From contig CM069150.1 of assembly GCA_035221665.1 (NCBI GenBank), forward strand, positions 9,114,001 to 9,178,000: 64,000 nt of DNA, read 5' to 3'. The stretch comes from Okamejei kenojei. Its lineage: Eukaryota. The position numbers were made by a program, and so were the translations under genes. Positions 1 through 64,000 of this stretch are shown piece after piece; within the stretch, counting starts at the first letter, position 1; the number at the start of each line of letters is the position of its first letter. The notes under the pieces were generated by a model. That model did no database searches. It worked only from the letters and a program-made list of their open reading frames with translations, and was not told where the DNA came from.

Positions 1-59
1 GAATCTGGTGGTAGGTACTTTCAAGCACTTCTATCTTCTTGCAATGGGAGAGGGGAAAA

Positions 60-1315
60 GGTTAGGTTTATTATTGTCACATCTACCAAGTACAGTAAAA
101 TGTTTTGCGTTGCACACCATCCATTCAGATCAGATAATACTATACACAAATGCAATGAAGCCAAACTTAAGTACAATAGTTAGAGCAAAGTGGAAGATAT
201 AGAGTGCAGAATAGAGTTTGCAGCATTGTAGTGCAACAACTGCATGGCCAAAGTCCAACGTCCGTAATGGGGTAGAGGTATAAGGGTCTAGGAAAGAATG
301 TTCAGACGCCTGATAACAGAGGGGAAGAAGACATTCTTCTCAGTCTGGTGGGGAGCGTGTTTTTAAGCTTCTGTACCTTATGCCTGATGGGAGAAGAAAG
401 AATGACCAGGTTGGGACATCTTTGATTATGTTGGATGCTTTTCCAAGGCAATGTGAAGTCTACATAGAGACAATGGTGGGGAGTCAGGTCTGTATGATAG
501 GCTACACATTACTATGGTTGGTCCACAATAGATCATTGGTAATATGAATGCCTGGAAATTTGAAGCTCTCAACCCTTTCTACTTCAGCACCATTGAAGCT
601 GATAGGGGCATGTACTCCACCACACTTCCTGAAGTCGATAACTAGCTCCTTCATCTTGCTGACATTGAGGGAGAGGTTGTTATCCTGACACCGTGTTACC
701 AAGTTCTTTATCTCCATCCTGTACTCCATCTTGTCATTGTTTGTGAATCGACCCACCACAGTAGTGTCATTTGCAAACTTGTAGAAGGAGTTAGAGCCGA
801 ATTTGGCCTCACAATTGTGTGTAGAGGGAGTGAATTGGAGAACTGAAAACACATCCTAGTGGGGAACTGGTATTATGAATTATTGTGGTGGAGTGTTGTC
901 ACCTATCCTCATTTATTGTGGTTTATGGGTCTGAAAGTTAAGGATCCAGTGGGTGAGGGAAGCGCTGTATTCCCCTGTCCAGAGTAAGTGACTGGGGTGT
1001 GAATGGTCTTGATTTTGTTGATTTCTTTCCTGAGACTACGTGAAGTATATAGAGAGCCAAGGGGGGGGGGGGGGGGGGGTGGGGTTGGAGGCAGTGGGCA
1101 TAAGCAGGGGTGGGTGGGTGGCTGGTTTGAACGATGGACTGGACTATATCCACAACACTGTCTTTTCTTGCAGTCCTGGGCAGAGTAGTTGCCAAATCAA
1201 ACTGTGATGCATTCAGATAGGTGCTTCATTAGAAGTTGATAAGAATCATTTGAGACATGCTAAATTTCCTTCCTCTTTTGAGGAAGCAGAAGCATTGGTA
1301 TTCCTTCGTGGCCGT
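60..1315 (-). mobile_element. Rex1/Babar-type LINE 3' fragment, degenerate; boundaries approximate
   Basis: ORF 502-852 reads KFANDTTVVGRFTNNDKMEYRMEIKNLVTRCQDNNLSLNVSKMKELVIDFRK, a typical Rex1/Babar RT C-terminus. Confidence 0.8.
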
Positions 1316-3710
1316 AACTTCAATGTTGCTGTCAACATCAGCATTATCATTCTCACACTGCTTCCTGTACACATTCTTATCGTCTCTGTCATCCATCGTT
1401 ATAATAAACAAAATACAAAATGGAAGTAAGATAGTTAAAATAGCACAAAGTCTAAATAAATTACAGCATAGTTCACAAAGCAGCTCTGTACTCCTACACT
1501 GTATGCACAACAGCTTTTCCTTATGTACAAGTTACAAATTTGCAATCATGTTATGAGCGTTTTAGCCCACGCATTGCAAATTGTGTTCTGTAATTCATCA
1601 ATCACTTTGTATCCAATTCACACTATGGAAACAAGTCTTGAAGGAGAACTACCTGTAAATAAACTATATGATTCCAATTCACTGTCAATTTTAGCCGTCT
1701 GAATAATTCAAAATTTTCAATTCCACAATACACAAGGGTGAAAGTTATTGGTTGTGGGCAGCAATGTGGAGTCAGTTCATAATGCTCTTATTGAACGGCA
1801 GAACAGGCTTCAAGGGTCATGTGGGTTACACCTGCTCATATTTATATGTTCTGAATACGTGATTTTCTTTTTTTTAAAAGCCCGATCTTTGGTCTAAGTT
1901 GTAATTTTTTAAATTCTATTCTTTAATGCACTACCCATTTACTTTTCCAAAATGTACATGGGATGAAGGATCATTCACTTGAATGTTAACCCGTATTTAT
2001 TTCACCACTGATCATTGGCTGTCCTGTTGAGTGTTTCGAGCACTTTGAGTTGCTCACCTATCACGTAGGCAAGTTAATATGAGACAACTCCCTCATTGTC
2101 TTTGTGGAATACTTGGTTTTTCCAAACCTATCATTCCTAGTTTGATTTTTAAGAAACCAGTTTCACACTGAATCAACTTGATTCAACCTTGTGTCACCCT
2201 GAATCAACCTTGTGTCACCCTACTTCCCAGAATATATATGAATTGAATTTTATAAAGAATAAACATGGACAATTTAATGATCTATTGTAAAATAGACTTC
2301 TTGCCTCTTACAGGAGCTATACAAAACCTACTGGGGTTCATTCAGATTTGGGGTGACAGTAGAGCACCAATATTACACCAGGCGCCTGTTATACAATTTC
2401 ACTAATTGTAAATTCCACCAAAATCTGAGGGAGATGTCAAGTTATTGCCAACCCGGGTTTATGAGGATGACTGTCTCTTGGGACCTTTGGGTTCCAACAT
2501 TGCAGGCAGGGGCCTGTTGTCAAGTCCAAGGACTTGTTTGCAACTTAGAAAATCTATTTCTGTGTAGAATGAGTGGATCAACTTTGGTGCACAGCTTGCA
2601 GTTGATCTGATGACATTTTGTTATACTTTCATCCAGAAATAAAATTTGTCCTGTTGACACTGGATATTTTGGCCACTACATAAATTATTATTTTTGCATT
2701 CTCCCCTGACAACATTAATTATGTGATGAGGTAAAAACTGGTTAGCAATGACCTTAATAAAAGTACAGAACTGCCCCAGGTTATGAACGCCTGATTTATG
2801 TTCAGGCTGTACATATTGAGTGTTTCAGAGAGCAGCAGGGTAGATTTGCCAGCTGCTATGGGGCTGCAAGCACCTTCTGCCCGGTGGGAACTCCGTCCAC
2901 AGCAATATCTGAATGGTTGAGTTCAACATCCTGCTTTAACTACAGTGTGTAGAAAGGAGCTGCAGTCACTGGTTTATACCGAAGATAGACACAAAGTGCT
3001 GGCGTAACTCAGCAGGTCAGGCAGCATCTCTGGGGTAAAAAAGTGGGTGACGTTTCGGGTCGGCACCCTTCGGGATCCCGAAACATCATCCTTTTTTATC
3101 CAGAGATGCTGAGATATGACCCGCTGAGTTATTTCAGCTCTCTGTGTCTATTTTCTGGTTTAACTACGTTGCCCTTCGTTGGTTGATATTTTATTTAAAT
3201 ATATTGCCGAGCGGCCACATTTCTGACTTGCGAATTGTTCATGTTATGAACAGTTCTCAGGAATGGAACTTAATGCTAAATACTTAATGAGATAGCAGAC
3301 TTAATGAGATAGCAGACTTAATGAAGGGTCTGAAGAGGGCTCGCGACCCGAAAAGTCACCTATCCATGTTTTCCAGAGATGCTGCCTGACCCGCTGAGTT
3401 ATTCCAGCACTCTGTGAAACGTCACCTATCCATGTTCTCCGGAGATTTGTGTCCCTTTTTTGTAAACCGGCATCCTTGTTTCTAGACTTAAGGAGATAGT
3501 AGCTTTAGAATAGAATCAGAATAGTACTTTATTTGCCAAGCATGTTTTGCAACATAAGAGGAATTTCATTTGCCAAGTCAGTCATACAAAGTCACAGTCA
3601 CCTTTGATGGCTCCTTGTTTTTGAAAAGATGGAATATCTATCACCTGTATAAAGTTACAGACTTAACCACATTGATAGGTATTCTCTTCAAACTTGATGG
3701 GCATCAGTAT

Positions 3711-4575
3711 TGGGAGGTTTCACGGCAGTCGGGTCACGACCCATGACCCATACTGTTGCTACACTACGCCAAGTGGAGTACACGCGATGAACTGCAGGTA
3801 AGCACTTACCATCGTTTCCAGCGTAACGGGCCCGTCAAAACCCGCCGAAATCGTCATTCTTTGTGCTGTAAATAATTATGGAAATTGGGATAAGCGTGAG
3901 AAACATTTAGCCTACTTCAGAATTCCAAAAGTGAGGAGAAATGATGGTAGATAGAGAAGCGAGAGCTGAAGGGACAACAACAGCCAGAGTGCTTGGCGAA
4001 CATTGGCCTTTTGCTCACTGCATTTCATCAACTAAGGCATTATTTGTGTTTTTTCCTGATTCCTTTGGCATCTAAAAAGTTTCAGAAATGATAAATCTGG
4101 CTGTAAAATTTTAAAATAGCCCATGGTTTTTACATACAAAAAGAAAACGCCTCTGAAGCAAAATTTACAGCCAGATTTATCACTTCTGAGACTTTTTAGA
4201 AACCAAAGGAATCAAGAAAAACCACAAATAATGCCTTACTGTTGATGAAATGCAGTGAGCAAACGCTAGAATTCCCAATATTTTTAATTCGCCATGCACT
4301 TTAGTTGTGGTTGTCCGTTCAGCTCTCGCTTCTCTTTACCTTCATTTCGCTTCACTTTTGGAATTCTGAAGTTGGGCACATCTCTCATACTTACCCCGAC
4401 TTCCACAATTTTTTACAGCGCAGATATTCAACATTTTGGTGTTTTTTAACAGGTAGGAAAGTACACGTTTCTTGCATTAATAACATATACCGGAAGTTAC
4501 GGATGTCCTCCAGATGGATTGAGCGGCTCCGTGCGTCAAGCCCTATGACCCAGTGACCTTATGTGCAACCCCCTA
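3711..4575. mobile_element. Non-autonomous foldback DNA transposon with a THAP-domain remnant in each arm
   Basis: Long inverted repeat (~3860-4110 vs ~4160-4420); both arms read CAV-x-N...FRIPKV...CSLHF; imperfect termini tgggaggtttcac / gtgcaaccccct. Confidence 0.75.
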
Positions 4576-5242
4576 ACTCCCACTTGTGTTTCTCCATGGT
4601 GTTTCCCAAGGTTCCATTTACCACTTCCTTTGTATTCTACATTGTTATTCTCTTCAAACATCTTTTGGGAATAATTCCCAAATTTTATCTTTTCGTGTGA
4701 ATTTCACGATTGAGTTTCACGGGCGCAGCAGTAGACTTGCTGCCTGCCTTACAGCGGAAGCCGACTACAGGTGCTGTCTGTGCGTCTGATGGGTCTGGGA
4801 AAAACTAGGTTGGAGGCTGTGGAGGGAACATTCTCAGAAGGGATGAGATCTGTGATGGTTTGGGAGGTAGTGGCCTGGTGTTTGTGCCAGGATCATGGTC
4901 AAGGGGAAGTTATGAGGAGGTGTACGAGAGCTGATGCCAGGCCTTGGCACAGTAGAGTTCTGTCAGCCACATTACAACAGCACCACCCTTGTCCGTTCCC
5001 TTCATATATGCTGCCTGCTCGCGGACTTCCTCCGGGACTTTGTTTTTTACTCAAGATTCCACCATTTACAGTATCTTTTGTCTCCACATTCAGAACTACT
5101 GTTGTTTGCTATCTGGGGCTACATGATTATGATCACAGCACGTTGTTGATTGATCATAGCCCTGAGAACTCTGCACCCACCACCCACGCAAGATTTTGCA
5201 GCATTTTCTTTGTATTTAAAATCTTCAACATCCACAGTATTT

Positions 5243-5340
5243 TTGGTGGCATAGCAGTGGAGCTACGGCCTTACAGCGCCAGAGGCTCGGGTTTGATCCT
5301 GACTACGGGTGCTGTCTGTACGGAGTTTTACGTTCACCGT
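5243..5340 (+). mobile_element. HE1-type tRNA-derived SINE head
   Basis: A-box-like tggcatagcagtgg and B-box-like ggtttgatcc followed by gactacgggtgctgtctgtacggagttt, as in the copy at 28074. Confidence 0.7.
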
Positions 5341-5342
5341 AC

Positions 5343-5891
5343 AAAGGTAATGCTACGGTGGGTTAGGGGAGATTTCAACATGCAGGTAGACTGGGAAAAT
5401 CAGGTTGGTACTGGACCCCAAGAAAGGGAGTTTGTGGAGTGCCTCCGTGATGGATTCTTAGAGCAGCTTGTACTGGAGCCTACCAGGGAGAAAGTAATTC
5501 TGGATTTGGTATTGAAGAGGAAAATTGAGTTAAGACAAATGTGCGTCCCTTGAAGACAGAAACAGGTGAATTTATTATGGGAAACAAGGAAATGGCAGAC
5601 GAGTTAAACAGGTATTTTGGATCTGTCTTCAACAAGGAAGACACAAACAATCTCCCAGATGTACTAGTGGCCAAAGGACCTAGGGTGATGGAGGAACTGA
5701 AGGAAATTCACATTAGGCAGGATGATGTTGGATAGACTGAGGGGCTGAAGGCTGATAAATCCCCAGGGCCTGATGATCTGCTTCCCAGGGTACTTAAGGA
5801 GGTGGTTCTAGAAATCATGGACGCATTAGTAATCATTTTCCAATGTTCTGTAGATTCAGGATCAGTTCCTGTGAATTGGAGGGTAGCTAAT
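5343..5891 (+). mobile_element. CR1 LINE ORF2 fragment, left half, interrupted by the DIRS element
   Basis: GDFNMQVDW...FLEQLVLEPTREKVILDLV (endonuclease) and KEMADELNRYFGSVF; ends ...tggagggtagctaat. Confidence 0.9.
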
Positions 5892-6189
5892 TTTACTTAG
5901 GAGTGATTCCGTGAAGAAGGCCCGCCAGGACGCCTGCGCAGCATTACGTCAGTCGCATTGGCGCAAGCACCTGTCAGGCAGGACTGAGCTCCTGCCTGTG
6001 GTAAGTTAAACTTAAAGGTAAGTTTATTTTTACTTACCAGGGGTTTTAGGCAGGAGCCTCTTTTTACAGAGGTTTTCTGCCAGTTTTGCAGCCCGACAAC
6101 TTGCCGGTTATGGACTGTGGTGAAATTTCAGACCGACCGCAAATGCGGAAAAACCAGCAAAATTGATCGGGTTGCGAGTTAGTTAGTTA

Positions 6190-6422
6190 GTGCAGTTAGC
6201 GGCTCCCCAGCTGCAGTAATGCCATAAAAACGGCAAGAAATTTAATCAGAGTCGCTGACAGAGGGGTCAGTGGCTCCGCAACCTGCAGGGATGCCGTGGG
6301 AACGGCAAGGAATATTAAACTGAGTCGCTGACAGAGCGGTCAGCAGCTCCAAGCCTGTGGTATGCCGTTGGAACGGCAAAGAAGCAACGCTGCAGCCGCT
6401 GACAGTGGGGTCAGTGGCTCAC
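6190..6422 (+). repeat. ~72-bp tandem repeat, about 3 copies, inside the DIRS element
   Basis: gagtcgctgac/cagccgctgac recurs at 6249, 6322 and 6393 with tgcc...acggca between. Confidence 0.85.
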
Positions 6423-6683
6423 AGACGTTGGTCCCCAGTCAAAAAATTACTGGGACTCATTCAGCCCTCGGGTGAGTTGGGATATAAGGGTTCTCCTTAC
6501 AATTAAAAGTATGTATTTTATAGTGTTTTTTCTTTAAGTAAAAAAACTTAAGGCAAAGAAAAAGTTATTGTTATATGATATTGTTCTGACAATGTTATTA
6601 TTGTTTAGCACGTAGCGTGTGCCTATGCACAGGTAAAGCTGTACACTAAATGTTGATTTAGTGAGCTTACACAGCAATAGCGC

Positions 6684-7090
6684 GGCCTATGGGACAGGCT
6701 GCGCCAGCAGCGCCTGACAGGGCTGCTTCATGTGCAAAATGTGCGGGCCTATGGGACAGGCCGCGCCAGCAGCACCTGACAGGACTGCTTCATGTGTAAA
6801 ATGTGCGGGCCTATGGGACAGGCCGCGCCAGCAGTGCCGGACAGGGCTGCTTCATATATAAAAGTGCCGGCCTACGGGAGAGGTGTGCCAGCAGCGCCTG
6901 ATTCAGGGCTGCTTCATTTGTGACATTACCGGCCTATGGGAGAGCCGTATCAACAGCGTGTGACAGGGCTGCTTCAAGTGCTGGCTTACGGGAGAGCCGT
7001 GCCAACAGCGCCTGATGCAGGGCTGTTCATGACAAAAGCGCCGGCCTTTATGAACGGCGGCGCCAGCAACGCCTGGCAGAGGGTTGCTTA
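6684..7090 (+). repeat. ~62-bp tandem repeat, about 7 copies, inside the DIRS element
   Basis: Unit ggcctatgggacaggccgcgccagcagcgcctgacagggctgcttcatgtgcaaaatgtgcg starts at 6684, 6746, 6808 and diverges progressively. Confidence 0.92.
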
Positions 7091-9699
7091 AATTCACACA
7101 TATCTGCTCGCCCACGGAGTCGGGAGATGATTCTCCACCGGGGTTAGAGAGCAAGGCCTACGGAGTCGGGGGATGAATTCCTCACCATGGCTGGATAGTG
7201 CATTGAAACAACTATCCTTATACAGCAACTGTTGTATACAGTGCTGCAAAGGTCTCCCTCTCGGAGGCAGAGACCAAGATGGGTCAGTATCCCGCTGACA
7301 CTGAGACTCAGGGTATGGCCGTGGGGCAGACCCAAAGGGATGAAGGGCACGTGTCAGAGGTCGCTTTCCTGACAATTAAGTTGCCATCCCAGTAAAATAT
7401 TCTATTGGGGTAAGGCCAATGGGTTCATATCAGTATTTGTATCCTACGAATCACTCTTAGAAAGGAAGAGCAAAAGGTCAAGATGACTCCGGGCTCTTAA
7501 GATGTCAATAGAACAGACTCAAGTACATATGTGCCGGCAGTGAACAACGCCAACAGGGGGATGTGAGAGTCAGCCGCTGAATCGGTTATTCAGGTAGGTC
7601 TATTCTACAGGGGAAGAAGCCTGGCAGATGAATTAATTCGGCCATCAACGGGCAAAAGTCATCATTCAGAAACACACCCCAGGTGCTCATCGGCAGTAGC
7701 GGTTCACTGGAGCTGGGGGCAGCATGATACAGCTCAGAAATTCCTTGCACCTTCCGATCATGCTCAACTAAATGGGTCTAGCACTTCCAAAATTTGGGTA
7801 GTGCACCGTTCACAAGTTGTAATAATTACATTTGTTTGTTCAACACGCAAGGGGTAAAATATTTGGTTGAGGCACAGCCGTAGCATTCCAAGTAAGTTGG
7901 ATTATGGCCAGGGTTTGGAAATTGGGCAGAAGTTCTCATGCAAACCACCCATGCAAAAGGCAGGATTGGCATGTTATTATGAAGAACGATGAGTATCTGG
8001 CATATGAGCTTCTGTATGTAAAACATTTACTCCTGACTTCCACAGGTTCATAAGGTAAGAGATTCATGTTATACAAATCCCATTACAAAGGTTATCAAAT
8101 ACAATATAACTGTACTATAACAGTGGGCTCTGCAGTATGGGATAGACTGTTGTTGGTCATTGAGATTTACCTGTAATTATTATTATCCTTGTCTCCACCT
8201 TGTGGCAAGAGATTGGGGTTATAGCAATCTGTTACAAAACTGATTAAAGTAATTGGCAATATAGCAGCTGTGTTGCAGCTGAGCTAATCAAGGAACTGAT
8301 ATTGTGTAAGTAGCAATTAGATCGTTGCTAACAACCTTGCGCTATTGTCAGCTGAGGCTACTTCAGCCACAATGATGAAGTAACAGTATTCAGCATTGCT
8401 GAACATGACCGTACTCATTGAACTTGAACTTGAAACCTGCTACAGTAGTGTGGTCGGTTGAATTCAGTTGTTATGAACTGATGTTCGAACTCTAAGATGA
8501 GAAGTTCGAAATACCATCACCTACTCAAAGGTAGTGGAGATTGCATGAGCACCAATTCTTCAGTTGTTGGTATCAACTAAATGTATACACTTAATGCACC
8601 GTTGAGTAAGGTTTTGAGTGAATATACATATTCTTCATGCACAAAGTTAAGTTGCTGCTCTATAATTGTGACATATGTTACTCTCATGGTAATTAGGAAG
8701 AATATCCTGTAATTGATCTCCTTGCCACTGGTGTATCGTCCAGTTTAGATTGATGATAACACAGAATAAATGTTGGATCTCAGAGCATGATTCAATACTT
8801 TATCAAATGTTTGTCATGTTTATGCATGTTCACTGTTTGCAAAAATATGTGACACAACAGTGTGGAGAAATATATTCTTGTTTCAATAGAAGGAATGGAC
8901 TTTATGTCTTCCTCATTAGCTGGGTCTTAAAACAGTCAGCAAGACCTCGTTTGGATTCGTACTATCGGACTGGCCAAGCGTCCATGTTACCTGCTTCATC
9001 AGGCATTATGGCACAATGGTATTCAGTTATGCCAAAAAGCAAGAACTTGCTGTTTTAAACTGTGGTTCAGGAGACTGGTCTTTGCACAGTAAAATGATTA
9101 TTGACTTACACATTTTCAATGGATTAATTTATGCCTCATGTTGTCACATTTAGCCATGAGGGTGTTCACTGCAGTATGCATGGATAGCATCCAAAAAAAC
9201 AGTACATCCCTATTGAGGGGATCAGAAATGTTGTTAAATATTATGATACATTTGATACGATACAAATTACTGACATTTCCAGTTAATTTTAAGTGATATT
9301 GACAATAGTTCAATTATAGAGAAATTACAGCTGTAACATAAGGGAACTACATTGTTGGGTCCAACCCGGATATCAAGCTGTTAAAAAGATCTTGATACAA
9401 GTATTCGCATCACAAGATTATGCAGTTGGTTATTGTAAATGTGTAAACATTATTTCACCAAGGGGTTCCAGCTACATCCTTAGTCATGACTCTAATATCA
9501 GCACAACGACGGCAAAACATTGCGAATGCTGTGGCTGGGCAGGATGGAATTGGCTGTTCATGCCATTACATATTCATTCTGGTCTACACTAGCAGAGCTG
9601 ACCAGGGCTGGCATGGTTTTAAGATCATTTGAATACCCCACTGTCTCAATTTTATGTTATCAAGGCCACCAGAATCCTTAGAAGTATGGATTCAGCACT

Positions 9700-9990
9700 G
9701 TGTATTCGTTAATAAACAATTACACAAGAAAAGGTCAGTTCAGACTATTTCAAGGTGGCTGCAATAGGTATTAACATTGACAATTGTATGTCTCATTCCA
9801 CCAGGTCAGCATCAACGTCAGTTTATCATTTAGAGAGTGTGTTTACATCTCATTATACTAGGGCAGCATCTATGTTGGTGGTCAAATGGAGGTATGTGTC
9901 CTTCGACCAAATTTTAGTGGCCGTCGGATGGGCAAATGAGCTGATGTTTCAGAAATGTATCATCGGCCAATTGTCAATCCAGGGCTGTTT
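9700..9990 (+). pseudogene. DIRS tyrosine recombinase C-terminal remnant
   Basis: QTISRWLQ*VL, SHSTRSASTS, SHYTRAAS, DQILVAVGWANELMFQK match the HSTR...GW...F-x-x-x-Y pattern; stops and frameshifts present. Confidence 0.75.
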
Positions 9991-10504
9991 GCCAATGTCA
10001 TTTTAAGTACCTAAATTTTAGGGGTACTGTTGTTTGTTTACATTGTTAAATAAACCCTATCGTTACATTGAATATAATGTTATTACTAATGCATTTATTT
10101 CTCTTTCGAGTCAATCAAATGCAGTGGGATGCCGAGATTGTAATCTGCGGCATGAAATCACAAAGCTTTGAACTCTTCACGGAATCACTCACGTGACTCC
10201 GAAGTAAAATAGTAAGATTAAACGAGAAATTACCAGTTTGAAGTTTGATCTTGATTTTATGAGGAGTTACGTTGGTGATTACGTGCCCACCACGCCCAAC
10301 CCTCTCTCATAAAAGATCATCTGGTAGTTCTCGAGTCACTGATCTTACTGTTTACTTCGGTGTTGTTTATTTGTGATTTCATACCGCTGCTTTGAAGTTT
10401 GCTGCGCAGGCGTCCTGGCGGGCCTTCTTCACGTAATCACCAACGTAACTCCTCATAAAATCAATATCAAACTTCAAACTGGTCAGTTCTCATTCAATCT
10501 TAGT

Positions 10505-11897
10505 ATGTTATCCCACTTTTTAAGAAAGGATGGAGAGAGAAAACAGGGAATTATAGACCAGTTAGTCTGACATTGGGGAAGATGCTGGAGTCAATTATAA
10601 AAGATGAAATAGCAGCACATTTGCATAGCAGTAACAGGATTGGTCCGAGTCAGCATGGATTTACGAAAGGGAAATCATGCTTGACTAATCTTCTGGAATT
10701 TTTTGAGGATGTAACGAGGAAAATGGACAAGGGAGAGCCAGTGGATGTAGTGTACCTGGTCTTTCAGAAAGCCTTTGATAAGGTCCCACATAGGAGATTA
10801 GTGGGCAAAATTAGAGCACATGGTATTGGGTGTAGGGTACTGACATGGTTAGAAAATTGGTTGGCAGACAGGAAACAAAGAGTAGGGATTAACAAGTCCC
10901 TTTCTGAATGGCAGGCAGTGACTAGTGGGGTACCATAAGGCTCGGTGCTGGGACCGCAGCTACTTACAATATACATTAATGATTTTGATGAAGGGATTAA
11001 AAGTAACATCAGCAAATTTGCAGATAACACAAAGTGGGTGACAGTGTGAACTGTGAGGATTCTGAGGATGCAGGGTGACTTGGACAGGTAGGTTGAGTGT
11101 GCAGATGCATGGCAGAAGCAGTCTATGTGGATAAATGTGAGGTTATCCACTTTGGTGCCAACAACAGGAAGGCAAATTATTTGTCTGAATGGTGTCAAGC
11201 TAGGAAAAGGGGAAGTACGAGATCTGGGTGTCCTTGTCCATCAGTCACTGAAAGTAAGCATGCAGGTACTGCAGGTAGTGAAGAAAGCTAATAGCATGTT
11301 GGCCTTCATAACAAGAGGAGTTAAGTATAGGAGCAAAGAGGTCCTTCTGCAGTTGTACGGGGCCCTGGTGAGGCTGCACCTGGAGTATTGTGTGCAGTTT
11401 TGATCTCCAATTTGAAGGACATTCTTGCTATTGCGGGAGTGCAGTGTAGAATCACAAGATTAATTCCCAGGATGGCGGGACTAAGATATGTTGAAAGAAT
11501 GGAGCAACTGGTCTTGTATACACTGGAGTTTAGAAGGATGAGAGTGGATCTTATTGAAACATATAACATGAAACATAGAGGCAGGAAACATGTTCCCGAT
11601 CTTGGGGGAGTCCAGAACCAGGGACCTCAGTTTAAGAATAAGGGGTAGGCCATTTAGAACGGAGATGAGGAAAAACTTTTTCACCCAGAGTTGTGAACCT
11701 GTGGAATTCTCTGCCTCAGAAGAAAGCAGTGCCGATTCTCTGGATGCTTTCAAGAGAGAGTTAGATAGAGCTCGTAAAGATAGCGGAGTCAAGGGATATG
11801 GGGAGAAGGCAGGAACGGGGTACTGATTGTGGATGGCCAGCCATGATCACAGTGAATGGCAGTGCTGGCTCGAAGGGCCCAATGGCCTACTCCTGCA
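10505..11897 (+). mobile_element. CR1 LINE RT and 3' end, right half after the DIRS insertion
   Basis: QHGFTKGKSCLTNLLEFFEDVT...FQKAFDKVPH...VTSGVP; RLHLEYCVQF; CR1 3' UTR. Confidence 0.95.
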
Positions 11898-12189
11898 CCC
11901 ATCGCCAATTAGACACACAGATCCCTCCAAAAAGTATATTGTCTAAATGGTCGGAGACTGTACTAATGTATGATTCACAAAAAGCTAGTTTGCAAATAGA
12001 ACAAGTAAGAAAGCTGATAGAATTGTATTATTTATTGCTCAGCAGACTAAAAACAAAAGTAGAAAGGTTAAGAAGTCATATGATAGATTTGTGAGTCAAC
12101 AAATGGAGTAGCATGTATAGTACTGGTAGCAGTCCTGCTTGAGGAACTACATTGGACACAGTTCAGAGAATGCTTAGTCGACCAATACC

Positions 12190-12750
12190 AAGTTCAAATT
12201 CAAGCATTCTATCATATGCATGAGTGCAGTGAAGTAGCTACAAGTAGCTTGCAGCAGCATCATAGGCACATACACACAAACTATGCTTAATATATATAAA
12301 TTACACATACAATTTCTAAAAGGAAGAAGACTGTGCAAGCACACAAGATATTCATGCAAAAACAGAATGAGTAAAGAACAATTCTACAGTAGTGCAAGAG
12401 ATGGGTGGTAGTGTTCTGGTGATGAGGTAGCGTTAGGGTTGTATAGGTTACTTCGAGAACCTGATTGTTGTAGGGAAGTAGCTTTTCTTGAACCTGGTGG
12501 TGTGGGAATTCAAGCATCTGTACCTCCTGTTGTCAAAAGTGAAAATAGTCCAGATGGTGGGAATCCTCGATGCTAGCTTCTTGAGGCAGTGCCTCATGTA
12601 GACACTTTTGATGGCGGGGAGGGTTGTGCCTATGATGGACATGGCTGAGTCCACCACTCTCTGCAGGCACCTATGTTCCCGTGCAAAGGAATTGTCACGC
12701 CAGGCCCTGATGCAAGCCAGGATATTTTAAATAGAACATCTGTAAAAGTT
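12190..12750 (-). mobile_element. Rex1/Babar-type LINE 3' fragment
   Basis: IIGTTLPAIKSVY...RRYRCLNSHTTRFKKSYFPTTIR. Confidence 0.7.
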
Positions 12751-14499
12751 TAGATAGCCACAAAATGATGGAGTAACTCAGTGAATGAGACAGCATCTCT
12801 GGAGAAAATGGATAGGTGACGTTTCAGATTGGGAGCCTTCTTCAGACATTTCTTCACTCTGAAGAATCCCAACGGGAAACATCACATATCCATTTCTTCA
12901 GTCTGAAGAAGGGTTTGACCCGAAACGTCACTCGTCCTTTTTCTCCGGAGATGCTGCCTGACCCCCTGAGTTACTCCATTGTTTGGTGTCAACTTTGGTA
13001 TAAACCAGCATCTGCGGTTCATTTTTAATACATCTGTAATGTATTTGAGTATTCAGAGGCAGACTGAATCTATTTGAAATTCTCAAAAGTAGTCACCATC
13101 AGTTGGGCTCGGCGAGCCTCACGTGGTAAAGTCCTGGCGAGCTGTGGCCATAACCCCGACAGTAGGCCTGGTTCGCCCATCACGGACACGGGAGAGGGAA
13201 GCCATGGAACCTGGCCCCTGCCCACTCCCAAAGATCGGGAAGGAGGTGGAAGGAGTCGACGACAGCAGCAAACATTGGACAAGGGATGGTAGGAAGAACA
13301 TGGGGAGCCTTACCTTCCTTGCCTTCAAGGTCAGCTGCAGGAGGTGCTCCAGGGCACAAAGGTTGAAGAGGGCCGGGCAAGGAAAGAGACAACAATTCAC
13401 GGGCCGACCAGATGGAGGCGACAGCTGCAACAGGGCTTTATGACCAGCTGTATTTGGGACTGTGAAATGATGCCAAAACCTGGCGACTCTTGCAAATAGA
13501 CTCAGTGGGCTGTTTCTATGAATGATGTACTTAATTGGGGATTGTACTTATACATGGCAATAGTATTACTGATCTGTATACAAAAAAAATCTCACTGTAC
13601 CTTGGTACGCATGATAATAAAGGAACCATTGATCATCCGAGATGTTAGCACCCAGGAATTTGAAGCTGATAACTCTCTCCACCACCAACCCACCAGTGAA
13701 AACTGACTGGTGGTCCGTGGACTTCCCCTTACTGAAGGTAATAATGTAATTTTAAAAATCTGCAGATGCTGGTTTATACCAAAGATAGACATAAAATGCT
13801 GCAGTAACTCAGCGGGTCAGGCAGCATCTCTGGAGAAAATGGATGTGACATTTTGGCTCGGGACCCTTCAGACCGATTGCAGTGGACTGGAAGCAAGAAA
13901 GACCAGGTCAAATCAGGGCCAGCAACAGGTGAAATCAGGCAGGCTGCTTTGCCCGATAGGCCAATTGTTGGCTAGGGATGGTGTGATCCAGATTGAGGAC
14001 TGCCAATGGGAGGTCAAGAATCCGGTAGTAAAGAAGGTTACAGTGGCTCAGGTCTTGGAGCTTGGTGATGAGTTTGGGAGAATTACAGTTGTGAAAGCCA
14101 AGCTGTGGTTGATGATCAACAGCCTGATGTATGTGTTCCTGTTATCTAGGTATTCTAGAACAGAGTGGAGAGCCAGTGAGATAGCAGCTGCTTTTGACTG
14201 GTAGTGGTGCCAGGCAAATTAAGGCAGTCCCAGATCACTTCTGAGCCAGCTATTAATTTACACCATAGCCAACCCTTAAAATTACTTCATTACAATAGAT
14301 GTAAGTGCTACCAGACGGTTGTCAGGTCACTGTGCTCTTCTTAGGCACCGGTACAACAGATGCCCGTTTGAAGCAGATTTGAACTTCAGACTTCAGAACA
14401 GGGTGAAAATGTCCCTGAATACCCCAAGCAGATGGTGTGCAGAGCATTTCACGCTCATCCAGTTATACCATCTGGGTCAGACATGTTCCGTGGATATAT

Positions 14500-14885
14500 C
14501 CTCTGGAAGGACGCTCTCATCAACCTCATTGGTCCAAGTTCGTAGTTCCCTAAAAGTGGCAATACAGGTAGATAGAGTGGTAAAAGAAGGAATGGAGAAT
14601 GCTTGCCTTCATCAATTGGAGCATTGAGTATAAAGGTCAGGATGTCATGTTGCACCTTAATAGGACTTTGGTTAAGCTGTATTGGAATATTTTGTGGAAT
14701 TCTGGTCCACCATTACAGGAAGGATGTGGAAGTTTACAGCATTTGGAGCATTGAGTATAAAGGTCAGGATGTCATGTTGCACCTTAATAGGACTTTGGTT
14801 AAGCTGTATTGGAATATTTTGTGGAATTCTGGTCCACCATTACAGGATGTGGAAGTTTTGGAGATGGTGCAGAAGACGTTAACTA
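14500..14885 (+). mobile_element. CR1 fragment containing a 127-bp tandem duplication
   Basis: IEYKGQDVMLHLNRTLVKLY repeated; ttggagcattgag at 14616 and 14743. Confidence 0.8.
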
Positions 14886-15606
14886 GAAGTTCAGTCAGTT
14901 TATTGTCACGTGTATCAGGGTACAGTGAAAAGTTTTTGTTGTGTGCTATCCAGCCAGTGGAAAGACAATACATTACAATTGCGCCATTTACTGTGTATGA
15001 TAAGGGAATAACTTTTAATGCAAGGTAAAGTCCGATCAAAGATAGTCCAAGGATCACCAATAAGGTAGATAGTAGTTTAGGACTGCTCTCTTCTTGTCTT
15101 AGGAAGATTCAGTTGCCTGACAACAGCTGGGAAGAAACTGTCCCTGAATCTGGAGGTGTGTGTTTTCACTTCTATACCTTTTGTCCAATGGGAGAGGGGC
15201 GAAGAGGGAGTAGCCAGGGTGCGACTCATCCTTGATTATGCTGCTGGCCAAGCTTCCTAGATTAGAGGGTATCAGATATAAGAGGTTGGATTGTTTTCTC
15301 TGGAACATTGAAGGTTGAGGAGAGACCTGATGGAAGTATACAAAATGATGAGAGGCAGATATGGTGGACAGTCAGAAGGCGTAGGTTTCAGATTAGAGGG
15401 GTAATATATAAAGACAATGTGCGGGGCCACATTTTTTTGAGTGCTGCCAGGGATGGGAGATGGGAGACAGATAAGATAGGTCTTATGAGCTGTATGTTTT
15501 ATGGTTGTCAAGAGCTGTGGGGCCTTGGTAGGTGTATCACTGATGGCGTGCAAGTCCTGCTACAGCTGTTTAGCGTCTGTGTGTGACTCCAGATTAGCTT
15601 GAAGTT

Positions 15607-15658
15607 GGGGTGGAAGATTGCAACCTTCACGTGGTCCACCGTTTTGACTAATGCAATC
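15607..15658 (+). ncRNA. Minimal HDV-like ribozyme, copy 1 (P1' 2 nt short)
   Basis: GGGGTGG-AA-GATTGCA-ACC-TTCACGT-GGT-CCACC-GT-TTTGA-CTAA-TGCAATC fits the P1/P2/P3/L3/P1.1/J4-2 topology. Confidence 0.7.
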
Positions 15659-15744
15659 AACTCGACGTGCACAAACGGAAGATCAAATAGAACAAGTTGT
15701 CCAACAAATTTAGGCTGTGCATGCCACACGAAAGAAGAAGATGA
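15607..15744 (+). mobile_element. Short ribozyme-headed non-LTR retroelement, copy 1 (Vingi/Ingi-like tail)
   Basis: TSD agcttgaagtt at 15596-15606 and 15745-15755; 3' end gccacacgaaagaagaag; homologous to 44118-44251. Confidence 0.85.
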
Positions 15745-17774
15745 AGCTTGAAGTTGTCTCGGTGGATTTCAGCAAGTTATGCCTAGACTTGAATGAATGA
15801 ATGAATGACATGTGACAAGTCGCAGTGAAATTCTTTGCTTGCATACCAAAGGTATGCAAATAGTTGCCACATAAGGGCGCTGACAAAGTTACATAGTATC
15901 TGCGCCAGGTCCTCCATTGTCCCTCTCCCCCCACATCAACTCCTCCTTTGTTCCTTTCCTTCAAAAGCAGCGTCATCACTGCGCGTGGTCCGTCCTCGTC
16001 CATCGGTCCATCGACCGCCGCACCGACCTCTGCACTATCGCTGACGGGCCTCTCCAGAAACCTCCGTGGCGCCAACCAGGCCCCAACCACATGGCTCTGT
16101 CGTCTCAGGGCTCCGACCTCAGCCATGGGCTCCATCAGTCGCAGGCTCCGACCTCGGCCATGGGGTTCATTAGCCGCGGGCTCCGACCGTGGCCATGGGG
16201 TCCGCTGACTTTGCTGGCCACGGGCTCTGACCCACGGGGGCTCCAGCCTCAGCTACTCCGCGGTTCGCCAGGAGCCGTAGCAGCTCACCAGGCGGCTTCT
16301 TGTATGATACTACTTTGCATGATACTGGATCGCCAGTCGTAAACACCACAGATCTCGCCCTTTAGCAAAATACCAATCTCCTGGTTCATCCAGGACTTCT
16401 AGTTGCGAAGACTCAAAATGGGCAGGTTGTCTTATGAGGAAAGGTTGCACAGGTTAGGCTTGTAACTGTCAAGAGTGAATTAAAGTAAAGTGGAGTATAT
16501 CCTAAAGGGTCTTGATAGATTGGGCATGGAGACGATATTTCCTCTTGTGGGAGTAGCTAGATTTTTTGGGCAATTTTACATCTTCCCACATTATTTTCTA
16601 ATTGCCAGATCATTTCCTACTCACTGAACATCTGTATCCCTCCATTTCCAGCCCACTTTACGCCCTTTTCACAACTTTCCTATATACCTTTGTGTCATTG
16701 GGCAATTGAGCAATCATACCTTCAGCATCTTCACCCAATCTTCATTATAATTTCCTTATATCTTTCCAAAGGTATCTTTGGTAAAATACTTACTTATGTC
16801 CATTATTTTTCTTATTAACCAACCAATTGTCCAACCTTGTCCCCAATGCCATGGCATTTTATTTTCTTCAACAGATTTTGACACATTGCCTTGGACTCAT
16901 GGAAACAGACCCTTTGGCAGAACCTATCCATGTCAACCAAGATGCCCCATCTAAGTTAGGCCCATTTGCCTGTGTTTGGCAAATATATGAGACCGCACTT
17001 GAAATTGTCCCCCCCACCTAAGCCAGGTGAGGTAGCCAACCTCATTGGGACTTTCGCGGCTAGGCTTGTGATCGGCGGGTTGAAATTCCCCCTTGCAGCC
17101 GGGGCTCTGGAACTACGGCCCAGTCGGAGCCAGTGGATTCGTTTCCATGGCCGACTTCTGAGGCTGACTTTGCATTAAATCTTACCCCCCTATGTTTTCT
17201 GGTTCTTGATTCCCCTACTTTGTGCATTCACCTTTATCTATTCCCCTCATGATTTTATTTATTGCTGCAAGATCACCCTTCATCCTCCGGCGCTCCAAGA
17301 AATAAAGGCCAACCTCTCCCTACAGCTCAGATTTCTTCTGAAAATCTAAGCACAGTGCATCCATCCCCTGCATTTATGTATTACCTTTGTAGAGAACTAC
17401 AATAAATTAGATAACATGATTTTACTTTTGATTTTTCCTGAATATCTAGACTTTTTCTAAGAATCCTGCTTCAACACGGAATCATAAAGTGATACAGAAC
17501 AGAAAACGCCCTTCAGCCCACCATGTCCGCACTGACCATTAACACCAATCCTATATTAATCCCTTGTTTTACATTTTCCCCACATTCACAACTCGCTCCA
17601 GATTCTCCAACTCACCTACACACTAGATGCAATTTACAGAGCCCAATCAAGTGACCAACCTGCATGCCTTTGGGATGTGGGAGGAAAGCAGTATACCAAG
17701 AGGATATCCACTAGAGGAAACACAGACAACACGTAAGATTGGGAATGAACCGCAATGAGGCAGTCTATTATTTG

Positions 17775-17990
17775 TGCAGGAACTGCAGATGCTGGTTTAA
17801 ACCAAAGATAGACACAAAAAGCTGGAGTAACTCAGCGAGTCAGGCAACATCTCTGGAGAAAAGGAATAGGTGACGTTTTGGGTCGGACCTGAAACCTGAA
17901 GAAGGGTCTCGACCCGAAATGTCACCTATGCATTTTCTCTATAGATGTTTCCTGACCCGCTGAGTTACTCCAGCTTTTTGTGTTTGTCTT
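17775..17990. repeat. Head-to-head inverted pair of Penelope-like 3' termini (hairpin element)
   Basis: acacaaaaagctggagtaactcagcg ... cgctgagttactccagctttttgtgt; similar pairs at ~2946-3160, 12760-13030, 19970-20155, 50643-50810. Confidence 0.85.
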
Positions 17991-18940
17991 CTATTATTGT
18001 GCTACCGGGTTGCTTATCTTTAATGATATCTATCTATTAATGATGTCTAAGCCTGTAGTTTCTTGCTTTCCTCGTTCTTTGATCCTGTTCTCCAATACAA
18101 TGAAATATTCCCCAAATAAAGGGAATCTTGGGAAATTAAAACAAATACATCAACTATGTCACTAACTGCTCCAGGGATGAGTTCCAGGGATTTGTCAATA
18201 AGCAGCTTCAACAATTTTGTTCCCTGGTGATTGTATTTTTCCTGGGTTCCTGGTGATGTATTTAGGTTGCACGGGTGATGGGGAGAATCAGATGATTGTC
18301 CTCCTTCAAAGCAGGAAGCTTGCAAATGTACCCAACAAGTTGTGCAGGACGTGAGGCTCATCGGAGGCCCAATTTGGAAGAACATCACCTCATATTTCAC
18401 TTAGGCAGCTTACACCCCAGCGGTATGAATATTGACTTCTCTAACTTTAGGTAACCTATGTATCCCCTCTCCATCCATCCCCCCTCCTAGTTCTCCAACC
18501 AGTCGGTCACCCTGATTAAATTGTATCTCTGTATGCTTCGTTGTCACCTTCTCCTAGCTAACAATGATCTATTCTACATTTTCCTTGATTTCCACCCTTT
18601 TTAATGTCTCGTTCTCACATCTGTGTCTCCCTCTCCCCTGACTCTTGTTGGAAGGGTCTCGACCCGAAACGTCACCCTTTCCTTCTCTCCAGAGATGCTG
18701 CCTGACGAGCTGGGCATTTTGTGTGTATCTTCGGTGTAAACCAGCATTTGCAGTTCCCTCTTACAAAGTAGCCAACAATGTTGGCTGGTTGTTGACAAAG
18801 CTCCTTTCGGATCTTTGGTTCTTGATGCTGCAGTGGCCGCTCTTCCTACTCCGGTGCCATAGATGGCGCTGCGCCGGGAGGTCAGCCTCTCCTGCCGCGG
18901 GCCCGGTTTCCCTCAGCGGCGTGTGTTTACTCCGGGACCC

Positions 18941-19063
18941 ATGGGCGAAAGCAGTGGACGGAGTGGCGGGAGCGCCGGCGCTGGCGGCGGCCTGCGGGCC
19001 AAGGGGATAAGCGATGAGTACTTCGGGAGCGCGGCAGACTGGGAAGAACAGGATGGCTCTATG
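18941..19063 (+). CDS. NELFCD: NELFCD exon 1 coding part (alternative in-frame ATG at 18863)
   Basis: MGESSGRSGGSAGAGGGLRAKGISDEYFGSAADWEEQDGSM then donor gtgagt at 19064, phase 0; resembles human MDEDYYGSAAEW; lies in a CpG island. Start codon uncertain. Confidence 0.85.
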
Positions 19064-19136
19064 GTGAGTAGCGTTCTTCATTCTGGTTGAAAATGAGAGG
19101 CGAATAGAGAAGAGGCGCGGGCCTGTCGGCGGCGAG

Positions 19137-19612
19137 CGGAGCGGGGAGACTGGGGGCGGGGCCGGAGAGCGCGGGGCGGGGCCGAGATGGGGGCGGGACC
19201 GGGGTGGGGGCGGGACCGGAGAGCGTGGGGGCGGGGCCAGGGAGCGCGGGGCGGGGCCGAGATGGGGGCGGGACAGGGTGTGGGGGGCGGGACAGGGTGT
19301 GGGGGCGGGACCGGAGAGCATGGGGGCGGGGCTGAGATGGGGCGGGGCCAGGGAGCGTGGGGCGTGGCCGAGGTGGGAGCGTGGCGGGGCGAGACCGCAG
19401 AGCGTGGGGGCGGGACCGGGTGTGGGGGCGGGACCGGAGAGCGTGGAGGCGGGGCCGAGATGGGACCGTGGCGGGAGCGGGGCCAGGGAGCATGGGGCGG
19501 GGCCGGGTAAGGGGGCGGAGCCAGGGGCAGGGTCTAGGTGGGGGCGGGGCTAAGCAGCGGCGGGGCGTGATGCGGTGGGGGCGGGGTCTAGACAGGGGAT
19601 GGGGCGGGTCCA
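19137..19612 (+). repeat. G-rich degenerate minisatellite (GGGGCGGG units) at the start of intron 1
   Basis: Repeated ~18-20 nt units such as gtgggggcgggaccgg and gggggcggggccgaga with strong G skew. Confidence 0.9.
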
Positions 19613-20654
19613 CGTAGACCAGGGGTGGGGGTTACATTCTATTACCTGCGCCTTTCATTTGCTGACACTAGGCCGCCCCAACCAAACAGCTGTGTAGGAA
19701 GAAACTGCAGATGCTGGTTTAAGCCGAAGATAGACACAAAATGCTGGAGTAACTCAGAGAGACAGATAGCATGGGTACACAAAAAGCTGGAGAAACTCAG
19801 CGGGTGCAGCAGCATCTAAGGAGCGAAGGAGATAGGCGACGTTTCGGGTCGAGACCCTTCTTCAGACAGATAGCATCTCTGGAGAGAAAGAATGGGTGAC
19901 TTTTTTGGGATGTGATCCTTCTTCAAACAACCAGGGACAACAGCTAACAATGGCCTTTATCATTGTTTAAGAAGGAACTGCAGATGCTGGAAAGTCGAAG
20001 GTAGACAAAAATGCTGGAGAAACTCAGCGGGTGCAGCAGCATCTATGGAGCGAAGGAATATAGGCAATGTTTTGGTCCGAAACCCCTCTTCAGACCTTCC
20101 TTCGCTCCATAGATGTTGCTGCACCCGCTGAGTTTCTCCAGCACTTTTGTCTGCCTTTATCATTGTTACATATTTACATTTTTGCATATCTTTCATTCAG
20201 TTATTCTATATCTCTCTACATCATCGCCTATATCTCTTGTTTCCCTTCCCGTGACTTTCAGTCTGAAGAATGGTCTCACCTGAAACGTCACCCATTCCTT
20301 CTCTCAAGAAATGCCACCTGACCCGCTAATCTTGAAGGTTAGGTTATGGAGGATTTGTTGAAAGTGAATCGCCTGCCCAATTCAAGGTCATATCTTATCC
20401 ACTGTTGTCGTTGGTCCATCATTCCAGGCAATGGGAGATTGCTGAAAATTAAGTTGCTTTTTGTGTGTATTTTCAGTTTAAACCTGCATCTGCAGTTCCT
20501 TCCTACAGTCAGTGAGTCACGTAGCCAGTATGTCACCCATGATGTCAGAAGGTCATAAGTGATAGGAGCAAAATTAGACCACTCAGCACATCAAGTCTAC
20601 TCCGCCATTCATTCATGGCTGATCTATCTCTCCCTCTTAACCCCATTCTCTGGC

Positions 20655-22172
20655 TCTGCCCCCAACACATCCCCCACCAGAAAGGCCTTAAAGCCCTCTG
20701 TTTCTAGCTCGACTGAAGAACCAGCCACGTTCCCTCTACTAACACACTCCTTCGCCTTATGGAGCTGGACCTCACCCTTAACAACTTCTTCTTCGACTCT
20801 TTCCACATCAAAGGTGTAGCCATGGGCACTCGCATGGGCCACAACTATGCCTGCCTCTTTGTAGGGTACGTTGAACAATCCTTGTCCTGGCCCTATCTCC
20901 GAACTCTACCTCCGTTACATTAACGACTGTATCGGTGCTACCTCCTGCACCCATGCAGAACTCGTGGACTTTATTAACTTCACCATCCATTTCCATCCTG
21001 CACTAAAATTCACTTGGACCATCTCCCGACACCTCCCTCCCCTTTCTTGATCTAACCGCCTCCATCACCAGAGATAGACTATCGACTGACATCTATTACA
21101 AGCCCACTGACTCCCTAGACAACTATCTTGACTACACTTGTTCCAACCCAGCTTCCTGCAAAGACTCTATCCCCTACTCCCAATTCCTCTGTCTACGCTG
21201 CATCTGCTCCCAAGATGAGGTGTTCCATCCCAGGACATCCGAGATGTTCTCATTCTTTAAGTAATGAAGGTTCCCCTCTTCCATCATAGATGAGGCCCTC
21301 ACACGTGTCTCCTCAGTACCTGGAAGCTCCGCCCTTGCTCCCCCTCCCCCTGGTCCTTACCTTTCACCCCATTCCCGCCACCTCCAACAGGATCCCACCA
21401 TGATTCACATCTTCCCATCTCCATGGTCTTCCGCAGAGCCCGTTCTCTTTGCAACTCCCTGGTTAACTCATCCCTTCCCACCCAAACCACCCCCTCCCCA
21501 GATACCTTCCCCTGCAACCGCAGGAGATACAACACCTGTTCCTCTACCTCCTCCCTTGACTCTGTCCAGGAACCCCGACAGTCCTGTCAGGTTAAGCAGA
21601 GGTTCTTTTGCACCTCATCCAACCCCATCTACTGTATCTGTTGTTCAAGATGTGGACTCTTATACATCGACAAAACTAAACATAGATTGGGCGATAGTTT
21701 TGCTGAACATCTTTGCGGTCTGCCTGGACCTACCTGTCTCCCGGCTGCCAAACACTTTATTTCCCCTTCCCATTCCCACACTGGCCTTTCCGCCTGAGAC
21801 CTCTTCTATTGTCAACTCATATTTCACTTGGACAGCTTACAGCCCGGCGGTATGAATATTGATTTCTCTAACTTCAAGTAGCCCTTGTAATCCCCTCTCT
21901 CTTGATCCATCCCCCACCCTAGTCATTGTACTGGTTTCACTGTCGTCCTGCTGGGTTTCATTGCCTAACTCATTTTCACTTAGCCCACAGCCAACAATGG
22001 ACCGTTTCCTTGATCTTCGCAACTTTTTTATATATCTTTCATTTCTTTGTTCTGTCTCTCTCTATATCACCGTCTATATCTCTCATTTCCCTTTCCCCTG
22101 ACTCAGAGTCTGAAGAAGGGTCTCAACCTGCAAGGTCACCTATTCCTTTTCTCCGGAGATGTGCCTGACCCA
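20655..22172 (+). mobile_element. Penelope-like element (RT + GIY-YIG), degenerate
   Basis: IKGVAMGTRMGHNYACLFVG, YLRYINDCIG, QVKQRFFCTSSNPIYCICCSRCGLLYI. Confidence 0.9.
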
Positions 22173-22813
22173 CTGATCTGCCTTCATATGCCTTTGGAAG
22201 TTCAGCACCTCCTCGGGCGTAACAACAACAGCTGTTCTCAAGACACTTCCATTGACTGTCCCAAGGTCCCCAGTCTTAATATCTTTCTGCACTGTTAAAA
22301 CAGAGGAGAAATACTCATTGGGGATTTTACTAATCTGCAGCTCCACACAGAGATGACCACTTCGGATCTGAGACGCCCTGTTCTCTCTCCACTCACCCTC
22401 TTCCTCTTAATGTATTTATAAATCATTTTGCATTTCCCTAAATATTATCTGTCAGAGCTATCTTCTGTCCCCTTTTTGGCCTTCTGATTTCCTTCTTAAG
22501 TGCTGTATGTTCCTCAGTTCTTGAAACTCCTTCAGGGATACTCTTGATCCTAGTAGCCTATTCCCGTCTGATGCCTCCTTTTTCCTGACCAGAGCCTCGA
22601 TTTCTTTGATCATCCAAGCTTCCGTACGCCCACCTTCCATTACCTTTCACTGTAACAGGAACATGTATGCCCAGAACTCTCGTCATCACACTTTTAAAAG
22701 CATCCCACTTACCGGGCGTTCTTTTGCTCACTGACGACCTACTCCATTCATCTTGAGCAAGTTCCTTTTTAATACGATCAAAATTGACCTTGCCTCAATT
22801 CAGAAATTTAACT
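22173..22813 (-). mobile_element. Old CR1 fragment, host of the Penelope insertion; resumes at ~24373-24620
   Basis: NEYFSSVLT, WMIKEIEALVRKK on the minus strand. Confidence 0.7.
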
Positions 22814-24358
22814 AGGAAAGAACTGCAGATGCTGGTTTAAATCGAAGGTAGACACAAAATGCTGGAGTAACTCAGCGCGACAGGCAGCAGCTCTGGAGAG
22901 AAGGAATGGGTGGCATTTCCGCAGAACCAGCCAATTTCCATCTACTAATACTCTCCTCCGTCGAGCAGAGCGGGTCTCTACTCTTAACAACTTCTCCTTC
23001 GACTCTTCCCACTTCCTCCAAATCCAAGGCGTGACTATGGGCACTCGCATGAGCCCCAGCTATGCCTGCCTCTTTGTAGGGTTAGTCGAACAATCACTGT
23101 TCCAGGCGCACACTGGCCATATCCCCGAACTCTAGCTCCGCTACATTGACGACTGCATCGGTGCTGCCTCCTGCACCCATGCAGAACTCACGGACTTCAT
23201 CAACTTCCCAACTAATTTCCACCCTCACTCAAATTCACTTGGACCATCTCTGACATCTCTCTACCTTTTCTAGATCTCACCGTCTCCATCACAGGAGACA
23301 AACTATCGACCGACATCAATTACAAACCCACTGACTCCCGTAGCTATCTAGACTACACTTCTTCCCACCCTGCTTTTTGTAAATTCCTCCGTCTACGCCG
23401 CATCTGCGCCCAGGATGAGGTTTTCCATACCAGGTCATTGGAGATGTCCTCATTCTTTAGGGAACGGGATTTCCCTTCTTCTATTATAGATGAGGCTCTC
23501 ACTAGGGTCTCCTCTATATCCAGCAGCTCTGCTCTTACCTCCCCTGCCCCCCATTCGTAACATGGACAGAGTCCCCCTTGTCCTCACCTTATCAGCTGTC
23601 GCATACAGCATATAATCCTCCATTTTCGTTACCTCCAACGGGATCCCACTACTGGCCACATCTTCCCATCGCCACCCCTTTCTGCTTTCTGCAGAGACCA
23701 TTCCCTCCGCAACTCCCTGGGCAACTCGTCCCTTCCCACCCAAACCACTCCCTCCCCAGGTACTTTCCCCTGCAACACCTGTCCCTTTACCTCCCCCCTC
23801 GACTCCATCCAAGGACCCCAACCATTCTTTTCAAGTGAGGCAGAGGTTCACCTGCACCTCCTCCAACTTCATCTACTGTATCCGCTGTTCCAGGTGTCAA
23901 CTCCTGTATATCGGTGAGACCAAGCGCAGGCTCGGCCATCGTTTTGCTGAACACCTCCGCTCAGTCCGCCTTAACCTACCCGATCTCCCAGTTGCTCAGC
24001 ACTTTAACTCCCACTCCCATTCCCAATCTAACCTTTCTGTCCTGGGCCTGCTCCATCGTCATAATGATGCTCAGTGCAAATTGAAGGACAGAATCTCATA
24101 TTTCGCTTGGGTAGCTTACACCCCAGTGGTATAAACATTGACTTCTCTAACTTCAAGTAGTCCTTGCTTTCCCTCTCTCTCCATCCCCTCCCCCTTCCCA
24201 GTTCTCCAACCAGTCTTACTGTCTCCGACTACATTCTATCTCTGTTCCGCCCACTCCCCTGACATCAGTCTGAAGAAGGGTCTCGACCCGAAACGCCATT
24301 CCTTCTCTCCAGAGATGCTGCCTGTCCCGCTGTGTTACTCCAACATTTTGTGTCTGCC
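22814..24358 (+). mobile_element. Penelope-like element with an inverted terminal segment at its 5' end
   Basis: HFLQIQGVTMGTRMSPSYACLFVG, RYIDDCIG, GIY-YIG RQRFTCTSSNFIYCIRCSRCQLLYIGETKRRL; inverted tail 22814-22920; imperfect 14-bp TSD tcagaaatttaact / tcagagttttaact. Confidence 0.92.
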
Positions 24359-24628
24359 TCAGAGTTTTAACTCGCAGACCTGTCCTGGCTATATCCATAA
24401 CTATCTTAAAGCTAACGGTTGTCACTGCTCTCAAAAGGCTCTCCCATGAACACTTCAGTCTTTTGCCCTTACTAATTTCTTAAGAGTAGATCAAGGTTTG
24501 CCCTGTCCCATGTAAGGCTCTGTACATATTGCCTGAGAAAATGCTCCTGAACACATTTGACAAATTCCACCCTGTCTAAGTCTTTTCAACTATGACATTC
24601 CCAGTCTATATTGGGGGATCATCCACAA

Positions 24629-25145
24629 TCAGTACCCCGTTCCTGCCTTCTCACCATATCCTCTGACTCTGCTATCTTTAAGAGCTCTATCTAACTCTCT
24701 CTTGAAAGCATCCAGAGAATTGGCCTCCACTGCCTTCTGAGGCAGAGAATTCCACAGATTCACAATTCTCTGGATTAAAAAGTTTTTCCTCATCTCTGTT
24801 CGAAATGGACTACCCCTTATTCTTAAACTGTGGCCCCTGGTTCTGGACTCCCCCAACATCGGGAACCTGTTTCCTGCCTCTAGCGTGTCCAATTCCTTAA
24901 TAATCTTATATGTTTCAATAAGATCCCCTCTCATCCTTCTAACTTTCAGAGTATACAAGCCCAGCCGCACCATTTTATCAACATATGACAGTTCCGCCAT
25001 CCTGGGAATTAACCTCGCGAACCTATGTTAGAATGTAAGAATGTCCTTCCTCAAATTTGGAGACCAAAACTGCACAAAATACTCCAGGTGTGGTCTCACT
25101 AGGGCCCTTTACAACTGCAGAAGGACCTCTTTGCTCCTATACTCA
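24629..25145 (-). mobile_element. CR1 LINE 3' end
   Basis: RLGLYTLKVRRMRGDLIETYKII...VNLWNSLPQKAVEANSLDAFKRELDR. Confidence 0.93.
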
Positions 25146-25523
25146 ACAAGATGATCACCCCCTTTGTATTTCTCAAATCCACCCATACAGCCTCACTGGA
25201 CGAACCATCAGTATGTCATCTCAGACCACCGCCGTGACATTCCCCTTAATCAAATAAAGCAACATCTCCTCCTCTTTTACCCCAACCTCAATCTCTCCGG
25301 TAGCAGCTGTACCCTGGAACATTAAGCTGCCGATCCAGTTGTATAGTCAGTAATTTATTTTATTGAACTTACTCTTGAGGATGAACCTTACTTTTGGGCC
25401 TTGAAGCTTTCAGTTTGAAATTTGTCAACATATTTAGGAGAGGGGTAGTGAAAACTAGGAACAGAAAGAGATTGAGGGATATTTTGCATTACAGGCCTGA
25501 TTAATTTTTAATATGCCACTCAG

Positions 25524-25639
25524 CACGATGATGACGATGGGGATGGTGAAGATGATGCGGAGGTGCAGCAGGAATGCCTGCAGAAGTTCTCCAGTCGCGA
25601 TTACATAATGGAGCCACCTATCTTCAACACATTGAAAAG
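25524..25639 (+). CDS. NELFCD: NELFCD exon 2
   Basis: cag|HDDDDGDGEDDAEVQQECLQKFSSRDYIMEPPIFNTLK(R)|gtaacc; 116 nt. Confidence 0.96.
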
Positions 25640-26244
25640 GTAACCGACCTATGCAATTATAGACAAGTAAGAAACACAACCCTAATAGGTAAAAGCAACA
25701 AATAGTCCCGGTGATTTAAAAGGATTATGGGGGAGAGGGCACTGGTGGGTTTAAAAGGAGCACAGGAGATTTGCTATGAATTTAAACGGAGCGTGGGGGG
25801 CAGACCTGGCAAGTGTAAATGAGGTGTGAGATGCACAATCTTGGTGAGCACAAAAGCAAGGGATGCATAGTTACATTAAATTATCAAGTATGGGAAAAAT
25901 TAGTTTAAATAAGAGCTGGAGATCTTAACAATTTTGTTCAAGGTAGTTAAAAACATTGTAATCTACTAGTGGCAGTACTTTAAGAATATTCCTAATCTAT
26001 TACATAGAGCCAGGATACATCTTGTATTCTGAACAACCACTGGCTCATAAGTGTCAGCAGGAGGAACCCATCAGACATAGCACTTGGGGAACAGCTGATC
26101 TGACTATTGTCCATCCATGATACTGCATGTTTCATAAATAGCACATCTCAGTTGGGACGAGTGCAGTCAGAGAGGGAATGAATAATTGCTAGACAGACGA
26201 AAAGGAGCAGGCATAGACCATTCATAAGTTCCTAAGTCATCTTC

Positions 26245-26650
26245 TCCCTCCCAAACTGTAGGTTGAATTGCTTTTACCATAGTGTTCTTGACTGCAAGCT
26301 GCTCGAAGAAGTAATCTCGTAGAGCATTCTACAAATTCCTTCTCTTGATCCAGTAACAACCTGATTTTCCCAGTCTACGTGCATGTTGCAATCCCCCCTG
26401 ACCACTGTAACATTGCCCGTCATACACCCTGTTTGTATCTCCTGATGTAATTTGTATGCTACATCCGGGCTACTGTTCGGAGGTCTGTATGTATTTCCCA
26501 TCGTCTTTTCACCTTTGCAGTTTCTTAGCTCTACCTAAGGGATTCTACATCTTCTGATCCGATGTCCTCTCTTGCTAAGGACTGAATTTTGTTCCTTACC
26601 AGCAGAACTACCCCACCCCCTTTACCTACCTGTCGTTTTGATATGATGCA
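26245..26650 (-). mobile_element. CR1 endonuclease-domain fragment
   Basis: YRPPNSS...VVRGDCNMHVDWENQ. Confidence 0.8.
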
Positions 26651-28073
26651 TCCCTCCATTCATCTCTCATGCTTGTTTTGTCTTTTAACAAGGTTGTGGC
26701 CAATGTGATCTTACCTCAACGCTGCATTCTGGACAACCCACGGTGTCCTTTTCCTCTTTTACTATCAATAATCTATATACCCTGCATTAAAAGTACATAA
26801 TTCTGCTTCCAGCATCTCTTGGGAAAAAGGGTTCAAATAATTAATAATCTTCTGTGAGAGAAAAAAAAACATTGTCTGACCTCTGCCTTAAATGGCCAAC
26901 TTATTTTTAAACGGTGATCTCTAATTCTAGATTCTTCCTCTGGTTGAAACATCCTATGCACATCTAACATGTCAAAACCGTGTGTGAACTTCTATCTTTC
27001 AATCTAATCTCCTCGCATGCTTCCAAAACCCAGCAAATTTAAACCCTACCTTTGCAACCTTTCCTCACTAAGAAACTCGTTAATTTCAATTATCAATCTA
27101 ATAAACCTCTGAACTGCTTTCATTGCATTAACAACCTTCCTTACAACGAGACAAATATTGTGCCCAATTCTCCCGGATGAGGCATTACCAATATTCCTAT
27201 AATTGAAGCATAAGCTCCTACTTTTGTATTCAATTTCCCAAGCAGTTAATGATGGCATTCTGTTATTTTTCCTGTTTACTTCTTGTACCTGCGTGCAAAC
27301 CTTTTATGACTCGAGCACCAGAAATTCAATTTAGTTTTGGATAACATCTTGGACTATTTTTCAGTGAGGGCACCAGAACAGAATAACTGCCATAGCTTCT
27401 GCCAACCATTCTTGGAAACTATTTGAAACTGCAACTTAATGCAAACTCCTCATTTGACATTTTTTATCCCCCCAAAATTTAACTTGCTTCTTTTATCCTC
27501 TTTTCAGACTGCTTGCTGACCTCGTGCTGTCTCCCTTAATGCATATCAAAAGCTGGTTTACTAAAAATCATGTGAATTTGTATTCATGACCACAGTGTGG
27601 CGCCAAACCTTCTGCCATTTTATCTAACATCGGAATAGCAATTCTATTATTCAACAAAATCCATAATGGATTTGTCAATGAGTCAAAAAAAAAATTAACA
27701 ACATATACATTCCAGATTGATTTATAACCGGAAATCACCCTCATTGATTACAATTATTTATTGATGACCTAATACATTTGCAGAGGTGTTGGTTAGGTGT
27801 AAATTATTTTCAAAGTTTTTAATTCTCTTCCAGTTGAGTTATTCCTGATATGCAGATATCAATCAGTTGACCCTGTGAAAAATATTGTGCCCACCTTTTC
27901 TATAAAAACTGTCTTTGATGTGTAACACATCTTCTGGATTGATTTTCAAGCAGCTTTTTAGCAAAAGTCACAAAGTGCAGACAAGTCACGTCACTCACAT
28001 TCGGAGCTACCTTCTACTTTAATATACACATGCTCACACCTAGAGCTGATGTAAAACTGTACAAGAATCATGT

Positions 28074-28360
28074 GGGGGCACGGTGGCGTAGCGGTAGAGT
28101 TGCTGCTTTACGGTGCCAGAGGCCCGGGTTTGATCCTGACTACAGGTGCTGTCTGTATGGAGTTTGTACGCGTGGGTTTTCTCCTGGTGCTCCAGTTTCC
28201 TCCCACATTCCAAAGCCGTACACGTTTGCAGCTTAATTTGGCATCGTAAAAAATTGTAAATTGCCCTTAGTGTGTAGGATATCCTAGTGTATGGGAATTG
28301 CTGGTCGCCGCAGACTCTGTGGGCCGAAGAGCCTGAGTCGGCAATGTATCTCTAAACTAA
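28074..28360 (+). mobile_element. HE1-type (V-SINE) tRNA-derived SINE with CR1-like tail
   Basis: A box tggcgtagcgg, B box ggtttgatcc, gtgggttttctcctggtgctccagtttcctcccaca core, tail gggccgaag...tgtatctctaaactaa. Confidence 0.85.
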
Positions 28361-28702
28361 TATGATATTGATTAGCATGAACGGATTGGAATGATGGTTG
28401 TGATTTAGTAAGGGGAAAGTGGGATATGATAGTGGCTGAGATCAGGCCAAATGGGACTTTGGGCTGATAATGTCCGAGCATGACTTCTCATAAGGCGAGA
28501 CCTTATGATGCATGGGACTAATTTGAGCCTGGAGCATATTGAGAGATATTACTGACAAAACAGAGGCAAATAGATGTGAGATTAATGATTCTAATCTGTG
28601 TAGTATATAACACTGATTTAGCCTGAATTACATGGGATATGATGTTGATTGACTTTTGGTTTGGATGATGAGCTAGTGATTGTGTCTCCTTTGCTTTCTT
28701 AG

Positions 28703-28812
28703 ATATTTCCAGGCAGGGGGCTCTCCAGAGCATGTGATCCAAATGCTTTCTGAGAATTACACGGCAGTAGCACAGACTGTAAATCTGCTGGCAGAGTGGC
28801 TTATCCAGACAG
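28703..28812 (+). CDS. NELFCD: NELFCD exon 3
   Basis: tag|[36 protein letters not shown](G)|gtaatc; 110 nt. Confidence 0.97.
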
Positions 28813-30587
28813 GTAATCCTCAGTTAGCACTGGCTAAACTGGAACAACCACAGTTTTCAAAATGAACTTCCATTTTTGACTACAACTCACTAATCCTCAG
28901 GAGTTATCAAATTCTACCTCCTGTGTCACTCTTTTGAGATGATGTTTTGTTTGTGTTGGCCTGCACCGCATTGCCCTCAGCAATTTAAGTGTGTGTTAAT
29001 AGGGTTTCATGTACAACCCTCCTCTCCCTCAATCAACCTTTAAGGGTGAGTGAAAAGGCATGTCACCCTCTTCCAGTGTGAGTTTGTTTTCTCTCTATTC
29101 TAGCTATGTCCCCAGTAATACACCAACTGTGTAATGCCTCCTTATCAGATCCTCAGTCTTGAATGCTAAATTCCAGATAAAATTGTTTTAGTGACATTGT
29201 TTATTTGATATAATTCCCCCTGCTTGACCTGTTCAAATTATGGTGGAAGGAACAAGGCAATATGGAATTTTATTAAAAAGGCTACCATTGAAGCAGAAAA
29301 TAATAGTTTTCTATTTCAAAGAATATTCAATCCATTGTTGGTTTATTCTAATTTCTGTTACTATTTATGTTGCAATGTGATCCTTTGATTTAATTGTGTT
29401 ATAGAATCCTGTAGTCTCAGTGTATTGTTTGTAGAATTCTTGCTTCCAGAAAGGATGTTGCATCAAAATATATTTTATCTTCTTTTTTGCTATTCTATCT
29501 CGAATTTCATGGATCCCCATGCTTTTATTATAATTCCCTCAATTTGTATTTCATCTTCAATGAAGTAATTCCCACTCTGTTCCTGTCCCGCTTCAGAAAT
29601 GGTCCATTTAGTTTAGTTTAGCTTATTGTCACGTGTCACTTTGGCCACATTTCCAAATGTCATGTAATTTGCAAACTCTGAAGTATCCTTGCTGTGCCTC
29701 TATACCTAAAGGTTATTAAAATAGACCAATAATGACTGATGTACTTTTGTTGACCCCTGAAAGACATAATTCTTAATAACTATTTATTATTTTTCATACC
29801 TTTTCTTAATCAATTTTGAATCCATTCTGCTACTAGATCTTGACTCCCCATTGTTATAGTTTTGGTATTATTTAGCAGGTACCTGAAATTCCTGTTTCAA
29901 GGAGTACCTGTCTACATAATAGACTGTTTGGGTTATTCTGTCCACTTGAGAAGTGCCTGTGAATTTGCCTCATGAGATCAAGTCTGTAGAGCCCTTCTGT
30001 GTACGATCCTTTCCTTGTGCATCAGTGGGTTGAGTTGGAGATGGCGGTTCTATTAATGCCTCATATCCAAGCAATGGTTTTTCATGCAGAAGCCGTAATG
30101 GTGAATGCTGGAGACTAAATGTCTAGGAGGAGACAAAATAGACTAAGGAATCATATTGCATTATCATATTATCAAATATTTTTTTCCACACGTCATCAAA
30201 ATAGAAATGTGGGCTCAGAATCCTAACTTTTTCATCCTCCTGGGAAATTGTAAAGAAACATACTGTACCTTTTCTCTGAGATTTGGTGAAACTATTTGAG
30301 TTTTACTGACCCCCTTGTATATCCTAGATTATGATGTACAAAACCTTAGTTTTGATTAAGTTAGGTTGCTTCCACTCCAAATAAATCCTTAGACTTCCAT
30401 AGGTCAGACTGTATCCTGCAAGTTGTATTTGGTTGCATAGAGCATTTGGGTAGTTAAGCTTATATTTCTGTTTTGTTTTCACTCAGCAGGTCAGGTGGCT
30501 TCCATGGAAAGAGAATCAGATTTAATATTTCAGGTCAAAGACCCCTCACCAGAACTGAAACCTTGTGGTCTGTATCATCTTTTTCAG

Positions 30588-30697
30588 GGGTGGAACCATC
30601 ACATGTACAGGAAACTGTGGAAAACCATTTGAAGAGTTTGCTCATTAAGCACTTTGATCCTCGGAAAGCCGATTCCATTTTCACAGAGGAGGGGGAG
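30588..30697 (+). CDS. NELFCD: NELFCD exon 4
   Basis: cag|[36 protein letters not shown]|gtaatt; 110 nt. Confidence 0.97.
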
Positions 30698-30723
30698 GTA
30701 ATTTTCTGAATGCTTTTCAAAAG

Positions 30724-30872
30724 TAGGACACAGACAAAAGACATACTGGAAAACCCATGCAAGTCATGGGGAGCATGTACAAACTCTGTACAGACCACAC
30801 CAATAGTCAGGATCGAACCCGGGCCTCTGGTGCTGTAAGGCAGCAACTGTACTGCTGCGTCACCATTACACC
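30724..30872 (-). mobile_element. HE1-type SINE head
   Basis: Reverse complement of ggtgacgcagcagtacagttgctgccttacagcaccagaggcccgggttcgatcctgac. Confidence 0.8.
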
Positions 30873-31449
30873 CCCTTGATTTAGAAACAAATGACAGTTA
30901 TAATCATCATAACTGATGTCACAATTTTCTTGCAATGGATTAGTCAGTAAATTAATGAATGAATGAATAAGTTTATTGGCCAAGTATTCACATACAAGGA
31001 ATTTGCCTTGGTGCTCTGCCCGCAAGTGACAACATGACATACAGTGACAGTTAGGAATGACACATAAAACATTAAACATTAATAATAAAACATTATTAAT
31101 TAAACATGTGAATTAAATAAAATACCAGAGCAAAAGGAGGCTACTGATTTTTGGTTAATGAGTAGAGCAACTACTCGTGGAAAAAAGCTGGTTTTATGTC
31201 TGGCTGTGGCAGCTTTGACAGTCCGGAGTCGCCTTCCAGAGGGAAGTGCAATGCCTCTGCATCAGGCATGTTTTTCAGGTTTTCAAGCTAATCAATGTGC
31301 CAAGCATGAAGGTTCTATCTGAACAAGCTCTCCTTCATGGTCCAAGTTCATCCGATGTTCATGAACTTAAATATCCTATTTCAAGCAACTGGAAAATACT
31401 TCATTATCCTAATTACACATTCTATTAATTAACCAACCATAAAGAAACA

Positions 31450-31900
31450 AGGGCGCAGCGGTAGAGCTGCTGCTTCATAGTGGCAGACACCTGGGTTTGA
31501 TTGTGATCTCAGGTTCTGTCTGTGTGGAGTCTGCACCGTTTCCCTGTAACTACTTTGTTTCCTCCAGGTGCTCCGATATCCTCCGACATCCTAAAGATGT
31601 GCGGGTTTGTAGGCTAATTGTTTTCCGTAAATTGCTCCAGGTGTGCAGGGAGTGGTTACGAAAGTGGGTTAATATAGTGTTCAGGAAGGAACTGCAGATG
31701 CTGGAAAATCAAAGGTAGACAAAAATGCTGGAGAAACAGTGCCTATTTCCTTCGCTCCATAGATGCTGCCGTACCACAGTTTCTCCAGCAATTTTGTCTA
31801 CCATGGGTTAATATAGAACTAGAATGAATGGATAATCAATGGTTAGCATGGATTCGGTGGGCCAAAGGGCCTGCTTCATGCTGTATATTTAAACTAACCT
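31450..31900 (+). mobile_element. HE1-type SINE with a nested Penelope-terminus fragment (~31677-31803)
   Basis: ggcgcagcggtagagctgctgc head and gggccaaagggcctg tail; the tgggttaatatag motif is repeated either side of the insert. Confidence 0.75.
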
Positions 31901-34089
31901 AAAAACCCAGTTTGTAGTTGTGTCTCTTCCTTATTTTTGGCTTGATACGAGTGTTGTTGGCTATCCTGTTGAGACATCTGTTGCAGATGGGAAGTTCAGC
32001 CCATTTTAAAAGCACCAATTTAAGTGATATGATGGCTTTACACATCTGAAGATGTCAACACCAGACTTGCCCTTTCTCTTATCTCAGTTAACATGAGGAA
32101 TTTACTTATTTCTTGGAAGAGTGTGGCCAGGCCTTATTAATTCACGAAGAAACTAAACTGTTGCCTTTAGAGCATTGGTTAAATATTATTGAATCTTTTA
32201 AAGTTTGCTATTTCTGATTACTTCTTTTTTTGTACAACTTCCTCTCTGACCAAACTATCTCGACAAATACTACATTTTGTGGTATATTTTATTCAATATA
32301 TGGGTACTTCAACCTTTCAGCATATGCTTCTACCAAATAATGCATAATCCTACAGTCAACATATTATTGCCACTTCTCTGCACAGCTTGTTGCCACAAGG
32401 AGACTCATTGCTTTGATCCTCCTCAATTGCCTCCTCTTAGTGACCTAATTCTTTCTCTGTGACTCGGAGTGCAAAAATATAGAGATGGACATGATTTTTA
32501 TCAAATGTTTACTCCAAAAAAAACTGCGGCAAGCCAGATCAACAACTGGACTTGGCCTTTCTCAAACTCACAATAACCTTCAGTTCTCTTGATGGGGAAA
32601 CAGTGTGGCAAATTCTTCTTCACTAACCTCAGAAATGTATCTCTATTTTATATCCACTATATGATGACAGGCCATTTCGGCCAGGATTGACTTAATCCAA
32701 ATGCAGATGGGGTTGAAGCAAAGCTGTATCATTACTGCAGCATTCTCAAACCTTCTTGCCACATTATTCCACGCCATCTTCAGCAAACAGCCTGCTGGAA
32801 TGGATCTAATCTACAGGACAACTAGAGAAGTGTTCAACCTTTAACCACTCTACTTGTAAACCAAGGACATGCCAACTGCAGCCATTAAGCCACAGTATGC
32901 AGATACTCGGAGGCTGAGCTCTAAGACATCATTAACTTATTTCACTGGAATATGAGAGAATAGGATCTGCACTAACCATTCATAATATGAAGATCTTCTA
33001 CCAACCTTTCCCTGCTGCACTACTTTGTTCCCTGTTTTTGAAGGTCAGTGATGAAACCAGATATCTGCAGATCATGTTCCATATCACAGGAACCATCAGA
33101 ATGAAAAAGGAAGTCAATGATAAAATTTGCCACTACTTCCAGTTTGACAGCTGTGGCCATCTGCGGCCTATTGAGGGGCAGGCTTGTACCTTTCCCTCGA
33201 AAATTATCCTGATTCAATCTAATACTCCCCTCTTACTCCATTTATCCAGCCACATTTTCATAACGAAACATAAAGTAAATGCCCTCAAATGCCCACTGGA
33301 TTAGGGAACTACATACTCTCTATTGTATACAAAGAGTGTGTGGGATTTTATGTTAATGGTATATACAGAAAATGAGAGGGCAGGTTCTTTTGTTAATAAA
33401 AATGTATCACAATCATAAGCTGGAAAGAGTGCAGAGAAGATTTACGAGGATGTTGCTAGGATTATGAGCTATCGAGAGAGGTTGGGTAGGCTAGGACCTT
33501 ACTCATTGGAGGAGCGCAGGAGGATAAGGGGTGATCTTATTGAAGTGTATAAGATCCTAATGGGAATAGACAGGGTAAATGCATAGACATAAAATGCTAG
33601 CGTAACTCAGTGGGACAGGCAGCATTTCTGGAGAGAAGGAATAGGTGACATTTCAGATCGAGACCGTTCTTCAGACATATTGGTCTTTTACCCGATATAA
33701 TAATAGAATATACAACTAGGGGACATAGGTTTAAGGTGAAGTGGGAAAGATTTATTAGATACCTGAAAGGCAACTTTTTCACACAGAGGGTGTGGGTATG
33801 TGGAATTGGCTTCCAGAGGAAGTAGTTGAGGCAGGTACTATTTCAACATTTAAACGGCATTTGGACAGGTACAGTGGCTTGCAAAAGTTGTCATACCCCT
33901 TGAACTTTTCCACATTTTGTCACGTTACAACCACAAACGTAAATGTATTTTATTGGGATTTCATGTGATAGACCAACACAAAGTGGTGCATAATTGTGAA
34001 GTGGAAGGAAAATGATACATGGTTTCCATATTTTATTACAAATAAAAAACTGAAAAGTGTGGCGTGCAAAAGTATTCAGCCCCCCGAGT

Positions 34090-35046
34090 CAATACTTTGT
34101 AGAACCACCTTTCGCTGCAATTACAGCTGCAAGTCTTTTGGGGTATATCTCTACCAGCTTTGCACATCTAGAGACTGAAATTTTTGCCCATTCTTCTTTG
34201 CAAATAGCTCAAGCTCAGTCAGATTGGATGAAGAGCATCTGTGAACATCAATTTTCAAGTCTTGCCAGAGATTCTCAATTGGATTTAGGTCTGGCTGTAT
34301 GTTTAGGGTCATTGTCCTGCTGGAAGGTGAACCTCCACCCCAGTCTCAAGTCTTTTGCAGACTCTTGGAAACAAGTTTTCTTCAAAGATTGCCCTGTATT
34401 TAGCTCCATCCATCTTCCCATCAACTCTGACCAGCTTCCCTGTCCGTGCTGAGGAAAAGCATCCCCACAGCATGATGCTGCCACCACCATGTTTCACAGA
34501 GGGGATGGTGTGTTCAGGGTGATGTGCAGTGTTAGTTTTCCACCACACATAGCTTTTTGCATTTATGCCAAAAACTTCAACTTTGGTCTCATCAGACCAG
34601 AGCACCATCCTCCACATGTTTGCTGTGTCCCCCACATGGCTTGTGGCAAACTGCAAATGGGACTTCTTATGGCTTTGTTTCAACAATGGCTTTCTTCTTG
34701 CCACTCTTCCATAAAGGCCCGATTTGTGGAGTGCACGACTAATAGTTGTCCTGTGGACAGATTCTCCCACCTGAGCTGTGGATCTCTGCAGCTCCTCCAG
34801 AGTTACCATGGGCCTCTTGGCTGCTTCTCTGATCAATGCGCTCCTTGCCCGGCCTGTCAGTTTAGGTGGATGGCCATGTCTTGGTAGGTTTGCAGTTGTG
34901 CCATACTCTTTCCATTTTCGGATGATGGATTGAACAGTGCTCCGTGAGATGTTCAAAGCTTGGGATATTTTTTTATAACCTAACCCTGCTTTAAACTTCT
35001 CCACAACTTTATCCCTGACCTGTCTGGTGTGTTCCTTGGGCTTCAT
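34090..35046 (-). pseudogene. Tc1 DD34E transposase, frameshifted and internally deleted
   Basis: MKPKEHTRQVRDKVV...VLWSDETK...KHGGGSIMLWGCF; FQQDNDPKHTAR and DLNPIENLW fall in shifted frames; C-terminus AVIAAKGGSTKY. Confidence 0.93.
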
Positions 35047-35118
35047 GATGCTATTTGTTCACTAATGTTCTCTAACAAACCTCTGAGGCCTTCACAGAAC
35101 AGCTGTATTTATACTGAG

Positions 35119-35836
35119 GGTACACAAAAGGCTGGAGAAACTCAGCGGGTGCAGCAGCATCTAAGGAGCGAAGGAGATAGGCGACGTTTCGGGTCGAGAC
35201 CCTTCTTCAGACTGGTCAGGGATCAGGGAAATGAGAGATATAGACGGTGATGTGGAGAGATAAAGAACAATGAATGAAAGATATGCAAAAAAGTATCGAT
35301 GATAAAGAGAACAAGCCATTGCAAGCTGTTTGTGGTGTGTAAATGAGAAGCTAGTGCGACTAGGGTGGGGGAGGGAGATAGAGAGAGAGGGAATGCCAGG
35401 GCCCGAGGGCTGAGGGAGAAGTGGGAAGGGGAGGAGACAGCAAGGGTTAACAGAATTGAGAAAATTCAATGTTCAAGCCCAGAGGATGCAGACTCCCCAC
35501 AGCGGAATATGAGGTGCTGTTCCTCCAACTTGCGGTGTTGCTCACTCTGGCCATGGAGGAGGCCCAGGACCGAGAGGTCGGATACGGAATGGGAGGGGGA
35601 GTTGAAGTGCTGAGCCACCGGGAGGTCGGCTTGGTTATTGCGGACCGAGCGGAGGTGTTCGGCAAAACGATCGCCAAGCCTCCGCTTGGTCTCACCGATA
35701 TAGATCATCTGGCATCTGGAGCAGCGGATGCAGTAGATGAGGTTGGAGGAGGTGCAGGTGAACCTCTGTCGGACCTGGAAGGACTGCTTGGGTCCCTGAA
35801 AGGAGTGGAGGGGGGAGGTGAAGGGACAAGTGTAGC
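35119..35836 (+). mobile_element. Penelope-like 3' fragment (coding on the minus strand) nested upstream of the Tc1 transposase start
   Basis: IYIGETKRRLGDRFAEHLRSVR on minus; perfect 12-bp TSD atttatactgag at 35107-35118 and 35837-35848. Confidence 0.9.
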
Positions 35837-36808
35837 ATTTATACTGAGATTAGATTACACACAAGTGGACTCTATTTACTAATTAGGTGACTTCTGAAGG
35901 CCATTGGTTGCACTGGATTTTATTTAGGGGTATCAGAGTAAAGGGGGCTGAATACTTTTGCACGCCACACTTTTCAATTTTTTATTTGTAAAAAAAATTG
36001 AAAAGCATGTATCATTTTCCTTCCACTTCACAATTATGCACCACTTTGTGTTGGTCTATCACATAAAATCCAAATAAAATACATTTACGTTTGTGGTTGT
36101 AATGCGACAAAATGTGGAAAAAGTTCAAGGGGTATGAAAACTTTTGCAAGCCACTGTACATGGATAGGAAAGGTTTAGAGGGATATGGACTAATGCGGGC
36201 AGGTTTGGCAAGTGCAGATGGGGCATCTTGTTCTACCTGGGCTGAAGGGCCTGTTTCTGTGCTCCATGACCACATTTTCTAAGATACCAGAGTAAGAAAA
36301 CATTTATGGCAAAAACGTGCAGGTTCCTATCTTATAGAAGAATAATTAAAAAAACAAAACATTACATGGATAGGACAGGTTTGGAGTTATATGAACCAAG
36401 CGCAGACAGGTGGGACGAGTGTAGCTGGACATGTTGGCCGGTGTGGGCAAGTAGGGCCGAAGGGCCTGTTTCCACACTGTATCACTCTTTGACTCTATGA
36501 CATGGCTGAACACCTGTCTCGCTGAGTTACTCCAGTTTATTATGTCTATTTTCTGTTCATTTTGTGGGCTATGATACCAGAAACTGATAACAAATTATGT
36601 CAGCCATGGTTCAGACCGTAGTACTCTGTAAACATTGTGGGTTTAGTATTTTACTCCATTCACTTGAGTAAGTCACCTTAACGGACGTTGTACTGTCTTG
36701 CTTTCCACTCCCACCCTAAACTGCATTACCCCTGCGGCTGCACAATTTTAAAGCTACACAAATCAAGTCAAGCTCTAGACCTCAATGTCGCAGCCACCCC
36801 ACAAAGTG

Positions 36809-37327
36809 GATGGAACGCTCACCGGTGTCTCCTATTTCTGCAGCTTTGCTGTCACTTACACTCCCTCTCCCCCGTATAGGCACAAGAATATTCAGCTAGT
36901 CCACGCCTTTCACCCCACCAGCGACAGGACCTTGGCTGGTAGAGGACGAAGCAAGCACGACGTATTAAATGTCTCTCGTTATCAGACATTCGAAAACAGT
37001 TGAAATAAATTTTAAATGTTTAATTACTTAAATTATTTTAAATGATTAAAAAATAACTTTACTTAACACATAGTAAAGTTTCAGAAATTAAATAAAACTG
37101 AGGAAAGTAAAGAAAACAAAACAAACAAGAAACCCACCCTTGCCTTAACAATTACAGCCTCTTGCAAGTACTTCAGCAAAAGCAGTTTCCATTCCCACCC
37201 CCACACTTGAGTCGTAGATGGAACGCTCACCGGTGTCTCCTATTTCTGCAGCTTTGCTGTCACTTTCACTCCCTCTCCCCCGTATAGGCACAAGAATATT
37301 CAGCTAGTCCTCGCCTTTCACCCCACC
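36809..37327 (+). repeat. 111-bp direct repeat flanking a 297-bp insert within an old Penelope fragment
   Basis: 36809-36919 vs 37217-37327 differ at 2 positions by eye; the Penelope remnant continues to ~38220. Confidence 0.9.
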
Positions 37328-38808
37328 GGCCTCTCATTCGAACATATTATTCGCCGCCAATTCTGCCATCTTCAATGTGATGCCACCACCAATCACACCT
37401 TTCTGCTGAGACCTCTTTCTCTGCAATTCTTTGGTTTGCTCATACCTCCTCACCCAACTCACCCCCCACACCCCCTTCCCAGGCACCTTTTTCCACAGGA
37501 GAAGTAACACCTGACCCTATACCTCCTCCCTCACTTCCAGCCAGGGACACCAGCAGCCCTTCCTCATGAGTTTCACTTGCATCTCTTTCAACCTTGTCTG
37601 TTACATTTGGTGCTCCCGATGTGGCCTCCTTTATATCTGCAAGACCAAGCAAAGACTAAGCGACCATTTTGCTGAAGATCTGTACTCCGTACACCAAGGT
37701 CTGCTGGAGCTCACGGTTGTCAGCGATTTGATCTCCGCTTCCCATTCCCATATTGACCTTTCCGTCCTTGACCTACTCTACTGACCAAATTAAGCCACAT
37801 GAAAACTGGAAGAACAGCATGTCATATTCAATCCAATGGTATAAACATTGAACTCTCCAATTGAAACCCCCGTTCCCATCCCCTGTTGCACACCTTTAAA
37901 GCCACTACCATCATCAATCTTTTCTTTCCCTCCTCTGTCCACTTATCTCCTATCCCTCCCTACTCCGTCCCCCATTTCCATTTTATTCCATCCCCTTTCC
38001 CTTTCCCATGTACCCTTCTGCCCGTCTCACTCCTTGTGGCTTTACAATTCACTCCTCTTCCTTCCTCATCCGCCACCTTTTTGTCTCCATTTCATCTCTA
38101 GTCTTTGTTACTATCTCCACCCATCTGACAATCATCCTCACCTGTATCCTGTTTCACCCCACCCCTACCCCTCTTTACCAGTTTTACCCCTCCACGTCAT
38201 CAGTCTGCAGAAGGGTCTATTTATTTCCCTCCCAAGGTGCTTCTGGGTTTTCTTGGAAAACAAACCATTTACCTTCCTTTAACTTATTGCTTTAGATCCC
38301 ATTTCAAATAAATGGGGTTGTGCCACATATGCCAGCCAAGGGTGGTGTAAAGTTACTGGATCAGACGCAAACTGACTGGCCACACAGTTCCATATTTCTG
38401 AGCACAAATCTTGGAGTTAGTGCTGCATCCAGCGAGGTTAGATGACCCAACATTTGACCTGTGTTTCCCTGACATCCACATCACACAGTGCAATGTGGAA
38501 TTCAGGAGCACATTGGCCCATGAACTGCAGCTAACCTATGGATCTCTGTATACCATCCAGTAACAATTGTCATGATATGTCCTCGATTATCTATATTACT
38601 AAAAGTCTGTTCTTGACCGCTTTTGGCCCACTGTGCTGCGATTACTGAGAGAACGCCGCCATCTATGGCCGTCATTTTTGGCCACCTCGTTCAGAGCCTC
38701 TGCCTTACTGGACCAGAAGATTTTTCCCATTGATGAAAAATGAGAGAGATATTAAAGTTTTTAAAAAAATCCCCATTCTCTCTGTTCTCTCTGCTGCCCC
38801 TGCTGGCG

Positions 38809-38944
38809 GCAGGGGGAGGGGGGAGGGACTATAAAACCCGGAAGTGTCGTGCCTCACTCAGTCTCTGCCAGACCCAGGAAGCGAGAAGGTCACGGCTCTC
38901 TGAGCTGTGAATAGCACTGAACGGACGTCTACTCCACGGTGAGT
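38809..38944 (+). promoter_or_regulatory. Helitron-borne Pol II core promoter plus splice donor
   Basis: GC/GA boxes, TATAAAA 38830, ETS ccggaagtg 38838, Inr tcAgtct with A at 38860 (30 nt after the TATA T), donor acg|gtgagt at 38939. Confidence 0.55.
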
Positions 38945-38959
38945 CCCCTTGATGTGGTT

Positions 38960-39480
38960 GCTGCCAAATTGTTTACCTTTTTTTTTAAAGTTTGTTTTCA
39001 CAAAATGAATTTTGGTTGTCATGTGGCTGCAGCCAAATTGTTTGCCTCACCTTTTTAAAAAGTTTGTGTGCACAAAATGGGTTTTGGTTGTCAGGTGGCT
39101 GCAGCCCAATTGTTTGCCTCGTCTTTTTAAAGAGTTTGTGTTCACAAAATGGATTTTGGTTCTCAGGTGGCTGCAGCCCAATTGTTTGCCTCGCCTTTTT
39201 AAAAAGTTTGTGTTCACAAAATGGATTTTGGTTGTCAGGTGGCTGCAGCCCAATTGTTTGCCTCGTCTTTTAAAAATGTTTTTGTTCGCAAAATGGATTT
39301 TGGTTGTCAGGTGGCTGCAGCCAAATTGTTTGCCTCGCCTTTTTAAAGAGTTTGTGTTCACAAAATGGATTTTGGTTGTCAGGTGGCTGCAGCAAAATTG
39401 TTTGCCTCGTCTTTTTAAAAAGTTTGTGTTCACAAAATGGATTTTGGTTGTCAGGTGGCTGCAGCCAAATTGTTTGCCTT
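38960..39480 (+). repeat. 72-bp minisatellite, about 7 copies, inside the Helitron
   Basis: Unit tgtttgcctcgtctttttaaaaagtttgtgttcacaaaatggattttggttgtcaggtggctgcagcccaat. Confidence 0.95.
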
Positions 39481-40176
39481 GGCTTGGCTTTTAAAATCAT
39501 TGCAACAGTTGGCTGCCAGCCCATGAATCCATTCGGCCCACAATGTCTATACTAGCCCTTTGGAAACCAATACCTTTGGCCCGCAACACCCATACTAGCG
39601 CAACAGAAAGCCCCCCCCCCCCCCCCCCCCCCCCCCCCACTGGCGAGCTATATTGGAATTAGTGGAGAGGTGGAATATTGTGTTGGTGACCAGTGTGACC
39701 AGCTCTCCCGTGTGATGCTGGGACCCAAAGGGTCCCGCTTAGTCTAGTATAAATATATAAATTAAATCACATACGTTATTGCTGGTTAAAATCTTTTGAC
39801 GAGCAATTACTATTATCATGCATGAAACTTATAATTTAATTTCTGCACAGCAAGTTGCTATAGACATTGAAATAAGGACAAAGGTCATCAGCCTCAGTTG
39901 TTGGTTTGGGCAATACACTAGACTGCAATCCTGTGGCTATACTTCTAAATGACTTACTCCCTTGTCTTAAAAAACTTTCCCAAGTTTCCCAAGTAAACGT
40001 TAATACTTAAATTCCATGATGTCTTTTACTGTGCTTTAAGCACCAAAGCATCCATTGTTTGACCGTGGGTTGATGTGCCACTACATTTCATAGCTATTTG
40101 AGTTGACTGAGACATAATGGTTCTTCTGCAGTTATGAACATGATTCCTTGATTTAATTGTGTGCTTTTTGTTGCAG

Positions 40177-40284
40177 ACACCAGCTTGGCTAGAGCAAATG
40201 ATTGCTCATGTAACTTGGAGAGACCTCTTCTATAAACTGGCAGAAGCTCACCCCGACTGCTTGATGCTCAATTTTACTGTTAAG
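40177..40284 (+). CDS. NELFCD: NELFCD exon 5
   Basis: cag|[36 protein letters not shown]|gtaaaa; 108 nt. Confidence 0.97.
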
Positions 40285-40809
40285 GTAAAACCAACTTGGT
40301 TGCAATGTTTTTCTCTCACTTGTTTTTGAAATATGGGCATCGCGAGCGAGGCCATTATTTGTTATCCTCTCCTAATTGCCCAAAAGAAGGCGGTGAGTAA
40401 TTCTTAACTAAAAAATGAAGGAGGCTACAGAAAGTGCGGAATATTGCCTGGTCCATCACAGGTACAGCCCTCCCCACAATCGAAGGGATCTACAGGAACC
40501 ACTGCCTCAAGAAGGTTGCTGATATCATCAAAGACTCACACCTCCTTATCCACGGTCCCACCTTGCCGCTACCAATCGGGGAGAAGGTACAGGAGCCTGA
40601 GAACCATTACTTCCTAGTCCAAGAATAGCTTTGCACTACTAAAGTTGTGCTATGTATTTGGCTTGCATTATCAAGGTCTGATTTACCCAGAATATCTGTT
40701 CATTTATTTTATTTACTTGTTGTTTGTAATGTTTAATGTTCCTATAAAGCTGCAGCAAGTAAAACTTTCACCCAATGACAAACATTCTTGAACTCCAATT
40801 TGTCTTCTC

Positions 40810-41610
40810 CTCCCCACTATTTAGTTTAAACCCACCCATGTAGCAGCGGCAAACCTGCCTGCCAGAATGCTGGTCCCCCGCCTGTCAAGGTGTAACCCGT
40901 TCCTTTTGTACAATTCACCCTTACCCCAAAACAGATCCCATTGGTCTAAGAATCTAAATCCCTGAACCCTGCATCATCTCCTCAGCCACACATTCAGATC
41001 CCCTATCTCCCTGTTCCTGCCCTCACCAGCACGAGGAATTGAAAGCAAACCGGAGATAACCACCCTGGAGGTCCTGCTTTTCAGCCTTCTTCTGAGCTCT
41101 CGGAAATCACTTTCCTCTTCTGCCCAACATCATTTGCGCCGACATGCACGACCACTTCCGGCTGCTCATCTTCACCCTTGAGGGTGTCCTGCAATCGGTC
41201 CGTGACGTCCTGGAGGGTGAACCTTTTTTTCAAGAGGTACATCCCCCGGGATCTCCTGTACTCCAAGCTTCCTTCCTTTCCTCATCATCACCCACCTTCT
41301 CTCTTCCGGTACCTTTAGTGTGACAATCTAGGAAACTCATTTTCTCGGATGATCCTGAGGTCATCCAGTTGCCTCTCCATTGTCCCAACACGGTCCTTCA
41401 GGAGCTGAACCTAGACACGCTTTCCCCAGTTGTGGCAGCCAGAGGCACCAGCAGTATTCCTGACCTCCCACATCCTGCAAGCATCACATTGAATCAGCTT
41501 ACCTGTCATTACTTCACTGCGTCTCCCCCTCTCCAACTTTTGGCGTAGTCTCCTCACCTCAGCTTCCTCGCCGAAGACTCTCAAGCCAAAGACTTGCACT
41601 TTTCTTAGAT
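40810..41610 (-). mobile_element. CR1 ORF1 (zinc finger + SGNH esterase) fragment
   Basis: LIQCDACRMWEV and DVTDRLQDTLKGEDEQPEVVVHVGANDVG. Confidence 0.85.
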
Positions 41611-42979
41611 AAATTGACTAATTCGCTAACTTACCGATTTGCTAATTAAATTTCTCAGCCAATCCCCGCACTCACTCCTTTACTTGCTTGAAGGTATGTG
41701 GAGGATGATCACAGCCACGTTTCCTATTTCAGATAAAGTCAACTGTGAGATGTGAGTAATAAGCTCCTAGAAGACCTCAGTAGGCCAAGCGGCATCTGTT
41801 GGGCCCCTTCCACTGGACTGAAAGAGTGGAGGGAAGAAAATCAACATAAAGAGGAGGTGGGGTGGAGCAGCAACTCTTACCCCACCAAGCAGATTGTTTT
41901 TTGCTCAAGATTCCAGCATCTGCAATTTAGCAATGTGAAGACACCTCAAAGAAACAGCTTATCATCTACCCTTCAAAGCAACTTTGGGAGGAAGGTTCCA
42001 CACTGGGTGCTCTCCCTATGGGAATTCTGAATGCAGAACACCTCAGCATGCTTGGAACTTGCATGGACTCGGAACAGATAACCGCCTCATTTCAGCCTAC
42101 TTATGTATTCCATTCGCAAGCAGACTCTTTAAGCACACATCTCATATTTAACCACAAGCATGGCTTGTGATAACATCTTCATAATAAAGTCTGCTTTCAG
42201 ACACATTTGATGGATTACAGTAATCTTTCAACACTGTCGAATGATTCTCAGTTACATTCTCACACGTAGATAGAGCATAAGTCGATGGCTGTGAGCAATT
42301 TGAGCTACATGCAAATGTCACCAAGAATTAACAAGTTGTTACTAGTGAGTGATAGAGTAAAGGGTCATCCATTTATAACAGAGTGAAGTAGAATTTTTGC
42401 ATTCAGAGGGTTGATAATCTTTGGAATTCACTACTCCATAGAACTGTGGAGGTGAAGTCATTGAATGTATTCAAGGTGGAGATTGATTGACATTTTAACT
42501 ATAAGGGAGTCAAGTGGAATGGGAAGTGAGCAGGAGAGTTGTATTCTAGCTATGTTAGGATCGACCATAGTCCTATTGAAAGGCAGGGCGGGGCTGTGGG
42601 GGCAATTAGCCTACTACTAATATTGTTATGAAAAACTGATTCCAAGGAAAGATAACTTTCCTTGTCAAATCTGCTGCTTTATGTCCATGACATTTTGATG
42701 CACATTTACTTTGGCTCTGTCACCTTCCTTCAGTACAGGCAGCATCCCTGTAATGAATCCTAGAACTGCTCCTTGTCCTGTAGGAGAAAGATAGTGCACA
42801 GCGTACCAGTGGAAATTGAATATGAGGATGGACTATCTAACGATTTAAAACAAATAGTAAATATAATAAGAACCAAATCTCTGGCTAAATCAAAACCAAT
42901 TTAATGGGGTAAAAAGTCACTTACCTTTTATACATTTGTTCAGGAGGTAAATTGTTTTTATGTTTTTGTCTCACCACAG

Positions 42980-43132
42980 CTAATTTCAGATGCTGGATAC
43001 CAGGGTGAAATAACCAGCGTGTCAACGGCCTGTCAGCAGCTAGAGGTCTTCTCCCGCGTTCTCCGCACCTCTCTTGCCACACTTGTTGATGGGGGTGAAG
43101 AACATTTGGAGAAAAACCTGCCGGAATTTGCA
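42980..43132 (+). CDS. NELFCD: NELFCD exon 6
   Basis: cag|LISDAGYQGEITSVSTACQQLEVFSRVLRTSLATLVDGGEEHLEKNLPEFA|gtgagt; 153 nt. Confidence 0.97.
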
Positions 43133-43473
43133 GTGAGTGTCTTTCTCTTCAGTTTGATGCAATAGCTGAACTATTTGGGATGTTGGTACAAAGCAGTTTA
43201 TTTATGAAGAAGCAAACTCATCGACAGCCCCCACTGTTTCATGTCTCCAGGTTTGCACTCCCTTCCACCGATCCTACTTATTCATATCAGATTTGCTTCA
43301 GATGGTTCAGATACATTGGCAAGAAGCATTTCACTACACCAATTGGTGTATGTGATCAATAAAATAACCTTTGAACCTTTGATCCTTTGGTTTACTTTTT
43401 ATGGGTGAGGGATTTTTACAACGTAATTACAGCTTGCCCTTTGATCTCACACGACATTTCGCACTTCCCCTTC

Positions 43474-43789
43474 NNNNNNNNNNNNNNNNNNNNNNNNNNN
43501 NNNNNNNNNNNNNNNNNNNNNNNNNNNNNNNNNNNNNNNNNNNNNNNNNNNNNNNNNNNNNNNNNNNNNNNNNNNNNNNNNNNNNNNNNNNNNNNNNNNN
43601 NNNNNNNNNNNNNNNNNNNNNNNNNNNNNNNNNNNNNNNNNNNNNNNNNNNNNNNNNNNNNNNNNNNNNNNNNNNNNNNNNNNNNNNNNNNNNNNNNNNN
43701 NNNNNNNNNNNNNNNNNNNNNNNNNNNNNNNNNNNNNNNNNNNNNNNNNNNNNNNNNNNNNNNNNNNNNNNNNNNNNNNNNNNNNNNNN
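43474..43789. other. Assembly gap (316 N)
   Basis: Run of n in NELFCD intron 6. Confidence 1.
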
Positions 43790-44117
43790 TGCTCCTTTGG
43801 GGCATGCAAGAAGGGAGAAGAGCGGCAATCTCGAGATCCTGGGGAGGGAGAATCGGGGAGGGGATAGAGGGAGGGGAGTAGGGAGGGGAGAGGAGTTATG
43901 GAGGGAGCGAGTGACTGAGGGTAGGGGAAAGGAGAGGTCAGTTTCTGTGCTGGTTTTCCCAAAGTCAGGAGGTCTCACAGTACTCTGTTTCCCTTGAGGG
44001 CTAATCCCACAAGGAAGTGTGGCCTATAGTCACTGTCATTAAACCCACGCTCTGGGGTCGTGTGCTCTGTAATGCTGTCAGGCAGAGAAACATTGATCTG
44101 ATTACAACAGCTTGTCT

Positions 44118-44251
44118 TCTTCTTTCGTGTGGTGTGCCCAACCTAAAGTTGCTGGACAACTTGTTCTATTTGATCTTCCGTTTGTGCACGTCGAGTTGAT
44201 TGCATTAGTCGAAACAGGGCGGGCCACGTGAAGGTTGCAATCTCCCACCCC
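44118..44251 (-). mobile_element. Short ribozyme-headed non-LTR retroelement, copy 2
   Basis: TSD aacagcttgtct 44106-44117 / atcagcttgtct 44252-44263; (GAA)n tail; same 5' start as copy 1. Confidence 0.85.
44198..44251 (-). ncRNA. Minimal HDV-like ribozyme, copy 2
   Basis: GGGGTGG-GA-GATTGCA-ACC-TTCACGT-GGC-CCGCCCT-GT-TTCGA-CTAA-TGCAATC; G1-U wobble at the cleavage site; one P3 mismatch. Confidence 0.75.
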
Positions 44252-45275
44252 ATCAGCTTGTCTCTTCCACTTTCACTTCATAATCTGATGGAGCATCTTG
44301 CTCTTTAATCAGGTGGTATTCTTTAAATTACTAGTTATATTGTCATTATATATGAACTTCATATAGGTCTTGTGTCATTTGTTCCCAAAATCCTGTAATA
44401 GACCCTACACCGTGACTTTGAATAACAATTTACACCACCATGGGAGTGTTAAAGAAACTGAAGTAATTAGTTAAACAATCCTTGTAAATTATGGTAAGAT
44501 AATCTTCATATCCTCATTATATCCTCCTCTACAATTCCCTTTCCTTCGCAGTTCTTCTGCTATTTCAAACATCATCCCACACCAAATGACCCAACACATC
44601 TTTGTTGAAAAGGCACAAGAACAAAACCTGGGCCATGTGATTAACTCACATTTATTTGGTGCTTGGTCTATCTCGCTGACCCACAAGCCAGGTTAGAGCA
44701 GCTAGAAATGACAGCAGTTTGCCCCAGAGTTAATGGTGGTTGTTGTTATGGGCGTGTATTATCCTCCTCCCCAATCAGAAGTTAAAATCTTCCCCTACCT
44801 CATCTCATTGATGTTGATCTATGTAATGTGGTAGCTTGACTTAATGCACTATACATCTGGACTTGGCTCAACGGCATATGCAAAATATCATCATTCTCCA
44901 TGTCCCGTCTGGCATATCTATTAGCTGCACTGCTGCTTTATTAAAATGGGCTACTATCAGTTTCAGCATCTTTTGATCTATCAGAAACTGAACCACTCTT
45001 TCCAAACCTCTTTTAACTACCTTCAGAAAAAGGAAAACCCTGTTTCTTCGTGGCTTCCTCTCCTCCCGAGACATCTGCACTTCCATGAAAAGGACTTGCC
45101 CACAGTCACGTTTGTGTCTAGCATGTGGCCTGAGGACCCAGTATCTGGTATACTAATTGATACTGGATATTATCCAACCCCACTATACACGAGCTTTCCC
45201 TGACACCGGGGTATAACTAAGTGCAGGGAATATACTACAATTGTACTTCAATTAATTAGGTTGTTTGGTTTCTAA

Positions 45276-45472
45276 AGGGCCTGTCCCACTTGGGCGAGGT
45301 TTCTGCGTAATTTCCGCGTGTGCCGTGCACGTGATGCGAGCATTGTGCGCATTACGCGCGCGTGCTGCGTGGTGACATAGGCAATGACGCGCGGTTGTAG
45401 GCGGCGCCCCAGGATTTTGGGATGTTCAAAATCTTTGCGCGCCATCTGCGTGACGCACAAATGACGCCCAAC
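45276..45472. mobile_element. PIF/Harbinger-type MITE, right end truncated
   Basis: taa|agggcctgtcccacttgggcg left end resembles the MITE at 62016; CpG-rich interior; partial inverse cgcccaa. Confidence 0.6.
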
Positions 45473-45656
45473 TTTAGGTTCTAGTAGTGGCAGCTTCTCC
45501 GGCTTTATTTACATTTCTAAACATGTATTTTAGTTAGCGGCTCTCTGACTACAAGACTCCCTGTTGTTCCTTTTGCTGGTTTTAATTTAAGATTCCCATT
45601 TGTATGCATATGTGAAAGAGGTTGTTCACTAATATTGTTTTTGACAATATTCACAG

Positions 45657-45787
45657 AAAATGGTATGTCACGGGGAGCATACATACCTTTACGCTCAGTC
45701 TATAATGTCTGTGTTGGCTCAAGAAGAACAAGGTGGGGCAGCTGTCCGAAGAATTGCACAGGAAGTTCAGAGATATGCACACGAGAA
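45657..45787 (+). CDS. NELFCD: NELFCD exon 7
   Basis: cag|KMVCHGEHTYLYAQSIMSVLAQEEQGGAAVRRIAQEVQRYAHE(K)|gtaaga; 131 nt. Confidence 0.97.
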
Positions 45788-46974
45788 GTAAGAATATAAT
45801 CAATCCTTTGGAACTTTGGGACTTTGGAAAATTTCAAAGGCTTTATTTCAAAGACATATGCCGCTGTATTTATTGAAATAATTCCCTTCCTACTGTTCCT
45901 AACCTGCTCGAGGATACAGTTCCATTTTCATTGGTCACCTTGTACCACATTGTGCATGGGGATCTTCCACATGTGGGCATGGGTCATCATTCTCATTCGG
46001 GCAAAGATAGACACAAGAAGCTGGAGTAACTCAGCGGGACATGCAGCATCTCTGGAGCGAAGGAATGGGTGACCTTTTGTGTCGAGACCCTTCTTCATAC
46101 TGGTTAGGAATAAGGGAAACACGAGATATAGATGGTGATGTAGAGAGGTAAAGAGCAATGAATGAAAGATATGCGAAAAAGTAACAATGATAAAGGAAAC
46201 GGGCCATTGTTCGCTGTGTGTACAGTAAAAATGAGAAGCTAGTGCGATTTGAGTGGGGGAGGGATAGAAAGAGAGGGAATGCCGGGGCGTCCTGAAGTGA
46301 GAGAAATCAATATTCATACCACTGTAAACTGCCCAAGCAAAATATGAGATGCTGTTCCTCCAATTTGTGTTTAGCCTCATTCTGACAATGGTAATGGCAC
46401 TCTGCTAAACTCTCATTTGGGCACTGTTCACACTCTATCTATGAGCACTATTCATCTGCTGTATGTCTACTTCTCATATTCCATTGTCCATTAGATGTGT
46501 ACTGGTCATCATTAACTCACCCATGGGCATCTACAGTCAATCGTGCATTTGTGCTGGTCACTTTACACCATTTTCATTGTCATGGTATTTATATGGCTGG
46601 TAAGGTGACTTTCTTGTCAATGTCTCAGGTTAATAACTCAGCTATAGTAACGTCATTGAATAAGAAGAGTGAGCAGTTAGATTCTGTGGTTGGAAATGGC
46701 CACTGTGTGGCAATTCATGGCATGAATGTTACTTGCCACTTAACAGCGCCTGAATATAGTCGTGGCCATGCTGTATGCAGGCATGGGCTCATTCATGCAC
46801 CGAGGAGTTGCAAATGGAACTAAACATTGTTCAATCAACAGCGAACATCACAATTTCTCTCTTTTGAAAGTTGGTCATGGATGTATGAGCCAGAGATAGC
46901 CAAGCCTTGGAAACTGCCTTGAGGAATTCTTGCAATGGTAGTCTAGGATGATTGACTCCAACAATAACAACAAT

Positions 46975-47548
46975 CCCAAGCAGTCCTTCCAGGTCCGACA
47001 GAGGTTCACCTGCACCTCCTCCAACCTCATCTACTGCATCCGCTGCTCCAGATGCCAGATGATCTATATCGGTGAGACCAAGCGGAGGCTTGGCGATCGT
47101 TTCGCCGAACACCTCCGCTCGGTCCGCAATTAACCAACCCGACCTCCCGGTGGCTCAGCACTTCAACTCCCCCTCCCATTCCGTATCCGACCTCTCTATC
47201 CTGTGCCTCCTCCAAGGCCAGAGTGAGCAACACCGCAAATTGGAGGAACAGCACCTCATATTCCGCTTGGGGAGTCTGCATCCTCTGGGCTTGAACATTG
47301 AATTTTCTCAATTCTGTTAACCCTTGCTGCCTCCTCCCCTTCCCACCTCTCCCTCAGCCCTCGGGCTCCTCCTCCTCCTTTTTCCTTTCTTCTCCCTGCC
47401 CCCCCCCACCTCCCATCAGTCTGAAGAAGGGTTTCGGCCCGAAACGTTGCCTATCTCCTTCGCTCGTTAGATGCTGCTGCACCCGCTGAGTTTCTCCAGC
47501 CTTTTGTGTACCCTCGATTTTCCAGCATCTGCAGTTCCTTCTTTAACA
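46975..47548 (+). mobile_element. Penelope-like GIY-YIG 3' fragment (young subfamily)
   Basis: PKQSFQVRQRFTCTSSNLIYCIRCSRCQMIYIGETKRRLGDRFAEHL; closely similar to the reverse complement of 35440-35790. Confidence 0.92.
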
Positions 47549-48734
47549 ACCATCTCGCTTTGTGCGATCATTGCAAATCATTGGAATGTTATCCCCATGA
47601 TGCCTAATGTTCAGTTTTACCAGTGCATGTTGATGCAATACTCAGTTGAAAGCTGATGTCAACCAAGGGCAATCAATGTCACCTCACCTCTATAATCCAG
47701 CTCTTTTGTGTGTCTGAAGATAAGGTCTGAAGACGTGATCCTGGTGAAACCTAAAATGGGCATTGGTGGACAAGTTATTGATAATGCTGATTAGCAATGT
47801 TGAAGATGCCTTCAATATTTGTTGATAATTGACTGATTTAGCCAAAATAGATTTGTGAATGGCTAATTTTCCGATGTGATTGGATAGAAGCCAGTCCCAT
47901 TTATGAAGTTGAACAGTTTGCAAGAGCCAAGTCTGGTCCTGGAGCCCAAGTCGTATATTACTAGAGATGGGATGTTGGCCCATCCCATAGATTCTGCTTT
48001 ATATTAGGCACTACATCACTGGCTCCCCTGTCTAGTCTATAAGCCGGATCCTCAAAACAACTCGAATAGTCAAAAATGATTTCCCTTTCATAAATCCTCA
48101 CTGACTCTGCTCAATCCTACTGCTCTTCTCATGATTTCTGTTATATCCTTGTAATAGATTCCAGCATTTGCCCTGCTACAGATATGAAGCCAGCATATCG
48201 ATTGTTGCTCGTTTTCCCTTTATCTTCTCTGTTAAATCATGGGTTAATATTTGCTACTCTCCCAACTACAGGAACAATTTCAGAAATCTATGGAATTTTG
48301 GGAAAAGGTAATTGAAGTGGACGCGATCTGTAATCACCGCTTTCAAAACTCTGGAATGTAGAGTGTCAGTTCCTTGGGATTTGTCAGCTTTCATTCTTGC
48401 CAACTTGTCTTGCTAAACTTTTTTTTACTATCACTTCAATAAGATCACCTTTCATTTTTCTAAACTCAGGTTTTCTCCAATCTGCTTAATCTTTCCACTT
48501 TCAATGCTATCGAATGAATCAATTTGTGAAATGTTTGCCACATTTCATTATTACAGGTACGCCGTTCCTTAGTTGGGAAAGTCAGACCAAGACACCATGT
48601 TTCAGATCTGATCTCACTAGAGCTCTGTACAATTGGAGCAATTGTTCAAATTGTATTCAAATCCTCTTGCATTAAAGATCAATTATGCTGAGAGCCAAGG
48701 AAATCTGCTGTATAGGCCAGTTTATTGTTTGCCT

Positions 48735-49270
48735 GTGTAGAAAGGAATTGCAAGATAAACACAAGTGCTGGAGTAACTCAGCAGGTCACGCAGCATCTCT
48801 GGAGGAAAAGAATGGGTGATGTTTCGGGTTGGGGCCCTTCTTCAGACTGAAAGTAGAGGGGAGGGAACTGGAGGTAAGTAAAGGCCAGAACAAAGCAGGG
48901 TCGGCAACAGATGACCAAGGAAGGGTGGAGCCCATAATGGTCCATTGTTGGCTCGGGAAGAGGTAATAACGAAGGGATACAAGGAAGTGAACGGTGGAAC
49001 GAGCAGGCTGACTCGGGTGGGGAAGGGCGTGGAGAGAGAGAATGCAGGGGTTTTCTTGATATTAGGGAAATCAACATCCATATCGCTGGGTTGTAAGCTG
49101 CCCAAGCAAAATATGATGTGCTGTTCCTCCAATTTGCGTGTGACTGCGGAGAAGGCTGAATTGGAAGTGGAGTTAAGATGTTTGGAAACCAGGAGATCAC
49201 GTAGGCCAAGGTGGACTGAGCATAAGTGTTCATCAAAACGATCACCCAGTTTGCTCCTAGTCTTGCCTTC
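48735..49270 (-). mobile_element. Penelope-like 3' fragment
   Basis: EEQHIIFCLGSLQP and the ctgaagaagggccccaacccgaaac terminal motif. Confidence 0.8.
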
Positions 49271-50079
49271 CTGACTGATTATTGTATCTACATTTTAACT
49301 TTTTTATGATTTGTTCCTAAGGCCACCTAGGTTTCTCTGAACACCAACATCTTTGGTCTGTCTGTCATCATTCAACATGTGTAGACTTCTATTTTTTTCC
49401 CATCAAAGCAAAGACCTGATTGGTCATCTTGCAGGATCACATTCCTCCTTCCCCCATCGCTTTGAATTTAATTGATGGTTATTCTCTTTGATATTCATGT
49501 TAAGGGCTTCATGAAACCAGAAAGTTGCCCTGCTACAAAGCTCACGTTCCCACACCACCCTCCCTCCACCTCTATAACGTTGATTGTTGCTGGGTGTCAG
49601 ATCCACAGATGCTGACCTTCCTTCAGCATCTCCACCTAGCCACCAAATCTGAAGTCTGAGCTGGAGAAAGGTTGCGGCCCAAAACGCCACCCATTCCTTT
49701 GCTCCAGAGATGCTGCCTGTCCCGCTGAGTTACTCCTTGTGTCTATCACCCAATTTTCCTCTGTGGTATTAATTTTCCTCTGTTGTGTCAGCACCAGCAG
49801 GTTATTTGTCCATGGGGACCCCCCCCCGTCACCCCTCACAAGGACCATGCTCAATTTCGATCCATTTCCAACAGGGATTACTGGATAGCTGACTTTCACT
49901 TCACTGGGATGATGAGGTTCTTAGTGTAATTGCTGGTAACTCAGCACAAAGCAAGTTTCCAGTCTGTACAGTTGTGTGTCATGCTATTCTGCTCAGCAAT
50001 GTCCACACAATTTCACAGCCCCTTGTGATTTCCTTTCAACTCAAGGAAAATTAATTATCTTTATGCTATCTTCCCACAG

Positions 50080-50245
50080 AGGTCATGATGCCAGTCAGAT
50101 TACCCTGGCGTTGGGCACAGCTGCATCCTACCCCCGAGCTTGTCAGGCACTGGGTGCCATGCTGTCCAAAGGAGCTCTGAATCCCGCTGATATCACAGTG
50201 TTATATAAAATGTTCACGAGCATGGATCCACCGCCTGTAGAATTG
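50080..50245 (+). CDS. NELFCD: NELFCD exon 8
   Basis: cag|GHDASQITLALGTAASYPRACQALGAMLSKGALNPADITVLYKMFTSMDPPPVEL|gtaaga; 166 nt. Confidence 0.97.
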
Positions 50246-51090
50246 GTAAGAAATGTTCTCGGCCACATGTTTTATATGACAATCTTTTCAAGCACTGGGC
50301 TCCTTCAATTTCTATGGGACACTGAACGAAATATTATTGAATGGTAGGGAGCAGTGTTTACAAGAGATTTCGTCCTCTGCCAGCACGGGCAGAGAGTTTG
50401 AGTAAGGTGTCTCTCTGATTGGAGTGTCATGTCTAACCCAAGAATCCTATCCCAGTGAATTTTCGAGCAGATGTCTTTGAACTCTATTGATTGAGACCTC
50501 TGATTAATATATTTCGGTGGAATATAAATGGCCGGGGTGGGCAAGATGGGCCGAAGGGCCTGTTTTCACACTGTATCACTATGACTCAATTTCCTGTAAA
50601 CTCCATTAATAATGAGACCGATCCCATTTCATTTATTATTTATGTAGGAAGGAACTGCTGGTTTAAACTGAAGATAGACACAAAAAGCTGGAGTAACTCA
50701 GTGGGACAGGCAGCATCTCTGGAGAGAAGGACCCTTTCCTTCACCCATTCCTTCCTCCAGAGATGTTGCCTGTCCCGCTGAGCTACTCCAGATTTTTGTG
50801 TCTATCTTCGCATTTATTATTTTTATCTAATTTGCCAAAATCCAGCTTTAGAACTTAATAAAGTGTGGTTCAATGCCACATTTGAGGGCTATGTTTAAAG
50901 AAATAAGAGCAGATTTGTATTTCACATGGAGCTCTGCAAGCCAGTTTGAAAACAAGTACTACAGGAAAGACAGTAAAATCCTTCTGTTCTGCTCGATTGG
51001 TGATCCTCTCACTGGAAAGTGTATTACAGCTTTGTTCTGTCGTACCAGGAATGCCCATATCTAACTCTGCTTGTTTTTTTCTCATTCTAG

Positions 51091-51225
51091 ATTAGAGTCC
51101 CGGCTTTCCTTGATCTTTTTATGCAATCTCTCTTCAAACCAGCCTCCAAAATTAATCCCGAGCATAAGCACAAGTACATCTACATCCTAGCTTATGCAGC
51201 CAGTGTGGTGGAATCGTGGAAAAAG
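51091..51225 (+). CDS. NELFCD: NELFCD exon 9
   Basis: tag|IRVPAFLDLFMQSLFKPASKINPEHKHKYIYILAYAASVVESWKK|gttagc; 135 nt. Confidence 0.97.
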
Positions 51226-51894
51226 GTTAGCATTTTGCATACGGTCACAAGAGCGGGGCTGAGAAACGTCGGCTCGCACTGGATTCCCGTGATTGTTCAC
51301 TGGCTGAACCCAAAGTACACCATGCTTGTTTAATTGTTGAGGCTGTTTCTCAGGGTATGCCATCTTTATGTCATTCCATGGCCACACCCAGTCCACGAGT
51401 TGTTTCTTCCTGGTCCATCCCTGTCGCTTCGAACGTGGCTGTGAAATTCCTGCATGTTTCTTCCGAGCCTCCACTTTGGGTTCAGCCAGTGAGCAATCAC
51501 GGGAATCCAGTATGAGCCTCCACTTAGTTATTTCTATTAACTGTGCTGAGGGTCAAGAGAAATTAAAGTAGCTAACATACCTAGTTGTGTGGCTTTCCAG
51601 TTACACTGCTTATGTTTGCAAAGATAAAAAATATTTTGAAAATTGCACAATTTATATCAAACACATTGGTAATTAATTTGTTTGCATGTTTTTCCCCAAC
51701 GTAGTTGAATTAGTATTAGTTATTACTCCCGTGTATGCTGAGTATGTACAGTGAAAAGCATTGTTTGCTTGCTATCTTGTCAAATCATAGTACAATCAAA
51801 CAATATATAAGTACAACAGGTAGAGCAAAGAGAAAAATAGCAGAATGTAGAATATAGCATTGCAGCATTAGAGCTTTATGTAACAGCAAGTGAA

Positions 51895-52400
51895 AATAGA
51901 AACATTAGGTGTAGGCCATTCAGCTCGAGCCTGCACCGCCATTACAATATGATCATGGCTGATCCATCCAACTCAGTATCCGTACCTGCTTCTCTCCATA
52001 CCCTCTGATAGTCATCTTAAATATCAATGAACTGGCCTCAACTACCCTCTGTGGGCAGAGAGTTACTCACCACTCTCTGTGTGAAGAAAAGTCTTTCTCA
52101 CTTAAAGGAGCTGTGACCCCTTGTCCTGGACTTCCCCAACATCAGGAACAATCTTCCTGCATCTAGCCTGTCCAACCCCTTAAAATTTTGTAAGAAGAAT
52201 TCCAGAGAGTATAAACCGAGATCCAGTCTTTTCTTCATAAGACAGTCCTATCCCAGGAATCAGTCTGGTGAACCTTCTCTGCACTCCCTCTATGGCAATA
52301 ATGTCCTTCCTCAGATTTGGAGACCAAAACTGCACGAGACCCTTTCAACTGAAGTAGGAACCTCCTGCTCCTGTACTCAAACACTCCTTTTGCTATGAAG
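51895..52400 (-). mobile_element. CR1 3' end, indel-rich copy
   Basis: Colinear with the reverse complement of the CR1 at 55343-55925 but with many short deletions. Confidence 0.8.
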
Positions 52401-53965
52401 TCCATGTACTGTAAAGTCCAAGGTCGGTAATAAGGTAACTGGAAGATTGGGACTACACCCTGATTTATGGGAGGACCATCCAGTGGTCTGATAACAGCAA
52501 GGAAGCAAGTGTTCCTGAACCTTTTGCACCTTCTGCCCGACAAGAGAGGGGAGTAGAGGGAATCACTGGGGTGAGAAAGGTCCGTGATTATGTTGGCTGT
52601 TTTCTGGAGGCAACGTAAAGTCTAGATGGAGTAAATGGTGGTGAGGCTGGTTTGTGTGTTGGACTGAACTACATCCACAGCTCTCGGCAGTCTCTCGGGT
52701 AGAGCTGTTGCCAAACCAAACTCTGATGCTTTGTACGGTAGGATAAGGTAGGGTAGCCTTGTATGATGCATCTGTAGAAGTTGTAAGAGTTGCGAGAGAC
52801 ATTCCGAACTTCCTTGGTCTTCTGAGAAAGTAGTTATAGCATTATAGTTACAGAAAAAATACAAATTAAACAAAGTGCAAGGACTGCAATGAGGTGGGTT
52901 GGAAGATCGGGACAGCGCTGTCATCTTATAAAAGGAACATTCAGAAGTCTGATAACAGTGGGGAAGAAACTATTTCTGAACTCTGAATCATGCTTGCGTA
53001 TAGCATGTGCTACATACTCAAGCTTTTATGTTTCCTGCCCAATGGCAAAGGAGGAAAAAGGTTTAGATTGAGAGAATATGGGCCAAAATCATGTCAATCG
53101 ATACCTTAATTCAATGGTTCAACCTTCAAGCATTGTGTGGTGGAGAAAGCTAAAATACATGGCTTTCTGAGCAAGGTAATTTTTTTTCTTCATCTCCATT
53201 TTAAATTTGCTGACCCCCGATTCTAAAATTCTGACCTCTAGTTCAAAGTTCCCCAGAAGGGCAAACATCTATCCCATATATTTCAATGGAATCATCTCTT
53301 TCATTTGCGATCGTGTTTAACCATTCCTCATAAGACAGTTCCTTCATCCCAGGAGTCATGCTTGTGAACCTTCTCTGAACAGCTTCCATTTTGAGTATAT
53401 ACCAAATTGGAAGATCAAAACTGCCTGTACAGTTAGTGTAAGACTTCTACACTCCACCCTTTTGCAATGATGGCCCACATTTCATTTGCTTTCCTAAATA
53501 CATCCTATACTTACATCTCTCAGCAGGAGATTTACAAAAGAGGACGTCCAAATCACTGTGTAGTGTGCATTATGTAACATCTTACCACGTAATCATTACC
53601 CTGATTTTCTGTTTTCCCCAGCAAAGTAGATAATCTAATATTTCCATATTTTTATTTTTCGACCATCTGCTAAATGCCGCCTCTTGCCTAACCTATCTAT
53701 GTCCATTTATAGACCCCCTGTGTCTTCCTAACAATTTGTTTTAGATGAATCTTTGCCAAATTAATCGTAGTCCTTTGTCTTTTCATCATTGATATCAATA
53801 CAAATGACCCTTGTGTTATGGCACTTTGGGTAACGAAATTCGCCCTTACTGAATTCACAAACCTCTACCAATAAATGTGGAATAAAGAAATTTGCATTTA
53901 TGGAATTTATGTGAAATGGTAACCACAAAATGTACACTTGTAACTTCCCAGCAATATCAAACAGA

Positions 53966-54226
53966 CCTTACAGTGCCAGAGACCTGGGCTTGATCCCAAC
54001 TATGGGTGCTGGCTGCACGGGGTTTGTGCGTTCTCCCTGTGACCGCGTGGGGTTTTCTCCGAGATCTTCGGGTCCCTCCCACACACCAAAGACGTGCAGG
54101 TTTGTAGGTTAATTGGCTTGGTATAAACGTAAAATTGCCCCCAGTGTATGTAGAACAGTGTTAATCACTGGTCAGAGTGAACTCGGTGGGCCGAAGGGCC
54201 TGTTTCCAAAACTAAACTAAAGTAAA
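53966..54226 (+). mobile_element. HE1-type SINE, 5' truncated
   Basis: ccttacagtgccagagacctggg...gggccgaagggcctgtttcc and (aaact)n tail. Confidence 0.75.
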
Positions 54227-55342
54227 CTACACCTCATTGTCTGTAAATATCGCAGTTGTCAATCTGCTTGTTAGTGATGATGCGAACCCCAGGTGATGTG
54301 TTTTAAACAAGTGGCCGTAGGTTGGCTGCAATTGTTGTAGAAATCTGGGAAGGGGGGAAATCTGGGAGGGGGGATTGAAAAAAGCCTGGAGAGAGGAGAG
54401 GGAGATTAAAGCCAGGAATACGGGTAATAGTATTTTTGACTGTAATTTTGTCTGTATAAATCTGGTTTCATAGACCAAATTTGGTGCTGTGATTACCAAT
54501 CAGAATAAGTTTCATGTTACAATAACATAATTTCCATCAGCTTGTTTATAAACATCTGATCAGGAGTTTGGATTTTCCGCATATTCTTGGTCTATAATTT
54601 CTACCTCCTTTGCTTTTCACACAGATCTTTGGCAGGGGAGTGGGATATATTTTGCAGAATAAGATAAATTATAACATGTTAAATTGAACCAATATAGTTA
54701 ATTTCCTGGCTGAAATATCTGCACAGAATGTACTTGAATGTGGCAGATATTATCCCGCGGGATAATTACTGTTGTGAGAAAACCGTGCCGTAGCACGCAT
54801 TTCCGCTTATAACGTGGGATTCAATGGAAACTGAGGTTTTGCGTTAAGGAAAATCACAGTATCCTATGGCACTGAACTTACCAACCTGAAAATGACCCAT
54901 TCATCCTGCCTGTTAGTGTTCTATTAGTTGATTAATTGTCAAACCATCCTAAAATACCAATACAAAAGCCTCTTGTCCAGCAGCTGAACAAAGGTCTTTT
55001 GGAAATCGGAATGCGGTATGTCTACATTTTCTCGTTTATCCAGTGTGCTTGTTATAAACTCAACAATGCAATTTTGTAAAAAATACATACATTTGTTAAA
55101 CATCAATTTCCTTAATCAACTGTTCACATGAAACAGTTTTTGATTGGGTTCTGATATTTCTACTATTACTAATTTTTGTACGTAATAATTGCAGAAATAA
55201 CTAATGACAGGTGTCAGATTAATTATAGTCTTAACGTTTCTTGCTTTCTGTATTTCCTCATTCTTGAGAATGGATGTGGCATTGGTGGTTTTGCAATGTT
55301 TTTTTTTGCTGGAACTTACCTTAGATCTTACCTTAGTTGTAA

Positions 55343-55928
55343 AGGGCCTTGGTGAGACCACACCTGGAGTATTGTGTACAGTTTTGGTCTCCTAATCTGA
55401 GGAAAGACATTCTTGCCATAGAGGGAGTACAGAGAAGGTTCACCAGACTGATTCCTGGGATGGCAGGACTTTCATATGAAGAAATACTGGATAGCCTCGG
55501 CTTGTACTCACTAGAATTTAGAAGATTGAGAGGGGATCTTATAGAAACTTACAAAATTCTTAAGGGGTTGGACAGGCTAGATGCAGGAAGATTGTTCCCG
55601 ATGTTGGGGAAGTCCAGAACACGGGTCACAGTTTAAGGATAAGGGGGAAGTCTTTTAGGACCGAGATGAGGAAAACATTTTTTACACAGAGAGTGGTGAA
55701 TATGTGGAATTCTCTGCCACAGAAGGTAGTTGAGGCCAGTTCATTGGGTATATTTAAGAAGGAGTTAGATGTGGCCCTTGTGGCTATGGGGATCGGGGGG
55801 TATGAGAGAAGGCAGGTATGGGATGCTGAGTTGGATGATCAGCCATGATCATTTTGAATGGCGGTGCTGGCTCGAAGGGCCGAATGGCCTACTCCTGCAC
55901 CTATTTTCTATGTTTCTATGCTTCTATG
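55343..55928 (+). mobile_element. CR1 LINE 3' end with (tttctatg)n tail
   Basis: VRPHLEYCVQFWSPNLRKDILAIEGVQRRFTRLIPG...; tail ttttctatgtttctatgcttctatg. Confidence 0.95.
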
Positions 55929-56921
55929 TTTAGGGACGTTACAAGATCACAGCCAATGTGTTCATTATCTTTGCAGCTATTTCTTTTAAAGTCTTCAGTC
56001 CCATTGGTTTCCTTACTACATTTTTTCTATTGGTATTGCTTTATTATTGTCACATTTTTGTAAGATATAGTGAAACTTTTTTTTGCATAATATTCAATCA
56101 AATCATACCATGCATAAGTACAATCAAGCCATTCACAAATACAATAAGTAGTGCAAAGAGAAAAACACCAGAATACAGAATATCGTGATGCAGCATTATA
56201 GCATTACCATTACAGAGAAAAAGTCCAAAGTCCGCAATGAGGTAAGCTGCGCCTTGGCTTTTAGAGATTCAATAGTCTCATAACAGCAAGGAAGCAGGTG
56301 TTCCTGAATCTTCTGTATCTTCTGCCCAACAAGAGAAGGGAGAAGAGGGAATCACTGGGGTAAAAAAGGTCCTTGATTTTGTTGGCTGCTTTTCAGAGGC
56401 AATGTAAAGTGTAGATGGAGTCAGTGGTGACGAGGCTGGTTTGTGTGAGGGACTGGACCACATCCACGGCTCTAGGCAGTCTCTTGGGGAGAGCTGTAGC
56501 CCAATCAAACTCTGATGCCTTGTCGATAGGATGATGCCTTGTAGGTTGGTCGATAGATGATCCTTGGAAAGGGAAAAGTAAATCTGATAGTAGCCATTTT
56601 GTCGTACAATGCAGATGTTTTAATGGGGGAAAAAATCCAGACTTTGACCAGAGATGTTAAATTATGTTACTGTGTTCTAATTGATGAGTACAATAATGAC
56701 AGTAATTATCTACTTTGAAAGGATTAGAATTTTAGTCCTAGTGTAGTGATTCAAGGCAGGTTTTATTTTTCATTGTGCAAAACTGACAGGTTTGTGGAAA
56801 AACAAATCCTGATAACAACTTTCAAAAACTTGATGGAGTTCTGGCCTGGGGTTTTACGAACTTTTCGACTTTCTAGGGCTTGTGTAGCAGTTTAACTCAG
56901 AGCTGTTGTTTTATCTGACAG

Positions 56922-57061
56922 AACAAAAGATTTAACATCAACAAGGATGAGCTGAAATCCACCTCAAAGGCAATTGAGACTGTCCACAACCTGTGCTGCA
57001 ATGAAAACAAAGGGGCTTCAGAGCTGGTTGCTGAATTGGGAACCCTTTACCAATGTATTCG
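56922..57061 (+). CDS. NELFCD: NELFCD exon 10
   Basis: cag|NKRFNINKDELKSTSKAIETVHNLCCNENKGASELVAELGTLYQCI(R)|gtgagt; 140 nt. Confidence 0.97.
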
Positions 57062-57442
57062 GTGAGTATCACAGTGCGCAAGTTACCTGTTGGCAGATCA
57101 GTTGAAAGCCATTGGATTTGAGGGGCTATGGTCATGTTTGGTGAGCATCTTGGGGTACAGAGTCGCTCTGTCAGAGTAGATGGACCGTATTCTTTATTTA
57201 AGTAGTGCAGCAACTTCACAGAGGAGAACTGTGTGGGTAGATTTGCTCAATGGTGTATCTATGACAGATCATACCCAGCGTTCAACACTCCTGCCGCCCA
57301 TTTGAATAATGGGTGAGATGCTGGATGAATGTTGGATGGGCTGAAACTTTCCTAAGCTCTGACAGTAATCTTCTTCGACAGCTACCAGGTTCGGAGATTT
57401 GTATTAAGAAAAGCCAGGCGTGTCTCACTCATGATTCTCAGA

Positions 57443-57885
57443 TTCTAAGGGTGTCAGGGGTTATGGGGAGAAGGCAGGAGAATGGGGTTGAGGGAAAGAT
57501 AGATCAGCCATGATTGAATGGCGGAGTAGACTTGATGGGCTGAATGGCCTAATTCTGCTCCTAGGACGTATGATTCCCAGAACATGAAATTCAATTTAGC
57601 AGTGGAAGTTGTTAGAATATGGGCACCATATCTAAGGAAGGATGTGCTGGCTCTGAAGAGGGTCCAGAGGAGGCTTACATGAATGACCCCAGGAATGAGT
57701 AGGTTAACCTATGATGAGCGTTTGTCAGTACTGGGCCTGTACTCGCTGGAGTTTAGAAGGATGAGGGGAGACCTCATTGAAACATGAATAGTGAAAGGCT
57801 TGAATAGATTGGATGTGGAGAGGATGTTTCCACTAGTGAGAGAGTCTCGGACTAGACGTCATAGCCTCAGAATTAAAGGACGTCT
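57443..57885 (+). mobile_element. CR1 3' fragments
   Basis: GLYSLEFRRMRGDLIET; KGLNRLDVERMFPLV. Confidence 0.85.
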
Positions 57886-58048
57886 TCTTCACATCCACTC
57901 TATCCAAGCTTTTCATTATTCTGTCCCCTCTCATATCACTTATGGCCTTATAACAGTGGCGACAAAATGTTTTGGCAGTCACTGTGCAATGAAAAGTAGA
58001 GGACTTGGCTGTGTACTTCGTCTGGTAATTACCTTTTCTGATTATTAG

Positions 58049-58163
58049 GTTTCCGGTGGTGGCGATGGGAGTGCTGAAATGGGTTGATTGGACTGTGTCT
58101 GAGCCCAGCTATTTTCAGTTGCAGACGGACCACACACCCGTTCACTTAGCCTTACTGGATGAG
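58049..58163 (+). CDS. NELFCD: NELFCD exon 11
   Basis: tag|FPVVAMGVLKWVDWTVSEPSYFQLQTDHTPVHLALLDE|gtaact; 115 nt. Confidence 0.97.
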
Positions 58164-58544
58164 GTAACTAATCCTCTCATATCATTTACATGACTTTGGT
58201 TCACATTTTCCCTTGTGTTTATCTCCATGTGTGGTGAAATGTCTAACTCAGTGTTCCCAGACCGTCCAAGGTTATTCAGTCTTACCTGAGTCACTGTTTC
58301 ATTACTGTCAATCTCGCTGCCTTGGTTAGGAAGATGGAAGCATTGGCGGGATTCCTGCTCTTGATTGACATCTGGAGACTGCATTGATAGATGGCAGCTA
58401 ATCTCAAATATAGGCAACCATTTGCACTTCAAACAGCCAAAAGTGTAAAGCTCTTATAAACCTCTGCATTGAGTTGCAAGCATTTCAAAGATGGATTTTG
58501 CTGTCCATTGTAGATGTGGGAGCCTGATTAGATTTATCCATCTC

Positions 58545-58915
58545 ATAAGCTCTCGGAGCAGAATTAGCCAATTCGGCCCATCAAGTCTACTCTACGAGTC
58601 AATCAGGTTGATTTATCTCTCAACCGTATTCTCCTTCTCACCATAACCCCTGACACCCTTACCAATCTAGAATCTGCCAATCTCCGCCTTGAAAATATCC
58701 ATTGACTTGGCCTCCACAGCCATCTGTGGCAGTGAATTCCACAGATTCATCACCCGCTGTCTAAAGAAGTTCCTCCTCTTTTCCTTTCTAAAGTTACGTC
58801 CTTTTATTCTGAGGCTATGGACTCTGGTCCTAGAATCTCCCACTAGTGGAAACATCCTCTCCACATTCATTCTATCTACATCTTTCACTATTTGGTAAGT
58901 TTCAGTGAGGTCCCC
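58545..58915 (-). mobile_element. CR1 3' fragment
   Basis: VERMFPLVGDSRTRVHSLRIKG...NLWNSLPQMAVEA. Confidence 0.85.
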
Positions 58916-61900
58916 CGTGAAATGAACAGCTTCTTCCCCACAGCCATCAGACTATTAAACACAACTTCAAACAAACTCTGAACTGTAACAGCCTATTGCA
59001 CTTTATATGTTTATTTATGTGTATATATATGGTCTATGGTGTATAGACACACTGATCTGTTCTGTATTTATGTCTACAATATTTGGTTGTGCTGCAGCAA
59101 GCAATAATGTCATTGGCCTATCTGGGACACATGACAATAAACTCTCTTGACTCTTGACTTGACTTGACTTGAAATTAAATAGGCAGTTTGCCGGCCAAGG
59201 CTGTGTGTTTGGGCTTTGCAGCAGACAATGAGACCCTGAAGTGTTATTTTTCTGGTGGATGCAATAATCCAGCAGCTATTCGAATAACATGTAATAACAA
59301 CTTTTACATAGAGCAAAACCTTTAACATAGCAAAACATCATTGGAGCACTATCGAACAAAATTAATGTCAAACCACAGGAAGATCAAATTCTTGGTCAGA
59401 GGTGGACCTTAGAGAATCTCTTCAAGGACAAAAGAGAGACAGAAACACAGAGGCTTAGGGAAGAACCTAAACCGTTGTAAGTTACCCAAGTGGAATATGA
59501 GGGGCTGTGCCTCCCGTTTGCAAGTGGCCTCACTCTGGCAATGGAGGTGGTCCAGGACAGAAAGGTCACTATGGGAATGGTAAATGTTCCTTCGTATGAA
59601 CATTGAATTCTCCAATTTTAGGTAACAAATCTATAAGCGTACCCCACTCCTTTCCATTGCCCCTTTATTTATTCCTCTCTTCCATATGTCCCACCTGAAT
59701 GCACACTCATTTCTCCCAATCTCCTGCCCCCTGCTTCACATTTCATGCATCTTCTATCCTTATCTTCTTATCTTATACTTTTTGTCTTTTCATTCTGGTC
59801 TTTGTCCAACCATCTACAAATCAAAGCCTTATTCACAGTATCCACCTACCATTTGCCAGACTTTGTCCCACCCCTACCATCTTCTTTCCAGCTTTCTCTT
59901 CCCCACTAATATCAATATGAAGAAGGGTCCCGACCTGAACTATCACCCATCCATGTTCTCAAGAGATGCCGCCTGGTGCACTGAGTAACTCCAGCAATTT
60001 GCGTCATTGTTTGATGAAAATGTTATGTTCACAAGTTATAGGAGTAGGATTAGGCCGTTCGGTCCAACGAGTCTACTCCGCCATTCAATAATGGATTATC
60101 TCTGCCACCTAATCTCTGTGGCAATTTCCACCTCAGGAAACACTTCAGGAAAATTATTTTCTCAAATGTGTCCGCAATATGTGATAACAACCTTGACACT
60201 CCAACTCATATTGGGAATACTAGTCTAACAACACAACAAATAATTTGCCTTAAGATTTTGCAACTAAAATGTGGATTAAGAAATGTCCGGAGACACTGCC
60301 ACGGAATATGGTCTCCTTGAATATTTTCAAGATGGTCCGGTTCGAAGCCATGACTGAAGCCTGAATGCGTGAAATAGATCATAAATATGTCTCCAATGAA
60401 GGCATTTAGTTTATCTCTGTTCCTACCTGATTGTAAATTTTAAATATATTAAGAATATTGACGATATATTTTCTTTTGTTTTAATTGGATTTTATATTTC
60501 TTCTTAATATGTAATTACTTCTAATAAAAATATTTTACAAAAAAAGGATCAGGAAAATTAGTGAATGAGGGCAGTGAGTTGGATATGTCAACTGAGTCTT
60601 GGTTGCCCTAAAATATTAGGAGTAGAACAAGGGAAGGTCATCTATGAATGCATTGGAATAGTGAAGTCTCGAGGTAACAATTAGGATCTAAGCGGCAGGT
60701 GGGTGTGGCCAAATAGTTATCATAATCATAATCATACTTTATTAGCCAAGTATGTTTTTGCAACATACGAGGAATTTGAGGAATATAGAGGCAGGAATAG
60801 ATGGTTCCTTGTGATGGCACAGATATCTGATCCAATGTTCAAGTTTGTGTTCATTTCCAGGCATTTGTCAGTGTGACGGGTGGAGTTGAGTGGGAATGGA
60901 GTTTGTCCTTAGAACCAAATAATGGGCTCAGTCTTCTGGATATTTATAGTTTGAAACAGCCACGGTATTGCTTTTAAAGCTTGCACCATGTGCGTAATGT
61001 GGAGAAGATAACCGTTAAATAACCTCAAATTTAAACAAAATATTAAGAAAGGTATTAAGAAATCAAAGGATTTGAAGGAAAAATCTGCTGGGATGAGAGT
61101 AAATCTGGGGGAAGTAATATTGTCAAGCAGACTGTTTGAACAACAATGGCAAATATTTTAAAAGGTAACCAATAAACTAGAGAAGAACTGCATTCCATGA
61201 AAATGACCGGATCAATAGAAAATCCCCACAGATAAATAAAGGACTATCGCTGATGAAAATGGCATTTAGTGCATCAAAGGAGATAACTAAAGGGAGTATG
61301 AACAGTGTACTGAATGTTTAAAATAAAATGTTAATGTAATTTATAAGCAGTGTGGAGTCAGGAGATTTTAATTGTCATATGCACCATGAATGGAACAATG
61401 AAATGTTCTTTGCTGCAACTTAACAGGCACATTAATGCAATTAAACAACTCATAAATATGTAATAAATAACAATATAATAAATTATCGGTAATACTTGGT
61501 AACTGGACCTTAAATGTGTAAACAGAAGGATGTAGTGCCACCAAAACAAAGTTTTGTGGTTTGGTGCTGAGGTAAGATTGTGATTATGGTTGTGCAGTGT
61601 AGTTCAAGAGCCTGATGGTCGATGGGAAGAAGCTGTTCTGTAAACGAGGTCATGGTTTCCATAACTTCTTCCCAATGGTAACAGTGAGGGATGTATGGGT
61701 CTTGGATGATATTAGCTGCCACTTTGAGACAGCAGTTCCTATAGATCCCTTCAGTGGTAAGGAGGTCAGTACCCATGATGGACTAGGCAATGTCCCCCAC
61801 ATTCTGCAAACATCTTCATTCCCCAGCATTTGAGTTACTGTACCATGCCATGATGTAACCATCCATATGCTCTCTACTGTATACCTGTAGAAGTTCGATA

Positions 61901-62015
61901 GAATATTCGGTGACATGCCAATATACAGAGGAAGTATAGATATTGATGAGGTTTCTTTGCATCAACGTGCATACCCATGTGAGATCTTCAGAGATACGCA
62001 TGCCCAGGAACTTTA

Positions 62016-62777
62016 AGGGGCTGTCCCACTGCGGCGACCTAATCTGTGAGTTTAGAAGAGTTTGCCCTCAACTCAAACTCACAGCATGGTCGACACGTGG
62101 TCCTAGGAGGTCCTATGAGGTCACTGGAACTCGCCTTCATGCTTTAGGGAAGTTCCCGCATACTCGCGGCCTCTGCTAGATCGCGGAAAATTTCTTCCGC
62201 ATGTTGAAATATTTTCCGCGAGTAAAATTTGTTCGGCATGGTTCTCTTTGACTCGTAGTGCAGTGGAGTGGGGTCGCTATGTAGTTACAGGCAGTCGAGG
62301 GCAGCCGTAGGCAATCTCCTTCCCTGACCGGGCATTTTGATTGGGTCATTGGAGTTTTCAGGACCAAGGAAAATTGATTAAAGCTAAACTTTTCAGGACC
62401 AAGGAAAATAAAAAGCTAAACTTTATTATACATCATAAAAGTGTCTTCACTCCTTCTTCCCCCCCTTCTCCCCCCCTTCTCTCCCTTCTCTCCCATTCTC
62501 TCCCCTTCTCTCCCCCTCCCCCCCCCCCCCCCCCCTCTAAAGGAGTTACCCTATACTGTGCAGCCGTCTTTACCTTCCTCTTCTTCGCGGGTGTGAATTT
62601 CAGACAGCACTCCCCCGCTGTCCCTGGCCCCCGCCTTTGCGATGTGTTTGTGTGTGTGTGCGGTCGGGCGATCCAGCTCGCGGTTTCAACGCGGACGGTC
62701 GATCCAGCTCGAGGTTTTCCAGGTCGAAGACACTCTACTGAACTCGCAGATTAGGTCGCCGCAGTGGGACAGCCCCA
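62016..62777. mobile_element. PIF/Harbinger-type MITE with TTA TSD, inserted in a Rex-type LINE fragment (~61360-62990, minus)
   Basis: ~36-bp TIR ggggctgtcccactgcggcgacctaatctg(t/c)gagtt; tta at 62013-62015 and 62778-62780. Confidence 0.9.
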
Positions 62778-63757
62778 TTAGACTGTTGGTTCTCTCCACC
62801 TGTAAAATTAAGTTTCACGGATCCCATGAAACTCAGGTCATCAATCAGCTCTTTGATCTTGCTAATGTTGAGAGCAAGGGTGTTGTTCTGGTACCATTCA
62901 ATCAGATTATCAATCTCCCTCCTGTCCTCTGATTAAATGTTATCACAATAGTGGTATCGCCGGCAACTGACTGAACTTTTATTGCCTTCCCACACAGTGG
63001 GAAATGTTGATTCCACTGTGTGGGGATGTTCATGTTAAATTCTATCGTGTGTTGTGTTCTTTTTATTTGTACAGCTGTATGCCAACCCAAATCTCGCTGT
63101 ACCAATTGGTACAGTGAGAATAAATGTGAACTTGAACTTGAAGTTGAAATTTAAAGATGGTGATGTGGGAGGAACTGGGTTGCCAATTCATACTGATTTT
63201 AGTCTGATCCAAAATCAGAAAAAGCTATAGGAATAAATTGCTGGGTTCTAAGTAATTAAGAATTCCACAGACAAATAATTAACAAAAGGGAGATCTAATA
63301 AAAATTGGATTCACTAAGGAATACAGAAGATAAATTTGTAGGGATTTAAAGTAAAATAGCCGAACTATTAAACAAGTCAGATTAACTTGCTGAATATGAC
63401 TTGAGTATATGTTAAATAGTAAAACCAGACCACTGCACATGTCTAATACTACATTTTGCAACAGTGGGTGAATGGTTGCTGTTTAGATTCCATAGTACAG
63501 TGCCAAATCCATGCTGGTCACATTGATGAACATTGTGTGTCCGCCAGCATTGAATAGTGATCAAGAGCAAGCTCTACGCATGCTATTTTATTCCCTCACA
63601 TTTGTTATATATATTAGTGATATTATAGAGCTTCTACTGCCCAATCTTGATTGGTTAACTTAGGTTTGGCCCATACCATCGCTAGGGAGGTTCAGCTGTT
63701 TCATTTCCAGTCTTTGTGGGACCATGGTTGTCATGATCTTGCTTTTGTCTTCTTCAG

Positions 63758-63853
63758 ATCAGTACCTGCCACCAGCTTCTCCATCCCCAGGTTCTGCAGC
63801 TGCTTGTTAAACTGTTTGAGACTGAACATTCCCAGCTTGATGTCATGGAGCAG
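63758..63853 (+). CDS. NELFCD: NELFCD exon 12
   Basis: cag|ISTCHQLLHPQVLQLLVKLFETEHSQLDVMEQ|gtaatc; 96 nt. Confidence 0.97.
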
Positions 63854-64000
63854 GTAATCCTTATGTTACATGGAGAAAGAACGTGGGGGGTGGGGGTGGA
63901 TGCAGAGGTGAAATAATCCTTGGTTTGCATTTTACATTAACTTCTGGAATGATGGGCTTAAATGCAGTGGAAGTCCTACTTTATTGAAACTGGGGAATGC

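Follow-up and report, generated by a model that had tools for sequence, protein, structure and literature searches.

The genome of Okamejei kenojei contains a high-copy family of short retroposons which, in our judgement, are probably freed from host transcripts by their own head, a predicted HDV-like ribozyme without P4. We hold with comparable assurance that self-cleavage is the origin of the element 5' end, at the nucleotide called G1. Two copies of the element were found in the window, that is, the whole stretch of 64,000 nucleotides of contig CM069150.1 (GCA_035221665.1) that was analysed. Their coordinates are given in Table 1, together with those of related heads found on LINEs at other loci.

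Table 1. Coordinates of the two element copies and associated features in the window, and of predicted ribozyme heads on Vingi-like LINEs (locus handle before the colon).
Feature	Position	Strand	Remarks
Copy 1, left TSD	15596..15606	+	11 bp, directly against G1
Copy 1, whole element	15607..15744	+	
Copy 1, predicted minimal HDV-like ribozyme	15607..15658	+	P1, P2, P3 and L3, without P4
Copy 1, predicted catalytic C	15648	+	
Copy 1, 3' body	15659..15730	+	8-bp inverted repeat and terminal CCACACG motif
Copy 1, tail	15731..15744	+	(GAA)n type
Copy 1, right TSD	15745..15755	+	exact match to the left duplication
NELFCD, likely first coding exon	18940..19063	+	from sequence; later exons by PF04858
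Copy 2, whole element	44115..44251	-	
Copy 2, predicted ribozyme	44198..44251	-	predicted catalytic C at 44208
Copy 2, upstream duplication	44252..44263	-	12 bp; partner at 44106-44117 differs at one base
Vingi-like LINE family head	L164:1354-1442	+	distinct HDV-like fold
Vingi-like LINE family head	L175:2273-2357	-	distinct HDV-like fold
Vingi-like LINE family head	L199:4475-4541	-	distinct HDV-like fold
Vingi-like LINE family head	L194:4360-4499	-	distinct HDV-like fold

The two copies are 91% identical and are flanked by different TSDs, both of which adjoin G1. A previous reading made from the sequence alone (hereafter the sequence-only reading) had noted that copy 1 starts exactly at G1 with an 11-bp TSD of its own and that the two copies have complementary defects in P3, P1' and pair 5/32, and all of this is seen in the sequence. 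In copy 1, P3 is perfect and pair 5/32 is U5-A32, but P1' is 2 nt short at its end. Copy 2 has U5.G32 at this pair and one mismatch, A17.C29, in P3; its remaining pairs are all intact. At each of the 54 ribozyme positions, the ancestor that had been reconstructed by the same reading agrees with the commonest letter in 71 alignments. The 2-nt deletion in copy 1 removes the normal G1.U36 and G2-C35 pairs and the P1.1 register, and the predicted ribozyme of this copy is likely weak or dead. Copy 1 is probably an inactive insertion and the interest sits in the family as a whole. The 3' body is closed by an inverted repeat, 15666-15673 with 15716-15723 in copy 1 (8 bp, and 10 bp in an older subfamily), which may be a structure recognised by the RT of a helper element.

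With regard to the host gene, the start codon of NELFCD at position 18940 places copy 1 about 3.2 kb upstream of it, as had been stated. Copy 2 had been described as intronic and antisense to the gene, and so it is, because plus-strand TH1 (PF04858) exons at 42947-43132 and 45651-45791 lie on either side of it. The ORFs of positions 1-18400 (127 of the 134 listed were scanned) yielded no host-gene domain and a single RT fragment (PF00078), located upstream of NELFCD at 10504-10935.

Copy numbers were obtained over the 2.76-Gb assembly. Exact matches to a 26-nt core number 9,092 (4,553 on the forward and 4,539 on the reverse strand), compared to none for the reversed control, and therefore the family is not a product of chance. 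By rough extrapolation from the nine insertions found in 1.0 Mb of dynein gene tiles, the genome would hold about 25,000 copies. The element is non-coding, measures about 137 nt and occurs in at least two subfamilies, with the terminal motif CCACACG, or CCATACG in the older one; Repbase or Dfam may already list it as a known repeat family. At least 90% of the sampled words of the element were present in 20 listed sequencing runs (12 studies, eight organism labels), matches that serve as a lead only on its spread among organisms. Three copies lie within 10 kb at G000:C12:60467522-60477013, and the two that were fetched have identical flanks, so this cluster represents a segmental tandem duplication and not separate insertions. 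At L265:6908-7190 (gene-sense coordinates), a copy is split by another abundant short repeat with a duplication of about 14 bp, an insertion that gives the relative age of the two repeats.

The 5' ends were examined in 30 loci fetched with the 3' 64 nt only, which avoids selection for intact heads; the query locus was then dropped, leaving 29 copies. Shared sequence running past G1 in most copies, which would have spoken against the sequence-only reading, was not observed: the alignment starts at nt 1-3 in 25 of the 29, and the flanks of 94 copies have no common sequence upstream of G1. Among the other four, one starts at G1 with an internal deletion and three are truncated (at nt 9, 17 and 62). 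TSDs, mostly of 10-16 bp, were found in 24 of the 29 copies, with the boundary exactly at G1 in 11 and within one base of it in 17, as placed by a noisy boundary finder. Base -1 is a pyrimidine in 73 of the 94 copies (for the whole-element set, obtained with a query starting at G1, 24 of 29), and the 94 flanks are A-rich at -11/-12; both biases suggest an endonuclease target preference. The TSDs, the simple-repeat tail and the lack of coding capacity are those of bipartite LINE-type elements such as SIDE and NARTc. As for a classical SINE head, we found no tRNA in the window, no Rfam match and, in copy 1, no A/B-box pattern.

These ends could be generated as follows. Read-through host transcription across a copy would produce an RNA that the predicted ribozyme cuts just 5' of G1, and the pseudoknot would lend stability to the freed RNA, about 137 nt long. 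A LINE protein acting in trans, likely of Vingi type, would then copy this RNA back by target-primed reverse transcription starting at the (GAA)n tail, and insertion at a staggered cut would leave copies starting at G1 with duplications of 10-16 bp. The idea that a common 5' end in separate insertions is defined by self-cleavage had originally been drawn from the two copies in the window. Two copies that start alike cannot, by themselves, separate self-cleavage from a promoter start or from easy full copying of 137 nt, and the support that the idea has now gained comes mostly from covariation and from read data.

The predicted fold comprises nt 1-54, with P1 formed by 1-7/30-36 (including G1.U36), P2 by 10-16/48-54 and P3 by 17-19/27-29, plus a 7-nt L3, a one-pair P1.1 (C22-G37), a 7-nt linker and the J4/2 sequence C44-N-A-A. 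P4 is absent, since only 7 nt (37-43) are found from P1' to C44, compared with 18-42 nt in LINE heads. A covariation alignment was built from 7 element copies and 11 LINE heads of the Vingi-like families A, B and C described below, omitting family D, whose P2 is bulged. Standard pairs occupy 98.4% of its cells, and two-sided changes occur at 13 of the 18 pairs, including P1.1, where C22-G37 is replaced by U-A. These changes fall between four independent families. None of 500 shuffles reached the pairing or the covariation score, and slid-partner controls pair at 38-47%; the shuffle figures are not to be read as P values, given that the structure was derived from these same, related sequences. 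C44 and U20 are invariant in this alignment, G25 is conserved in at least 90% of it, and C44 is kept in 66 of 69 element copies. None of the variants common to many copies, at nt 5, 8, 31, 32, 41 and 45, disrupts the fold. The combination C5.A32 did not occur in 97 alignments, which also agrees with the fold, although chance alone would have given only about 2 cases. Through covariation, then, the element shows the nested double pseudoknot of HDV-like ribozymes (P1, P2, P3, P1.1) in a form without P4.

The Rfam HDV ribozyme model RF02682 independently falls where the ribozyme of the family C head was predicted, with 32.6 bits and E=0.011, below the cut-off, and no match at gathering score was obtained in the 64-kb window or for an element locus elsewhere (L017). 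Rfam models ignore pseudoknots and carry P4, and the lack of a match is not a defining failure for an HDV-like ribozyme. Energy folding that is blind to pseudoknots gave no signal for the element (z +0.2 to +1.2), a measure that is uninformative for such a fold. Assignment to the theta ribozymes proper was discarded, since these need a phage tRNA neighbour; the window is without tRNA and the element is a vertebrate interspersed repeat.

Public reads from four runs, belonging to two studies under one organism label (which may not be Okamejei kenojei), were mapped on a clean copy. Loose letters ahead of G1, which we take to be the template-switch adapter ending in GGG, form a consensus before G1 in 1,578 of 2,758 and 1,303 of 2,640 reads of the stranded single-cell runs (agreement 0.82 and 0.78). 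The signal is weaker in the bulk runs, with adapter before G1 in 488 of 3,641 and 629 of 3,745 reads and agreement of 0.44-0.46. RNA 5' ends had been anticipated at the self-cleavage position, and it is there, directly at G1, that the adapter is joined. Oligo-A loose ends were also seen at the element tail and may result from priming on the purine-rich tail.

This pile-up might be a library artefact at the G-run, in which case the uniform genomic starts would reflect easy full copying of 137 nt and the fold would be inherited and dead. Short elements are, as is generally known, seldom 5'-truncated, which speaks for such a view. Template switching, moreover, has known artefacts (PMC6280765). 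However, the adapter GGG stands before all four Gs of the element, giving 7 Gs, and the junction lacks the pattern of strand invasion, which would give four Gs in all. Strand invasion would also produce a signal at position 1500, where the consensus is poly-T and no adapter is found. In addition, subfamily-level variants avoid helix-breaking changes, and a fixed start still requires a cause. We consider an artefact with a dead fold to be very improbable.

A second explanation is that the head acts mainly as an internal promoter that fixes the start at G1-G2, the HDV fold being secondary or vestigial, or else dual in function as in the trypanosome Pr77/L1TcRz. Template switching can take place whether or not the RNA end is capped, and one untemplated G is often added at caps (PMC6280765); because caps add a G, the junction fits an uncapped G1 end or a capped G2 start, and a capped G1 less well. 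Seven Gs would thus also result from a capped G2 start, and insertion of such an RNA could bring G1 back. A dual promoter-ribozyme role has been described in the related Ingi/L1Tc clade (PMC3383444). Nevertheless, the sequence of the head changes across families while its pairing is kept, there is neither a tRNA head nor an A/B-box pattern, C44U is depleted in sense RNA and the broken intronic copies are the sense ones, as detailed below. We regard a promoter as the main function of the head as improbable and infer that the element moves independently of one. Under self-cleavage, the cut could also occur during extraction or reverse transcription, as is possible for such RNAs (10.1101/2024.07.19.604288), and this would still mean that the ribozyme is active.

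Base changes were compared between sense and antisense reads. C44U makes up 2.3% of sense and 6.1% of antisense reads (ratio 0.38), C24U 5.6 and 11.8 (0.48) and G25A 3.8 and 6.9 (0.55), and the loop changes C41U and G42A are unchanged between strands (0.92 and 0.94). The harmless change G32A is as depleted in sense reads as C44U (16% against 38%, ratio 0.42) and the pair-weakening C35U, U29C and G49A show no clear depletion, so a few highly expressed loci may drive the ratios, in which reads are non-independent and both stranded runs come from one study. As a sign of catalysis, the depletion of C44U is indirect and no more than suggestive.

The sequence-only reading had also proposed that sense copies in introns are purged. 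The intron sample consisted of 100 tiles of 10 kb in dynein heavy-chain genes plus the NELFCD part of the window. The 10 insertions found were 7 antisense and 3 sense, a non-significant difference (P=0.34). The near-intact copies (two broken pairs at most) were 6 antisense and 0 sense, or 5:0 without copy 2 of the window (P=0.06). All three sense copies are broken, through loss of the P1 5' strand, of part of P2' or of P3/L3 (Fisher P=0.033, for a split by intactness picked once the first six insertions had been seen). An abundant control repeat showed no bias in introns (114:109). The strand test is small because the intron sample ended at 1.0 Mb, and its outcome is suggestive of purging. Among the dynein loci, G000:C21:2126447-2622293 has a minus-strand DHC_N2 stretch (2436629-2440164) between plus-strand DHC_N2 and Dynein_C matches, an arrangement that could reflect an inversion, a problem of the assembly or a pair of neighbouring genes.

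We looked for a LINE that could act as helper. A decayed endonuclease-RT element of about 3 kb ends in the same kind of motif and tail as the retroposon, and its relatives form at least four families (A-D), each headed by its own version of the fold with a longer P4 region. In the family B head, P1.1 is U22-A37 and G1-C replaces G1.U. We call these LINEs Vingi-like, a label based on their architecture and motifs. Intact relatives encode about 1,000-1,050 aa on contigs of about 3.1-3.6 kb, with endonuclease and RT only and without RNase H in 4 of 4 scanned. Vingi elements are defined in PMC13708176 as having a compact single ORF with APE plus RT and no RNase H, and the predicted architecture of the candidate helpers fits this definition.

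The direct parent did not appear in our searches. A search pattern in which the ribozyme core was followed further on by an endonuclease motif had 0 matches, and no LINE with matching P1/P2 or 3' body was found among the best candidates scored in the LINE screens, nor in a C-terminal protein search (family A alone, best 150 of 4,183 candidates). Outside the terminal motif, the 3' body of the element showed no clear match to five LINE 3' ends (best 21 in 1,000 shuffles, not significant after five tests). Two other families were rejected for having no ends in common with the element: the top PF14529 family (two-ORF, about 5 kb; L061-L090 and L121) and, as judged by its 3' ends, an RTE-like PF20049 family (L141-L160). 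A young LINE of the former, at L121 (G000:C2:28223500-28232500), measures about 5.1 kb and has two ORFs, the second an intact frame of 1,276 aa; its copies are 95-98% alike over the compared stretches. The latter has a short hairpin and (AAG)n at its 3' end.

The element might then be mobilised by an RTE-type or other LINE instead of a Vingi, with the ribozyme being real. No parent was found, the RTE-like family present here likewise ends in (AAG)n, and RTE elements carry HDV-like ribozymes and make bipartite derivatives (PMC5786205). On the other hand, the motif CA[CT]ACG precedes the (AAG)n tail in the Vingi-like families A-D and is absent from the 20 RTE-like loci examined, and the ribozyme core matches that of family A at 22 of 26 nt. 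We think an RTE-type helper unlikely; in any case, this alternative concerns the helper alone and is compatible with self-cleavage of the element.

Ribozyme-headed non-autonomous LINE derivatives are a known class, represented by the R2 SIDEs and by NARTc/RIME, and some metazoan LINEs and SINEs use HDV-like ribozymes (PMC6765202). R2 SIDEs and R2/R1 hybrid SIDEs resemble our element in being non-autonomous and in joining a 5' HDV-like ribozyme to a LINE-type 3' end; as is proposed for our element, they are released from a co-transcript and copied in trans (PMC3414825). SIDEs are, however, rare and confined to the rDNA of Drosophila, whereas the vertebrate element is dispersed in at least 9,000 copies, is about 137 nt long and has no P4. 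NARTc, RIME and SIDER are short dispersed derivatives of APE-type LINEs with an HDV-like ribozyme at +1, from the Ingi/L1Tc clade, Ingi being the sister of Vingi; they differ in that they are trypanosomatid, their 77-nt head bears P4 and is also a promoter, and their parents are known (PMC4035085). Bipartite Vingi elements, such as the derivatives of Vingi-1_EE, belong to the likely helper clade and are short and internally deleted (PMC5786205, PMC4494074); in our case four Vingi-like families show the fold, and the direct parent was not among the LINEs recovered. In PMC5786205, bipartite derivatives are given for RTE, Ingi, Vingi and R2, and Vingi is not among the six clades credited with ribozymes.

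Regarding the fold itself, drz-Mtgn-1 and the theta ribozymes share with the element the lack of P4, a near-equal P1'-P2' length and the catalytic C as first base of J4/2 (PMC10879173). According to the same source, these minimal ribozymes are of unclear origin and almost confined to phages, with nearly 99% in tailed phages and tied to tRNA processing, whereas here the ribozyme heads a retroposon; the eukaryotes screened there were human, mouse and protists. Our searches covered the open literature, including a 2026 preprint, with subscription papers, patents, Repbase and supplements outside their scope, and found no published description of the element family or of a Vingi ribozyme. Vertebrates have another HDV-like ribozyme in CPEB3, which also has only one pair in P1.1 and whose L3 is similar, but it is single copy, sense-intronic and has P4. 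To our knowledge, it is not a mobile element.

The ribozyme-headed element itself had been recognised by the sequence-only reading, which missed the family of at least 9,000 copies and the link to Vingi-like LINEs. What is new is the minimal ribozyme at the head of a high-copy vertebrate retroposon, and the ribozymes on Vingi-like LINEs. A broader statement, to which we give about even chances, is that at least 9,000 and probably tens of thousands of promoterless copies carry an active minimal ribozyme which cuts them free from host RNA, that sense intronic copies survive only when broken, and that ribozyme heads, so far unreported, are general to Vingi LINEs. If true, the minimal P4-less ribozymes would gain a eukaryotic home and a function. 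The thousands of mutated natural copies, in combination with stranded RNA data, would constitute a ready mutational scan of a ribozyme in cells, and the family makes testable both the promoter need of ribozyme-headed retroelements and the strand-wise purging of intronic ribozymes. Gene-writing platforms make use of Vingi-1, and in one of them the driver RNA keeps its native 5' UTR (PMC13708176); a ribozyme in the Vingi 5' UTR, together with a natural minimal template of 137 nt, would bear on the design of templates.

Follow-up and report, generated by a model that had tools for sequence, protein, structure and literature searches.

HelibatN3 of bats is the closest described system. It carries the NUBPL promoter, six NUBPL codons and a splice donor, it traps exons in HeLa cells, and it is predicted to truncate genes, giving products shortened at the N-terminus, when it is intronic and in the sense orientation, as given in the available text of PMC4778049. 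The family has about a thousand copies (PMC4224331, in its available part), counted in a Myotis species different from that of the transcript data. Only three bat transcripts are shown to start inside the NUBPL cassette in the available text of PMC4778049.

In this study, we describe an element in intron 4 of the NELFCD gene that resembles HelibatN3. Both are non-autonomous, run from TC to a hairpin and CTAG, lie in an AT target and are present at high copy number. Both also hold a promoter, a short exon and a donor, which in the NELFCD element are read from sequence alone. However, HelibatN3 carries six NUBPL codons whereas the predicted first exon of the NELFCD element is ATG-free, and the latter is further distinguished by an internal 72-bp array and a cartilaginous-fish host. 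With Helraiser/Helibat1 and Heli1Xen1 the element shares the 5'-TC, the TA-rich left end and insertion between A and T (available parts of PMC4778049 and PMC12001565). As in Helraiser, a palindrome stands 11 nt before CTAG-3' and the 3' flank is AT-rich, which is the preferred flank of Helraiser (PMC4778049, available part). The hairpin of Xenopus Heli1Xen1 differs from that of the NELFCD element, and the available text of PMC12001565 makes no mention of sharks or skates. Stingray repeats have no bias between introns and intergenic DNA, and rolling-circle elements are not mentioned in the accessible part of that report (bioRxiv 10.1101/2025.06.08.657570). In the published literature, we found nothing on a promoter-dispersing Helitron of sharks or rays, nothing that joins NELFCD with a Helitron and nothing on a truncated NELF-C isoform; the Helitron family may be catalogued in repeat libraries. 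We consider it rather probable that the NELFCD element is a passive copy of an abundant Helitron family, which is removed with intron 4 and gives little or no truncated NELF-C.

The NELFCD locus and its intronic Helitron

The window, that is, the whole stretch of 64,000 nucleotides analysed, contains 12 NELFCD exons between 18941 and about 63860 (+ strand), as found by searching named shark NELF-C proteins against it. Two shark NELF-C proteins share 96-97% identity with the encoded protein, and that of a chimaera shares 96%; for bony-fish, tetrapod and hagfish proteins the value is 83-92%, which marks the host as a cartilaginous fish. The features around intron 4 are as follows.

30588..30697, + strand: NELFCD exon 4, from protein match; its end is a loose end on RNA-type contigs
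30698-40176, + strand: NELFCD intron 4, which contains the Helitron
38590..39747, + strand: non-autonomous Helitron of 1,158 bp in intron 4, between A 38589 and T 39748
38954..39479, + strand: 72-bp x 7.3 tandem array within the Helitron, with a repeated acceptor-like AG (best at 39133, 7.9 bits)
39720..39747, + strand: Helitron 3' terminus, with a hairpin at 39720-39736 that stops 11 nt before the CTAG end
40177..40284, + strand: NELFCD exon 5, the fifth exon, equivalent to human NELF-C 142-177
42980..43132, + strand: NELFCD exon 6, from protein match; the second loose end of the RNA-type contigs lies at its start

Both ends of the element are of the Helitron type. At the left, A 38589 is followed by TC at 38590, as in the canonical 5'-TC after A, and 38589 is also where an RNA-type contig from another copy begins. 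At the right, CTAG at 39744-39747 is followed by T, as in the canonical CTRR-3' before T; other copies contribute six and two contigs whose loose ends lie at 39748, and RNA-type loose ends pile up there. The hairpin has a 7-bp stem (z = -4.15, 0/200 shuffles), and the terminal 39 nt have a folding energy of -8.9 kcal/mol. No target duplication is seen, as is usual for canonical Helitrons. Unlike autonomous Helitrons, the element has no RepHel ORF, because at 1,158 bp it is too short for one. Its longest ATG ORF, of 157 aa at 39021-39494, is derived from the 72-bp array, contains repeats of WLQPNCLPRLFK and has probably arisen as a side effect of the 24-codon unit. By its ends and copy number, the element is a non-autonomous canonical Helitron, and the identification made in the sequence-only reading agrees with the TC start, the hairpin, the CTAG end and the edges in sequencing depth.

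Four public assemblies were aligned to 38300-40400: X5 and X7 from DNA runs, and X18 and X19 of RNA type. The contigs aligned to the region numbered 25,955 in X5 and 75,430 in X7, most of them 90-99% alike. In the DNA runs, depth was 24-30 (X5) and about 8 (X7) in the flanks and 10^3-10^6 inside the element, with edges at the Helitron ends. Summed contig depth over the element ends and the promoter core was about 12,000-16,000 times (X5) and 18,000-25,000 times (X7) that of the flank, a ratio that is to be read as an order of magnitude, 'very many copies', and not as a copy number. Depth in the promoter-core bin is about that of the element ends, and other copies have DNA contigs that reach from the core to the donor. 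Thus, the promoter/donor cassette is a family trait. Among the rows listed, the NELFCD copy differs from most other copies at 7-9 of 364 positions in the 5' part, and no family difference falls within TATA, ETS, Inr or donor, which counts against a passive copy.

The insertion is likely common to two organisms about 3% apart in the flanks, and older than their split. In X5 and organism B alike, single-copy contigs from the left flank cross into the element at one and the same place and reach 38616 (27 nt); in organism B, a right-flank contig also extends into it, from 39719 (29 nt). Since these contigs have fewer than the 31 letters of the bridging criterion, the shared insertion is likely and not proven. 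The flanks of organism B differ at 11/317 and 18/564 positions, and those of another organism A sample at 1/317 and 4/502. Both DNA runs appear to carry the insertion; no joint that skips the element was found among the 15 joints listed.

Other features of the window were also recorded. Intron 4 holds a 117-nt local duplication (36806-36922 and 37214-37330, 97% identity), and intron 6 an assembly gap of 316 N (43474-43789). A long imperfect palindrome at 3831-4453 (75% over 646 nt) is possibly a MITE-like element. Another repeat, at 5903-10510, has inverted matches (5903-5943/10400-10440 and 10205-10285/10430-10510) and 62- and 71-bp arrays, with no ORF of at least 150 aa; we take its layout to resemble that of DIRS-type elements. 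Rfam gave only two matches, both far under the gathering score. Directly 3' of NELFCD exon 1 lies a G/C-rich minisatellite (19151-19532) packed with GGGGCGGGG boxes. Within the gene, 19007-19009 reads ATA (Ile), where nine of nine named chondrichthyan entries, from seven species, have Met before a SEEYFG-like sequence; therefore the upstream ATG at 18941 is the sole remaining start for that N-terminus. If this ATA is real, the species may be without the shorter NELFCD start, presumably that of NELF-D.

The promoter-like cassette

The left part of the element contains the following features.

38655..38664, + strand: YY1-like GCCGCCATCT, exact match, with a CCAT core nearly private to the NELFCD copy
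38812..38827, + strand: G-rich run upstream of TATA
38828-38840, + strand: M4 motif ACTAYRNNNCCCR, perfect match, overlapping TATA
38830-38836, + strand: TATAAAA, exact match inside M4
38838-38846, + strand: ETS-type CCGGAAGTG, exact match abutting the TATA/M4 core
38858..38864, + strand: Inr-like TCAGTCT, with the predicted start at A 38860, 30 nt downstream of the first T of TATA
38860..38938, + strand: predicted first exon of 79 nt, ATG-free, a candidate exon
38936..38944, + strand: donor-like ACG/GTGAGT, with GT at 38939

The sequence-only reading had proposed this series of motifs. The YY1-like, TATA, ETS, Inr and donor motifs are all exact matches at their positions, the 79-nt segment is free of ATG, and the cassette has the geometry of promoter, first exon and donor in the sense orientation of NELFCD. 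The labels YY1, ETS and Inr are names that we assume for these motifs. The YY1-like site stands at 38655 as proposed but is not a family feature: 38662 reads C in 98-99% of the depth from other copies (185,212/188,879 in X5 and 72,109/72,634 in X7).

The TATA bases have a second reading, as part of M4. In the available text of PMC5006282, M4 is the THAP11/HCF-1 motif of vertebrate core promoters and often overlaps the ZNF143 site. A perfect ACTAYRNNNCCCR in the cassette would fit a captured host promoter. However, M4 here overlaps TATA, at about -30, whereas its reported peak is near -89 (PMC5006282, available part). Exact motif scans gave 0 matches in metagenome contigs and 0 in viral contigs.

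A cluster of such motifs could also arise by chance in G/C-rich repeat DNA, in which case the cassette would never have been a promoter in any copy. Single motifs are indeed common. TATA with Inr has 4 matches in the window against 2.23 expected, a number reached in 22/100 shuffles; the M4 match count is reached in 50/100 shuffles, that is, at chance level alone; and there are five G/GTRAGT sites in sense introns. The YY1 core is, moreover, a nearly private substitution. It is the joint arrangement that speaks against chance. When the 5' 365 nt of the element are dinucleotide-shuffled, TATA, Inr and a downstream donor come together in 1/20,000 shuffles, and with ETS added in 0/20,000; these figures overstate the rarity because the features were picked post hoc, after inspection. 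Among real tiles the TATA-Inr-donor arrangement occurs in 1/347, namely the cassette itself. Bat Helitrons with 5' gene parts also tend toward high copy number (PMC4224331, available part), a point against chance as well. We judge a chance cluster improbable. Since the joint TATA-Inr-donor arrangement is rarer than in shuffles, the cassette probably descends from a genuine unit of promoter and first exon.

Predicted splicing from the cassette and the RNA-type contigs

Splice sites were scored with matrices made from NELFCD's own sites (11 donors, the exon 12 donor being left out as uncertain), which are crude, being built from 10-11 sites. The Helitron donor scores 9.7 bits and the true NELFCD donors 4.6-9.4 bits (leave-one-out). 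Among 2,321 GT in sense introns, 11 score at least as high as the Helitron donor, including itself, and the other 10 are unused in the coding model. Between the donor and the first bases of exon 5 there are 57 AG sites, among which the exon 5 acceptor scores highest, at 8.8 bits; true NELFCD acceptors score 3.9-12.6 bits. A donor above NELFCD's own donors and a best downstream acceptor at exon 5 both count against a passive copy. They favour instead the possibility that the promoter of this copy fires in some tissue or stage, that the 79-nt exon is joined to exon 5 and that ATG 40198 gives a truncated NELF-C. The intact TATA-Inr spacing and the ATG-free leader followed by a first ATG in frame also favour it, and HelibatN3 does exactly likewise in HeLa cells and bats (PMC4778049, available part), at a low base rate in bats.

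The product of such a transcript can be read from exon 5. ATG 40198 corresponds to human M149 and to residue 161 of NELF-C of this species, so a start there would drop 160 residues here, or 148 human-equivalent residues, the latter number being that of the sequence-only reading. The ATG stands in gagcaaATGa, where -3 is C and +4 is A. The next ATG in exon 5, at 40208, is out of frame and reads ATG-TAA, and the third, at 40264, is in frame in a weak context. All three early ATGs of exon 5 thus have weak contexts, in what we take to be the sense of Kozak; together with the out-of-frame start-stop at the second, this weakens the case for translation of a truncated NELF-C. At a synonymous third position of exon 5, 40278, the window has T and all four runs have C.

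NELF-A 6-188 and NELF-C 183-590 form a stable complex, and the C-terminal NELF-C helices also crosslink to NELF-B (PMC4940160, available part). A NELF-B/C/E crystal, 8JJ6, is named in the available text of PMC11881899. The 147-aa NELF-C piece of 8JJ6 maps to residues 36-182, and a start at 149 removes 113 of its residues. A truncated product could therefore bind NELF-A without most of the NELF-B/E-binding fragment. The structural logic of the truncated isoform is sound, if the isoform existed. The structural basis of the earlier proposal that it could uncouple the two lobes of NELF agrees with these binding regions; because C-terminal NELF-C crosslinks to NELF-B, uncoupling might be partial, and a clean separation is not assured.

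Acceptors nearer than exon 5 compete for the donor. Within the 72-bp array, acceptor-like sites lie at 39133, 39349 (6.7 bits) and 39167 (6.0 bits), and a further one follows the Helitron:

39831..39851, + strand: competing intronic acceptor-like site; the exon would begin at 39851 (8.1 bits, against 8.8 for exon 5)

It is conceivable, though unlikely, that transcripts of this copy are spliced to one of these cryptic acceptors or stay unspliced and end as non-coding or unstable RNA. All four sites score within the range of true acceptors, an ATTAAA hexamer is present at 39761, and cryptic sites are also used by HelibatN3 donors in the available part of the HelibatN3 report (PMC4778049). Against this, the scores come from the same crude matrix, and the 15 joints listed include none from 38938, which gives no support either way. 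Of the four, 39133 and 39851 score closest to the exon 5 acceptor and compete with a splice to exon 5.

The RNA-type assemblies X18 and X19 are from organism A and from one study; no run is recorded as RNA, and their RNA nature is a guess that is backed by a contig of exons 4, 5 and 6. A single contig of about 2.07 kb in each assembly, at depth 95 in one and 92 in the other, holds exon 5 joined to exons 4 and 6. Spliced canonical NELFCD mRNA thus skips the Helitron. Other-copy RNA-type contigs run unspliced through the predicted start and donor (38835-38961 and 38849-38957), with 9-11 differences in about 110-125 nt, as would be expected of passive read-through. A junction of 38938 with 40177 was absent from the 15 joints listed, contigs being apt to drop rare forms, and a loose end at 38938 was absent from the 24 listed, a short alternative first exon being easily pruned from contigs. 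Intronic contigs at depth 3-4 are retained in both RNA-type assemblies.

The bases that mark the NELFCD copy in the predicted exon are likewise missing from the RNA-type depth. At 38887, where the copy has A, X18 has 78.4 G and 9.24 deletion of 87.6, and X19 has 113.4 and 7.43 deletion of 120.8, none with A. At 38914, the G of the copy accounts for 0/86.6 and at most 4.7/416. These absences mean lack of support and not silence, since contigs drop rare variants. For X18, the ratio of RNA to DNA depth per bin passes 38860 without a step; for X19, it rises in a bump over 38868-38938 that X18 lacks. Depth in assemblies cannot rank parts of the element. In X19 this bin has about four times the depth of the following one and is made up of a few deep contigs with the bases of other copies (C at 38924 in 357/375 of the depth). 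Some other family copy may be transcribed there; the bump says nothing for the NELFCD locus. A contig in which the same foreign sequence adjoins the element at 39517 occurs in both RNA-type runs; it probably represents a family copy, either 5'-truncated or interrupted, that lies within an expressed transcript.

Among the best 120 of 256 homologous proteins, none begins at the exon 5 Met and none has a reading of the Helitron exon upstream; 40 of the 120 have other upstream sequence, mostly intron-like read-through. This search is weak, its query having included four intron-derived residues.

The isoform that had been proposed from the sequence is thus not borne out: both RNA-type assemblies have the canonical path of exons 4, 5 and 6, and near-equal acceptors lie closer to the donor than exon 5. 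A minor chimeric isoform seems to us unlikely.

A probably passive copy and the Helitron family

The passive reading may be set out as follows. A RepHel transposase acting in trans would have copied the family through its TC and hairpin-CTAG ends, to judge from the ends of the element. The left end would carry a promoter, followed by a first exon without coding sequence and by a donor, and the source of this cassette may be either the transposase promoter and 5' UTR of the parent Helitron or a captured host promoter. One copy presumably inserted in an AT site in intron 4 of NELFCD, seemingly before the two organisms diverged, and has since come to differ by about 2% from the family. Splicing of exon 4 to exon 5 would take the Helitron out with the intron, and at this locus it would be silent. 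The cassette had been described as aimed at exon 5. This wording goes too far: in a high-copy family many intronic copies face acceptors in the sense orientation by chance, and a sense position upstream of an acceptor is expected for about half of the intronic copies.

Beyond NELFCD, it is plausible, if on balance doubtful, that some copies of the family start chimeric transcripts. A much bolder reading would make the family, with about 10^4 copies, a genome-wide promoter/exon trap, of which the old shared copy in NELFCD has been co-opted for a tissue-restricted, N-truncated NELF-C. The co-opted protein, shorter by 160 residues, would bind NELF-A without most of the NELF-B/E-binding fragment and would loosen pausing. 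We hold this joint reading to be very improbable.

If the NELFCD copy is passive, it matters little by itself, being one of thousands of intronic insertions. Should the isoform exist and be translated, the subunit that links both lobes of NELF would have a natural form with an N-terminal deletion, and a transposon would have supplied a handle on Pol II pausing. The Helitron family itself is of modest value: it probably holds thousands of TATA-Inr-donor cassettes, from which new first exons could arise in sharks and rays, and this can be tested.
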